DNA from: a virus
Lineage: Duplodnaviria; Heunggongvirae; Uroviricota; Caudoviricetes
IMG/VR virus record: IMGVR_UViG_2582580933_000017
Location: 1 to 4,748 of that record
Strand: one strand, 5' to 3'
DNA: 4,748 bases
Positions within the stretch are counted from its first letter, which is position 1. Each line of letters begins with the position of its first letter. Below the pieces are notes generated by a model. That model did no database searches and had not been told where the DNA came from. It saw only the letters and a list, made by a program, of their open reading frames with translations. Shown here one piece after another: positions 1 to 4,748 of the stretch. The translations under genes were made by a program, and so were the position numbers.

Positions 1-99
1 TTCCGCTTCTTCTGCTGGCAGTACAACGTTGCTACCAGGTCCGTATGTTTCGCGCCACTGCTTGATTGTCAGTAGTCGCTCTTTGGTAATAGTGATCAT
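1..99 (-). CDS. hypothetical protein, N-terminal fragment (gene continues beyond the left edge)
   Basis: Minus-strand ATG at 99..97 overlaps the TGA stop (98..96) of the upstream gene (ATGA). A purine-rich AAGGAA lies about 8 nt upstream. The frame stays open for 33 codons to position 1 (MITITKERLLTIKQWRETYGPGSNVVLPAEEAE...). No family recognised. Confidence 0.45.
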   Translation of the reverse strand, partial: MITITKERLLTIKQWRETYGPGSNVVLPAEEAE

Positions 100-611
100 G
101 CCGCGTTTCCTTCTTTCTTATTAACAATTACACCGTCATATATTTCATTAAGGTGCCCTCTCAACTCCATGCGCCTTAATGCAGATAACATGTAATCGCA
201 TTCAACCTGCTTATTTCCAGTAAATGGCTTATCGTCAGGATTACCCCAACAGCAATTACCCTTGGGCCACCCATGTACTTTCCGTACTCTTCCGTTAACA
301 ACGTGAAGTAATCCCCAGCCAGGTGGTAAATCCTCAACTGAAATAATTCCCGGCTCACTAATAAAGAATCGCCAGTCGCCCATTCCAAGAGATGGATTTT
401 TACGAAAACGCTTTTTTCTATCTGCCAACAAGTCAGCACGAGAACACTTCGCCTCTATCAGGCATGATGCTGAATTTCTGAATCCCATAGCATCTGGCTG
501 TTCTCCGGTACTGGTTACAGCTATAAAGCGGTCATGAAAACAAACCTTGAACCCGTTGCGCTTAAGGAACTTATACGCAATCTGACAGAGTTCGCGGTGT
601 GTTAACGCCAT
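96..611 (-). CDS. PD-(D/E)xK nuclease-fold protein (restriction-endonuclease-like), 171 aa
   Basis: ORF-track frame 96..683, trimmed to the ATG at 611..609, which has an AAGGAGAG Shine-Dalgarno 4 nt upstream and sits 1 nt after the upstream stop (TGATATG). The protein (MALTHRELCQIAYKFLKRNGFKVCFHDRFIAVTSTGEQPDAMGFRNSASCLIEAKCS...) has a helix-then-strands N-terminus and a PD...(E)xK signature (QPD followed 12 residues later by EAK). Fold call is by motif only. Confidence 0.7.
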   Translation of the reverse strand: MALTHRELCQIAYKFLKRNGFKVCFHDRFIAVTSTGEQPDAMGFRNSASCLIEAKCSRADLLADRKKRFRKNPSLGMGDWRFFISEPGIISVEDLPPGWGLLHVVNGRVRKVHGWPKGNCCWGNPDDKPFTGNKQVECDYMLSALRRMELRGHLNEIYDGVIVNKKEGNAA

Positions 612-612
612 A

Positions 613-801
613 TCACTCTCCTTTAGTGCGCAAGTGGTTTTTCCAGCGGTTTTGCGCCGCGCTGGGCTTTTTGCAAAAACCACAATCCATCATCCCGTAA
701 TATTTCATCAACCCCATCCGTCGGTTGCTGAGTCTCACCCACTGCCAGACGCCAGGAGCGTTTCTACGAACTAACAGAATCTTTGCTTTACGGTTTTTCA
801 T
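613..801 (-). CDS. small basic hypothetical protein, 62 aa (MKNRKAK family, copy 1)
   Basis: ORF-track ORF. Its ATG (801..799) overlaps the stop of the upstream paralogue (ATGA). Its C-terminus ...RTKGE is encoded by AAAGGAGAG, which doubles as the Shine-Dalgarno for the next gene. Lys/Arg-rich. Paralogous to 798..974. Confidence 0.55.
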   Translation of the reverse strand: MKNRKAKILLVRRNAPGVWQWVRLSNRRMGLMKYYGMMDCGFCKKPSAAQNRWKNHLRTKGE

Positions 802-802
802 C
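782..802. repeat. 21-bp near-exact direct repeat (copy 1) at the start of the MKNRKAK paralogues; second copy at 955..975
   Basis: TTACGGTTTTTCATC is identical at 788..802 and 961..975, extended by TTTGC(T/C) upstream (1 mismatch in 21). It corresponds to the ATGAAAAACCGTAA (MKNRK) starts of the two tandem paralogues on the minus strand. Confidence 0.75.
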
Positions 803-974
803 TTACAGCGTACCCTTTCTTCCGCCTGTTCTGTGACGCAGTAGGCTTACGCTTTGCGGCAAAAGCCACCTGACCAAATGGATGGAGTACCGCTATCTTA
901 TGGTTGCTAATAACCAGCTCCACCACACGCACAGGTCGCTGTAAAAAAAGTCGTTTTGCCTTACGGTTTTTCAT
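798..974 (-). CDS. small basic hypothetical protein, 58 aa (MKNRKAK family, copy 2)
   Basis: Not in the ORF track (below cutoff); found by manual translation: MKNRKAKRLFLQRPVRVVELVISNHKIAVLHPFGQVAFAAKRKPTASQNRRKKGYAVR. ATG at 974..972 with AGGAGA 8 nt upstream; stop TGA at 800..798. Shares the N-terminal MKNRKAK and the C-terminal KP(T/S)A(S/A)QNR(R/W)K motif with the 613..801 product. The DNA has a matching 15-bp exact repeat at both start sites. Confidence 0.5.
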   Translation of the reverse strand: MKNRKAKRLFLQRPVRVVELVISNHKIAVLHPFGQVAFAAKRKPTASQNRRKKGYAVR

Positions 975-1147
975 CGCTTTGCTCTCCTGCGTCTCTTTGC
1001 TGCTCGTCGTGCCGCTGCAATACCGGTATGGCGGCGCTTTGGTGCTGGGGTGATGTTGTCAGCCATCAGGACCTGTGGCTTTGCAATTAGCGCAGAAGCC
1101 CAAAAACGAGTCGGGTACGGTAACAAGCCGATACATGCCACACGCAT
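971..1147 (-). CDS. small hypothetical protein, 58 aa, with a poly-Arg/Lys C-terminal tail
   Basis: Not in the ORF track; found by manual translation: MRVACIGLLPYPTRFWASALIAKPQVLMADNITPAPKRRHTGIAAARRAAKRRRRAKR. ATG at 1147..1145 with a canonical AAGGAGG Shine-Dalgarno 6 nt upstream, overlapping the upstream TAA (TAATG). Stop TGA at 973..971 overlaps the next ATG (ATGA). It fills what would otherwise look like a 170-bp intergenic gap. An internal in-frame ATG at 1066 is an alternative start. Confidence 0.45.
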   Translation of the reverse strand: MRVACIGLLPYPTRFWASALIAKPQVLMADNITPAPKRRHTGIAAARRAAKRRRRAKR

Positions 1148-1635
1148 TACTCACCTCCTTTGATGCGAATGCCTGTTGCAATGCTGTTTATGATGCTGTC
1201 AGTGCATGGGGTAGAAAGCTGGGCATCTCCAGCAATTTTCATGACATCAACATCTGCATATCGAATACCGAGGTGTATCAGACCGGCTATACCTGACTTA
1301 AGCCGAGCATTTTCCATAAACAGATCCTTTGCCCGCTGTTTTTCTGCCTCAAGCTCAACGCGCAACTTCCCTACCGTTAGCGCAATATCCTCGTTCTCCT
1401 GATCGCGGGATTTGATGTATTGCTGGTTTCTTTCCCGTTCATCCAGTAGTGCCAGCACGGTTTCTGGTCCGGCCAGAAATTTGAAGGCGTTGAGCGCATC
1501 AATATCCACACCGTAATCTTTAAGTTCCTGTTCACTTAACAAATCATCATCAGCTGGCAACATTAACAGGCGTTCCATTGCTGGAATTGCACGTTCCGCC
1601 GCCTCACGCAGTGCCTGATAGTCAATCTTGCTCAC
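1147..1635 (-). CDS. coiled-coil phage protein, resembles the Ead/Ea22-like family (from memory, unverified)
   Basis: ORF-track ORF of 162 aa. GTG start at 1635..1633 preceded by AAGGAGGCAACCA, overlapping the upstream stop (GTGA). N-terminus SKIDYQALREAAERA and a charged coiled-coil-like middle (ERERNQQYIKSRDQENEDIALTVGKLRVELEAEKQRAKDL). C-terminus ...IKGGE is encoded by AAAGGAGGTGAG, which gives the Shine-Dalgarno for the next gene. Confidence 0.65.
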   Translation of the reverse strand: MSKIDYQALREAAERAIPAMERLLMLPADDDLLSEQELKDYGVDIDALNAFKFLAGPETVLALLDERERNQQYIKSRDQENEDIALTVGKLRVELEAEKQRAKDLFMENARLKSGIAGLIHLGIRYADVDVMKIAGDAQLSTPCTDSIINSIATGIRIKGGE

Positions 1636-1648
1636 TGGTTGCCTCCTT
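1631..1648. repeat. 18-bp exact direct repeat (copy 1) at a gene junction; second copy at 1951..1968
   Basis: CTCACTGGTTGCCTCCTT occurs at 1631..1648 and 1951..1968, with imperfect similarity for about 19 more bp (13 of 19 match). On the minus strand each copy encodes the end of one gene (GGNQ stop), an AAGGAGG Shine-Dalgarno and the GTG start of the next. Confidence 0.8.
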
Positions 1649-1955
1649 TTCGAAGCTGGGCGGCGATATCTTCGAGAACGCCATCAGAGAATGAGCGGTC
1701 AAAATCGCCTTCCGGCGCATTAGCCATAAACTCAGTAGAGGTAAGAATCATCCGGGCAATATCCGCGGCGTTCTTCGCGGTATCATCAATAAAACCAGCT
1801 TCCCAGGCAGCCAGCATTCTGTTCGCCACAAAATAAGCGCCTTCCTTGCGTGCTTCAGTCTTCACTTCAGCTAGAAAAGCATCGGTATGGCAATGGAATG
1901 AGGCGTTATTACCCACAATTTCACGCAAGCACATCATGTAAAAACGGTTACTCAC
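1632..1955 (-). CDS. hypothetical protein, 107 aa
   Basis: ORF-track frame 1632..1991, trimmed to the GTG at 1955..1953, which has the same AAGGAGGCAACCAGTGAG context as the next gene and overlaps the upstream stop (GTGA). The ATG at 1991 has only a poorly spaced GGGAG and would overlap the upstream gene by about 40 nt. C-terminus ...IAAQLRKGGNQ is shared with the 1952..2191 product. Confidence 0.6.
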   Translation of the reverse strand: MSNRFYMMCLREIVGNNASFHCHTDAFLAEVKTEARKEGAYFVANRMLAAWEAGFIDDTAKNAADIARMILTSTEFMANAPEGDFDRSFSDGVLEDIAAQLRKGGNQ

Positions 1956-1968
1956 TGGTTGCCTCCTT
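1951..1968. repeat. 18-bp exact direct repeat (copy 2) at a gene junction
   Basis: Same sequence as 1631..1648; see that entry. Confidence 0.8.
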
Positions 1969-2191
1969 GGCGGAGTTGCGCTGCGATGCATGAAAAAAAA
2001 GACTCCCGAGTGTGACAGTTAAGAGCTGGTGCGAACGCCGCGTTAAGAACGGCGGCATCACAGCCGTCATCAATATAGAGCGCAATTTTTTTCTCCAGGC
2101 GCGCTTTGGCTTCCTGCAACTGCATACCCCGGCACGCACGCGGGATATAATCAGCAATTTGAGCGATAGCTTTTTCGTTCTGTTTAAACAT
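1952..2191 (-). CDS. hypothetical protein, 79 aa
   Basis: ORF-track ORF. ATG at 2191..2189 with GAGGTG 4 nt upstream, overlapping the end of the upstream gene by 8 nt. C-terminus ...IAAQLRQGGNQ; its last codons CAAGGAGGCAACCAGTGA carry the Shine-Dalgarno and GTG start of the next gene. Confidence 0.55.
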   Translation of the reverse strand: MFKQNEKAIAQIADYIPRACRGMQLQEAKARLEKKIALYIDDGCDAAVLNAAFAPALNCHTRESFFSCIAAQLRQGGNQ

Positions 2192-2387
2192 GCTTCACCT
2201 CGATAGGCTTGATGGTGTCTAACAGCAGTCGGCGGCGCGTATTTTCTGCAAAATGGCGGCGTCCAGTTTCTTTGTGGTAAAACTCGTTTTTGCCAACGAC
2301 CCACATCCGCTCTGTTTGGTGCAGTTTTTTTACCTTCGGGCCATCTTTGGTGATCACGGTACCGGTATGGGTTTTTACGATTGTCAT
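2184..2387 (-). CDS. hypothetical protein, 67 aa
   Basis: ORF-track ORF. ATG at 2387..2385 overlaps the TGA of the PAPS-reductase-like gene (ATGA), with GAAGAGG upstream. Basic protein (MTIVKTHTGTVITKDGPKVKKLHQTERMWVVGKNEFYHKETGRRHF...). No family recognised. Confidence 0.55.
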   Translation of the reverse strand: MTIVKTHTGTVITKDGPKVKKLHQTERMWVVGKNEFYHKETGRRHFAENTRRRLLLDTIKPIEVKHV

Positions 2388-3262
2388 TCCACTACCTCTT
2401 CGAATTTCAACTCCAATTGGTCACCCCAGATTTCACATGATTCGGAACACGAACCAGTATCAAACCGCTTGGCCAGCACCATCGCCTGATACAAATTTCT
2501 GTAGTCACTGTCGGCATACATTCTGGCAATCCCGTCAAGCGTCAGGTGGCCACGGTACATAACGTCTTTACCTGTTCTGCGATGACCATCCCTGACGTGT
2601 TTGCCTGTAACCAGTTCATTAAAAACCCGCATCAGACCTGGTTCGTCTTTACATGCAAGCCCCAGCTTTTGCGTTGACTTTTTGATGCAAAAAACACAGT
2701 TCCCGAGGTGCTCCGGGATTTGCAAATCAAAAGGTTGTTTTCGCCACCACCGGATAACATCCGACTTATCAAAATCTGACAGTTCGGCAAGATACCGGAC
2801 GCCCGGTTTCGGTTTCAGCCTACGGGGTTCGTCCGCACGAATACCCAGCCATGTGATGTAATTCCCTCGCCCAAAATGGTCATCGCAATATTTCGTGAAA
2901 GGGGTGAGTTTTAGCCTGTCAGTACAGAACGCGCCGCCGATGTATGGCGTACCGTACTTTTTAACCATGTCCATAAACGGTTTAAGCACCGGCATTCGCG
3001 TCTGAATATCCTTTGGTTCCCATTCCGTATAACCATTTGGCTGCCCAATTTCTGGATTTATATCGACCTGCAACACCGTTAGCGGTACGTTCCAGAACTT
3101 CACAACCTCACGAATAAAGCGATACGTCAGAGGATGTTCACAGCCGGTATCCATAAAAATGAAATGGACGCTAGCGCCAGCTTTTCGCTGTGCTTCCATC
3201 AGATGAACGAGATAAGCCGATGTTCGTCCACCTGAAAAGCTGACGACTTGATGCATACTCAC
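2384..3262 (-). CDS. phosphoadenosine phosphosulfate (PAPS) reductase family protein, PP-loop ATP pyrophosphatase fold (CysH/DndC-like)
   Basis: ORF-track ORF of 292 aa. N-terminal PP-loop VVSFSGGRTSAY (SGGxxS). The stretch FMDTGCEHPLTYRFIREV matches the CysH-family DTG...ETYRFI region. C-terminal cysteines (GNCVFC and GSCSESC) could bind a metal or Fe-S cluster. Start is GTG at 3262 (AGGA 7 nt upstream) or ATG at 3256; both in frame. Confidence 0.85.
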   Translation of the reverse strand: MSMHQVVSFSGGRTSAYLVHLMEAQRKAGASVHFIFMDTGCEHPLTYRFIREVVKFWNVPLTVLQVDINPEIGQPNGYTEWEPKDIQTRMPVLKPFMDMVKKYGTPYIGGAFCTDRLKLTPFTKYCDDHFGRGNYITWLGIRADEPRRLKPKPGVRYLAELSDFDKSDVIRWWRKQPFDLQIPEHLGNCVFCIKKSTQKLGLACKDEPGLMRVFNELVTGKHVRDGHRRTGKDVMYRGHLTLDGIARMYADSDYRNLYQAMVLAKRFDTGSCSESCEIWGDQLELKFEEVVE

Positions 3263-3265
3263 GGT

Positions 3266-3844
3266 TTATTCCTGAATGCGCTTAAACTCGATTACCCATA
3301 CCAACGGGTTAGATAGCCAGTTATCCTGCCCGTAAATACTGCGCCAGATATCACCAAAACCAACGCGATAAACAGCTTCAGATGGCGTAATCTTGTACGT
3401 CGCCGGAGTTGCGCCTTCTGCTTTAGCATCTGCCTCGCTCATGTCATGCAGCCGTTCCACACGCACGTCGGTAATTTCCAGAAGAATGCGCGATGCCCAG
3501 CGCGGCATGTGAATTGATGGCGTCCACTTTTCTGATACTGGTTTATTACAAACCTCGACCGGAACCCGGTGCGTTTGTTCTGTCCAGGAGTTACGCACGC
3601 TTGCGCGATAAACCAGCGTTGCGACGTCCGTCGCTTTGCCATGTACCCGGTAGGTTTCGCGAACCCAAATACGATCGCCCGGTTGACCATATGGACAATG
3701 CTTGGCAAGCAACTCTGCGGCCACTGCCCGTCCATAGAATTTTTCTTCAACAATCCTGCGAGTCTGTGTTTTATTCCCGCCAAGAATTGCCCGGACCATC
3801 TCATCGTTAAAAATCATGCCGCGCTCTTTCACTTCGCCTTTCAT
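3266..3844 (-). CDS. ASCH-domain protein (PUA-like fold), YqfB-like ends with a large internal insertion
   Basis: ORF-track ORF of 192 aa. N-terminal ILGGNKTQTRR matches the ASCH GxKxxExR-type motif (recalled E. coli YqfB: ILAGRKTITIRD). C-terminal VWVIEFKRI matches the YqfB end FYVIEFKCL. ATG at 3844 has an AAGGGGGA Shine-Dalgarno; an alternative in-frame start is the ATG at 3817 (MIFNDEM...), where the ASCH alignment begins. Confidence 0.75.
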   Translation of the reverse strand: MKGEVKERGMIFNDEMVRAILGGNKTQTRRIVEEKFYGRAVAAELLAKHCPYGQPGDRIWVRETYRVHGKATDVATLVYRASVRNSWTEQTHRVPVEVCNKPVSEKWTPSIHMPRWASRILLEITDVRVERLHDMSEADAKAEGATPATYKITPSEAVYRVGFGDIWRSIYGQDNWLSNPLVWVIEFKRIQE

Positions 3845-3853
3845 ACATCCCCC

Positions 3854-3940
3854 TTACCCATGTGCGACGATGCCGCCAAAAGTGATAGAGAACAGCCAGA
3901 AATAGATCGCGGCCATAATGATTTTGAATGCCGTGTTCAT
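3854..3940 (-). CDS. small hydrophobic (single predicted transmembrane helix) peptide, 28 aa
   Basis: Not in the ORF track; found by manual translation: MNTAFKIIMAAIYFWLFSITFGGIVAHG. ATG at 3940..3938 with AGGAG 8 nt upstream (3953..3949). Stop TAA at 3856..3854; its last codons plus GGGGGA form the Shine-Dalgarno of the ASCH gene 9 nt downstream. Confidence 0.45.
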   Translation of the reverse strand: MNTAFKIIMAAIYFWLFSITFGGIVAHG

Positions 3941-3967
3941 ATTTTCAGCTCCTGTGATTGATTGGAT

Positions 3968-3999
3968 ACATGCCGCGCCTTGCGGCATGTTTTAATTTT
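3968..3999 (+). terminator. plus-strand-oriented intrinsic-terminator-like hairpin (also a perfect palindrome that could be an operator)
   Basis: Perfect 9-bp inverted repeat ACATGCCGC (3968..3976) / GCGGCATGT (3982..3990) with loop GCCTT, followed on the plus strand by TTTAATTTTC. No T-tract follows it on the minus strand. It lies in the gap between the HAD gene stop (4039) and the small-peptide Shine-Dalgarno (3953). Confidence 0.4.
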
Positions 4000-4023
4000 C
4001 ACTTTCTCTGTTTTAAAAATCAA
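3995..4023 (-). promoter_or_regulatory. candidate sigma70-type promoter for the minus-strand genes downstream
   Basis: On the minus strand: TTGATT (4023..4018), a 17-nt AT-rich spacer, then GAAAAT (4000..3995). This would start transcription at or inside the palindrome at 3968..3990. Weak consensus match (4/6 and 4/6); not verified. Confidence 0.25.
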
Positions 4024-4038
4024 GATTTATTAGAGCAA

Positions 4039-4545
4039 TTATTGTTGATGAAGAAGTGCATTTTCATATTCCCTGACCATTAACGTAAGTACGCCGTGAC
4101 TCCTGAAAACACGCGCCACTTCAATCTTATCTTCCAGCGCGAACGCAATTTTACTTAGACCAATTTTCTTCAGGAGATCAATCTTTGCAGGGCCGTCATT
4201 TCTGTCATCGGTGGCAGGACGCATAGATAGCAAAGGCTCAGCCCCATTTGTTACGTGCTTACGCAGCCAGGCTCGTGTTTTATCCCTTGCGATCTCACAG
4301 CGCCCGGTTACAAACCAGACCGTGTAAACGTTAAATAACTGGCGCACCATATCAATAACCGGAGTGATGGGAGTATCGGTGTCACAGGCGAGATTAAACT
4401 CGTTCCAGTCCTTTGTTAATGCACCTTTACCTGGTGGCGGAAGCAAATGCAGTCTGTCTTCAGTTGCCTCTGATATTGTTCCATCAATATCGACTATGAC
4501 GATATACGGACGTTCCTGGTGTGCGTGTTTATTGAAAATACTCAA
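4039..4545 (-). CDS. HAD-superfamily phosphatase (nucleotidase or polynucleotide 3'-phosphatase-like)
   Basis: ORF-track ORF of 168 aa. HAD motif I IVIVDIDGT (DxDGT) near the N-terminus and a motif II-like VWFVTGR. Start is TTG at 4545..4543 with a GAGGAGGG Shine-Dalgarno 3-4 nt upstream; there is no in-frame ATG further upstream. Confidence 0.75.
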   Translation of the reverse strand: MSIFNKHAHQERPYIVIVDIDGTISEATEDRLHLLPPPGKGALTKDWNEFNLACDTDTPITPVIDMVRQLFNVYTVWFVTGRCEIARDKTRAWLRKHVTNGAEPLLSMRPATDDRNDGPAKIDLLKKIGLSKIAFALEDKIEVARVFRSHGVLTLMVREYENALLHQQ

Positions 4546-4563
4546 ATGCCCTCCTCATTGGAC

Positions 4564-4598
4564 GAAAAAAATGCTGGTGGGCGCACTCCACCAGCATT
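4564..4598 (-). terminator. rho-independent terminator, minus-strand orientation
   Basis: Perfect 11-bp inverted repeat AATGCTGGTGG (4570..4580) / CCACCAGCATT (4588..4598) with a 7-nt loop. On the minus strand it is followed by a run of 7 T (plus-strand A-run 4564..4570). It lies between the stop of the upstream partial gene (4618) and the HAD Shine-Dalgarno (4556..4549). Confidence 0.65.
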
Positions 4599-4617
4599 AA
4601 AAGTGACACTGTAACTA

Positions 4618-4748
4618 TCAGCGGACGTAAATAGTGCCGCCGTTCTCTTTTTCCCATGCATCGCTACGTGCATAGCAAACATCGAGAAGTCTTCTTGCCG
4701 CTGTTTCCTCTAAACCCAATTCGACAACCAACTGCTCATGACGGCGGG
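4618..4748 (-). CDS. hypothetical protein, C-terminal fragment (gene begins beyond the right edge)
   Basis: Minus-strand frame open from the window edge for 42 codons (...RRHEQLVVELGLEETAARRLLDVCYARSDAWEKENGGTIYVR) to TGA at 4620..4618, just upstream of the terminator. No family recognised. Confidence 0.45.
   Translation of the reverse strand, partial: RRHEQLVVELGLEETAARRLLDVCYARSDAWEKENGGTIYVR

Follow-up and report, generated by a model that had tools for sequence, protein, structure and literature searches.

Gene layout at the locus

Analysis of the window, a 4,748-nucleotide stretch of a Caudoviricetes virus (IMG/VR record IMGVR_UViG_2582580933_000017, positions 1 to 4,748), revealed three small basic ORFs on the minus strand, at the coordinates given in the first-pass annotation. 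ORF3 (971..1147; 58 aa, C-terminal end RRAAKRRRRAKR) is followed by two genes whose products start with MKNRKAK: ORF2 (798..974; 58 aa, MKNRKAKRLF...RKPTASQNRRKKGYAVR), the upstream copy of the pair and of the SNHK/QNRRK subtype, and ORF1 (613..801; 62 aa, MKNRKAKILL...KKPSAAQNRWKNHLRTKGE), the downstream copy and of the SNRR/QNRWKNH subtype. The description of these ORFs as unlisted reflects only the 60-aa threshold of the ORF track; all three are annotated in public records. The 5' neighbour of ORF3 is a minus-strand Ead/Ea22-like gene (1147..1635; 162 aa; Pfam Ead_Ea22, E=4.6e-33); the conserved C-terminus of its product (...IRIKGGE) bounds the cassette on the upstream side, and the upstream context of ORF3 is likewise conserved. 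On the other side lies a minus-strand gene of 171 aa (96..611; phrog_631 / phrog_9263), in a slot filled by differing genes across phages. No relevant promoter or terminator was found within 613-1147, no RNA family of Rfam was matched in the window, and neither xis nor int is present in it.

The genes are tightly joined on the minus strand, as read directly from the sequence. The stop codon of the Ea22-like gene (1149..1147) overlaps the ORF3 start (1147..1145) in a TAATG junction, and the AAGGAGG Shine-Dalgarno reported before ORF3 is present at 1160..1154, six bases 5' of the ATG. ORF3 stop and ORF2 start share an ATGA at 971..974, and the ATGA linkage claimed for ORF2 and ORF1 is seen at 798..801. 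At the junction of ORF1 with the next gene (AAAGGAGAGTGATATG, 609..624), the ORF1 TGA (615..613) and the next ATG (611..609) form TGAtATG, and the Shine-Dalgarno of the next gene (GGAG, 621..618) sits within the final ORF1 codons. These overlapping or near-abutting stops and starts suggest that translation of the genes may be coupled. A direct repeat of 21 nt covers the MKNRKAK gene starts (copy 1 at 782..802, copy 2 at 955..975; spacing 173, one mismatch, 95% identity), and the 15-bp exact repeat noted earlier is its longest exact part (GATGAAAAACCGTAA on the coding strand, by eye).

Protein families

ORF1 and ORF2 are paralogues well past chance, sharing 37% identity over 54 residues (BLASTP, E=5e-10), in agreement with the tandem pair proposed on first inspection. 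Both belong to PHROG 1380: ORF1 matches phrog_1380 with E=1e-40 (residues 1-62 on profile 1-62) and ORF2 with E=6.5e-23 (residues 1-58 on profile 1-60). The signature derived here for this family consists of xNRKA(K/R)xL at the N-terminus, (I/V)SN(R/H)(R/K) in the centre and (S/T)A(A/S)QNR(W/R)K at the C-terminus, and all three motifs are present in both proteins. An alignment of 35 diverse members shows no variation at N3, R4 and R52, and conservation of 90% or more at S25, N26, Q50 and N51. The AlphaFold2 model of ORF1 (pLDDT 80.9) comprises helix 4-11, strands 20-25, 28-32 and 38-43, and helix 48-60, a predicted fold of helix, three-strand sheet and helix. Of the basic/polar motifs, NRKA(K/R) is N-terminal, SN(R/H)(R/K) falls between the first two strands and QNR(W/R)K opens the C-terminal helix. 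An earlier 20-sequence structure model had a pLDDT of 64, with no Foldseek match in the PDB below E=1. ORF1 has a net charge of +14 and a pI of 11.3, and ORF2 a net charge of +15 and a pI of 12.0.

ORF3 belongs to PHROG 13831 (phrog_13831, E=5.3e-40, residues 1-58 on profile 1-58), and comparison with the MKNRKAK family showed no relationship. Its N-terminal half is hydrophobic with prolines (MRVACIGLLPYPTRFWASALIAKP) and its C-terminal tail is arginine-rich (PKRRHTGIAAARRAAKRRRRAKR); the net charge is +14 and the pI 12.0. In the 22-member alignment of PHROG 13831, the columns of the LLPxP half and of the TGIAAARRAAK(K/R)RRR tail are invariant or at least 90% conserved, and two prolines of the ORF3 N-terminus (LLPYP) are nearly invariant.

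The database search that the first-pass annotation had proposed thus matched PHROG 1380 and PHROG 13831, and the exact proteins are public as 'hypothetical protein'. The exact ORF1, ORF2 and ORF3 proteins occur on more than 1000 contigs as RefSeq/GenBank hypothetical proteins; that of ORF2 is listed in RefSeq as a MULTISPECIES hypothetical protein, from at least 1000 contigs, and is annotated as YP_007001967 in phage TL-2011b. ORF1 has coordinates identical to those of WP_000797279.1 in a plasmid 99.3% identical to the window.

Cassette architecture and distribution

Comparison of related loci revealed a conserved order consisting of an Ea22-like gene, ORF3, one to three copies of the MKNRKAK gene and a variable gene. 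Among the matches listed, 124 source sequences carried one (83), two (39) or three (2) MKNRKAK copies per locus, and an ORF3-type gene stood before an MKNRKAK-family gene in 94 of the 118 tail-anchored instances listed. The junctions recur as well. The Ea22/ORF3 junction across relatives is TAATG or TAGTG, the ORF3 start being ATG (55) or GTG (24) and switching together with the Ea22 stop from TAA to TAG. First-copy junctions listed for the 124 source sequences all end in ATGA, usually as GAGAGCAAA(G/A)CGATGA, and the same 4-nt overlap is found at 39 of the 43 copy-to-copy junctions listed from IMG/VR loci, with a spacing of 173, 176 or 179 nt. Downstream, the ORF1-type arrangement of Shine-Dalgarno, stop and start is the commonest in the relatives listed, despite differing next genes.

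The distribution of the cassette is narrow (phages of E. coli, Shigella and Salmonella). At least part of an 801-bp region was matched in 1427 of 5426 complete E. coli genomes, Stx-converting prophages among them. P1-like phage-plasmids carry the cassette as well, and one of these is the likely source of the window; the records near-identical to the window belong to P1-like phages and plasmids. When the GTDB representative genomes were searched with a gapped degenerate pattern, the family proved essentially absent, the sole match being on an Acinetobacter contig of 228 bp, probably a contaminant.

The exo-xis genes influence the lysis-lysogeny decision and the induction of Stx prophages. The cassette is located in the variable part of this exo-xis/ea accessory region in Stx and other lambdoid phages. 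In 933W, homologues of ORF3 and ORF1 are flanked by L0069, which is Ea22-like, and by L0068, and xis and int lie downstream of them; RefSeq gives the same order, with a TraR/DksA gene preceding ea22. The view of these ORFs as small basic phage early genes agrees with their place in a pL-type exo-xis/ea operon, the region being described in one review as transcribed early from pL (PMC8614690). Neither MKNRKAK nor the accessions or PHROG identifiers appeared in the literature searched, and the passages of the exo-xis literature that were searched make no mention of ORF1, ORF2 or ORF3.

Coding status and selection

Our analysis indicates that ORF1 and ORF2 are very probably real genes and that ORF3 is probably one. 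Loss of these frames in relatives, which the first-pass annotation had named as evidence against them, was not what the comparison revealed: the frames are conserved and the synonymous pattern favours coding. In at least 120 IMG/VR phage contigs the MKNRKAK frame survives across at least nine divergent sequence classes. Anchoring on the first 20 nt only, an ORF of 58-65 aa was kept in about 160 of the 167 instances listed, with at least nine divergent classes of the middle; anchoring on the 3' motif, the N-terminal motif was found in the same open frame in 114 of 124 listed instances. Both terminal motifs were in frame in 88 of the 92 unique sequences listed, at spacings of 141, 144, 147 and 150 nt. 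The length and frame of ORF3 are kept in 80 homologues, with identity down to 53%.

Analysis of substitutions, pooled over non-independent pairs, gave overall pN/pS values of 0.35-0.42 in the proposed frames vs 0.6-2.0 in other frames. The value was 0.35 in frame vs 0.77 and 1.17 out of frame for the 58-aa class (ORF2 type), and 0.39 vs 0.88 and 0.74 for the 62-aa class (ORF1 type); the little-diverged 63-aa class (0.58 vs 0.60 and 0.67) does not discriminate between frames. ORF3, with few substitutions, gave 0.42 in frame vs 1.98 and 0.85 in the other two. Segment by segment, values were lowest at the conserved motifs (0.08-0.22) and rose to 0.45-0.66 across the variable middle; just one exceeded 1 (1.41), that of a five-codon segment with few changes. 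The SNHK motif (pS=0.72, pN=0.06) and the ORF2-type C-terminus (pS=0.43, pN=0.04-0.07) combine high pS with low pN, and their conservation is therefore at the protein level and not at the DNA level. Judged from these substitution patterns, selection is purifying at the three basic/polar motifs and merely relaxed in the middle.

It is highly improbable that the ORFs are untranslated and serve as non-coding boundary DNA for module exchange between mosaic phages, or as an RNA element. Such a role would fit the low synonymous divergence at both ends of the ORF1 class (pS 0.08-0.10 at the C-terminus and about 0.3 in the middle), the existence of hybrids with tails exchanged at the KP(S/T)A(A/S)QNR motif, and the double use of the final ORF1 codons as Shine-Dalgarno of the next gene. 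The codon-level statistics, however, strongly disfavour it: length changes are multiples of three with the frame kept in those 88 sequences, pN/pS is well below 1 in the proposed frame only, the synonymous sites of the SNHK motif and the ORF2-type C-terminus are near saturation with the amino acids fixed, differing N-terminal DNA contexts (MATNNRKAK, MTNRKAR, VMDNRKAR) retain the protein motif, and the lack of an Rfam match in the window also speaks against an RNA element. The real gene might instead be a long read-through ORF that is in frame with ORF1, starts upstream and overlaps ORF3 out of frame; VT2-Sakai orf8 (155 aa) is annotated in this way, the same frame yields a 167-aa ORF in 933W, ORF1 corresponds to the C-terminal third of PHROG 12350 (155 aa), and the long ORFs are open in Stx phages. 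In the window, though, ORF1 is preceded by ORF2 and not by ORF3, and the listed ORF begins at the MKNRKAK ATG; in many relatives' contexts the frame 5' of this start closes within a few codons, the frame overlapping ORF3 has a pN/pS of 0.85-1.98, and PGAP annotates the 62-aa form of ORF1, all of which makes this explanation extremely unlikely. The idea of an arms race that would place the tandem copies under diversifying selection, e.g. as host-defence inhibitors, draws on the at least nine classes that differ strongly in the middle third with fixed ends, on copy numbers from one to three and on recombination between classes. The first-pass annotation had suggested diversifying selection, but nearly all segments have a pN/pS below 1, that of the variable middle is relaxed and not positive and the lone higher value covers a short stretch with few changes; we consider an arms race decidedly unlikely.

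Searches for function

Scans of ORF1, ORF2 and ORF3 against Pfam and NCBIfam gave nothing above threshold, nor did Pfam scans of 20 and 22 members of the families; the PDB profile search with both families returned zero matches at E up to 10. Sequence and fold searches gave no link of the three proteins to any characterised binder. Among the candidates rejected, zf-C2H2_jaz scored 13.3 bits in only one of 20 members, under the Pfam gathering threshold of 22.6, and its Cys/His positions are not conserved; matches to Adeno_PV, Myb and NdhS were weak, sporadic and/or compositional. The resemblance of ILLTRR to CsrA/RsmA is coincidental (hhalign probability 0.25%, no Pfam CsrA match), and the lambda Int arm-binding domain, with the same order of strands and helix, was ruled out by hhalign. 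The literature searched yielded no evidence of expression, and the sequences are missing from the supplementary data of a Ribo-seq study on small genes of EHEC Sakai.

Interpretation and alternative explanations

Overall, we give a probability of roughly 0.5 to the reading that ORF1, ORF2 and ORF3 are real early cassette genes whose products bind a polyanion early. The tightly packed genes would be carried on an early phage transcript as a conserved mobile cassette, and their products of about 6.5-7.4 kDa (net charge +14 to +15) would bind a polyanionic target soon after infection or induction, RNA or DNA being the likeliest and the transcription machinery a possible one. The proteins are probably dispensable modulators and not core functions. 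Nucleic-acid or polyanion binding itself is put forward tentatively, at somewhat less than even odds, on the strength of the charge, which alone does not identify the ligand, and of the clustering of conserved basic/polar motifs. The host-takeover role suggested in the first-pass annotation is likewise conjectured from charge.

The proteins might instead act chiefly through protein contacts with the host transcription machinery, as small RNA-polymerase modulators like other exo-xis proteins and not as general binders of nucleic acid. In about 19 listed loci, phrog_8108 proteins, which have an ORF3-like C-terminal tail, are followed by TraR/DksA zinc-finger genes with overlapping stop and start; two listed loci have the tail protein, a TraR-like gene and an MKNRKAK relative in order, and Stx phages have a TraR/DksA gene immediately before ea22. 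Parts of the literature point the same way, describing direct reprogramming of host transcription by TraR homologues including lambda Orf73 (PMC9239242) and, in a modelling review, suggesting roles of exo-xis proteins in transcription and RNA polymerase regulation (PMC8614690). The sole basis for this explanation is nevertheless gene order, adjacency tells little in mosaic early regions, where it is common, and the ORFs have no homology to TraR/DksA, Gp2 or any RNA polymerase-binding family; contacts of this kind are an unlikely main mode of action. That an ORF3-type protein and its overlapping downstream partner form an early module against the host transcription/translation machinery is quite unlikely; if true, the MKNRKAK family would be unrecognised small RNA-polymerase- or RNA-binding modulators, interchangeable by position with TraR/DksA, and the choice of target would lie with the variable middle segment. 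Host killing by membrane-active or toxic small peptides, Kil-like or type-I-toxin-like, would suit the hydrophobic N-terminal half of ORF3 and the signal- or TM-like N-terminus, judged by eye, of its phrog_8108 relatives (MKRTSIALAVMAGTLASV...), but the maximum 19-residue Kyte-Doolittle values (ORF3 1.24, ORF2 0.96, ORF1 0.21) are all below the usual TM threshold of 1.6, the ORF3 N-terminus contains the two nearly invariant LLPYP prolines and the ORF1 model is a soluble alpha/beta fold, leaving this very unlikely.

The finding is correct but ordinary: the three genes are already catalogued as hypothetical proteins, and MKNRKAK is another uncharacterised small phage protein family and no new kind of system. 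Their standing as genuine genes can be regarded as settled, though annotation pipelines call them inconsistently; in the 99.3% identical plasmid PGAP leaves out ORF2 and ORF3, and early Stx-phage records give the 155-aa read-through. The cassette is conserved, widespread and placed in the exo-xis region, and its genes should therefore be included in genetic dissection of that region.

Comparison with known systems

The closest known systems are PHROG 1380 and PHROG 13831 themselves, of which the ORFs are members of the same lengths (62, 58 and 58 aa); neither family has a functional annotation. Lambda Ea8.5 and Orf55, together with the variable set of genes after ea22, occupy the same slot (ea22 to xis/int) on the early pL transcript and encode small accessory proteins; their likeness to the cassette is one of position only. 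According to the modelling review, Ea8.5 is a fusion of a homeodomain and a zinc finger, and Orf55 a Gp2-like protein of three strands plus one helix, modelled on 4LLG (PMC8614690). For ORF1 an additional N-terminal helix is predicted, its charge is +14, and neither Ea8.5 (PDB 2M7A) nor Gp2 (4LLG) was among the PDB sequence or fold matches of ORF1.

Lambda N binds the boxB hairpin of the nut sites through an N-terminal ARM, and its gene lies immediately downstream of pL. Like N, ORF3 is a small early phage protein, and its Ala/Arg-rich tail (RRHTGIAAARRAAKRRRRAKR) is ARM-like in composition only; unlike in N, the motif is C-terminal and the gene lies far from pL/nut, downstream of ea22. The phrog_8108 proteins share the C-terminal tail of ORF3 (TGIAAARRAAKKRRR), a length of about 60 aa and the overlap with the start of a downstream small gene, but their N-terminal half is unrelated and more hydrophobic, and their partner is TraR/DksA-like and not of the MKNRKAK family.

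Arrangement and genomic setting of the three ORFs

Analysis of the window found three small ORFs at the positions proposed in the first-pass annotation, all on the minus strand: ORF1 (613..801, 62 aa), ORF2 (798..974, 58 aa) and ORF3 (971..1147, 58 aa). Adjoining ORFs are linked by ATGA overlaps (ORF3/ORF2 and ORF2/ORF1), the Shine-Dalgarno sequence AAGGAGG lies ahead of ORF3, and the ORF3 ATG overlaps the TAA stop of the upstream Ea22-like gene (1147..1635, minus strand). The two features said to be shared by ORF1 and ORF2, an MKNRKAK start and a KP(S/T)A(A/S)QNR(W/R)K motif, were both observed; the direct repeat at their starts is 21 nt long with one mismatch and a spacing of 173 nt. Their proposed paralogy held in pairwise alignment (37% identity, E=5e-10), as did the basic character of the products (net charge +14, +15 and +14 for ORF1, ORF2 and ORF3).

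The final ORF1 codons supply the Shine-Dalgarno sequence of the next gene (AAAGGAGAG TGA T ATG). This 171-aa gene (96-611, minus strand; phrog_631 / phrog_9263) had no match in Pfam and NCBIfam. It contains a D...(I/L)EAK pattern (DAMGF...LIEAKCS) that recalls PD-(D/E)xK nucleases, matches a DNA-repair PHROG weakly (E=0.003) and in certain phages is annotated as fused to ORF1 (phrog_9263, 230 aa).

The long ORFs of the window are all on the minus strand and closely packed. Ead/Ea22-like modules are among them, as are genes for a PAPS-reductase-family protein and for a PNKP-type HAD phosphatase (4039-4545, minus strand); a match to the ASCH domain is weak and sub-threshold. An 801-bp stretch around ORF1-ORF3 showed 99.3% identity to the "Punavirus P1" record MH422554 and to the 97-kb E. 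coli plasmid NZ_CP033848 (locus L001, 42185-50985), where a gene annotated "antitoxin PHD" lies within a few kb of the module. Gene content and near-identical P1-type records thus place ORF1-ORF3 in an early accessory (ea / exo-xis) module of lambdoid type, carried in this case by a P1-like phage-plasmid. Portions of the stretch are present in 227 phage records, most of them Stx-converting phages. They are also found in 1427 of the 5426 complete E. coli genomes covered, where 548 of the 2119 matching places are plasmid-borne.

Other features of the window were recorded. A 40-nt direct repeat (1628-1667 and 1948-1987; 83% identity, spacing 320) spans two gene junctions. Each copy covers the GTG or ATG with which the following gene begins and, before it, codes for ...AAQLR(K/Q)GGNQ and stop, a C-terminus common to the ORFs of 119 and 79 aa; the repeat looks like a recurring boundary sequence separating Ea22-like modules. 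A very hydrophobic 28-aa ORF (MNTAFKIIMAAIYFWLFSITFGGIVAHG; 3854-3940, minus strand; Kyte-Doolittle 2.10, AGGAG Shine-Dalgarno), directly upstream of the 192-aa gene with the weak ASCH-domain match, may encode a small membrane protein. A hairpin with a 10-bp stem occurs at 3968-3990. A strong intrinsic-terminator-like hairpin (4570-4598, minus strand; 11-bp stem then a seven-T run) lies directly upstream of the PNKP-type gene, so that the genes below the hairpin may constitute a separate transcription unit in this replicon.

Conservation of the reading frames

Coding tests were made independently of gene calls. A scan of IMG/VR with the first 20 nt, ATGAAAAACCGTAARGCAAA, returned at least 120 contigs; with the window and three annotated records, the sample comprised 124 sequences and 167 copies of the MKNRKAK gene. 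Among the matches listed, about 160 of the 167 copies retain an ORF of 58-65 aa in the MKNRKAK frame. Their middle thirds can hardly be aligned between classes, of which there are at least nine. For 88 of 92 unique sequences the distance from the ATG to the C-terminal motif, measured in any frame, is divisible by three, with four spacings represented. Scanning with the C-terminal motif showed that 114 of 124 instances among the matches listed begin with xNRKA(K/R) in the open frame of the motif, and the N-terminal variants MATNNRKAK, MTNRKAR and MSMSNRKAR keep this frame on differing DNA context.

Pooled Nei-Gojobori pN/pS, a statistic that draws on non-independent sequence pairs, was, for the proposed frame, 0.35 in the 58-aa (ORF2) class and 0.39 in the 62-aa (ORF1) class versus 0.74-1.17 in the other two frames; the 63-aa class shows little divergence and did not discriminate between frames. 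The lowest values were found at the SN(R/H)(R/K) motif (0.09-0.20) and at QNR(W/R)K (0.15-0.21). At both motifs the ORF2 class has synonymous sites near saturation (pS 0.43-0.72) and fixed amino acids, which shows that it is the protein sequence that is conserved. The first-pass annotation had named loss of the frames in related sequences as evidence against these genes; the frame is kept and in-frame pN/pS is low, indicating coding. Its suggestion of diversifying selection was unsupported by a coarse segment test, which gave pN/pS of 0.45-0.66 for the variable middle. A single value exceeded 1 (1.41), in a five-codon stretch with few changes. By this test, selection on the variable middle appears relaxed and not positive.

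For ORF3, length and frame are preserved in 80 database homologues with identities as low as 53%, and pN/pS is 0.42 in frame versus 1.98 and 0.85 in the others; its coding status is somewhat less certain because substitutions are few. The Ea22 stop/ORF3 start junction (1145-1149 in the window; loci L001-L123) is polymorphic, reading TAATG or TAGTG. A single A-to-G change turns TAA into TAG and ATG into GTG at once and leaves both genes intact; the start in relatives (ATG 55, GTG 24) switches together with the Ea22 stop. Overall, ORF1, ORF2 and ORF3 are real genes, with a pair of paralogues among them.

Cassette architecture

Among the matches listed, 83 of the 124 sequences carry one MKNRKAK copy, 39 two and 2 three, and copy-to-copy junctions show the ATGA overlap, the copies being spaced 173-179 nt apart. 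Ahead of the first copy there is usually an ORF3-type gene ending ...RRRAKR, again joined to it by an ATGA overlap; conversely, a scan with the ORF3 tail found an MKNRKAK-family gene next in 94 of 118 matches listed. The final copy mostly terminates in AAAGGAGAGTGATATG, and the gene after it varies from phage to phage. The C-terminal tail of a copy tracks what comes next, ...GYAVR and stop before another copy and ...HLRTKGE and stop before a different gene, and hybrid copies join the body of one class to the tail of another. This dependence and the hybrids point to shuffling of MKNRKAK genes through recombination inside the conserved C-terminal motif.

Annotation status and distribution

In phage 933W the cassette, consisting of ORF3 (51 aa) and one ORF1-type copy between the Ea22-like L0069 and L0068 in the exo-xis region, is unannotated. 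At the VT2-Sakai cassette (L164, 3762-4229) a 155-aa read-through "orf8" is annotated, whose frame gives a 167-aa ORF in 933W (L002, locus 2507-3010); both long ORFs overlap ORF3 out of frame, and PHROG 12350 was founded on the long form. The long form is not conserved, since the frame 5' of the MKNRKAK start soon closes in the window and many relatives. The 155-aa ORF of older Stx-phage records and the 167-aa ORF of 933W are probably gene calls that extend too far. In this place PGAP has the 62-aa gene but leaves out ORF3.

ORF1 and ORF2 match PHROG 1380 and ORF3 matches PHROG 13831, neither functionally annotated. The exact proteins are already public as hypothetical or prophage proteins, carried by at least 1000 contigs each for ORF1 and ORF2 and 120 for ORF3. 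When 1.84 billion cluster representatives were searched exhaustively with a profile, there were only 48 hits, the credible ones all small MKNRKAK-family proteins. Members identified by tblastn, all annotated hypothetical, occur in Stx phages, P1-like phages, phiV10-type phages, Salmonella Sashavirus and the Vequintavirinae phage Av-05. A degenerate two-motif pattern had practically no matches in one-genome-per-species representatives; the sole match (L124, JQCU01000388.1, a 228-bp contig of an Acinetobacter idrijaensis assembly) is probably enterobacterial phage contamination. A literature search for the sequences and accessions found no mention. As the PHROG families are already catalogued, ORF1-ORF3 represent two ordinary families of small, uncharacterised early phage proteins, of practical use for annotation and genetic work on the Stx-phage exo-xis region.

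Predicted fold and possible function

Sequence searches of Pfam, NCBIfam and PDB with ORF1-ORF3 gave no matches, and hydropathy analysis revealed no membrane-spanning segment in them. The AlphaFold2 model of ORF1 (35-sequence alignment), of moderate confidence (pLDDT 80.9, pTM 0.51), has predicted helices at 4-11 and 48-60 and strands at 20-25, 28-32 and 38-43. Likenesses to CsrA and to integrase arm-binding domains, considered from sequence and topology, were ruled out by profile comparison. The products are about 7 kDa, selection is centred on three basic/polar motifs, and PMC8614690 describes the region holding these genes as early-transcribed from pL. The most economical reading of size, charge, motif selection and early region is that the proteins would bind a polyanion, most likely nucleic acid, a tentative proposal with a probability of about 0.4.

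A role in host transcription is a reasonable alternative, and gene order is its sole basis. The ORF3 tail TGIAAARRAAK(K/R)RRR also ends a second protein type of 60-61 aa, phrog_8108 (IMG/VR loci L166-L201), which overlaps the start of a TraR/DksA zinc-finger gene in about 19 loci among the matches listed, for example L169 (match at 7926, minus strand), L167 (match at 6249, + strand) and L193. In two loci among the matches listed the tail protein is followed by a TraR-like gene and then by an MKNRKAK relative, and Stx phages have a TraR/DksA gene directly ahead of ea22. RNA polymerase is given as the target of TraR homologues in PMC9239242, and it is these neighbours together with this action that make the role reasonable. 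Polyanion binding is the reading we prefer for ORF1-ORF3. Comparison of the phrog_8108 proteins with ORF3 revealed a common Arg-rich C-terminal tail, whereas the N-terminus of the phrog_8108 proteins is more hydrophobic and signal/TM-like.

Follow-up and report, generated by a model that had tools for sequence, protein, structure and literature searches.

Recurrent gene junctions carrying translation signals as likely exchange points in the accessory operon of a P1-like phage-plasmid

Why should neighboring genes of a phage operon be joined by the same few nucleotides? This question is raised by the window, that is, the whole 4748-nt stretch of viral DNA analyzed here. A first-pass annotation had described four consecutive gene junctions of one design in it, two of them sharing an 18-bp exact repeat. 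The repeat is indeed present: the 18-mer AAGGAGGCAACCAGTGAG occurs twice on the minus strand, at 1968..1951 and 1648..1631. No direct repeat of the window is longer, and at 83% identity it can be extended to 40 nt (repeat D1); in a sequence of 4748 nt, about 1.6e-4 pairs of exact 18-mers are calculated to arise by chance. The four junctions also exist, but they are not consecutive, the third and the fourth being separated by two junctions of another type (ATGA overlaps at 974 and 801). Nor are they four independent designs, the set consisting of two copies of one type (junction A) and two variants of another (junctions B and B').

Copy 1 of junction A (1948..1987, minus strand, exact core 1968..1951) comprises the last 12 codons of ORF5 (CIAAQLRQGGNQ before the stop), the Shine-Dalgarno (SD) sequence AAGGAGG, a 6-nt spacer, and a GTG at 1955 that overlaps the TGA stop codon as GTGA. 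Copy 2 (1628..1667, minus strand, exact core 1648..1631) is formed by the last 12 codons of ORF6 (DIAAQLRKGGNQ before the stop), the SD, and the GTG start of an Ead/Ea22 gene at 1635, again overlapping TGA. The strings CAAGGAGGCAACCAGTGA and AAAGGAGGCAACCAGTGA, earlier reported one base off, lie on the minus strand at 1969..1952 and 1649..1632, respectively. In the consensus of junction A, (CGN)AAAGGAGGCAACCAGTGAG, the upstream frame crosses a perfect SD as ..K-G-G-N-Q and ends at the TGA that overlaps the GTG. Junction B, the third of the set (1145..1179, minus strand), contains the codons for the Ea22 tail GIRIKGGE, followed by the SD AAGGAGGTGA and by a TAA that shares 1 nt with the ATG of ORF8; the string AAAGGAGGTGAGTAATG is at 1161..1145 of the same strand, and in several relatives the ORF8 start at this junction is GTG. 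Junction B', the fourth (609..630, minus strand), contains the ORF10 tail LRTKGE, the SD AAGGAG, TGA, one base, and the ATG of ORF11, with AAAGGAGAGTGATATG at 624..609 of the minus strand. The consensus of the B type, ..ATCAAAGGAG followed by GTGAGTA or AGTGAT and then ATG, combines the conserved 3' end of ea22 genes with the SD for the next gene.

The common design attributed to these junctions thus has to be restated in part. An SD lies inside the upstream coding sequence in all four cases, AAGGAGG being 6 nt before both GTGs, and AAGGAGGTGA and AAGGAG 5-7 nt before the ATGs. Overlap of stop and start, also claimed for each junction, is found at the first three (4 nt, GTGA, at 1955/1952 and 1635/1632; 1 nt, TAATG, at 1147) but not at the fourth, which reads TGA-T-ATG (613/611). 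The upstream proteins, described as ending in K-G-G or K-G-E, actually end in QGGNQ, KGGNQ, KGGE, and KGE, with K/Q-G-G located 3-5 codons from the end. The number of AAGGAG strings in the window (four) is not above chance, being reached by 24 of 200 shuffles; the non-random feature is their placement, each of the four being on the coding strand with a start codon 5-9 nt downstream. A degenerate pattern search of the window found no junction-A copies beyond the two.

The two GTG starts proposed at first pass are upheld by four lines of evidence, namely annotation, profile, conservation, and context counts. RefSeq annotations of the relatives use the 4-nt overlaps, the Pfam Ead_Ea22 profile match begins at residue 2 of ORF7, and the amino acids encoded directly 3' of the GTG are conserved. 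Among 44 unique ea22 start contexts, the start codon is GTG in 40 and ATG in 4. ORF7 itself (1147..1635, minus strand; 162 aa, GTG start, ending in ...GIRIKGGE) is an Ead/Ea22-like protein that belongs to PF13935 with an E-value of 4.6e-33 and 115 bits against a cut-off of 27, its residues 2-128 aligning with profile positions 1-137.

Judged by its neighborhood, the window represents a variable accessory operon of a P1-like phage-plasmid, probably controlled by C1 and located downstream of pmgS-pap. Homologs of pmgS and pap flank the region, with 95-97% identity to P1/P7 over 4748..3753 or 4748..3410, and the best matches of the window are P1, P7, RCS47, and about 1400 P1-type plasmids. A C1-operator-like site, ATTGCTCTAATAAATCT, is found at 4023..4039 (minus strand) at the end of pap, and the P7 annotation has Op(hea) at the same place. 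The flanking homologs and this site together assign the window to the variable region downstream of pmgS-pap, which corresponds to variable region 8 of P1-like phage-plasmids (PMC9603915). The region is a known hotspot of variation in these vehicles of resistance-gene spread. The operon holding all four junctions is probably controlled from the site at 4023..4039; a C1-repressed promoter would then be its probable start, with cassettes of the lambdoid exo-xis type packed behind it. The accessory genes of the window are indeed of this type.

ORF5 (1952..2191, minus strand; 79 aa, phrog_1344) has no more than its last 11-16 residues in common with ORF6 and with the family of Ea22 C-terminal domains. 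No ORF5-ORF6 homology is seen beyond the tail, BLASTP aligning 11 residues only, and the ORF5 family aligns with the Ea22 C-terminal-domain family over the last 16 residues only, the hhalign probability falling from 94.9% to 0.09% without the tail. In enterobacterial contexts, the J3 form of junction B leads into ORF8 (971..1147, minus strand; 58 aa, phrog_13831). ORF9 and ORF10 (974..798 and 801..613, minus strand) are small paralogs with 37% identity, whose 5' ends form repeat D2 (975..955 and 802..782; 21 nt, 95% identity); in relatives with a single ORF9/ORF10 copy, the crossover is inside D2. ORF11 (96..611, minus strand; 171 aa) is a homolog of P7 upf89.0; P7 and several plasmids have it immediately after the Ea22 gene, joined via junction B'.

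ORF6 (1632..1955, minus strand; 107 aa) is a chimera in which the first 23 codons derive from a 214-aa gene (P7 upf87.6 type) and the other 84 are the 3'-terminal codons of an Ea22-like gene upstream. The fusion is a 905-nt in-frame deletion with the joint at 1887/1886 and a 2-nt (TA) microhomology. This joint is absent from the plasmid, complete E. coli genome, and IMG/VR collections; two apparent full-length matches were rejected as non-collinear pieces. The ancestral order would have been ORF5, the 214-aa gene, Ea22-like gene 1, and Ea22-like gene 2, with a private deletion joining the second and the third. The two 18-mers are 320 bp apart because the deletion left only ORF6 between two type-A junctions of neighboring cassettes. 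The annotation is corrected on two counts, the GTG starts and the status of ORF6 as a fusion remnant. The first-pass annotation had overlooked both this origin of the second copy and the broader role of the 18-mer.

As to that role, ead/ea22 genes of E. coli temperate phages have the 18-mer as their standard leader throughout the family, and a few other cassette genes have it as well. In the ea22 start contexts found by protein similarity, GTGA is present in 40 of 44, and the exact string AGGAGGCAACCAGTG in about 30. Conservation of the third codon position is 0.92 in the last five upstream codons, compared with 0.46 in the tail codons that come before them and 0.74 in codons 3-16 of ea22, and the conserved island around junction A spans approximately -20..+60. 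Six unrelated families of upstream proteins end in (R)KGGNQ. On the other side, the linker precedes not only ea22 but also unrelated genes, including the 214-aa gene, upf87.4, and a DUF4752 variant, and in P7 and JL22 it occupies consecutive junctions of unrelated genes. A scan of species-representative genomes gave 65 matches, only two of them in Escherichia, against about 69 expected by chance (596 Gb x 2 strands / 4^17); the scan therefore says nothing on wider distribution. Neither junction sequence was found verbatim in the searchable literature.

If the junctions serve as exchange points, they should stay while their flanks change. An alignment across relatives had been named beforehand as the check, and it agrees with the proposal that the junctions are plausible sites for exchange of gene modules. 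In IMG/VR, junction A links 35 upstream to 37 downstream flank clusters in 89 combinations (127 unique contexts), this set having been gathered on the exact 17-mer. With a set chosen in this way, and with relatives that have ancestry in common, loci rather than independent events are counted. On the upstream side, 166 of 173 comparisons lose homology no more than 30 nt before the 17-mer; on the downstream side, 171 of 190 lose it 17-60 nt past the first base of the 17-mer. The 23 related plasmids and phages chosen by similarity yield 29 breakpoint clusters; for 17 of these a gene start is no more than 35 nt away, whereas 19% would be expected to lie so close (binomial p = 4e-6). Breakpoints are densest at 1646-1667, 1948-1966, 1151-1179, and 607-630, and none is observed in these 23 relatives at the linker-less junctions 2191 and 3844. 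The remaining 12 of the 29 clusters are intragenic, including those at 1337-1467 in Ea22 and 3312-3753 in an ASCH-like gene.

Individual alleles illustrate the same pattern. Four relatives lack the whole interval between the two copies of the 18-mer, as repeat-to-repeat alleles. P7 and six other relatives have an empty site in place of ORF8-10; the flanks of junction B, filled in the window and empty in P7 and others, are CGCATCAAAGGAG / CGCACTAAAGGAG. The slot after ORF5 varies as well, with ORF5 directly followed by ea22 in at least 53 plasmids and by the 214-aa gene in at least 35. Junction B' is widespread, with at least three classes of upstream tails and many types of downstream genes. 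In the genomes compared, both junction types evidently persist while the flanking sequences are exchanged, and relatives differ by whole cassettes ending in junctions.

Taken together, these observations favor a C1-controlled operon of cassettes joined by junctions A and B, with coupled translation, exchange at short homology, and one deletion that produced ORF6. We assign this reading a probability of about 65%. Translational coupling at the junctions is plausible; we infer it only because of their anatomy. Ribosomes ending at a junction would reinitiate at the weak GTG aided by the strong SD, and expression of cassettes would be coupled along the operon. Exchange at short conserved linkers is supported by the comparison, which does not fully separate it from illegitimate recombination followed by selection. 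The junctions, together with about 60 nt of conserved ea22 5' coding sequence, may act as short-homology crossover sites for phage Rad52-type recombinases or RecA, and the chain of coupled genes could then stay intact while cassettes are gained, lost, or swapped. In E. coli, the minimal efficient pairing segment for recombination by RecA is roughly 23-27 bp, and of the identity available here (18 nt exact, 40 nt at 83%) the exact core is shorter than this. Phage recombinases of the Rad52-like group, however, recombine DNA with short or diverged homology (PMC3945230, PMC2327257). A Chi-like hotspot in the junction was considered and rejected, the complement ACTGGTTG being two mismatches from GCTGGTGG and true Chi sites being elsewhere.

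According to another explanation, possible but in our view unlikely, the junctions are conserved as translation and coupling signals only, illegitimate joints arise at random, and selection keeps those at gene ends (the Hendrix model), the linker being a passenger of the downstream 5' end. The core is short, and translation function alone could explain its strong nucleotide conservation; however, the non-essential spacer CAACCA and the synonymous GGNQ positions are conserved at 0.92, above the neighboring third positions in coding sequence. Breakpoints at gene ends are also expected from random illegitimate joints filtered by selection, but this does not account for their absence at the linker-less 2191 and 3844. 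Neither is the linker simply the 5' end of one gene family, since it stands ahead of unrelated downstream genes. The joint within ORF6 is an illegitimate event with 2-nt microhomology, a deletion inside genes, and it fits random joining, as do the 12 intragenic clusters of 29; on the other hand, the repeat-to-repeat alleles and the empty and filled junction-B sites are what homologous crossover predicts. The J3 17-mer also occurs in unrelated phage contexts, and thus SD-stop-start strings can converge.

The repeat might also reflect selection on the C-terminal peptide (I/F)A(A/E)Q(L/I)RKGGNQ, functioning, for example, as a docking or degradation tag common to proteins that are not otherwise related. 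This is compatible with exchange at linkers, and we regard it as doubtful. In the six codons before GGA, the copies in the window differ by five synonymous changes and Q/K, the tail shows a three-base periodicity of conservation across contexts, and the ORF5 and Ea22 C-terminal-domain families align over just their last 16 residues, all as expected for a selected peptide. However, what other upstream families have in common is limited to (R)KGGNQ or GGNQ (NKYLNAMWRKGGNQ and GETGACSYFPGGNQ being examples), and the upstream gene of RCS47 reads the junction in another frame; therefore, the common denominator is the nucleotide core and not the peptide, which in addition matches no known motif. An extended version, in which junction A and the tail form a portable "cassette adaptor" of about 40-80 nt (tail ..AAQLRKGGNQ, SD, GTGA, and ea22 5' codons) with a peptide function of its own on proteins not otherwise related, is similarly improbable. 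If true, the adaptor would be maintained for allowing accessory genes to be plugged in frame into coupled operons of lambdoid and P1-like phages, making an integron-like cassette system that operates via general or Rad52-type recombination and coupling, and not via integrase and promoter.

Dedicated machinery, suggested by the cassette-like organization, is very improbable in each of its forms. An integron-like, invertase-type, or other site-specific recombination site is rejected: the core has no dyad symmetry, no inverted repeats, attC-like or other, are reported at the junctions, and no cognate recombinase gene was found among the window proteins. A programmed frameshift or read-through fusing the upstream protein to Ea22 would agree with the phrog_14548 profile, which spans an ORF6-like and then an ORF7-like part and hints at annotated fused versions somewhere; the shift from the upstream frame to that of ea22 is -1, yet the sequence before the stop contains neither an X XXY YYZ slippery heptamer nor an RF2-type shift site. 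A structured RNA is rejected as well, since the folds are no more stable than those of shuffles (z-scores of -0.67, 0.05, -0.24, and -1.0 for the four junction regions) and no Rfam match exists at E <= 1. Occlusion of the SD by the QL codons (anti-SD) is marginal, with 0.425 unpaired versus 0.468 in shuffles, p = 0.035 on non-independent tails. Finally, recent local tandem duplication, suggested by identical 18-mers 320 bp apart on the same strand, can practically be dismissed, as identity collapses right after GTGAG, the 40 nt are only 83% identical with old-looking synonymous differences, many relatives carry both copies separated by about 1.2 kb with two full genes between them, and the present spacing comes from the deletion.

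Translational coupling via overlapping stop and start codons (ATGA/GTGA, TAATG), with the SD in the upstream gene, is typical of the trp operon and of many phage operons. The junctions described here follow the textbook arrangement, with GTGA or TAATG overlaps, an SD 5-6 nt upstream that is perfect where the start is a weak GTG, and many genes on one long polycistronic operon. Mechanistically, such anatomy is ordinary for phage operons; what is unusual is the reuse of the same junction by many unrelated gene pairs.

The ea22 genes are known to be mosaic in the exo-xis region of lambda and Stx phages (PMC7093339, PMC10834534). The ORF7 family conforms to this description, having a common N-terminal/coiled-coil part, swappable C-terminal domains, and tandem variants in one genome. 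The mosaicism described in these papers is at the protein level; the junctions, the GTG/GTGA starts, and the ..KGGNQ and ..IRIKG(G)E tails are not described there as exchange points, and the locus studied here, unlike the lambda and Stx ones, belongs to a P1-like plasmid prophage.

There is also a resemblance to integron cassettes, as the genes are promoterless and in one orientation, and form an array that is bounded by recurrent short sequences and varies in number between relatives. However, both an integrase and the imperfect palindrome of attC are missing, what recurs is a translation signal in coding DNA, and exchange presumably proceeds by general or Rad52-type recombination. The analogy is functional only.

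A close parallel is provided by the boundary-sequence model, in which lambdoid phages have short conserved linkers between their genes (Susskind & Botstein, 1978; Clark et al., 2001, on HK620; both as summarized in PMC3233612 and PMC2327257). As in these accounts, a short junction sequence is shared, its flanks are exchanged, mosaic breakpoints coincide with it, and homologous recombination is proposed. Unlike those linkers, the present one is coding sequence, formed by the final codons of the gene before it, and at the same time provides SD, stop, and start; it is also documented for cassettes of the ead/ea22 type and is common to lambdoid prophages and the variable region of P1-like phage-plasmids. 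Exchange at such junctions illustrates a known idea and not a new kind of element. It does provide the old linker model of phage mosaicism with a concrete, sequence-defined, and widely distributed example, and with junctions delimited to the single base and sequenced plasmids carrying filled as well as empty alleles, the models of homologous exchange and of illegitimate recombination plus selection become directly testable.

The conserved junction sequences of the window stand at module boundaries, as the first-pass annotation had proposed: the junctions are retained even where the genes beside them have been exchanged. Every gene of the window is on the minus strand. The 3' end of pmgS is followed by a terminator-like hairpin (4570-4598), pap, encoding a HAD phosphatase (HAD/PNKP-type; 4545..4039), a small membrane ORF, an ASCH-like gene (3844..3266), a PAPS-reductase-like gene (3262/3256..2384), and a 67-aa gene (2387..2184). 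Then come ORF5 (79 aa, 2191..1952), ORF6 (107 aa, 1955..1632), ORF7 (162 aa, 1635..1147; Pfam Ead_Ea22, E 4.6e-33), ORF8 (1147..971), ORF9 (974..798), ORF10 (801..613), ORF11 (611..96), and a further gene represented by its start only, at 98. The pap, ASCH-like, and PAPS-reductase-like genes are grouped at the operon head (2384-4545), and the block of PAPS-reductase, 67-aa gene, and ORF5 is also contained in Stx phages. Both arms of the hairpin carry the Chi octamer GCTGGTGG, one per strand (4573-4580, plus; 4595..4588, minus); two Chi sites in the window were matched by only 2 of 200 shuffles.

The closest matches are P1, P7, RCS47, JL22, and about 1400 P1-type plasmids from Escherichia, Salmonella, Shigella, and Klebsiella. 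They are collinear with the pmgS-pap part, all sequence downstream is highly mosaic, and none of the records searched is collinear over the whole window. The region matches what is called 'variable region 8' in P1-like phage-plasmids (PMC9603915). Its gene content (Ead/Ea22, DUF551, DUF4752, eaa) is that of the lambdoid exo-xis / ea region. A C1-operator-like sequence, ATTGCTCTAATAAATCT (4023-4039, minus strand), overlaps the end of the pap stop codon by a single base, exactly where Op(hea) is annotated in P7. While the prophage is maintained as a plasmid, C1 probably represses the whole operon downstream of this putative operator.

All four junction sequences described in the first-pass annotation are present, two of them one base away from their reported positions. 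The exact 18-bp repeat AAGGAGGCAACCAGTGAG (junction A) was reported correctly, with copy 1 between ORF5 and ORF6 (1968..1951) and copy 2 between ORF6 and ORF7 (1648..1631). No direct repeat in the window is longer, and the match reaches 40 nt at 83% identity (repeat D1); by calculation, about 1.6e-4 pairs of exact 18-mers are expected by chance in 4748 nt. The four junctions are not consecutive, as had been stated, since those at 974 and 801, which have ATGA overlaps and weaker Shine-Dalgarno (SD) sequences, intervene between the third (ORF7/ORF8, junction B) and the fourth (ORF10/ORF11, junction B'). The upstream proteins, described as ending in K-G-G or K-G-E, in fact terminate in QGGNQ, KGGNQ, KGGE, and KGE, the first having Q rather than K, and the start overlap claimed for every junction is absent from the fourth. 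AAGGAG is not in excess over chance in the window; its placement is the non-random feature.

The ead/ea22 loci were gathered by similarity to the ORF7 protein, independently of the junction sequence. A GTG start overlapping TGA (GTGA) was found in 40 of 44 unique start contexts, in agreement with the GTG starts proposed for ORF6 and ORF7, and ATG occupies that position in the other 4; about 30 of the 44 contain the exact AGGAGGCAACCAGTG. In the five codons that end the upstream gene (K G G N Q), third-position conservation is 0.92, compared with 0.46 in the preceding tail codons and 0.74 in ea22 codons 3-16. Thus, the nucleotide sequence of the junction core is under more constraint than coding requires. 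The exact 17-mer core of junction A occurs in at least 120 IMG/VR contigs, and nearly all copies among the matches listed stand before VS(K/E)I(D/N)YQALRE... The same 17-mer has 65 matches in 596 Gb of species-representative genomes against a chance expectation of about 69, only two of them in Escherichia; we therefore take the signal as specific to enterobacterial temperate phages, the chance-level count itself saying nothing about wider distribution. Judged from these start contexts, the 18-mer serves as the leader of ead/ea22 genes across the family.

The suggested alignment with relatives showed that breakpoints coincide with the junctions. For 23 relatives, chosen by overall similarity only, HSP ends were grouped into 29 clusters, 17 of which are 35 nt or less from a gene start, against an expected share of 19% of the window (binomial p = 4e-6). 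Junctions bearing a linker, that is, a short conserved junction sequence, are hit: 11 endpoints fall at junction A copy 1 (1948-1966), 13 at copy 2 (1646-1667), 7 at junction B (1151-1179), and 10 at junction B' (607-630). At junctions 2191 and 3844, neither of which contains a shared linker, the 23 relatives have no endpoints. In four relatives ORF5 is joined directly to an ea22 gene, with a 37-nt repeat as the sole overlap; this joint is found in at least 53 plasmids, and the joint of ORF5 to a 214-aa gene (P7 upf87.6-type) in at least 35. The other 12 clusters are intragenic: they mark the borders of Ea22 domains (1337-1467), the interior of the ASCH-like gene (3312-3753), and a private joint in ORF6. 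The ASCH-like gene (3266-3844) is itself mosaic, with recurrent internal breakpoints at about 3753, 3657, 3410, and 3312, and its alleles in relatives measure 579, 675, and 729 nt.

Among the matches listed, 127 unique 617-nt contexts of junction A were clustered by flank: 35 upstream clusters and 37 downstream ones occur in 89 combinations. Where the downstream flank is the same and the upstream one differs, homology stops 10 nt or less from the 17-mer in 128 of 173 pairs and 30 nt or less in 166; in the reverse case, 171 of 190 pairs lose homology 17-60 nt past the 17-mer's first base. The upstream proteins in these matches form six BLAST families. The largest, a C-terminal-domain family with the terminus ..A(A/E)Q(L/I)RKGGNQ, has only the last 11-16 residues in common with the ORF5 family, and in other families nothing beyond (R)KGGNQ is shared. 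Most downstream genes are ea22; the 214-aa gene (VSNRFYMMCL...), upf87.4 (VSESKCQ...), and others also occur there. In P7 and JL22, the linker recurs at two or three successive junctions between unrelated genes, and in RCS47 it is read in another frame by the ASCH-like gene. As a separate observation, the tail peptide (I/F)A(A/E)Q(L/I)RKGGNQ (ORF5, 1952-1987; ORF6, 1632-1667; IMG/VR contexts) is conserved in amino acids with synonymous variation in proteins without other detectable homology. The ASCH/PAPS-reductase junction caggaataaaccGTGAGTATG (3255-3275, minus strand) resembles a decayed junction A; RCS47 and P7 (3950-3995 in both records) have the same ASCH 3' end, then cagggg(g/a)caaccaGTGAG, then a different gene.

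Junctions B and B' are two variants of one ea22 3' junction, CGCATCAAAGGAG-GTGAGTAATG and CGCACTAAAGGAGAGTGAT-ATG, and ORF8-10 are inserted between them. The empty site is seen in P7 and six other relatives, where the Ea22 tail GIRIKGE and its stop are followed by junction B' and ORF11. In IMG/VR, junction B' combines at least three tail classes with many different downstream genes, and its conservation falls to background just beyond about 26 nt. IMG/VR matches to the 17-mer of junction B, AAAGGAGGTGAGTAATG, include unrelated contexts in phages, e.g., ..LLDLIVKGGE and stop, then MKELKDLVEG...; alone, this 17-mer is a generic SD-stop-start solution and no homology marker. D2 (21 nt; 782-802 and 955-975) is the third repeat seen at junctions and lies at the 5' ends of ORF9 and ORF10, whose products are paralogous, small, and basic (MKNRKAK..., 37% identity). 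In many relatives there is one copy of the gene and the crossover lies within D2, which marks the copy-number change.

The neighbours were probably exchanged by crossover inside the linkers. In lambdoid phages, module exchange via short conserved boundary sequences is regarded as possible (Susskind & Botstein 1978; Clark et al. 2001; both as cited in PMC3233612 and PMC2327257), and Rad52-like phage recombinases far outperform RecA on homology that is short or diverged (PMC3945230). Alternatively, modules may have been joined by illegitimate recombination and then filtered by selection. This process is demonstrably at work in ORF6. Nine close relatives have the order ORF5, 214-aa gene, Ea22-like #1, Ea22-like #2, with junction A after ORF5 and after Ea22-like #1. 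In ORF6, a 905-nt deletion at a TA microhomology (1887/1886) has fused the 214-aa gene, of which the first 23 codons remain, in frame to Ea22-like #1, of which the last 84 codons remain; as 905 is 2 mod 3, the frame was restored, and both coupled junctions were kept, so that the repeat now stands on either side of ORF6. The joint was not found in 72,556 plasmids, 5,426 complete E. coli genomes, or IMG/VR, so the deletion is a private, illegitimate event. However, the conserved spacer and synonymous sites, the repeat-to-repeat alleles, and the presence of one linker before unrelated genes are not predicted by illegitimate recombination with selection. Recent duplication as the source of the 18-mer pair was rejected: upstream of the core the copies differ by five synonymous changes plus Q/K, and past GTGAG they are unrelated. 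Judging by this divergence, the two copies of junction A are old. Structured RNA, frameshift fusion, a Chi-like site, and a site-specific recombination site at the junctions were examined and set aside, and SD occlusion gave only a marginal effect.

The ea22 literature notes the mosaic genes and does not mention these junctions, and the searchable literature contains no verbatim occurrence of their sequences. The anatomy is that of coupling, with overlapping or abutting stops and starts, a weak GTG preceded at 6 nt by a perfect SD, and a long operon without intergenic gaps; termination-reinitiation would couple translation along it. The junctions resemble both classic coupled junctions, in their stop/start arrangement and embedded SD, and the 'linker' sequences proposed for lambdoid phages, in having unrelated flanks on both sides and coinciding breakpoints. 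Their stretch of identity (18 nt exact, 40 nt at 83%) is short for RecA and may suffice for Rad52-like phage recombinases. Thus, they are a well-documented further case of the coupled-junction/linker type rather than a new type, and they are useful mainly as a clean system in which to test how phage mosaicism arises.

Follow-up and report, generated by a model that had tools for sequence, protein, structure and literature searches.

The four adjacent genes in question, pap, a small peptide gene, an allele of pmgT and ninC, form an ordinary mosaic of known P1 and lambda genes. We read this block as the junction between a conserved P1-type backbone and a variable early-gene cargo slot rather than as one system, with a probability of roughly 65%. 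The window, that is, the whole 4,748-nt stretch of viral DNA analyzed here, is P1-type phage-plasmid DNA: its pmgS–pap stretch matches P1, P7, RCS47 and JL22, and positions 3753–4748 are 95% identical to the P1 reference (Table 1). All genes of the window lie on the minus strand. The initial annotation had described four open reading frames (ORFs) on one strand, with SGGRTS, DTG..TYRFI and C-terminal cysteine pairs in a PP-loop protein and DxDGT in a HAD protein. All of these were found, the HAD motif reading DIDGT, and the domain assignments hold (PAPS_reduct and HAD_PNKP by Pfam, ASCH by fold). The combination had not been recognized as a described system; however, its parts are named genes (P1 pap, P1 pmgT/P7 upf86.8 and lambda ninC), and the region past pap is the already published "variable region 8" of P1-like phage-plasmids. 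The earlier observations were partly confirmed and the interpretation built on them was partly supported, and the mosaic comes with a useful re-annotation.

Table 1. Features of the window, from high to low position.
Feature	Position	Strand	Basis or remark
pmgS, 3' end (P1 backbone gene)	4618..4748	-	Truncated by window edge; homologous to P1, P7 and JL22 pmgS upstream of pap
Terminator-like hairpin, 11-bp stem and T7 run	4570..4598	-	Hairpin scan and folding energy
pap, stand-alone HAD phosphatase, PNKP 3'-phosphatase type, 168 aa, TTG start	4039..4545	-	Homology, Pfam and phrog
C1 repressor operator OpmgT (former Op88), ATTGCTCTAATAAATCT	4023..4039	-	Identical to annotated operator in P1 NC_005856
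P2pmgT, predicted sigma-70 promoter	-35 4038-4033, -10 4015-4010	-	Transferred from P1 reference annotation
P1pmgT, predicted sigma-70 promoter	-35 4023-4018, -10 4000-3995	-	Transferred from P1 reference annotation
GC-rich hairpin, 9 bp, at or near predicted 5' end of pmgT transcript	3968..3990	-	Hairpin scan and folding
Hydrophobic ORF, 28 aa, MNTAFKIIMAAIYFWLFSITFGGIVAHG, one predicted transmembrane helix	3854..3940	-	AGGAG 8 nt upstream of ATG
pmgT allele (= P7 upf86.8), ASCH fold, YqfB type, two insertions, 192 aa	3266..3844	-	Homology and model fold
ninC orthologue, PP-loop ATP-pyrophosphatase fold, PAPS-reductase/SspD/DndC kind	2384..3262	-	Homology to lambda NinC
Lambdoid "ea"-type cargo string	1147..2387	-	Overlapping starts and stops
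67-aa ORF	2387..2184	-	Cargo string
79-aa ORF	2191..1952	-	Cargo string
119-aa ORF	1991..1632	-	Cargo string
Ead/Ea22 ORF	1635..1147	-	Pfam Ead_Ea22 4.6e-33

A C1 operator lies between pap and the downstream genes

pap is a conserved P1 backbone gene located downstream of pmgS, and the hairpin that lies past the pmgS stop and ahead of the pap start has a folding energy of -18.1 kcal/mol (z = -3.05). Pap scored above the cut-off for Pfam HAD_PNKP (4.5e-12; 46.7 bits against 27.6) and matched phrog_415 (1.7e-57), and its HAD motifs could be read directly from the sequence as D19xD21GT, T80, K121 and E138-D139. In the 98-nt spacer between pap and the peptide ORF, a C1 operator is joined by a pair of predicted sigma-70 promoters and by a strong hairpin. 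The operator OpmgT, identical also to the P7 "Op(hea)" annotation, is the sole operator match in the window (0.02 expected by chance), and it overlaps the pap stop codon by one base, the first of the operator and the last of the codon. The promoter positions were carried over through a 97%-identical alignment and are predictions in the P1 record, not mapped transcription starts. The spacer hairpin (-18.3 kcal/mol, z = -4.28) is invariant in P1, P7 and MH422554; a T-run follows it on the opposite strand, and the coding strand carries no T-tail. Because the hairpin after pap lacks such a tail, transcripts of pap may run on into the pmgT operon.

Four P1-type genomes show 97% conservation over the operator, promoters, hairpin and peptide ORF. 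All 22 pap-carrying loci retrieved encode the 28-aa peptide (in 21 it is identical, in one it has an A to S change), and residues 7–25 of the peptide have a mean Kyte-Doolittle hydropathy of 2.1. Starting at the ATG at 3988 would extend the ORF to 44 aa, the length at which the JL22 counterpart is annotated (gp98). The coupled junctions claimed for the block hold from the peptide onward, with a 9-nt gap between the peptide and ASCH genes, 3–9 nt between the ASCH and PP-loop genes, and an ATGA overlap between the PP-loop gene and the next ORF, but fail between the HAD and peptide genes, where the regulatory spacer intervenes.

PmgT is predicted to adopt an ASCH fold of the YqfB type

The PmgT of the window is 84% identical in amino acid sequence to P7 Upf86.8 and JL22 gp99. 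Its identity to P1 PmgT is 43%, with identical N-terminal 21 residues. Although PmgT scored below threshold against Pfam ASCH (15.3 bits against a cut-off of 21.2), the fold of its AF2 model (pLDDT 84, pTM 0.81) clearly confirmed the assignment: the top 16 Foldseek matches in the PDB were all ASCH proteins. The best of them was YqfB (9kyf; TM 0.75–0.77 on target, E 9e-5), and K25, T28, R30 and E143 of PmgT align with K21, T24, R26 and E74 of YqfB. These four residues are 97–99% conserved among 141 representatives. PmgT belongs to a very large family, whose genes lie in the early or accessory parts of sipho-, podo- and myovirus genomes that are unrelated to one another.

The allele itself is mosaic, with positions 3410–3844 resembling P7 and JL22 and positions 3266–3520 common to pCR-0268_3-type plasmids; it occurs in 25 PLSDB plasmids (≥80% coverage). 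A literature search found no function assigned to P1 PmgT. The P1 annotation speaks of a "putative morphogenetic function", by which pmgT and its neighbors would serve virion assembly. The P1, P7 and UniRef names do say "morphogenetic protein" and the genes adjoin pmgR/pmgS (P7 shtA/shtB), but the fold and conserved catalytic residues fit an ASCH hydrolase, and a structural role sits poorly with the early or accessory location of the family in unrelated phages. Moreover, pmgT, pmgU, pmgV and pap scored as non-essential for plaque formation in CRISPRi and earlier work, and replacement of pmgT in JL22 reportedly left lysogenic ability unaffected. We consider a morphogenetic role very improbable.

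ninC and its downstream genes appear to derive from Stx/lambdoid phages

The PP-loop ORF encodes 292 aa from a GTG codon, with the lambda-aligned start at the ATG at 3256, and its product is 80% identical to lambda NinC/Nin290 over 285 aa and 95.5% identical to a protein of the Stx-type phage Ss-VASD. It matched phrog_424 (5e-93), and its best match in the PADLOC defence library was SspD (2.1e-13). An assignment as DndC was rejected (TIGR03183, 17.6 against a cut-off of 290.4). The folds closest to the AF2 model (pLDDT 84) are APS/PAPS reductase, [4Fe-4S]-LarE and TtuA, with Fe-S sulfur transferases among them. C113, C189, C192, C272 and C276, which include the C-terminal pairs C189xxC192 and C272xxxC276, are invariant down to 30% identity, and this cluster probably binds a metal or an Fe-S center. 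NinC is non-essential in lambda (CRISPRi and earlier work), and a literature search found no function assigned to it.

NinC-Dam fusions (PF01507+PF05869) numbered at least four among the 120 matches listed, and the Dam and NinC genes are adjacent in Salmonella phage Oslo and Vibrio phage 1.184.A. The NinC of the window aligns over 96% of its length with p0018, the NinC-Dam protein of Vibrio phage 44E38.1, at 55% identity, and NinC proteins share 55–59% identity with the N-terminal 280 aa of p0018. Transfer of p0018 together with p0019 allowed a phage to escape from Dnd (Piel et al., 2022; preprint 10.1101/2021.05.05.442762), an experiment that shows the joint effect of two genes, one of them the fusion. 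Of the anti-defence or modification role proposed for the whole block, the part that stands is a plausible role, judged by homology, for the PP-loop protein alone; it does not extend to a four-gene cassette.

A string of ORFs matching phrog_1226, phrog_1344 and phrog_14548 follows ninC. Here the packed genes run on (the 67-aa, 79-aa, 119-aa and Ead/Ea22 ORFs), and the lower boundary of the block set at 2384 is arbitrary. Positions 1948–3261 are 92.6% identical in nucleotide sequence to Ss-VASD and syntenic with its ninC, and homology to Stx-type phages ends at 3261, the ninC start; the ninC boundary is a mosaic breakpoint. In Stx-type phages ninC is accompanied by both the 67-aa and the 79-aa ORF and by a gene of the Ea22 family, with ASCH and HAD genes absent. 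By sequence comparison, ninC and the downstream ea-type genes came from Stx/lambdoid phages, with the "ea" region of Stx-type phages as the apparent immediate donor of ninC. In P1, P7, JL22 and MH422554, pap, the peptide and pmgT are followed by other cargo: pmgU/V, the phosphatase-like Upf87.6, an adenine methyltransferase or a RecT fragment.

Gene linkage argues against a single cassette

The neighborhood check named in the initial annotation as a possible refuter went against linkage, as the domain genes occur independently: P7, JL22 and P1 carry pap and pmgT with no ninC, and lambda and Stx phages carry ninC with neither ASCH nor HAD. Among PLSDB plasmids (≥80% coverage), pap with the peptide was found in 591, this ninC in 64, and this pmgT allele directly adjacent to ninC in 13; only 64 of about 591 pap-carrying plasmids have this ninC. 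No pap-like gene was found in the 73 close ninC loci lacking ASCH or in the 80 distant ninC loci, and the 16 pap matches among 160 ASCH loci were all accompanied by the P1-backbone 28-aa ORF. One co-transcribed nucleic-acid modification or counter-defence cassette of pap, peptide, ASCH and PP-loop genes would agree with their common strand and order, their three tight junctions and the plausible action of all three enzymes on nucleotides or nucleic acids. The neighborhood data already contradict it, however: pap is P1 backbone, confined to P1-type loci among those sampled, the annotated C1 operator/promoter and the hairpin separate it from the rest, and the ninC boundary is a breakpoint. We regard such a cassette as hardly credible, and give as little weight to the idea that the PP-loop gene is an auxiliary metabolic CysH-type PAPS/APS reductase boosting host sulfate assimilation. 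A Pfam PAPS_reduct match (2.7e-9), the PHROG category "moron, auxiliary metabolic gene", annotations as "phosphoadenosine phosphosulfate reductase" and APS and PAPS reductases as the nearest solved folds speak for that enzyme, but the Pfam match spans residues 6–72 only, Foldseek TM values are just 0.35–0.49 over about 180 residues, and NinC is recurrently fused to Dam DNA methylases. Furthermore, NCBIfam scores of 13–22 bits fall far from cut-offs of 154–254 (cysH 14.8 vs 165.1, PRK02090 21.8 vs 154, PAPS_reductase 13.1 vs 254.2), and the catalytic ECGLH motif is absent, the C-terminus reading GSCSESCE. The initial view that this protein is not a sulfate-assimilation CysH was correct.

A further reading is a facultative two-gene unit, in which a PmgT-type ASCH protein and a NinC-type PP-loop protein would make or edit a modified nucleic-acid base; one of the two would activate or install a group and the other would trim or read it, with pap and the peptide as bystanders. 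Whenever both families were found within the same 6–8 kb, the two genes were immediate neighbors with a common strand. This was so in three lineages that are independent and deeply diverged: the P1 lineage, L112 (identities of 51% and 30%, genes overlapping by 4 nt) and L214 (high GC, order reversed). The catalytic motifs are intact in both proteins, and the 3' 255 nt of pmgT moves together with ninC at 98% identity in P1-type plasmids. Nevertheless, co-occurrence is rare. ASCH was absent within 8 kb from 73 of 80 close ninC loci and within 6 kb from 78 of 80 distant ones (present in 2/80), and ninC was found in 2/80 and 0/80 diverse ASCH loci (two samples, 160 in total, some overlapping). Close relatives (80–88%) of the L112 ninC lack an ASCH neighbor, lambda, P22-like and Stx phages retain ninC without ASCH, most P1-type plasmids have pmgT without ninC, and the upstream neighbor of the anti-Dnd NinC-Dam gene does not resemble ASCH. 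Just two cases are independent of the one that prompted the idea. Pure chance is not a comfortable explanation for three always-adjacent pairs, which stay a residual oddity, and we judge a two-gene unit unlikely.

Proposed model

In the backbone–cargo reading that we prefer, pap is a backbone gene whose product would be a stand-alone HAD phosphatase of the polynucleotide-3'-phosphatase type. Since the C1 operator and the predicted sigma-70 promoters lie at the pap stop, the later genes would form a separate operon, which, judging from the P1 annotation, would stay off in the plasmid prophage and be expressed once C1 is inactivated. This operon would open with two backbone genes, for the 28-aa membrane peptide and then PmgT. 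With the whole YqfB catalytic set retained, PmgT would most likely remove an N4-acyl group from cytosine by hydrolysis, whether in the free nucleoside or within RNA/DNA, or else target a similar modified base. Past pmgT would come exchangeable cargo, here the lambda ninC orthologue and ea-type genes from a Stx/lambdoid phage. NinC, as a putative PP-loop ATP pyrophosphatase and kin of the sulfur-inserting SspD and DndC, would work alone or with a Dam-type methylase. Its homology and gene fusions suggest that it most likely acts on DNA to counter phosphorothioate-based (Dnd/Ssp) or related restriction, and they give no indication of a role shared with ASCH or HAD.

Comparison with known systems

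The Pap of the window is 93–97% identical to P1 and P7 Pap and has all four HAD motifs; unlike polynucleotide kinase-phosphatases it has no kinase domain, its 168 aa corresponding to the phosphatase part only. The closest solved relative is Pnkp1 (4xrp), a weak match (E 0.006). The pmgT allele occupies the same position as P7 upf86.8 and P1 pmgT (phrog_874), directly after Op88 and the 28-aa ORF, but its product is shorter (192 aa against 241–309 aa), lacks two insertions, and is a mosaic with a P7-like 5' and a pCR-0268_3-like 3' part. YqfB, the E. coli N4-acetylcytidine amidohydrolase of the ASCH "GKTR" subgroup, shares with PmgT the octapeptide G-x-K-x-x-T-x-R, the Glu of the Thr-Lys-Glu triad and the C-terminal VIEFK strand; their structural alignment gives 14–15% identity. 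PmgT is twice as large as YqfB, with two insertions that contain the extra near-invariant motifs CPxG..GDxxWVRE and PSIHMPRWASR, absent from YqfB.

NinC resembles the phosphorothioation-related SspD, DndC and BrxP in its PP-loop N-terminal half (PADLOC: DndC 5e-4, BrxP 2e-4, in addition to SspD), with the match limited to residues 5–148. The SspD profile has 277 positions, similar to the size of NinC, and a metal or Fe-S site would fit the conserved cysteines; however, the vicinity of ninC in the window contains no cysteine desulfurase, DndD/SspC ATPase or DndE/SspB partner. Vibrio phage 44E38.1 p0018 has all the conserved cysteines and PP-loop motifs of NinC and is likewise a phage accessory gene, located in an early region, but carries a C-terminal Dam methylase domain that NinC of the window lacks, and p0019, which was moved with it, has no counterpart here. 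The closest parallel is lambda NinC (Nin290, lambdap64), an accessory protein of a temperate coliphage, encoded between ninB and ninD in the nin region rather than after pmgT in a P1-type plasmid. The two proteins align over their full length (290 and 292 aa) and share the motifs SFSGGRTS (PP-loop), DTGxEH, GNCxFCxKKS and GSCSESCE.

Organization and origin of the window

The minus strand carries every substantial ORF of the window. P1, P7, RCS47 and JL22 were matched in the phage collection, together with more than 1,400 plasmids, mostly non-mobilisable and from E. coli or Salmonella; at least 80% of the window was covered by 15 plasmids, and 13 records matched at 99% identity or more. From these matches to P1-type phages and plasmids, we concluded that the window derives from a P1-type phage-plasmid. 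The initial annotation had combined a HAD phosphatase gene, a 28-aa ORF, an ASCH-domain gene and a PP-loop gene into one candidate nucleic-acid modification or anti-defence module. Its coordinates, strand relationship, quoted motifs and domain calls were all confirmed; the module itself is considered below.

Features of the window, with position and strand
Feature	Position	Strand	Remarks
pmgS, 3' end		-	first in transcription order
Terminator-like hairpin	4598-4570	-	between pmgS stop and pap TTG start; 11-bp stem and T7 run
pap	4545..4039	-	followed by a 98-nt spacer
28-aa ORF	3940..3854	-	hydrophobic
pmgT allele (ASCH-like gene)	3844..3266	-	
ninC (PP-loop gene)	3262..2384	-	
67-, 79- and 119-aa ORFs and Ead/Ea22 gene		-	unbroken continuation after ninC
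Three consecutive small ORFs (62, 58 and 58 aa)	613-1147	-	
195-aa ORF	96-683	-	

Two further observations concern the distal part of the window. The 195-aa ORF, common to P7, Stx-type phages and MH422554 at 97-99%, matches phrog_9263/631 and contains a D...IEAK stretch that recalls the core of a PD-(D/E)xK nuclease. The first two of the three small ORFs both begin with MKNRKAK, which points to a small basic protein having been duplicated locally.

pap is separated from the downstream genes by a C1 operator

The HAD gene is P1 pap, with 93-97% identity to Pap of P1-type phages; its product is a HAD phosphatase of the PNKP 3'-phosphatase type. Pap scored 46.7 bits against the HAD_PNKP cut-off of 27.6 (Pfam E 4.5e-12), and its translation carries all four HAD motifs: DIDGT (19-23), T80, K121 and E138-D139. 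A P-loop kinase domain is absent from the 168-aa protein, which is not a bifunctional polynucleotide kinase-phosphatase and matches the phosphatase part alone (phrog_505 positions 156-292 of 295; Pnkp1 residues 207-299). The strong intrinsic-terminator-like hairpin 5' of pap may mean that the gene depends on read-through or has its own control. In CRISPRi, pap, pmgT, pmgU and pmgV score as non-essential.

The initial annotation had described coupled junctions throughout the block. Coupling held for the peptide/ASCH junction (9 nt), the ASCH/PP-loop junction (3-9 nt) and the PP-loop gene with the next ORF (ATGA overlap), but not between pap and the peptide. There, ATTGCTCTAATAAATCT starts on the final A of the pap stop codon and is identical to the annotated C1 operator OpmgT (former Op88) in P1 and Op(hea) in P7. 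The window holds no other such site (0.02 would be expected by chance), and this one has a single mismatch to the C1 consensus. This 17-bp asymmetric operator, a candidate site recognized by sequence identity, overlaps a predicted promoter; in the P1 record, two sigma-70 promoters are predicted, covering the operator and the stretch immediately after it. A 9-bp GC hairpin lies 3' of the operator and promoters (dG -18.3 kcal/mol, z -4.3). Because the operator, the predicted promoters and the hairpin separate pap from the peptide ORF, pap and the downstream genes are two units in predicted organization. Going by the annotation, C1 would repress the pmgT operon in the plasmid prophage, and the operon would be expressed on induction.

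The 28-aa ORF was present in all 22 fetched pap-carrying loci, and the 220-nt stretch that holds the operator, the predicted promoters, the hairpin and this ORF is 97% identical among P1, P7, MH422554 and the window; the ORF lacks annotation in P1 and P7. According to the P1 record, the segment with Op88 and the small ORF shares 96-98% identity with DNA that lies downstream of two type IC hsd loci, EcoDXXI and R124/3, and the phd-doc segment shares 98% identity with DNA found upstream of the EcoDXXI locus. Some P1-like plasmids may therefore carry a type IC restriction-modification system in this same variable slot, which agrees with the 80-nt matches to the 28-aa ORF in large conjugative plasmids.

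The four genes form a mosaic junction

Segments of the block have different relatives. Window positions 3753-4748 are P1 backbone at 95% identity and 3410-4748 are common to P7 and JL22, whereas 2381-3520 are common to pCR-0268_3-type plasmids and 1948-3261 to the Stx-type phage Ss-VASD at 92.6%, with homology ending at the ninC start. These breakpoints argue against a four-gene module. The cargo 3' of pmgT also differs between genomes: pmgU and pmgV in P1, Upf87.4 and Upf87.6 in P7, an adenine methyltransferase in JL22 and a RecT fragment in MH422554. The region after pap is the published 'variable region 8' of P1-like phage-plasmids.

The initial annotation had itself named independent occurrence of the genes as evidence against a module. 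Among PLSDB plasmids, counted at 80% query coverage or more, pap and the peptide ORF were present in 591, making pap a backbone gene; the window ninC was found in 64, the window pmgT allele in 25, and ninC adjoining that allele in 13. In IMG/VR, an ASCH gene lay within 8 kb in 7 of 80 sampled close ninC loci, all seven from a single lineage whose ninC shares at least 98% identity with that of the window, and within 6 kb in 2 of 80 distant ninC loci. Conversely, ninC lay within 8 kb in 2 of 80 diverse ASCH loci in a first sample and within 6 kb in none of 80 in a second. General ASCH/ninC linkage was thus not found in the sampled 160 ninC and 160 ASCH loci, nor were pap-like HAD genes found near ninC or ASCH in these loci outside the P1 type. 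In lambda, ninC lies between ninB and ninD. The plasmid counts, the locus samples and lambda therefore show that the genes occur independently. Given the breakpoints, the differing cargo and the lack of linkage, the system-level interpretation does not stand, and the block is ordinary phage mosaicism of known, named genes.

NinC is a PP-loop protein distinct from CysH and DndC

The PP-loop protein belongs to the lambda NinC family, with 80% identity to Nin290 over 285 aa without gaps, a phrog_424 match of 5.1e-93 and 95.5% identity to a protein of Stx-type phages. The PP-loop SFSGG(R/Q)(T/S)S, a CxxC and a CxxxC were invariant both in an alignment of 16 sequences (51-78% identity) and in one of eight sequences reaching down to 30% identity; the invariant residues comprise SFSGGRxS, DTGxEH, C113, GNC189xFC192xKK and GSC272SESC276. 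An AF2 model (pLDDT 84, last 22 residues disordered) matched APS/PAPS reductase, LarE, TtuA, TilS and GMP synthetase at Foldseek probability 1.0. The predicted Rossmann-like fold with its N-terminal SGGxxS loop places NinC in the PP-loop ATP pyrophosphatase superfamily. Resemblance to APS/PAPS reductases, [4Fe-4S]-LarE, TtuA and TilS covers the N-terminal ~180 residues only, at TM 0.35-0.49.

Membership of a described enzyme or defence family was weighed against curated profiles. Pfam PAPS_reduct matched at 2.7e-9, over residues 6-72 only. On the profiles of assimilatory CysH, NinC scored 14.8 bits against a cut-off of 165.1 (TIGR00434) and 21.8 against 154 (NF002537), and on those of PAPS/APS reductase 13.1 against 254.2 (TIGR02057) and 13.9 against 235.3 (TIGR02055). 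The C-terminal catalytic cysteine motif of CysH is ECG(L/I)H; it was not found in the 292-aa translation, which ends in DTGSCSESCE. By these cut-offs, and with the motif missing, a reading as sulfate-assimilation CysH or APS reductase was rejected. DndC was rejected as well (TIGR03183, 17.6 against 290.4), the neighbours being ASCH, small ORFs and Ea22 rather than dndA/D/E. Among PADLOC defence-system profiles the best match was SspD, ahead of BrxP and DndC, at 48.6 bits (E 2.1e-13); it is partial, aligning query residues 5-148 with profile positions 2-121 of 277, and no ssp partners (sspABC) were found within the window. Judged by homology, NinC would act as an ATP-pyrophosphatase whose cysteines hold a metal or Fe-S site.

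One homologue, the 294-aa protein P0131, matches the window NinC at 100% identity across 79% of the query and carries PF04448 (DUF551) and PF01507. It seems to have arisen by fusion or rearrangement between ninC and the DUF551 gene family of the same ea-type cargo.

PmgT has an ASCH fold with the YqfB catalytic residues

The ASCH gene is an allele of P1 pmgT. Its product is 84% identical to P7 Upf86.8 and JL22 gp99 and 43% identical to P1 PmgT, with which it shares an identical 21-residue N-terminus. Strict Pfam and NCBIfam scans of this protein gave no match; PF04266 (ASCH) was the top sub-threshold Pfam match at 15.3 bits, under its gathering score of 21.2, and was matched by four of eight family members (best E 1.2e-4). 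Neither the sequence nor the family profile gave a meaningful match to PDB chains. Since these searches yielded nothing meaningful, the fold was established by AF2 and Foldseek. The model, built from 26 homologues (pLDDT 84, pTM 0.81), has the ASCH beta-barrel, and PDB matches 1-16 were all ASCH proteins at probability 0.95-1.0, including YqfB, PH0355, EF3133, L. crispatus ASCH, PF0455 and ZmASCH. E. coli YqfB ranked first (TM 0.75-0.77 normalised on YqfB). RefSeq now names homologues 'ASCH domain-containing protein'.

G23-x-K25-x-x-T28-x-R30 and E143 of PmgT align to G19, K21, T24, R26 and E74 of YqfB, in which a Thr-Lys-Glu triad and an Arg oxyanion hole were defined by mutagenesis. The octapeptide GxKxxTxR marks the 'GKTR' subgroup of ASCH. 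Octapeptide and catalytic Glu were 94-99% conserved, and the catalytic residues by themselves 97-99%, in 141 of the best representatives, no two of which share more than 50% identity; these also conserve the family-specific motifs CPxG..GDxxWVRE and PSIHMPRWASR. The fold match and the conserved residues thus bear out the YqfB-like reading. Homology suggests that PmgT would be an N4-acyl-cytosine-type amidohydrolase, and our best guess is that it would hydrolyse an N4-acyl-cytosine-like substrate. The label of a morphogenetic protein was rejected, as the ASCH-hydrolase fold and catalytic residues speak against it. Literature searches found no paper assigning PmgT a function, and PADLOC gave no match for the ASCH protein, pap or the small ORFs.

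The reference P1 pmgT (NC_005856 4489-5418, 309 aa) departs from all other family members after '...ANPWV', with ~70 unrelated residues overlapping pmgU and loss of the final conserved 'WVIEFKRI' strand. This departure looks like a frameshift or rearrangement, and the reference gene may therefore be defective. ASCH genes lay within 1-4 kb of a contig end in many 40-50 kb phage contigs (comparison loci L092-L171 and L252-L331); a terminal position on the prophage or genome map may be typical of PmgT-type genes.

Residual ASCH/ninC adjacency and relation to Dnd escape

As a 'system', the block is unimportant: it is a junction between mosaic segments of a phage-plasmid common in E. coli and Salmonella. 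What it contributes is a pair of testable re-annotations, for NinC and for PmgT, and a weak signal of adjacency. Wherever ASCH and ninC shared a neighbourhood, no other gene stood between them. This was seen in three independent lineages: that of the P1 plasmids; contig L112, in which the ASCH gene (51% identical) and ninC (30% identical) overlap by 4 nt; and contig L214, of high GC, in which ninC precedes ASCH. These cases are too few for a firm statistic, and near kin of the L112 ninC lack an ASCH neighbour. A facultative two-gene association is unlikely. Slightly more doubtful still is that PmgT-type ASCH hydrolases and NinC-type PP-loop enzymes form a facultative two-enzyme unit that would both install and process a modification of nucleic-acid bases or backbone, not yet described, with which temperate phages counter immunity that senses modifications or depends on phosphorothioates; if true, it would explain the direct adjacency in three unrelated phage lineages.

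P1 PmgT, labelled 'putative morphogenetic function', belongs to an ASCH family of ~43,000 clusters at 50% identity without Pfam coverage (42,792 cluster representatives at E <= 1e-3; 31,455 at E <= 1e-10). Since this large family keeps the complete YqfB catalytic set, phages may widely encode N4-acyl-cytosine-type hydrolases.

Dam-type N6-adenine methylases were a much more consistent partner of NinC than ASCH or HAD. Separate adjacent Dam and NinC genes occur in Salmonella phage Oslo (L333 2465-3861) and Vibrio phage 1.184.A, and NinC-Dam fusions recur among the matches listed (P0214, P0229, P0237, P0240).

Literature searches found no paper assigning lambda NinC a function, and a reappraisal of phosphorothioation leaves NinC unmentioned. 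Vibrio phage 44E38.1 encodes a 479-aa protein, 'Dam methyltransferase with PAPS reductase domain', that is 55% identical to NinC at 96% coverage; over its first 280 residues it shares 59% identity with NinC of lambda hybrid phages. This homologue is p0018, whose transfer along with p0019 enabled a sensitive phage to infect a Dnd-carrying Vibrio (Piel et al., 2022); a later paper cites the result as a case of a phage PAPS reductase that promotes evasion of Dnd. We tested p0019 as an ASCH/PmgT homologue, which would have made ASCH plus NinC a validated cassette, and rejected it. By homology, NinC might act on DNA and counter phosphorothioate-dependent restriction, a possibility to which we give somewhat less than even odds. 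Lambda NinC is closely homologous to the PAPS-reductase domain of the sole phage protein so far implicated in Dnd escape.

Follow-up and report, generated by a model that had tools for sequence, protein, structure and literature searches.

The ASCH gene of the window, which is the whole 4,748-nt stretch of viral DNA analyzed, encodes a protein that was established to be a member of the phage family that includes P1 PmgT and to have the ASCH fold. Since the four residues critical for catalysis in Escherichia coli YqfB, an amidohydrolase acting on N4-acetylcytidine (ac4C), are kept in what is a phage early-gene family, the protein is probably a modified-base hydrolase. In the fuller form favored here, it may well be an accessory early-gene hydrolase of the YqfB type that removes an amide from a base, probably within a nucleic acid, and that usually acts alone. 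The relevant features of the window are collected in Table 1.

Table 1. Features of the window, with residue numbers of the ASCH protein where these apply
Feature	Coordinates	Strand	Basis or remark
PAPS-reductase-like PP-loop protein, SFSGGRTS motif	2384..3256	minus	start 9 nt past the ASCH stop codon
CDS, PmgT-like YqfB-type ASCH protein, 192 aa	3266..3844 including stop codon	minus	translation
C-terminal strand L181-VWVIEFKRI190	3275..3304	minus	translation and profile alignment; matches YqfB QFYVIEFKCL
Expansion 3, residues 150-162	3359..3397	minus	hhalign gaps
Recombination crossover zone within the ASCH gene	3410..3520	minus	blastn overlap of two segments
Glu143, equivalent of YqfB Glu74, in helix D139-A-x-A-E143-G144	3416..3418	minus	hhalign, residues 121-150 against YqfB 52-81
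Family signature W107-T-P-S-I-H-M-P-R-W-A-S-R119, end of expansion 2	3488..3526	minus	conservation in 228 relatives; missing in YqfB
Expansion 2 (main insert), residues 81-119	3488..3604	minus	hhalign gaps
Expansion 1, residues 34-49, 16 extra between strands 2 and 3	3697..3744	minus	hhalign gaps
Octapeptide G23-N-K25-T-Q-T28-R-R30	3755..3778	minus	YqfB type; aligns to YqfB G19-R26
28-aa hydrophobic small ORF, MNTAFKIIMAAIYFWLFSITFGGIVAHG, with AGGAG ribosome-binding site	3854..3940	minus	conserved; between operator and ASCH gene
P1 C1-repressor operator OpmgT / Op88, ATTGCTCTAATAAATCT	4023..4039	minus	overlaps the pap stop codon

On the minus strand, the ORF starts with an ATG at 3844 and ends at 3266, giving 192 aa. 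The two motifs on which the sequence-only reading had based a likeness to YqfB, ILGGNKTQTRR and VWVIEFKRI, were both found in the translation, at residues 20 to 30 (3755 to 3787) and 182 to 190 (3275 to 3301). A length of 183 to 192 aa had been allowed for; 192 aa stood, and a 183-aa version from Met10 is unlikely because the conserved K6-E7-R8 (68, 87, and 89% in 228 relatives) fall upstream of that residue. A Shine-Dalgarno-like GGGGGA lies 3 nt upstream of the ATG, and a GTG at codon 5 is a candidate alternative start that would give MKER, the usual N terminus of the family.

By sequence alone, the resemblance to YqfB is absent or borderline, and it is supported by profile and structure tests. 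BLASTP of the protein against E. coli YqfB, with a YqfB sequence identical to that of PDB entry 1TE7 over 103/103 residues, gave no alignment, and phmmer and a 63-sequence family profile found no matches among all PDB sequences. The Pfam ASCH model PF04266 matched below its threshold, at 15.3 bits (E = 0.034) with a gathering cut-off of 21.2 bits, as it did for 30 of the 63 family members, every one below threshold and the best with an E value of 0.0011. The NCBIfam and PADLOC scans of the protein gave no match, and a weak Pfam match to Cas_TM1802 (E = 0.072) was dismissed as noise. At 192 aa and with no pairwise match, the protein falls outside the YqfB type if this is taken as a minimal single-domain enzyme, some 100 aa long and significantly similar to YqfB. 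However, a 228-sequence family profile aligned over the full length of YqfB, covering 102 of its 103 residues at 28% identity, with E values, for a single comparison, of 1.3e-4 (global) and 1.5e-3 (local) and an HHalign probability of only 17 to 27%. The alignment to YqfB that had been foreseen was therefore obtained with the family profile, and neither by pairwise comparison nor above threshold with PF04266.

The AF2 model of the protein (pLDDT 90.8, pTM 0.84) contains a PUA-like beta-barrel that superposes on solved ASCH domains. Foldseek agreed with an ASCH fold, and the core of the model superposes on E. coli YqfB, which bears out the initial placement of the protein among the ASCH or PUA-like proteins. 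The Lactobacillus crispatus ASCH protein (3S9X, 159 aa) and Enterococcus faecalis EF3133 (1T62, DUF984, 163 aa), both uncharacterized, are 15 to 18% identical to it and leave about 78 of its residues without a structural counterpart. A Pfam scan of the nine longest relatives, P1 PmgT included, found no additional domain.

The octapeptide G-x-K-x-x-[E/T/S]-x-R is present on strand 2 and is 95 to 99% conserved in the family, with K25, T28, R29, and R30 each at 98 to 99% among the 228 relatives, which go down to about 30% identity and are drawn from many phyla. Glu143 is found in 227 of them and is replaced by Asp in the remaining one. YqfB K21, T24, R26, and E74 thus correspond to K25, T28, R30, and E143, conserved at 98, 98, 99, and 100%, and the Lys-Thr-Glu triad and Arg oxyanion hole of YqfB-type enzymes are both present in the profile alignment. 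The YqfB-type reading proposed at the outset held for the octapeptide, the Glu74 equivalent, and 4/4 critical residues, but not for Asp27 and His70, two invariants of the YqfB clade that are replaced here by Ile31 and Asp139. YqfB Tyr89 corresponds to Tyr171, in a family column split between Asn (102 of the 228 relatives) and Tyr (101). In YqfB itself, activity is abolished by K21A, T24A, or R26A and lowered 100- to 1000-fold by E74A, and the enzyme acts on free ac4C with a kcat/Km of up to 2.8e6 M-1 s-1 (PMC6972931). A 2026 preprint places YqfB-type ac4C amidohydrolases in the octapeptide class G-K-[T/S]-R, finds the Glu-type octapeptide to be commoner, with the Thr nucleophile setting the YqfB class apart, and reports that 19/19 tested ASCH proteins stripped ac4C from tRNA (10.64898/2026.02.27.708502).

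About 90 extra residues between the conserved ends had been counted by the sequence-only reading and taken as one insertion. The number was about right (192 versus 103 residues, or some 85 to 90 extra), but hhalign distributed them over several expansions of 16, about 49, 13, and 6 residues, and the middle of the protein, with the helix carrying the predicted catalytic Glu, is homologous to YqfB too. Expansion 1 is variable in length and sequence within the family, contains a helix at residues 43 to 47 in the model, and is directly followed by the conserved C50-P-x-G-x-x-G56-D57. The hairpin before expansion 2 holds six plus three further extra residues (66 to 71 and 74 to 76), while expansion 2 itself was modeled with helices at 87 to 90 and 115 to 118 and a strand at 91 to 95. 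The signature at its end is strongly conserved among the 228 relatives (W107 93%, P109 97%, S110 95%, H112 89%, M113 99%, P114 98%, R115 96%, S118 96%, and R119 99%); W-x-PSIHMPRWASR is the most conserved motif of the family and was automatically chosen as its best search pattern. Model confidence is lowest in expansion 3 (pLDDT 72 for block 151 to 160), which falls in gap-rich, variable family columns, and the 6-residue expansion lies at residues 173 to 178. In the C-terminal strand, W183 and F187 are conserved in 96 and 98% of the 228 relatives.

Among known systems, E. coli YqfB (1TE7, 9KYF-9KYH) shares with the protein the G-x-K-x-x-T-x-R octapeptide, the Glu on the following helix, and the V-I-E-F-K strand. 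It is, however, the product of a chromosomal housekeeping gene and lacks W-x-PSIHMPRWASR, whereas the gene of the window is a phage early gene for a predicted hydrolase. TthASCH of Thermus thermophilus, human EOLA1, and the TRIP4 ASCH domain are reported tRNA ac4C erasers (10.64898/2026.02.27.708502). These Glu-type (G-K-E-R) proteins share the fold and the octapeptide Lys and Arg, and their substrate base lies within tRNA, but Glu replaces the Thr of YqfB and of the ASCH protein, another mechanism has been proposed, and they are shorter, without the family-specific expansions. The Zymomonas mobilis ssRNA ribonuclease ZmASCH and the 5hmC DNA glycosylase BapA, with its ASCH-like barrels, differ in catalytic residues and in chemistry, which is phosphodiester or glycosidic.

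The doubled length, at first regarded as a peculiarity of this gene, proved to be the standard architecture of a phage and prophage family that includes P1 PmgT. This family comprises 42,792 clusters at 50% identity (E <= 1e-3), mostly phage- and prophage-borne. The protein matched PHROG 874 (function unknown) over residues 1 to 192 with an E value of 1.8e-83, and P1 PmgT (AAQ14065) by tblastn with 43% identity over 99% of the query (E = 2e-41). Its gene occupies the pmgT slot of a P1-like IncY phage-plasmid, where it follows pap and the C1 operator and comes first in the Op88 operon controlled by C1. The order is that of P1, with pap, the operator, the promoter region, and the 5' end of the gene 95 to 98% identical, and the upstream 301 nt, Op88 included, together with the first 31 codons 98% identical to P1. 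The operator was the one match in the window versus 0.02 expected by chance and is the same in sequence and position as the operator annotated in P1 (AF234172); it places the downstream genes under prophage repression. Elsewhere in phages, the family gene sits amid recombination, replication, cII, xis, and int genes. Its immediate neighbors in 137 scored loci included DksA/TraR zinc finger proteins (15), DNA methyltransferases (11; C5, MT-A70, Dam, D12, and N6_N4), RecT (9), PAPS_reduct (6), DUF5131 (3), and Lar (2). The literature found on pmgT consists of essentiality and variability data: P1 pmgT is non-essential, with a plating efficiency of 0.98 after CRISPRi knock-down (PMC10695390), and its region is hypervariable in P1-like phage-plasmids (PMC9603915).

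Compared with P1 pmgT, the middle and C-terminal parts of the gene represent another allele. The P1 reference protein, 309 aa long, has a 70-aa tail overlapping pmgU but no terminal WVIEFKR strand; pmgU/V follow its gene, and there is no PAPS-reductase neighbor. When the window was compared by blastn with the fetched loci, the JL22-like, P1-type segment of locus L010 was 97.1% identical over 3410 to 4748, locus L017 was 97.7% identical over 2381 to 3520, and P1 was 95.4% identical over 3753 to 4748. The ASCH gene is thus a recombinant of JL22-like and L017-like alleles, and its C-terminal third forms one block with the PAPS-reductase gene, 97.7% identical to L017. Placement of the mosaic joint between the two genes, where similarity to Stx phages ends (3261), was considered and rejected; since the L017-identical block continues into the ASCH gene, the crossover is intragenic.

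In the favored reading, Thr28 would serve as nucleophile, Lys25 as base, Glu143 as acid, and Arg30 as oxyanion hole, cleaving an amide at a base's exocyclic amine, with N4-acylcytosine as the default guess. The Arg/Trp-rich expansions would widen the binding surface, and the substrate would therefore probably be a base in RNA or DNA and not a free nucleoside. A strictly ac4C substrate is doubtful, because ac4C is not known from all host lineages with the family. Charge does not imply nucleic acid binding, since the family is not uniformly basic (median isoelectric point 6.5, with 9.1 for the ASCH protein and 4.7 for YqfB). The gene would be expressed only once C1 repression is lifted, as an accessory component of an early anti-defense/DNA modification hotspot and not as a morphogenetic gene, and the hydrolase would act mostly solo, with a minority of phages, the present one among them, pairing it with a DndC/SspD-like PP-loop enzyme. 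A bolder extension, to which little probability is given, is that PmgT/PHROG 874 proteins are widespread phage erasers, that is, expanded YqfB-type amidohydrolases acting on a base inside nucleic acid of the host or the phage, for example by deacetylating ac4C in tRNA or by taking an N-acyl or amide-bearing modification off DNA. Their early deployment would reprogram translation or counter modification-dependent defense, and in some phages they might form a two-step base/backbone modification pathway with a DndC/SspD-like PP-loop enzyme.

Conservation alone cannot tell an enzyme from a reader, since ASCH proteins lacking a known physiological role typically have conserved Lys, Glu, and Arg as well. 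The protein might be a non-catalytic reader whose pocket binds a modified base (for example N6-methyladenine or a methylated cytosine) in DNA or RNA and which acts by binding, for instance by covering sites or by influencing methyltransferase activity or restriction. PUA-like domains such as SRA, EVE, YTH, and ASCH are classic modified-base readers. In bacteria and phages, ASCH domains are fused or operon-linked to N6-adenine methyltransferases (PMC4738411), and the 11/137 loci with an adjoining DNA methyltransferase fit such a role. It nevertheless appears somewhat unlikely, given that more than 90% of the loci have no adjacent methyltransferase and that the four YqfB catalytic residues, the Thr nucleophile included, are 98 to 100% kept down to about 30% identity. 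That same set of residues, on the same core as an enzyme active on free ac4C (PMC6972931), would suit a plain salvage enzyme that supplies the pyrimidine pool during phage replication by hydrolyzing free N4-acetylcytidine or N4-acylcytosines. This is quite improbable: E. coli already has yqfB, some 85 extra, partly invariant Arg/Trp-rich residues would be superfluous for a nucleoside substrate, and the neighbors are DNA recombination and modification genes, not genes of nucleotide metabolism. A morphogenetic or virion role derives solely from the database names "PmgT, putative morphogenetic function," "Morphogenetic protein," and "virion protein," and is largely refuted. P1 pmgT can be knocked down without loss of plating (PMC10695390), the promoter is a C1-repressed sigma-70 and not a late one, the Yersinia phage gene named "virion protein" sits between cII and replication gene O, and the fold is that of an enzyme or a reader, so that this role is very hard to credit.

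The remaining alternative concerns the PP-loop neighbor, whose start codon was taken as annotated in CP098993 and whose product matched Pfam PF01507 (E = 2.7e-9), PHROG 424, and, in PADLOC, SspD (2.1e-13) as well as BrxP and DndC. Phage PAPS reductases are candidate anti-defense or DNA modification genes (PMC13551039), and the sequence-only reading had suggested that the ASCH protein may act on a modified nucleotide which this enzyme makes or removes. In its strict form, the two would be an obligate module in which making, trimming, or removing the modification installed by the PP-loop enzyme is the task of the ASCH protein. Within a single C1-controlled operon, 9 nt separate the two genes, which were co-inherited in part, through the block shared with L017. 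Where a PF01507 gene was found within 5 kb, it was directly adjacent in 6/10 loci (6/137 scored loci), usually with overlaps of 4 to 8 nt, in both gene orders, and among distant taxa (Rahnella, Acinetobacter, Azotobacter, Desulfobulbus, a Magnetococcales MAG, and an enterobacterial viral contig), for which the binomial P is ~0.0014 versus random placement among ~15 ORFs. Against an obligate module, 150 of the 160 related loci sampled, like P1, lack a PF01507 gene within 5 kb; P1 pmgT precedes pmgU/V, and the JL22 allele precedes other genes, one of them a methyltransferase. The same PAPS-reductase module, at 92.6% identity, is found in Stx phages, where the gene ahead of it is an unrelated one of 147 aa and this ASCH gene is missing. 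Hotspot clustering could alone yield the adjacency; C5 methyltransferases and DUF5131 are adjacent to the family at rates similar to PF01507. The obligate module is therefore judged unlikely, and the proposed link drew weak support: since PF01507 is rare but often adjacent, the PP-loop enzyme appears to be an occasional partner and not a requirement.

YqfB-type (Thr-nucleophile) amidohydrolases have so far come from cellular organisms, and one survey places viruses under the Glu type only. Here, the Thr-type catalytic set lies at the heart of a large uncharacterized phage family present in many bacterial phyla, which no Pfam or NCBIfam model captures and which PHROGs lists as unknown under PHROG 874. 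P1 pmgT thereby gains a concrete, testable biochemical hypothesis, and its "morphogenetic" label is misleading. Were the substrate a tRNA or DNA modification, this would be a new phage early function in an anti-defense/DNA modification hotspot; were the protein a redundant nucleoside hydrolase, the finding would be ordinary. Finally, the 28-aa small ORF lies in the 301-nt stretch that P1 shares at 98% identity and in which the P1 annotation has no CDS.

The window was part of an E. coli phage-plasmid that is P1-like and of IncY type. Plasmids of ~95 kb such as CP098993 matched it at 99.3% identity over 97% of its length, and P1, P7, and JL22 were 95 to 97% identical to parts of it. Translation of the ASCH open reading frame (ORF) placed ILGGNKTQTRR at residues 20 to 30 and VWVIEFKRI at residues 182 to 190, the two ends that a sequence-only reading had likened to E. 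coli YqfB; the YqfB sequence used for comparison was identical to that of PDB 1TE7. A length of 192 aa was favored, or 188 aa if translation begins at the codon-5 GTG, because the 183-aa start (Met10) loses the conserved K-E-R before it.

Positions of features in the window
Feature	Position	Strand	Length
pap	4545-4039	-	
C1-repressor operator Op88 (OpmgT)	4039-4023	-	
GC-rich hairpin	3968-3990	+	10-bp stem
Hydrophobic small ORF	3940-3854	-	28 aa
ASCH ORF	3844-3266	-	192 aa
PAPS-reductase-like PP-loop gene	3256-2384	-	
Small lambdoid "ea"-type genes, including Ead/Ea22	left of 2384	-	
Small basic ORF	798-974	-	58 aa
Small basic ORF	613-801	-	62 aa
ORF matching PHROG 9263 and PHROG 631	96-683	-	195 aa

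Searches with sequences gave negative or subthreshold results: BLASTP of the ASCH protein against YqfB returned no alignment, neither the protein nor the family profile matched any PDB sequence, and Pfam ASCH scored 15.3 bits, under the cut-off of 21.2. However, ASCH was a subthreshold Pfam match in 30 of 63 relatives, and a 228-sequence profile gave a single end-to-end alignment with YqfB in HHalign, covering 102 of 103 residues at 28% identity, with E = 1.3e-4 for that one comparison and a probability of only 17 to 27%. A confident AlphaFold2 model built from 63 diverse relatives (pLDDT 90.8, pTM 0.84) matched YqfB in Foldseek with a TM-score of 0.70 to 0.72, normalized to YqfB. The barrel was therefore present and the motif similarity was not spurious, and the resemblance to YqfB was confirmed, since the profile and structure evidence is consistent with homology.

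Residue equivalences, on which the profile alignment, an earlier local alignment, and the model's secondary structure concurred, paired YqfB K21, T24, R26, and E74 with K25, T28, R30, and E143 of the window protein, and Y89, H70, and D27 with Y171, D139, and I31. In YqfB, the K21A, T24A, and R26A mutants are inactive and E74A is down 100- to 1000-fold; the proposed mechanism uses Thr as nucleophile, Lys as base, Glu as acid, and Arg as oxyanion hole (PMC6972931). These four catalytic positions were near-absolutely conserved among 228 relatives (K25 and T28, 98%; R30, 99%; E143, 100%), as was R29 (99%). At least 92% conservation was also found at G53, G56, D57, W60, V61, R62, E63, Y79, W107, R115, R119, E123, R128, E130, R131, D139, W167, W176, N179, W183, and F187. 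The protein carries an ASCH fold, a YqfB-type octapeptide, and an invariant extra motif. The extra length noted earlier was real, but it did not form one insert. Relative to YqfB, there were separate expansions at residues 34 to 49 (16 residues), between strands 3 and 4 (~49 residues in all, made up mainly of 81 to 119 and also of 6 and 3 residues in the hairpin before it), at 150 to 162 (13 residues), and at 173 to 178 (6 residues).

About twice the YqfB length is the family norm, because full-length members among the matches listed typically have 180 to 250 aa. PHROG 874 (function unknown) matched the protein over its full length (E = 1.8e-83). When 1.84 billion cluster representatives were searched exhaustively with HMMER, 42,792 clusters matched at E <= 1e-3, of which 31,455 reached E <= 1e-10. 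Relatives occurred in phages of Escherichia, Salmonella, Klebsiella, Yersinia, Pseudomonas, Vibrio, Burkholderia, Myxococcus (Mx8 p14), Salinibacter, Paracoccus, Agrobacterium, and Clostridium, and in genomes of many phyla, including Pseudomonadota, Myxococcota, Desulfobacterota, Planctomycetota, Bacteroidota, Chloroflexota, Acidobacteriota, and Actinomycetota. In 5,426 complete E. coli genomes, 444 had a nucleotide match, nearly all plasmid-borne, and 28 had the window allele near full length. A few GenBank/PGAP records name relatives "ASCH domain protein" or "PUA-like RNA binding protein," and other database records say "morphogenetic" or "virion" protein. No new fold or strictly new superfamily member is thus involved, since the ASCH name is already in some records. 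The new points are the Thr-type (YqfB) catalytic set in the PmgT/PHROG 874 family, viruses being listed only under the Glu-type class in an ASCH survey (10.64898/2026.02.27.708502); a distinct expanded ASCH architecture, missed by Pfam and NCBIfam; and the identity of the family with P1 pmgT.

P1 PmgT was 43% identical over 99% of the window protein, and the genomic slot was identical. A stretch of 301 nt (pap end, Op88, P1-annotated promoters, small ORF, and first 15 codons) was 98% identical to P1. The ASCH gene was a mosaic: 3753-4748 was P1-like (95%), 3410-4748 matched a JL22-like P1-type allele (97%), and 2381-3520, including the PAPS-reductase gene, matched another viral contig, L017 (97.7%). 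This places an intragenic crossover at 3410-3520, JL22-like upstream and L017-like downstream, within the most conserved coding segment, which encodes the PSIHMPRWASR-ILLEITDVRVERL core. P1-like phage-plasmids have eight hypervariable regions, pmgT-humD among them, and in JL22 the gene cluster at this site has been replaced (PMC9603915).

We consider it about an even chance that the protein is an active hydrolase in which Thr28 would be the nucleophile cutting an amide on a base, with the Arg/Trp-rich expansions adapting it to a polymeric substrate. In a 2026 preprint, 19 of 19 ASCH proteins tested removed ac4C from tRNA (10.64898/2026.02.27.708502), and ASCH-like barrels elsewhere include an RNase (ZmASCH) and a 5hmC DNA glycosylase (BapA); with these precedents, the predicted action on nucleic acid is plausible. 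All other readings are less probable than this hydrolase. That the fold serves as a noncatalytic reader is unlikely, and that the enzyme acts in nucleoside salvage is quite improbable. The "putative morphogenetic function" attached to pmgT is an unsupported name and as a role hardly credible, because P1 pmgT is nonessential (plating efficiency 0.98 in a genome-wide CRISPRi screen; PMC10695390), a C1-repressed promoter drives the gene, and relatives in other phages sit among early genes (recT, exo, cII, O/P, xis, and int). The P1 reference PmgT (309 aa; AF234172, 5001-5930) departs from the family right after ...SANPWV, and its ~70-aa continuation overlaps pmgU; none of the reading frames supplies the terminal WVIEFKR strand. 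To judge from its sequence, this copy may have undergone a C-terminal rearrangement or be defective, in which case its dispensability would be weaker evidence on intact alleles.

The proposed link to the neighboring PP-loop enzyme was weakly supported. The neighbor matched Pfam PAPS_reduct and resembled SspD (2.1e-13), BrxP, and DndC in PADLOC; its sequence contained SFSGGRTS as the PP-loop, the pair CVFC, and, toward the C terminus, the cysteine cluster GSCSESCE. Phage PAPS reductases are candidate DNA-modification or anti-defense genes, and one is reported to aid Dnd evasion (PMC13551039). A PF01507 gene lay within 5 kb in 2 of 80 viral-contig and 8 of 80 genome loci encoding relatives; a further PP-loop gene of another type, at L094, was left out of the counts. 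In 6 of these 10 loci (L017, L120, L133, L135, L165, and L172) the two genes directly adjoined (P ~0.0014 against random placement with ~15 ORFs per locus). Four of the six pairs overlapped by 4 to 8 nt, both gene orders were found, and the hosts ranged as widely as Acinetobacter, Azotobacter, Desulfobulbus, and Magnetococcales. This adjacency would suit an obligate module of the two enzymes, but 150 of 160 loci had no PF01507 gene within 5 kb, P1 has no PAPS-reductase gene beside pmgT, and Stx-converting phages carry a 92.6%-identical PAPS-reductase module behind an unrelated 147-aa gene. Such a module is therefore doubtful, ranking below a reader and above salvage.

In 137 loci, Pfam assigned the immediate neighbors to DksA/TraR zinc fingers (15 loci), five DNA methyltransferase families (11 together), RecT (9), PAPS_reduct, Ead/Ea22, and pap (6 each), DUF5131 (3), and Lar (2). 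We read the ASCH gene as an independent accessory gene of an early DNA-modification/anti-defense hotspot, with PAPS-reductase-like enzymes as recurrent yet minority partners, which agrees with the frequent linkage of ASCH domains to adenine methyltransferases (PMC4738411). Also new is the link to DndC/SspD-like enzymes, which is measurable although confined to a minority of loci, and a very abundant phage gene family is opened to cheap, decisive enzyme assays.

DUF5131 (phage Gp37/Gp68 family) recurred near the ASCH-family gene (L107, L008, L092, and other loci), as immediate neighbor in three genome loci and, in Burkholderia phage BgManors32 and Agrobacterium phage Atu_ph08, within 1 to 2 kb on the downstream side; C5 and N6 DNA methyltransferases recurred beside it. 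In Clostridium phage Maintenon (L090), a PAPS-reductase-like gene ~1.1 kb upstream of the ASCH-family gene is annotated at 884-1884 as two successive, overlapping coding sequences (884-1492 and 1489-1884) and may be frameshifted or split.

The small hydrophobic ORF (MNTAFKIIMAAIYFWLFSITFGGIVAHG) that separates the C1 operator from the ASCH gene had an AGGAG ribosome-binding site and lay where no gene is annotated in P1; it may encode a small membrane protein or a leader peptide. The perfect hairpin, followed by TTTTAATTTTC and conserved in P1, is terminator-like on the plus strand, antisense to the operon; in minus-strand mRNA it would be a hairpin in the 5' leader, immediately before the small ORF. 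The 195-aa ORF had no match in Pfam, NCBIfam, or PADLOC, and both its PHROGs are of unknown function; by eye it showed a D...E-A-K pattern (DAMGF...LIEAKCS) recalling a candidate PD-(D/E)xK nuclease. The overlapping small basic ORFs, hypothetical proteins in the CP098993 annotation, both start MKNRKAK and look like a tandem duplication of one small gene.

Follow-up and report, generated by a model that had tools for sequence, protein, structure and literature searches.

Bacteriophage P1, one of the classical models of phage biology, is a standard tool for transduction and cloning; in Enterobacteriaceae, resistance and defence genes are commonly carried by P1-like phage-plasmids. The 5' untranslated region of ompA typifies the 5'-terminal, stabilising stem-loops of bacterial mRNAs treated in the literature on RNase E and RppH. 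KdpF, AcrZ, MgtS and PmrR are examples of small single-pass enterobacterial membrane proteins, and the toxins of type I toxin-antitoxin systems (Hok, Ldr, TisB, Ibs, ShoB, DinQ and Fst) are also short and built on a single hydrophobic helix. Several operons of P1 are controlled by C1, whose operator is defined as a 17-bp site with the consensus ATTGCTCTAATAAATTT. One of these is the C1-repressed Op88/OpmgT operon, which begins at pmgT in the P1 annotation and at upf86.8 in that of P7; the P1 record places two predicted promoters, P1pmgT and P2pmgT, at its operator. At another C1-controlled early promoter, PkilA (P53), a transcript running antisense to the first gene at its 5' end is documented, and the sigma-70 promoter of this transcript, PaskilA (P53as), and start site are annotated opposite kilA (NC_005856).

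We analysed a stretch of 4,748 nucleotides (the window) that derives from a P1/P7-like phage-plasmid; P1 and P7 are 97% identical to it across the region carrying the annotated Op88/OpmgT. On the minus strand the order of elements is pap, Op88/OpmgT (4039-4023), a predicted promoter (4023-3995), a hairpin (3990-3968), a leader, AGGAG, a 28-codon ORF and cargo genes. The ORF is thus the first cistron of the operon, although neither it nor the hairpin is listed in the P1 and P7 records. A sequence-only reading of the window had drawn attention to the ORF and to an oppositely oriented terminator beside it, and had suggested a type I toxin-antitoxin-like locus. The 28-codon ORF is a genuine gene that has been overlooked, and probably an ordinary one and not a toxin-antitoxin system, since the hairpin probably belongs to the operon's own mRNA and not to an antisense antitoxin. 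Our preferred explanation, with a probability of roughly 0.7, is that the ORF is a small single-pass inner-membrane protein gene heading the C1-repressed early operon, and that the hairpin is the 5' stem-loop of its mRNA. This corresponds to the alternative that the sequence-only reading had kept in reserve, in which the peptide is an ordinary small membrane protein and the hairpin acts as a stability element.

The relatives compared were Cronobacter phage JK004 and the metagenome or run assemblies L184, L170-172 and L233. The architecture of the locus is kept in four diverged lineages (the P1 group, L233, JK004/L184 and L170-172), which share the order operator, -35, 17 nt, -10, 3-7 nt, GC-rich hairpin, AAYCAATCA[CT]NGGAGC, ATG and hydrophobic ORF. 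Searches with pap of PLSDB, IMG/VR and one-genome-per-species contigs for further JK004-like relatives gave only the P1 group. Within that group, approximately 210 loci from viral and metagenome contigs were compared, some contigs having been fetched twice. Nucleotide diversity was lowest from the hairpin through codon 21 of the ORF (pi 0.004-0.019); in the operator and the last part of pap it reached 0.04-0.09.

The operator (4023..4039, minus strand; ATTGCTCTAATAAATCT), also named Op(hea) in P7, corresponds in position to protein_bind entries in the records of P1 (NC_005856) and P7, and it is from these annotations that we take it as a putative C1 site here. It is identical in sequence and position to the operator of the P1 operon, is conserved in JK004, L170-172 and L233, and abuts the end of pap, with which it shares 1 nt of the stop codon. 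The pap gene (4039..4545, minus strand, from the ORF list) encodes a 3'-phosphatase or HAD-PNKP-like protein annotated as pap in P1 and P7, and the PF25109 HAD_PNKP domain is present in the pap counterparts of the relatives. As in a C1-controlled operon, the operator homologue directly adjoins the promoter-like sequence TTGATT-17-GAAAAT upstream of the genes. This predicted sigma-70 promoter, P1pmgT (3995..4023, minus strand), consists of a -35 element at 4023-4018, a 17-nt spacer and a -10 element at 4000-3995; it is likewise predicted in the P1 record and scored 8/12 in a promoter scan. The same spacing from the operator is repeated in the relatives, with AAGAAT (L233), CAGAAT (L170-172) and AATAAT (JK004) as the -10. 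The predicted transcription start lies at approximately 3986-3990, at the base of the hairpin. A second promoter-like sequence, ATGAAA-18-AATAAT (4038..4067, minus strand), scored 9/12 and has a -10 that overlaps the 5' edge of the operator; its counterparts read TATGAT in L170 and TATAAT in JK004. If this upstream promoter were used, the hairpin would be internal to the 5' UTR, at about +41, and not terminal.

The small gene, from the ORF list and with the product MNTAFKIIMAAIYFWLFSITFGGIVAHG, occupies 3854..3940 on the minus strand (ATG at 3940-3938, stop codon ending at 3854), as had been described, and is preceded by a Shine-Dalgarno sequence, AGGAG, at 3949..3953 on the same strand, 8 nt before the ATG. 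As the window contains 88 ORFs of at least 20 aa, a length of 28 aa is by itself uninformative. Conservation of the peptide and hairpin in related elements had been put forward as a check, and both are in fact retained in all four diverged lineages, so chance is not the explanation. The Shine-Dalgarno sequence and start codon are conserved in the relatives; GGAGC is invariant across lineages, and the Shine-Dalgarno sequence does not vary among P1-group copies. In L233 the homologue in this position has 48 aa, and in JK004 and L170-172 it has 53 aa; the BLASTP E-values are 2e-12, 3e-4 and 5e-6. None of the approximately 210 P1-group copies carries a nonsense or frameshift mutation, apart from four loci with an insertion. 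The nonsynonymous to synonymous ratio of unique mutations in this group, 0.43, is only moderately low.

Substitutions between lineages also bear on whether the peptide itself has a function. One could suppose that the ORF is a leader or upstream ORF only, the translation of which shields the leader from Rho and supplies the following gene with ribosomes, while the peptide has no function of its own. Its position as the first cistron fits this idea, as does its stop codon, which lies 10 nt from the next start codon in the window and overlaps it in the relatives (ATGA or TGATG). The C-terminal part of the peptide is, moreover, poorly conserved, with total lengths of 28, 48 and 53 aa in different lineages. 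Against this, the N-terminal 25 residues are kept although synonymous sites are saturated: 17 of these 25 residues are identical between P1 and L233, with pS of 0.80 and pN of 0.19. Among the full 53-aa forms, dN/dS is 0.22-0.39 over the whole length, and K6, A11 and W15 are invariant in the hydrophobic helix of every lineage. We consider a pure leader function improbable, and the substitution pattern indicates that the 28-codon ORF is under purifying selection.

The best 19-residue Kyte-Doolittle window of the 28-aa peptide covers residues 7-25 with a score of 2.10, and the maxima of all forms fall between 1.97 and 2.34, which would be consistent with one transmembrane helix. In these respects the product resembles KdpF, AcrZ, MgtS and PmrR: it has 28-53 aa, one predicted transmembrane helix, a lysine on the N-terminal side and a strong Shine-Dalgarno sequence, and such genes are often omitted by gene callers. 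It differs in having no sequence relationship to these proteins, and in our searches the family was restricted to P1-like elements. Word-indexed searches with the 44-aa and 53-aa forms, a profile search and tblastn on phage genomes found distant homologues in P1-like elements only and linked the peptide to no known family. The profile search, of 1.8 billion representative proteins, added P0026 as an independent member (E = 8.8e-5). The 28-aa peptide had no match in Pfam or NCBIfam at E <= 10, and its matches in PHROGs were insignificant. A literature search found no transcript, start-site or small-protein data for the locus.

The small gene is not annotated in the P1 and P7 references, nor in the RefSeq E. 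coli records among the matches listed; elsewhere it is annotated sporadically as 'membrane protein' or 'hypothetical protein'. A mechanically longer ORF of 44 aa, starting at ATG 3988, encloses the 28-aa ORF and is annotated in SJ46 and JL22. We rejected this longer reading: the extension is encoded by the hairpin and leader, and its ATG is missing in the other lineages.

The perfect 9-bp-stem hairpin reported near the Shine-Dalgarno sequence lies at 3968..3990, 14 nt upstream of it, with ACATGCCGC and GCGGCATGT as the stem arms and a 5-nt loop. Its free energy is -16.3 kcal/mol on the minus strand (z = -4.5) and -18.6 kcal/mol on the plus strand (z = -5.2), and none of 200 shuffled sequences was as stable. 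A hairpin occupies the same position in each of the four lineages with a different stem sequence in each, and in the RNAalifold consensus 7 of 11 pairs show compensatory changes. Between L170 and L171, for example, an A-U pair is replaced by G-C through a double change. To judge from these alignments, the hairpin is conserved as a structure rather than as a sequence. Single-sided changes in the stem further distinguish the two strands: six of seven such transitions preserve pairing as G·U in the sense RNA, while the antisense RNA receives an A·C mismatch (seven events, one-sided binomial probability ~0.06), and in the stem variants the sense hairpin is 1.2-4.7 kcal/mol more stable than the antisense one.

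An inverted repeat of this kind might instead be a DNA operator for a lineage-specific DNA-binding protein and not an RNA structure. It is a perfect palindrome beside a promoter, each lineage has its own repeat sequence, and JK004, L170-172 and L233 encode a protein of ~105 aa directly after the small ORF, for which the L171 copy gave a weak match to the MarR_2 winged-helix domain. However, the P1 group keeps the hairpin although this downstream gene is missing there, GC-rich stems of 6-11 bp with variable loops are typical of RNA hairpins, and recognition of DNA does not predict a bias of single-sided changes to G·U in one strand. Of all the readings weighed, we regard this as the least probable, and very improbable in absolute terms.

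As the 5' stem-loop of the operon mRNA, the hairpin would be comparable to that of ompA. The predicted start site is 0-1 nt from the remaining 6-8-bp stem in all four lineages, and the stem is followed by a single-stranded leader and the Shine-Dalgarno sequence, as in ompA-type stem-loops. Among the lineages it is the structure that is conserved and not the sequence; the comparison with ompA depends on a predicted 5' end, and the hairpin would be internal were transcription to begin at the upstream promoter. Directly upstream of the Shine-Dalgarno sequence, the leader carries the conserved motif CCAATCAATCAC (3954..3965, minus strand), and the combined AAYCAATCA[CT]-N-GGAGC is kept in the four lineages despite the saturation of synonymous sites in the ORF. 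Inspection of the conserved leader for a CsrA site or 16S rRNA complementarity found no convincing match. Two other candidates were examined and rejected. An RfaH ops-like element in the hairpin was considered for L171, which by eye agrees at 9/12 positions with GGCGGTAGnnTG; the other lineages and the P1 group have no match, and we take the resemblance to be a coincidence. Control by the P1 c4 antisense RNA was considered as well, and the a/b target motifs, TTGACAG and GTTAGTGA, are missing from the leader. Complementarity to c4 extends over 7 nt at most, and this stretch is not part of the ribosome-binding site.

The type I toxin-antitoxin-like interpretation holds that the peptide is a membrane toxin and that a plus-strand RNA of ~70 nt, running from ~3926 to a terminator at 3968-3990, blocks the Shine-Dalgarno sequence and start codon. 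The 28-aa peptide with its one hydrophobic helix does have the size and form of type I toxins, the antisense strand of the P1 group shows a canonical terminator immediately past the ribosome-binding site, and P1 provides a precedent in the antisense P53as at the C1-controlled kilA operon. No credible antisense promoter was found for this RNA, although an atypical one may escape such scans. The proposed -10, CATAAT (3914..3919, plus strand), is present and was correctly said to be without a convincing -35, its best partner matching at 1/6 positions; we judge it not to be a credible promoter. It is the reverse complement of codons 8-9 (ATT ATG) and is not kept in L233, JK004 or L170, where the position reads CATGGC, TATGGC and AACGGC, respectively. 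The plus-strand candidates as a whole reached at most 7/12, and the consensus scan found none that would be a credible antisense promoter, in contrast to kilA with its annotated antisense promoter and start site.

Other comparisons point in the same direction. In L233, L170 and JK004 the hairpin persists whereas the T-run on the antisense strand is missing, and the stem variants favour the sense RNA against an antisense one. The small gene heads a repressor-controlled polycistronic operon, with its stop overlapping the next start in the relatives, and is not a stand-alone module. The peptide went unmatched in Pfam and NCBIfam, among whose entries are the curated type I toxin families, and a search of 3700-4200 against Rfam at a permissive threshold returned nothing above threshold. 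The chance-level Rfam matches, GcvB (17 bits, gathering 42) and isrK (12 bits, gathering 50), are both driven by the terminator-like hairpin. With a weak promoter, antisense features that are not conserved and no toxin family match, the proposed antisense RNA of 60-80 nt and the type I locus built on it did not hold up; the toxin-antitoxin reading is not supported, and we consider it highly unlikely.

A related view, also improbable in our estimate if slightly less so, would be that the P1-group peptide is a membrane-active early effector whose translation is silenced in cis by a plus-strand RNA ending at the 3968-3990 terminator. Host-killing, exclusion or anti-defence are examples of roles that such an effector could have, and the RNA could be either a dedicated small RNA with an atypical promoter or the 3' UTR of a convergent cargo gene, e.g. 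hsdR. If true, C1 repression would be overlaid by a type-I-TA-like or P53as-like antisense layer that guards the way into a gene-exchange hotspot.

What had been described as an oppositely oriented terminator is the leader hairpin seen from the plus strand. A T-run does follow it on the plus strand, as had been noted (TTTAATTTTC at 3991-4000), and is complementary to the -10 box and A-rich start region. In the P1 group the hairpin might, mainly or additionally, be an intrinsic terminator for the plus strand that insulates the border of a gene-exchange hotspot, stopping transcription from the cargo region before it enters the operator, pap and structural genes in antisense, and not part of an antitoxin gene. 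The plus strand has the form of a rho-independent terminator, in which a U-rich tract comes immediately after a GC-rich stem-loop; a terminator scan listed it with 10 pairs, of which 6 are G-C, ahead of the T-run. Terminator-like sites are common in the window, numbering 10 against 4.8 +/- 2.3 in shuffles. The stem is one of 9-10 bp and GC-rich; in most of the P1 group the following tract is TTTTTATTTTC. Read on the plus strand, the P1-group hairpin and its UUUUUAUUUU make a textbook intrinsic terminator, which may have a function of its own.

There are also candidate transcripts for it to stop. A convergent type I hsdR gene faces the small ORF at 58 of ~230 loci (contigs fetched twice among them), with its stop codon ~75 nt from that of the small ORF as measured in IncF copies. 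No other hairpin with a T-run was found between the two, which would make the leader hairpin the first canonical terminator that hsdR transcription meets. P1 lxr is also transcribed toward the hairpin site. On the other hand, all genes over 3.8 kb downstream in the window share the direction of the ORF, which leaves nothing obvious to terminate there. The T-run is contiguous in the P1 group only and is missing in the three other lineages though the hairpin is kept; it coincides with the complement of a conserved -10 box; and the stem variants favour the sense RNA. We therefore hold a terminator function of this kind to be tentative, the most plausible of the alternatives and yet doubtful. It is compatible with, and not exclusive of, a 5' stem-loop in the operon mRNA, and the plus-strand terminator may stop convergent transcription, e.g. 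from hsdR in about a quarter of related loci.

Downstream, alignments of many loci break at 3850 (BLAST), 4 nt after the stop codon of the small ORF. The recombination junction there forms the left boundary of 'variable region 8', a region of P1-like phage-plasmids described in PMC9603915. In IncF plasmids, 3850-3933 is present as an 84-nt remnant. Cargo classes after the junction include ASCH genes, PAPS-reductase-like genes, pmgT and a type I restriction system. In the window the first cargo gene (3266..3844, minus strand, ORF list) encodes an ASCH-domain-type protein, named 'ASCH domain-containing protein' in RefSeq and Upf86.8 in P7, and has its own Shine-Dalgarno sequence, GGGGGA, directly after the small-ORF stop codon.

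Taken as the head of the C1-repressed operon, the locus would be expressed as follows. When C1 leaves the operator at 4039-4023, sigma-70 RNA polymerase would initiate at TTGATT-17-GAAAAT, and the first ~23 nt of the transcript would fold into the stem-loop at 3990-3968. This 5'-terminal hairpin, of the ompA type, would protect the mRNA from 5'-end-dependent decay. Ribosomes would load at the conserved leader and AGGAG and make the peptide, residues 7-25 of which would form a single transmembrane helix. Translation would stop 10 nt before the next start codon, and ribosomes would probably be passed to the first variable cargo gene.

Neither the small gene nor the hairpin overturns current understanding. 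For genome scans, the locus carries the caution that a hairpin and T-run on the 'wrong' strand by a promoter can be a 5' stem-loop beside an AT-rich -10. For P1-like phage-plasmids, a conserved gene for a membrane protein of 28-53 aa, together with its leader hairpin at the head of the Op88 operon, is new to the reference annotation. With 4 nt between the end of the small gene and the left junction of variable region 8, gene and leader would form a constant expression platform for varied cargo.

The window is 4.7 kb of a P1/P7-like phage-plasmid (Punavirus) and has its long ORFs all on the minus strand. Matches to its 3700-4200 segment, at 90-100% identity, come from 929 E. coli records, with plasmids accounting for 908 of the 938 matching places, and from 19 phage genomes, among them P1, P7, SJ46, RCS47 and JL22. 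In the homologous region, the P1 and P7 records annotate pmgS, pap, a C1 repressor operator (Op88 = OpmgT; Op(hea) in P7), two predicted sigma-70 promoters (P1pmgT and P2pmgT) and then either pmgT, in P1, or upf86.8, which encodes an ASCH-type protein in both P7 and the window. Based on this annotation, what surrounds the small ORF and its hairpin is no anonymous spacer between genes: both belong to the leader region of an operon under C1 control. A sequence-only reading had described a 28-aa ORF on the minus strand (ATG 3940-3938, stop ending at 3854; product MNTAFKIIMAAIYFWLFSITFGGIVAHG), a Shine-Dalgarno AGGAG at 3953-3949, 8 nt from the ATG, a hairpin at 3990-3968 with a perfect 9-bp stem (ACATGCCGC/GCGGCATGT), a plus-strand T-run after it (TTTAATTTTC; 3991-4000) and a CATAAT hexamer at 3914-3919, and every one of these features was found as stated. 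ORFs of 20 aa or more number 88 in the window, and a scan found 10 terminator-like sites versus 4.8 expected. Neither a 28-aa ORF nor a terminator-like site is therefore remarkable by itself, and the case rests on comparison with relatives.

The small ORF is absent from the reference annotations of P1 and P7 and from the RefSeq features listed under the matches. SJ46 annotates a 44-aa version as a "membrane protein", JL22 annotates it as hypothetical, and database entries for the product are scattered. Since close relatives were too similar to be informative, diverged relatives were sought. Cronobacter phage JK004, whose pap protein is 73% identical, carries in the same place an operator, a hairpin, the motif CCAATCAATCAC-C-GGAGC, an ATG and a 53-aa ORF starting MHLIFKLAITAFYAWMLTVVITSF. 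A search with this ORF returned two more 53-aa forms, on retrieved sequences L170 and L171/L172, and a profile-based search over 1.8 billion representative proteins returned an independent 48-aa member (MNTAFKLAMAAFYFWIFCIAFNGLVK..., E = 8.8e-5) encoded on a further sequence, L233. Pairwise BLASTP among the forms gave E values of 2e-12, 5e-6 and 3e-4. The P1 and L233 peptides are identical at 17 of 25 residues, with pS of 0.80 versus pN of 0.19 and synonymous sites saturated, and dN/dS is 0.22-0.39 among the 53-aa forms. Across ~210 P1-group loci, taken from viral and metagenome contigs of which some were fetched twice, no nonsense or frameshift mutation was found, four loci that carry a codon-20 insertion excepted, and unique mutations were synonymous in 9 cases and nonsynonymous in 14 (per-site ratio 0.43). 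Every form has one strongly hydrophobic 19-residue window (Kyte-Doolittle 1.97-2.34) with a conserved lysine ahead of it; conservation is that of the N-terminal helix, and the tails vary in length and sequence. We conclude from these comparisons that the small ORF is a genuine gene, coding for a small protein predicted to insert into the membrane by a single helix.

Translation from the 44-aa start was rejected: the additional codons coincide with the hairpin and leader, and the other lineages lack the upstream ATG, which leaves the 28-aa start as the conserved one. In JK004 (L009), the annotated gene_94 (3632-3748) begins at an ATG within the ORF; judging by the conserved Shine-Dalgarno and by the homologues, translation starts at 3587 instead, for a product of 53 aa (3587-3748). 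The insertion at codon 20, in L044 and L065 (duplicates L120 and L156), replaces the C-terminus of the ORF by "...FSINKKTLIVSIVINNN...", and its occurrence in a few P1-like contigs implies that the peptide is dispensable, at least for plasmid maintenance. Five independent nonsynonymous changes in the P1 group, among them G22D, G22C, G23D and G23S, cluster at Gly22/Gly23 (codons 22-23, GG; 3877-3871), where the poorly conserved C-terminal part begins. The stop codon precedes the following start by 10 nt in P1-group members, and in relatives the two overlap (ATGA / TGATG); translational coupling is predicted. The peptide itself presumably has a biological role.

The sequence-only reading had proposed the locus as a possible type I toxin-antitoxin-like module with an antisense RNA, an idea made reasonable by PaskilA/P53as, an antisense transcript at a C1 operon of P1. 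This reading is not supported, as its defining features are missing at the small-ORF locus. CATAAT is a very weak promoter candidate with a 1/6 match at -35 and no TG extension; it is the reverse complement of codons 8-9 and is replaced by CATGGC (L233), TATGGC (JK004) and AACGGC (L170). No plus-strand promoter candidate in 3800-3975 exceeded 7/12, and a consensus scan found none. No antisense terminator was found by scanning L233, L170 and JK004, where the hairpin tails on the antisense strand are TAATCATTCTT, ATGATTCTGA and GGTGAGTATT, respectively, and the T-run is not conserved. The peptide had no match in Pfam or NCBIfam at E <= 10, Rfam returned nothing above threshold, and no c4 RNA target was found in the leader. 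Furthermore, the small ORF opens an operon under repressor control, as its first cistron, and C1 repression already silences it in lysogens; the addiction function of P1 comes from phd-doc, annotated in the same region of the P1 record.

The hairpin is far more stable than its shuffles on both strands (z = -5.2 plus, -4.5 minus; 0/200 shuffles equally stable). A GC-rich hairpin occupies the same position in all four lineages, with stems unrelated in sequence: ACATGCCGC in the P1 group, AAGGCCAC in L233, TTGGCRGTCRC in L170-172 and GGCCGC in JK004. The RNAalifold consensus stem has compensatory double changes in 7 of 11 pairs, and where L170 has an A-U or G-C pair at one stem position, L171 has the other of the two. 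The folding strand was assessed from single-sided transitions, since G·U is tolerated in RNA and the complementary A·C is not. Six of seven such events (P1 group, L184, L171/L172) keep pairing in the sense (minus-strand, operon mRNA) RNA and one in the antisense RNA; a further stem change is a transversion in the loop-closing pair. The sense hairpin is more stable than the antisense one by 1.2-4.7 kcal/mol in the six sense-pairing variants. With a one-sided probability of ~0.06, these events are only suggestive of folding in the sense RNA.

After the operator, every lineage has TTGATT (TTGTTT in JK004), a 17-nt spacer and a -10-like hexamer (GAAAAT, AAGAAT, CAGAAT or AATAAT) 3-7 nt from the hairpin start; this is P1pmgT of the P1 record (TTGATT-17-GAAAAT, 4023-3995). 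A predicted start 7 nt past the -10 box falls 0-1 nt from the remaining 6-8-bp stem in all four lineages, and the plus-strand T-run is simply the complement of the -10 box and the A-rich start region; outside the P1 group it is not contiguous. The conserved hairpin is therefore best read as a putative 5'-terminal stem-loop of the operon's own mRNA. Such stem-loops shield E. coli mRNAs from 5'-end-dependent decay, and the hairpin may stabilise the transcript predicted to start here. The fallback of the sequence-only reading, a small membrane protein with a stability element, has comparative support, with membrane insertion and mRNA stabilisation as its predicted parts. A second promoter-like site lies over the operator's 5' edge (ATGAAA-18-AATAAT in the window, ATGACA-18-TATGAT in L170); JK004 has a bare TATAAT there, and L233 has TTGACA-16-CATCAT entirely upstream of the operator. 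If this site is used, the hairpin lies at ~+41 of the 5' UTR, and it is part of the sense transcript whichever promoter is used. P2pmgT is doubtful because its -10 box, TAAAAC, is polymorphic (TAAAGC, TAAGGC, TAAGAC).

Around the operator, L170 (1687-1723) and L171/L172 (2398-2434) carry a second, inverted C1 operator copy (ATTGTTCTAATAAAT ... ATTTATTAGAATAAT-like), so that the operator spanning the promoter is bivalent in these relatives, against one site in the P1 group. Operator GCUCU (4031-4035, minus strand) is complementary to Shine-Dalgarno GGAGC (3949-3953), and the pairing appears in minimum-free-energy folds of RNA including the operator; the ribosome-binding site might thus be occluded in pap read-through transcripts, unlike in those starting downstream of the operator. 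In the window, pap (4039-4545) lies between a strong minus-strand terminator (4598-4570), only 25 nt ahead of the pap start, and the operator, which sits at the pap stop; in L233 (2834-3001), pap is missing and pmgS is directly followed by the operator and small ORF. The pap gene looks like an inserted module.

A recombination junction lies at 3850, 4 nt past the small-ORF stop, beyond which the cargo differs among P1-like elements; it adjoins "variable region 8" (PMC9603915). The cargo consists of ASCH/pmgT-type genes codirectional with the small ORF or of a convergent type I hsdR, the latter in 58 of ~230 fetched loci (duplicates included). Transcripts of hsdR would be antisense across the whole small ORF, and the hairpin, followed in the P1 group by UUUUUAUUUU on the plus strand as a textbook terminator, would be the first canonical terminator met on the hsdR strand. 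It might thus act as an insulating terminator in that group, which would be compatible with a 5'-terminal stem-loop; we regard this added function as plausible, though less likely than not. In the window itself, the downstream genes are all codirectional with the small ORF. Directly after hsdR, L007 (3930-3975) has a 10-bp inverted repeat (CTTGCGGGTT/AACCCGCAAG) that is a canonical terminator in neither orientation because the T-run precedes it in the hsdR direction. In ~280 plasmids, of which the two that were inspected are IncF conjugative plasmids, an 84-nt small-ORF remnant (3850-3933) persists between hsdR and IS1. Database variants reading "...VAHGY" and then unrelated sequence suggest that a second junction falls within the stop codon. 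Over its first ~18 codons (MKGEVKERGMIFNDEMVR...; 3789-3844), the next gene is shared by P1, as pmgT, and by P7 and the window, as the ASCH-type gene; the sequences then diverge, which points to another junction near 3789. The cargo operon of the window (96-3844) has several small ORFs without family which, with its PAPS-reductase-domain (2384-3262) and Ead/Ea22-like (1147-1635) proteins, resemble lambdoid early accessory genes.

P1-group sequences show their lowest nucleotide diversity over the stretch that begins with the hairpin and ends at ORF codon 21 (hairpin 0.017, leader 0.019, Shine-Dalgarno and spacer 0.008, codons 1-21 0.004), against 0.04-0.09 in the operator, promoter spacer, pap end and last ORF codons. 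The leader motif AAYCAATCA[CT]-N-GGAGC is kept across all lineages despite saturated synonymous sites and, on this conservation, must presumably have a sequence-specific role. The hairpin is an overlooked leader structure, and the products of the small ORFs form a new family of small proteins confined to P1-like elements.

Follow-up and report, generated by a model that had tools for sequence, protein, structure and literature searches.

All genes in the window, as we call the whole 4,748-nt stretch of viral DNA analyzed here, are encoded on the minus strand. The region from 3900 to 4748 shares 95-98.5% identity with the phages P1, P7, SJ46, and RCS47, and up to 99.9% with about a thousand records of E. 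coli, nearly all of them plasmids. A preliminary description of this DNA had placed it in a lambdoid setting. This setting does not hold, since P1, P7, and P1-like plasmids match the window with 95-99.9% identity, which assigns the window, at the level of sequence comparison, to a P1-type phage-plasmid and not to a lambdoid prophage. The window departs from P1 downstream of about position 3753, and the features annotated in the P1 record were placed on it by coordinates (window position equals the coordinate of the P1-record segment minus 1101).

The intergenic region studied here lies between the genes pmgS and pap. The 3' end of pmgS (shtB in P7) is represented in the window by its last 42 codons (4621..4748, minus strand), which precede a TGA stop codon at 4620..4618 and are 96-99.9% identical to pmgS of P1, P7, and P1-like plasmids. 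The next gene, pap (4039..4545, minus strand), starts with a TTG codon at 4545..4543 and encodes a HAD phosphatase of 168 amino acids, of the PNKP phosphatase-domain type and with a DIDGT motif; it is 507 nt long, and pmgS 1263 nt. This identification comes from the open reading frame, from Pfam (PF25109 HAD_PNKP, E = 4.5e-12), and from the annotation of the two phages: the P1 record lists pap as 'putative P1 acid phosphatase', and P7 likewise has pap. The gene has been described as encoding a non-essential 3'-phosphatase of the PNKP type (PMC10695390). Its Shine-Dalgarno sequence, GAGGAGGG, was read on the minus strand at 4549..4556, with its first nucleotide at 4556 as previously described, and is separated from the start codon by CAT. 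In the P1 record, the order of the elements is PpmgR with the operators Op86a/b, pmgR, pmgS, a 72-bp gap, pap, OpmgT, the promoters P1pmgT/P2pmgT, and pmgT. The note attached to the C1 operators Op86a/b reads 'controls expression of pmgR and pmgS', and the corresponding units in the annotation of P7 are the sht operon (shtA-shtB), pap, and Op(hea).

The stop codon of pap overlaps an operator of the C1 repressor, ATTGCTCTAATAAATCT (4023..4039, minus strand), which is OpmgT (formerly Op88) in the P1 annotation, in agreement with Op(hea) in P7. The annotators of the P1 GenBank record predicted two sigma-70 promoters at this place, also on the minus strand: P2pmgT, with a -35 box at 4038..4033 and a -10 box at 4015..4010, and P1pmgT, with a -35 box at 4023..4018 and a -10 box at 4000..3995. 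The first gene past Op88 is a small hydrophobic open reading frame of 28 amino acids, MNTAFKIIMAAIYFWLFSITFGGIVAHG (3854..3940, minus strand), with a Shine-Dalgarno sequence CAGGAG at 3953..3948. It is annotated as 'membrane protein' in phage SJ46 and left unannotated in many records, and similar peptides also follow the operator in phage JK004 and in a Salmonella plasmid, pCFSAN058588, two relatives discussed below. Between the Op88 promoter region and this open reading frame, there is a second hairpin of 10 pairs (3968..3990), which has a T-rich tail only on the plus (antisense) strand. In JK004 (GGCCGC...GCGGCC) and in pCFSAN058588 (AGGCCAC...GTGGCCT), stems of another sequence occupy this position, which makes the second hairpin seem conserved in structure; it may stabilize the 5' end of the mRNA of the Op88 operon or stop antisense transcription. 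The cargo region past pap is known as variable region 8 of P1-like phage-plasmids (PMC9603915). In the window (1..3750), it includes open reading frames of 192 and 195 amino acids, neither of which has a Pfam match, a 292-amino-acid protein with a PAPS-reductase domain, an Ead/Ea22-like protein, and several small open reading frames; parts of it match upf genes of P7 and the plasmid pZ1323CEC0010-3. These cargo genes were probably the source of the lambdoid reading.

Our scan of the window revealed a terminator-like site on the minus strand, in the gap between pmgS and pap: AATGCTGGTGG-AGTGCGC-CCACCAGCATT at 4598..4570, with the tail TTTTTCGTCC. The stem consists of a 5' arm (4598..4588) and a 3' arm (4580..4570) that form 11 perfect pairs, 6 of them G-C, around a loop of 7 nt (4587..4581). 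It begins 19 nt 3' of the TGA of pmgS, which is on the same strand. The U tract corresponds to 7 T (4571..4565, minus strand), two of which belong to the stem, and an 8-nt spacer, CGTCCAAT, leads from the T run to the Shine-Dalgarno sequence of pap. The perfect 11-bp stem and the seven T were correctly described beforehand, the exception being the end of the tract, which had been put at 4564, a C, and is actually at 4565. The hairpin, the T run, the spacer, and the Shine-Dalgarno sequence match those of phage P1 base for base.

The case for a terminator comes from the scan, from folding, from shuffled sequences, and from conservation. The hairpin is the longest-stemmed terminator-like site within the window and, in P1, the sole strong one on the gene strand over the 7.4 kb that run from pmgL to pmgV. 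Among 300 shuffles that preserved dinucleotides and covered both strands of the whole window, one had a perfect stem of 11 bp or more next to a T-rich tail. The isolated hairpin has a folding energy of -17.6 kcal/mol, its pair probabilities are 0.95-1.0 when 186 nt of upstream mRNA are included (0.72 for the outermost pair), and the z-score of the surrounding 86-nt region is -2.2. What follows the stem on the plus strand is A-rich, hence the site works in one direction only. The site thus combines several characteristics of Rho-independent terminators, namely a G+C-rich stem, a short loop, an adjoining U run, a position just past a stop codon, and, with modest evidence from the two deep lineages that carry the site, a structure that is kept while the sequence changes. 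Together, the hairpin and the T run have the appearance of a true intrinsic terminator.

To describe its conservation, we gathered about 220 P1-like loci from viral contigs, metagenome contigs, and plasmids, which correspond to 24 distinct versions of the pmgS-pap gap and one diverged version (JK004). Within the P1 group, 4 of the 7 loop positions are polymorphic, on top of two insertion variants, against 3 of the 22 stem positions (one-sided Fisher test, p about 0.04). Two of these stem positions are internal, and both show a C-to-U change that preserves G-U pairing; at the third, the outermost A is replaced either by G, still pairing, or by T. The T run of the P1-group relatives has 6 to 8 T. 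The diverged version is found in the Cronobacter phage JK004 and in one metagenome contig, where Pap and PmgS are, respectively, 73% and 70% identical to those of the window. At the same place, this lineage has the hairpin GCTGATGGG-TTCGCG-CCCATCGGC, then T8, then CGCCCAAAAGGAGGG-ATTT-TTG, and it shares with the window the layout GGAGGG-3/4 nt-TTG. Relative to the P1 stem, that of JK004 has one compensatory pair (G-C to A-U), one change from U-A to U-G, and one extra G-C pair. Over the 25 variants, the stem shows one compensatory pair and, on one side only, four changes to wobble pairing, and 98.9% of the stem cells of the alignment that includes JK004 are paired, against 31-77% in slid controls. 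This excess of pairing and the compensatory pair of JK004 support, across two deep lineages, a conserved RNA structure. The covariation comes from two deep lineages because the searches for relatives yielded few diverged loci: the scan of GTDB species genomes gave only 2 loci, near-identical, the viral and metagenome scans one JK004-like contig and otherwise almost exclusively members of the P1 group, and the plasmid searches, for which JK004 served as the query, nothing beyond the P1 group, at 70-75% identity.

A third lineage is represented by the Salmonella plasmid pCFSAN058588 (NZ_CP077703.1, 3763..3860), whose PmgS is 69% identical and which has neither pap nor the canonical hairpin. There, about 45 nt, weakly structured and including T6, separate the flank GTTACAGTGTCAC from an Op88-like operator, which is thus within about 60 nt of pmgS. 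Since pap and the canonical hairpin are both absent from this plasmid, the hairpin may go with pap and not with pmgS, which suggests that the two behave as one insertion or deletion unit. Their joint presence or absence across the three lineages is a hint that fits a terminator whose job would include throttling pap. The flank itself, 13 nt just past the stop codon of pmgS (4603..4615, minus strand), emerged from the comparison of P1, JK004, and pCFSAN058588: it is kept as GTTACnnTGTCAC in the three lineages, with diverged intergenic sequence around it. It contains half-matches, in both orientations, to the -22 box of P1 late promoters and no usable -10 box. In distant homologues of PmgS, the intergenic region is too diverged to be aligned. 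A Pantoea plasmid has a weak hairpin and U4 past its pmgS homologue, and we found no hairpin with a U run past the homologues of the Acinetobacter and E. coli pPSS-10_3 plasmids.

A scan for the sigma-70 consensus found no site near the pmgS-pap gap, and a relaxed scan from 4625 to 4546 found nothing usable. The annotators of the P1 record predicted many promoters, none of them for pap. The view that the terminator leaves no room for a promoter before the HAD gene, which would be reached only by read-through, is therefore borne out in that none is recognizable between the hairpin and pap, and pap must accordingly be transcribed through the hairpin. However, this dependence had been extended to all genes as far as 3995..4023, and it only applies to pap, with its 507 nt, because a predicted promoter under the control of a C1 operator starts right past this gene; for the longer block, Op88 and the predicted promoters are available.

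Published expression data inform on how much transcription passes the hairpin. Two tables of RNA-seq from P1vir infections give, for each gene, the log fold change (logFC) relative to a sample without phage. In the wild type of the first (PMC8201110, Table S1), the values at 10 and 30 min are, respectively, 7.05 and 11.66 for pmgQ, 9.02 and 10.81 for pmgR, 9.99 and 11.70 for pmgS, 8.45 and 11.23 for pap, and 9.72 and 11.66 for pmgT. In the wild type of the second (bioRxiv 10.64898/2025.12.28.696737, Table S1), the values at 10 and 20 min are 7.96 and 9.36 for pmgR, 8.21 and 10.04 for pmgS, 5.52 and 8.08 for pap, and 8.93 and 10.84 for pmgT. In these gene-level fold changes, pap at 10 min is 1.3-2.7 log2 below pmgS, and it is below both of its neighbors, pmgS and pmgT, in both tables. 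Since pap is also higher than the pmgN-pmgQ operon that lies upstream, PpmgR is the best explanation for its RNA. The hfq mutant shows an increase for pap and pmgS and a decrease for pmgR and pmgT; pap thus follows pmgS and not the downstream promoter. Typical late genes of P1 have values of 3-5 at 10 min (PMC8201110), and pap counts as an early gene, being significantly induced at that time along with the early genes under C1 control. Per base, the RNA of pap at 10 min is roughly 15% to 85% of that of pmgS, a bracket that depends on whether the values scale with gene length. We only give a bracket because the no-phage baseline and the uncertain dependence on gene length make it unsafe to turn fold changes into a read-through fraction. 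At its 85% end, the leakage would be unexpectedly high for U7 behind an 11-bp stem, which could mean an unrecognized promoter or active read-through.

These observations are best read as most pmgR-pmgS transcripts ending at the hairpin and a fraction running on into pap. More precisely, we give a probability of about 0.75 to a constitutive Rho-independent terminator that closes the early pmgR-pmgS operon, feeds pap by partial read-through, and leaves the next genes to be restarted at Op88. RNA polymerase starting at PpmgR, under the control of the C1 repressor, would transcribe pmgR-pmgS (shtA-shtB in P7) and then meet the hairpin and the U tract. Part of the transcripts would be released at about 4565-4568, ending in a stable and protective 3' hairpin, and the remaining ones would cross the 8-nt spacer into pap. 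With a strong Shine-Dalgarno sequence, a TTG start, and no promoter, pap would be expressed at a reduced level on the schedule of pmgR-pmgS, i.e., early and upon derepression from C1. Directly past pap, transcription of the next genes would be restarted independently at the C1-controlled Op88 promoter region. We infer that termination is partial, that the mRNA of pap has its source in read-through from PpmgR, and that pap is a low-level early gene without a control of its own. The preliminary description had mentioned a partial termination setting the expression ratio as an alternative to N- or Q-type antitermination, and we favor this alternative, given that pap is early and below pmgS in the published tables.

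Two other readings concern the way in which pap is transcribed. One is that pap has a promoter overlapping the hairpin, with a start inside or past the 5' arm, in which case the terminator would not act on its transcripts. The dip of the RNA-seq values at pap is modest, and the best -10-like hexamer of the region, TTTAAT (4601..4596), has upstream of it AGTTAC (4616..4611), which shares 6/9 with the -22 box AAGT(G/T)ACTT of P1 late promoters. Yet position 2 of this hexamer is not the invariant A, its -35 box would match 2/6 at best, it has no TG extension, and the JK004 sequence, CACTCACTTGCT, does not preserve it; the annotators of P1 placed no promoter at the hairpin either. A model of P1 late promoters, built from 7 annotated ones taken from the P1 record, gives a similar answer, as 6 of the 7 read AAGT(G/T)ACTT followed after exactly 4 nt by a TAnnnT-like -10 box (the gap of LPhot is 9 nt), and a spacing of 4 nt yields ACTTTT here. 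An Lpa-dependent late promoter over the hairpin was rejected on this basis, its best box being TAGTTACAG with 6/9, as were the half-matches AGTTAC and GTCACTT, which have the wrong spacing and -10 box and are not conserved in JK004. Overall, we see only a very slim chance that pap is transcribed from such a promoter. The other reading is a regulated read-through, where the terminator would be efficient early and overridden later by processive antitermination, through a phage- or host-dependent change of the RNA polymerase, such that pap would be temporally gated. The difference in logFC between pap and pmgS does rise from the early to the later time point in the four published series (+1.07 in the wild type and +1.48 in dksA, +0.72 in the wild type and +0.14 in hfq), i.e., the gap narrows by 0.14 to 1.48 log2, and this rise is mostly larger than the change of pmgT relative to pmgS. 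A purely constitutive terminator does not predict the narrowing, which a higher read-through at later times could explain. At 30 min, however, the logFC values of nearly all P1 genes come together at 11-12, for which reason we count this as weak: saturation or late DNA carry-over could shrink the gap, and the time trend gives antitermination faint support. The genome is P1-like and not lambdoid, the annotation of P1 lists no antiterminator gene in about 58 of 94.8 kb, and pap is strongly induced by 10 min, when the Lpa-dependent late genes are low. The upstream search for nut-like elements that had been suggested, which we made in a plasmid 99.9% identical to window 1883-4748, found neither boxA-like (YGCTCTT(T)A, GCTCTTT, GCTCTTA) nor boxB-like elements (GNRNA loop on a stem of 5 bp) over the 5.5 kb of gene strand that precede the hairpin, and Rfam gave no match in the window. 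On the identity of the genome and the lack of boxA/boxB in these 5.5 kb, we rejected the lambdoid N/Q framework, and the induction of pap at 10 min shows no sign of the late gating that it would entail. A conditional terminator of the attenuator or riboswitch type is ruled out by the lack of a Rfam match and of an alternative fold: no competing antiterminator structure was found within 150 nt upstream, the pair probability of the terminator being about 1. With the 5' arm 19 nt beyond 4620..4618, a ribosome that halts there should fall short of it. A regulated read-through appears improbable next to a constitutive and partially efficient terminator.

Another question is whether the inverted repeat is kept for what it does as RNA or as DNA. 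The Chi octamer, GCTGGTGG, has an exact match within the 5' arm (4588..4595, minus strand) and another in the complement of the 3' arm (4573..4580, plus strand). These are the only two octamers in the window, where 0.16 are expected. The P1 pieces that we examined have 36 Chi octamers in 57.8 kb, versus about 1.4 expected from base composition (more than 20-fold over-representation), and three convergent pairs within 120 nt, versus about 0.66 expected. In P1-like contigs, another short inverted Chi pair is located about 6 kb upstream, in gene 25 by coordinates. The repeat could then be kept mainly as a two-way Chi site that protects or recombines linear P1 DNA upon entry of RecBCD from either side, with terminator activity being secondary. 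A pair without T run, GCTGGTGGAGCG...CGCCCACCAGC, in the distant P1-like E. coli plasmid NZ_AP027688.1 (3750..3821) goes in the same direction; it has a spacer of 56 nt, lies about 70-100 nt past a pmgS homologue (protein about 20% identical), and resembles the P1 arms with an insert in the loop. In contrast, JK004 keeps the hairpin, the T run, and their position with arms, GCTGATGG/CCATCGGC, that have lost both Chi octamers and retained the pairing, hence the structure, and not Chi, is the conserved feature. The single-arm losses of Chi within the P1 group are also changes that keep wobble pairing, and a role as DNA leaves unexplained both the T run and the placement right past a stop codon. 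We consider it very improbable that the repeat is mainly a DNA element. A combination of the two roles, in which the stem would be deliberately built of an inverted Chi pair and a single 29-bp element would both end the pmgR-pmgS transcript and serve RecBCD, on linear P1 DNA, as a Chi signal that is independent of orientation, seems to us possible, if rather doubtful. Chi in a terminator stem bears on how P1 became so Chi-rich. We did not retain the idea of a general class of Chi-terminators, since a collection-wide scan for GCTGGTGG-N3-9-CCACCAGC matched mostly unrelated coding sequence of G+C-rich phages.

A constitutive terminator with partial read-through, our preferred reading, fixes the end of the pmgR-pmgS unit, which beyond annotation matters little, and explains the presence of the promoterless pap among the early transcripts. 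For the engineering of P1 phagemids, it means that the cargo slot past pap is insulated upstream by a terminator and restarted by a predicted C1-controlled promoter.

The site is of an already known kind: its sequence is that of phage P1 and the element is a textbook one. Lobocka et al. reportedly mapped in 2004 the Rho-independent terminators at the ends of P1 operons. The present site resembles these in being the same sequence between pmgS and pap, with a canonical stem, a short loop, and a U tract past the stop codon. A later work redraws these features, and the legend of its Fig. 2 (PMC8201110) also refers to the mapping of the operons and Rho-independent terminators of P1. In the part of the P1 GenBank record that we inspected, roughly 58 kb, no terminator is annotated. 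Among systems of other replicons, the phage lambda terminators tL/tR, overridden by N (nut) or Q (qut), are similar in that a terminator lies inside an early repressor-controlled unit with genes behind it. The P1-type site differs from them by its non-lambdoid genome, by the lack of boxA/boxB upstream and of an annotated antiterminator gene in the parts of P1 that we inspected, and by having pap on by 10 min. A closer parallel in terms of outcome is given by internal partial terminators that set gene ratios in E. coli, such as the rplL-rpoB attenuator and the T1 terminator of rpsU-dnaG. Here as there, an intrinsic terminator lies between co-oriented genes and a promoterless downstream gene is fed by read-through; however, the termination efficiencies of these two were measured, whereas read-through at the P1-type site is bracketed from fold-change tables at roughly 15-85%. 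Finally, the uptake sequences of Neisseria (DUS) and Haemophilus (USS) form inverted repeats that double as transcription terminators. As in the stem described here, a short DNA signal enriched in the genome occurs as an inverted pair that makes a terminator. The signal of the P1-type site is Chi instead, and while JK004 keeps the pairing without Chi, the same 29 bp may have come to serve both uses in the P1 lineage.
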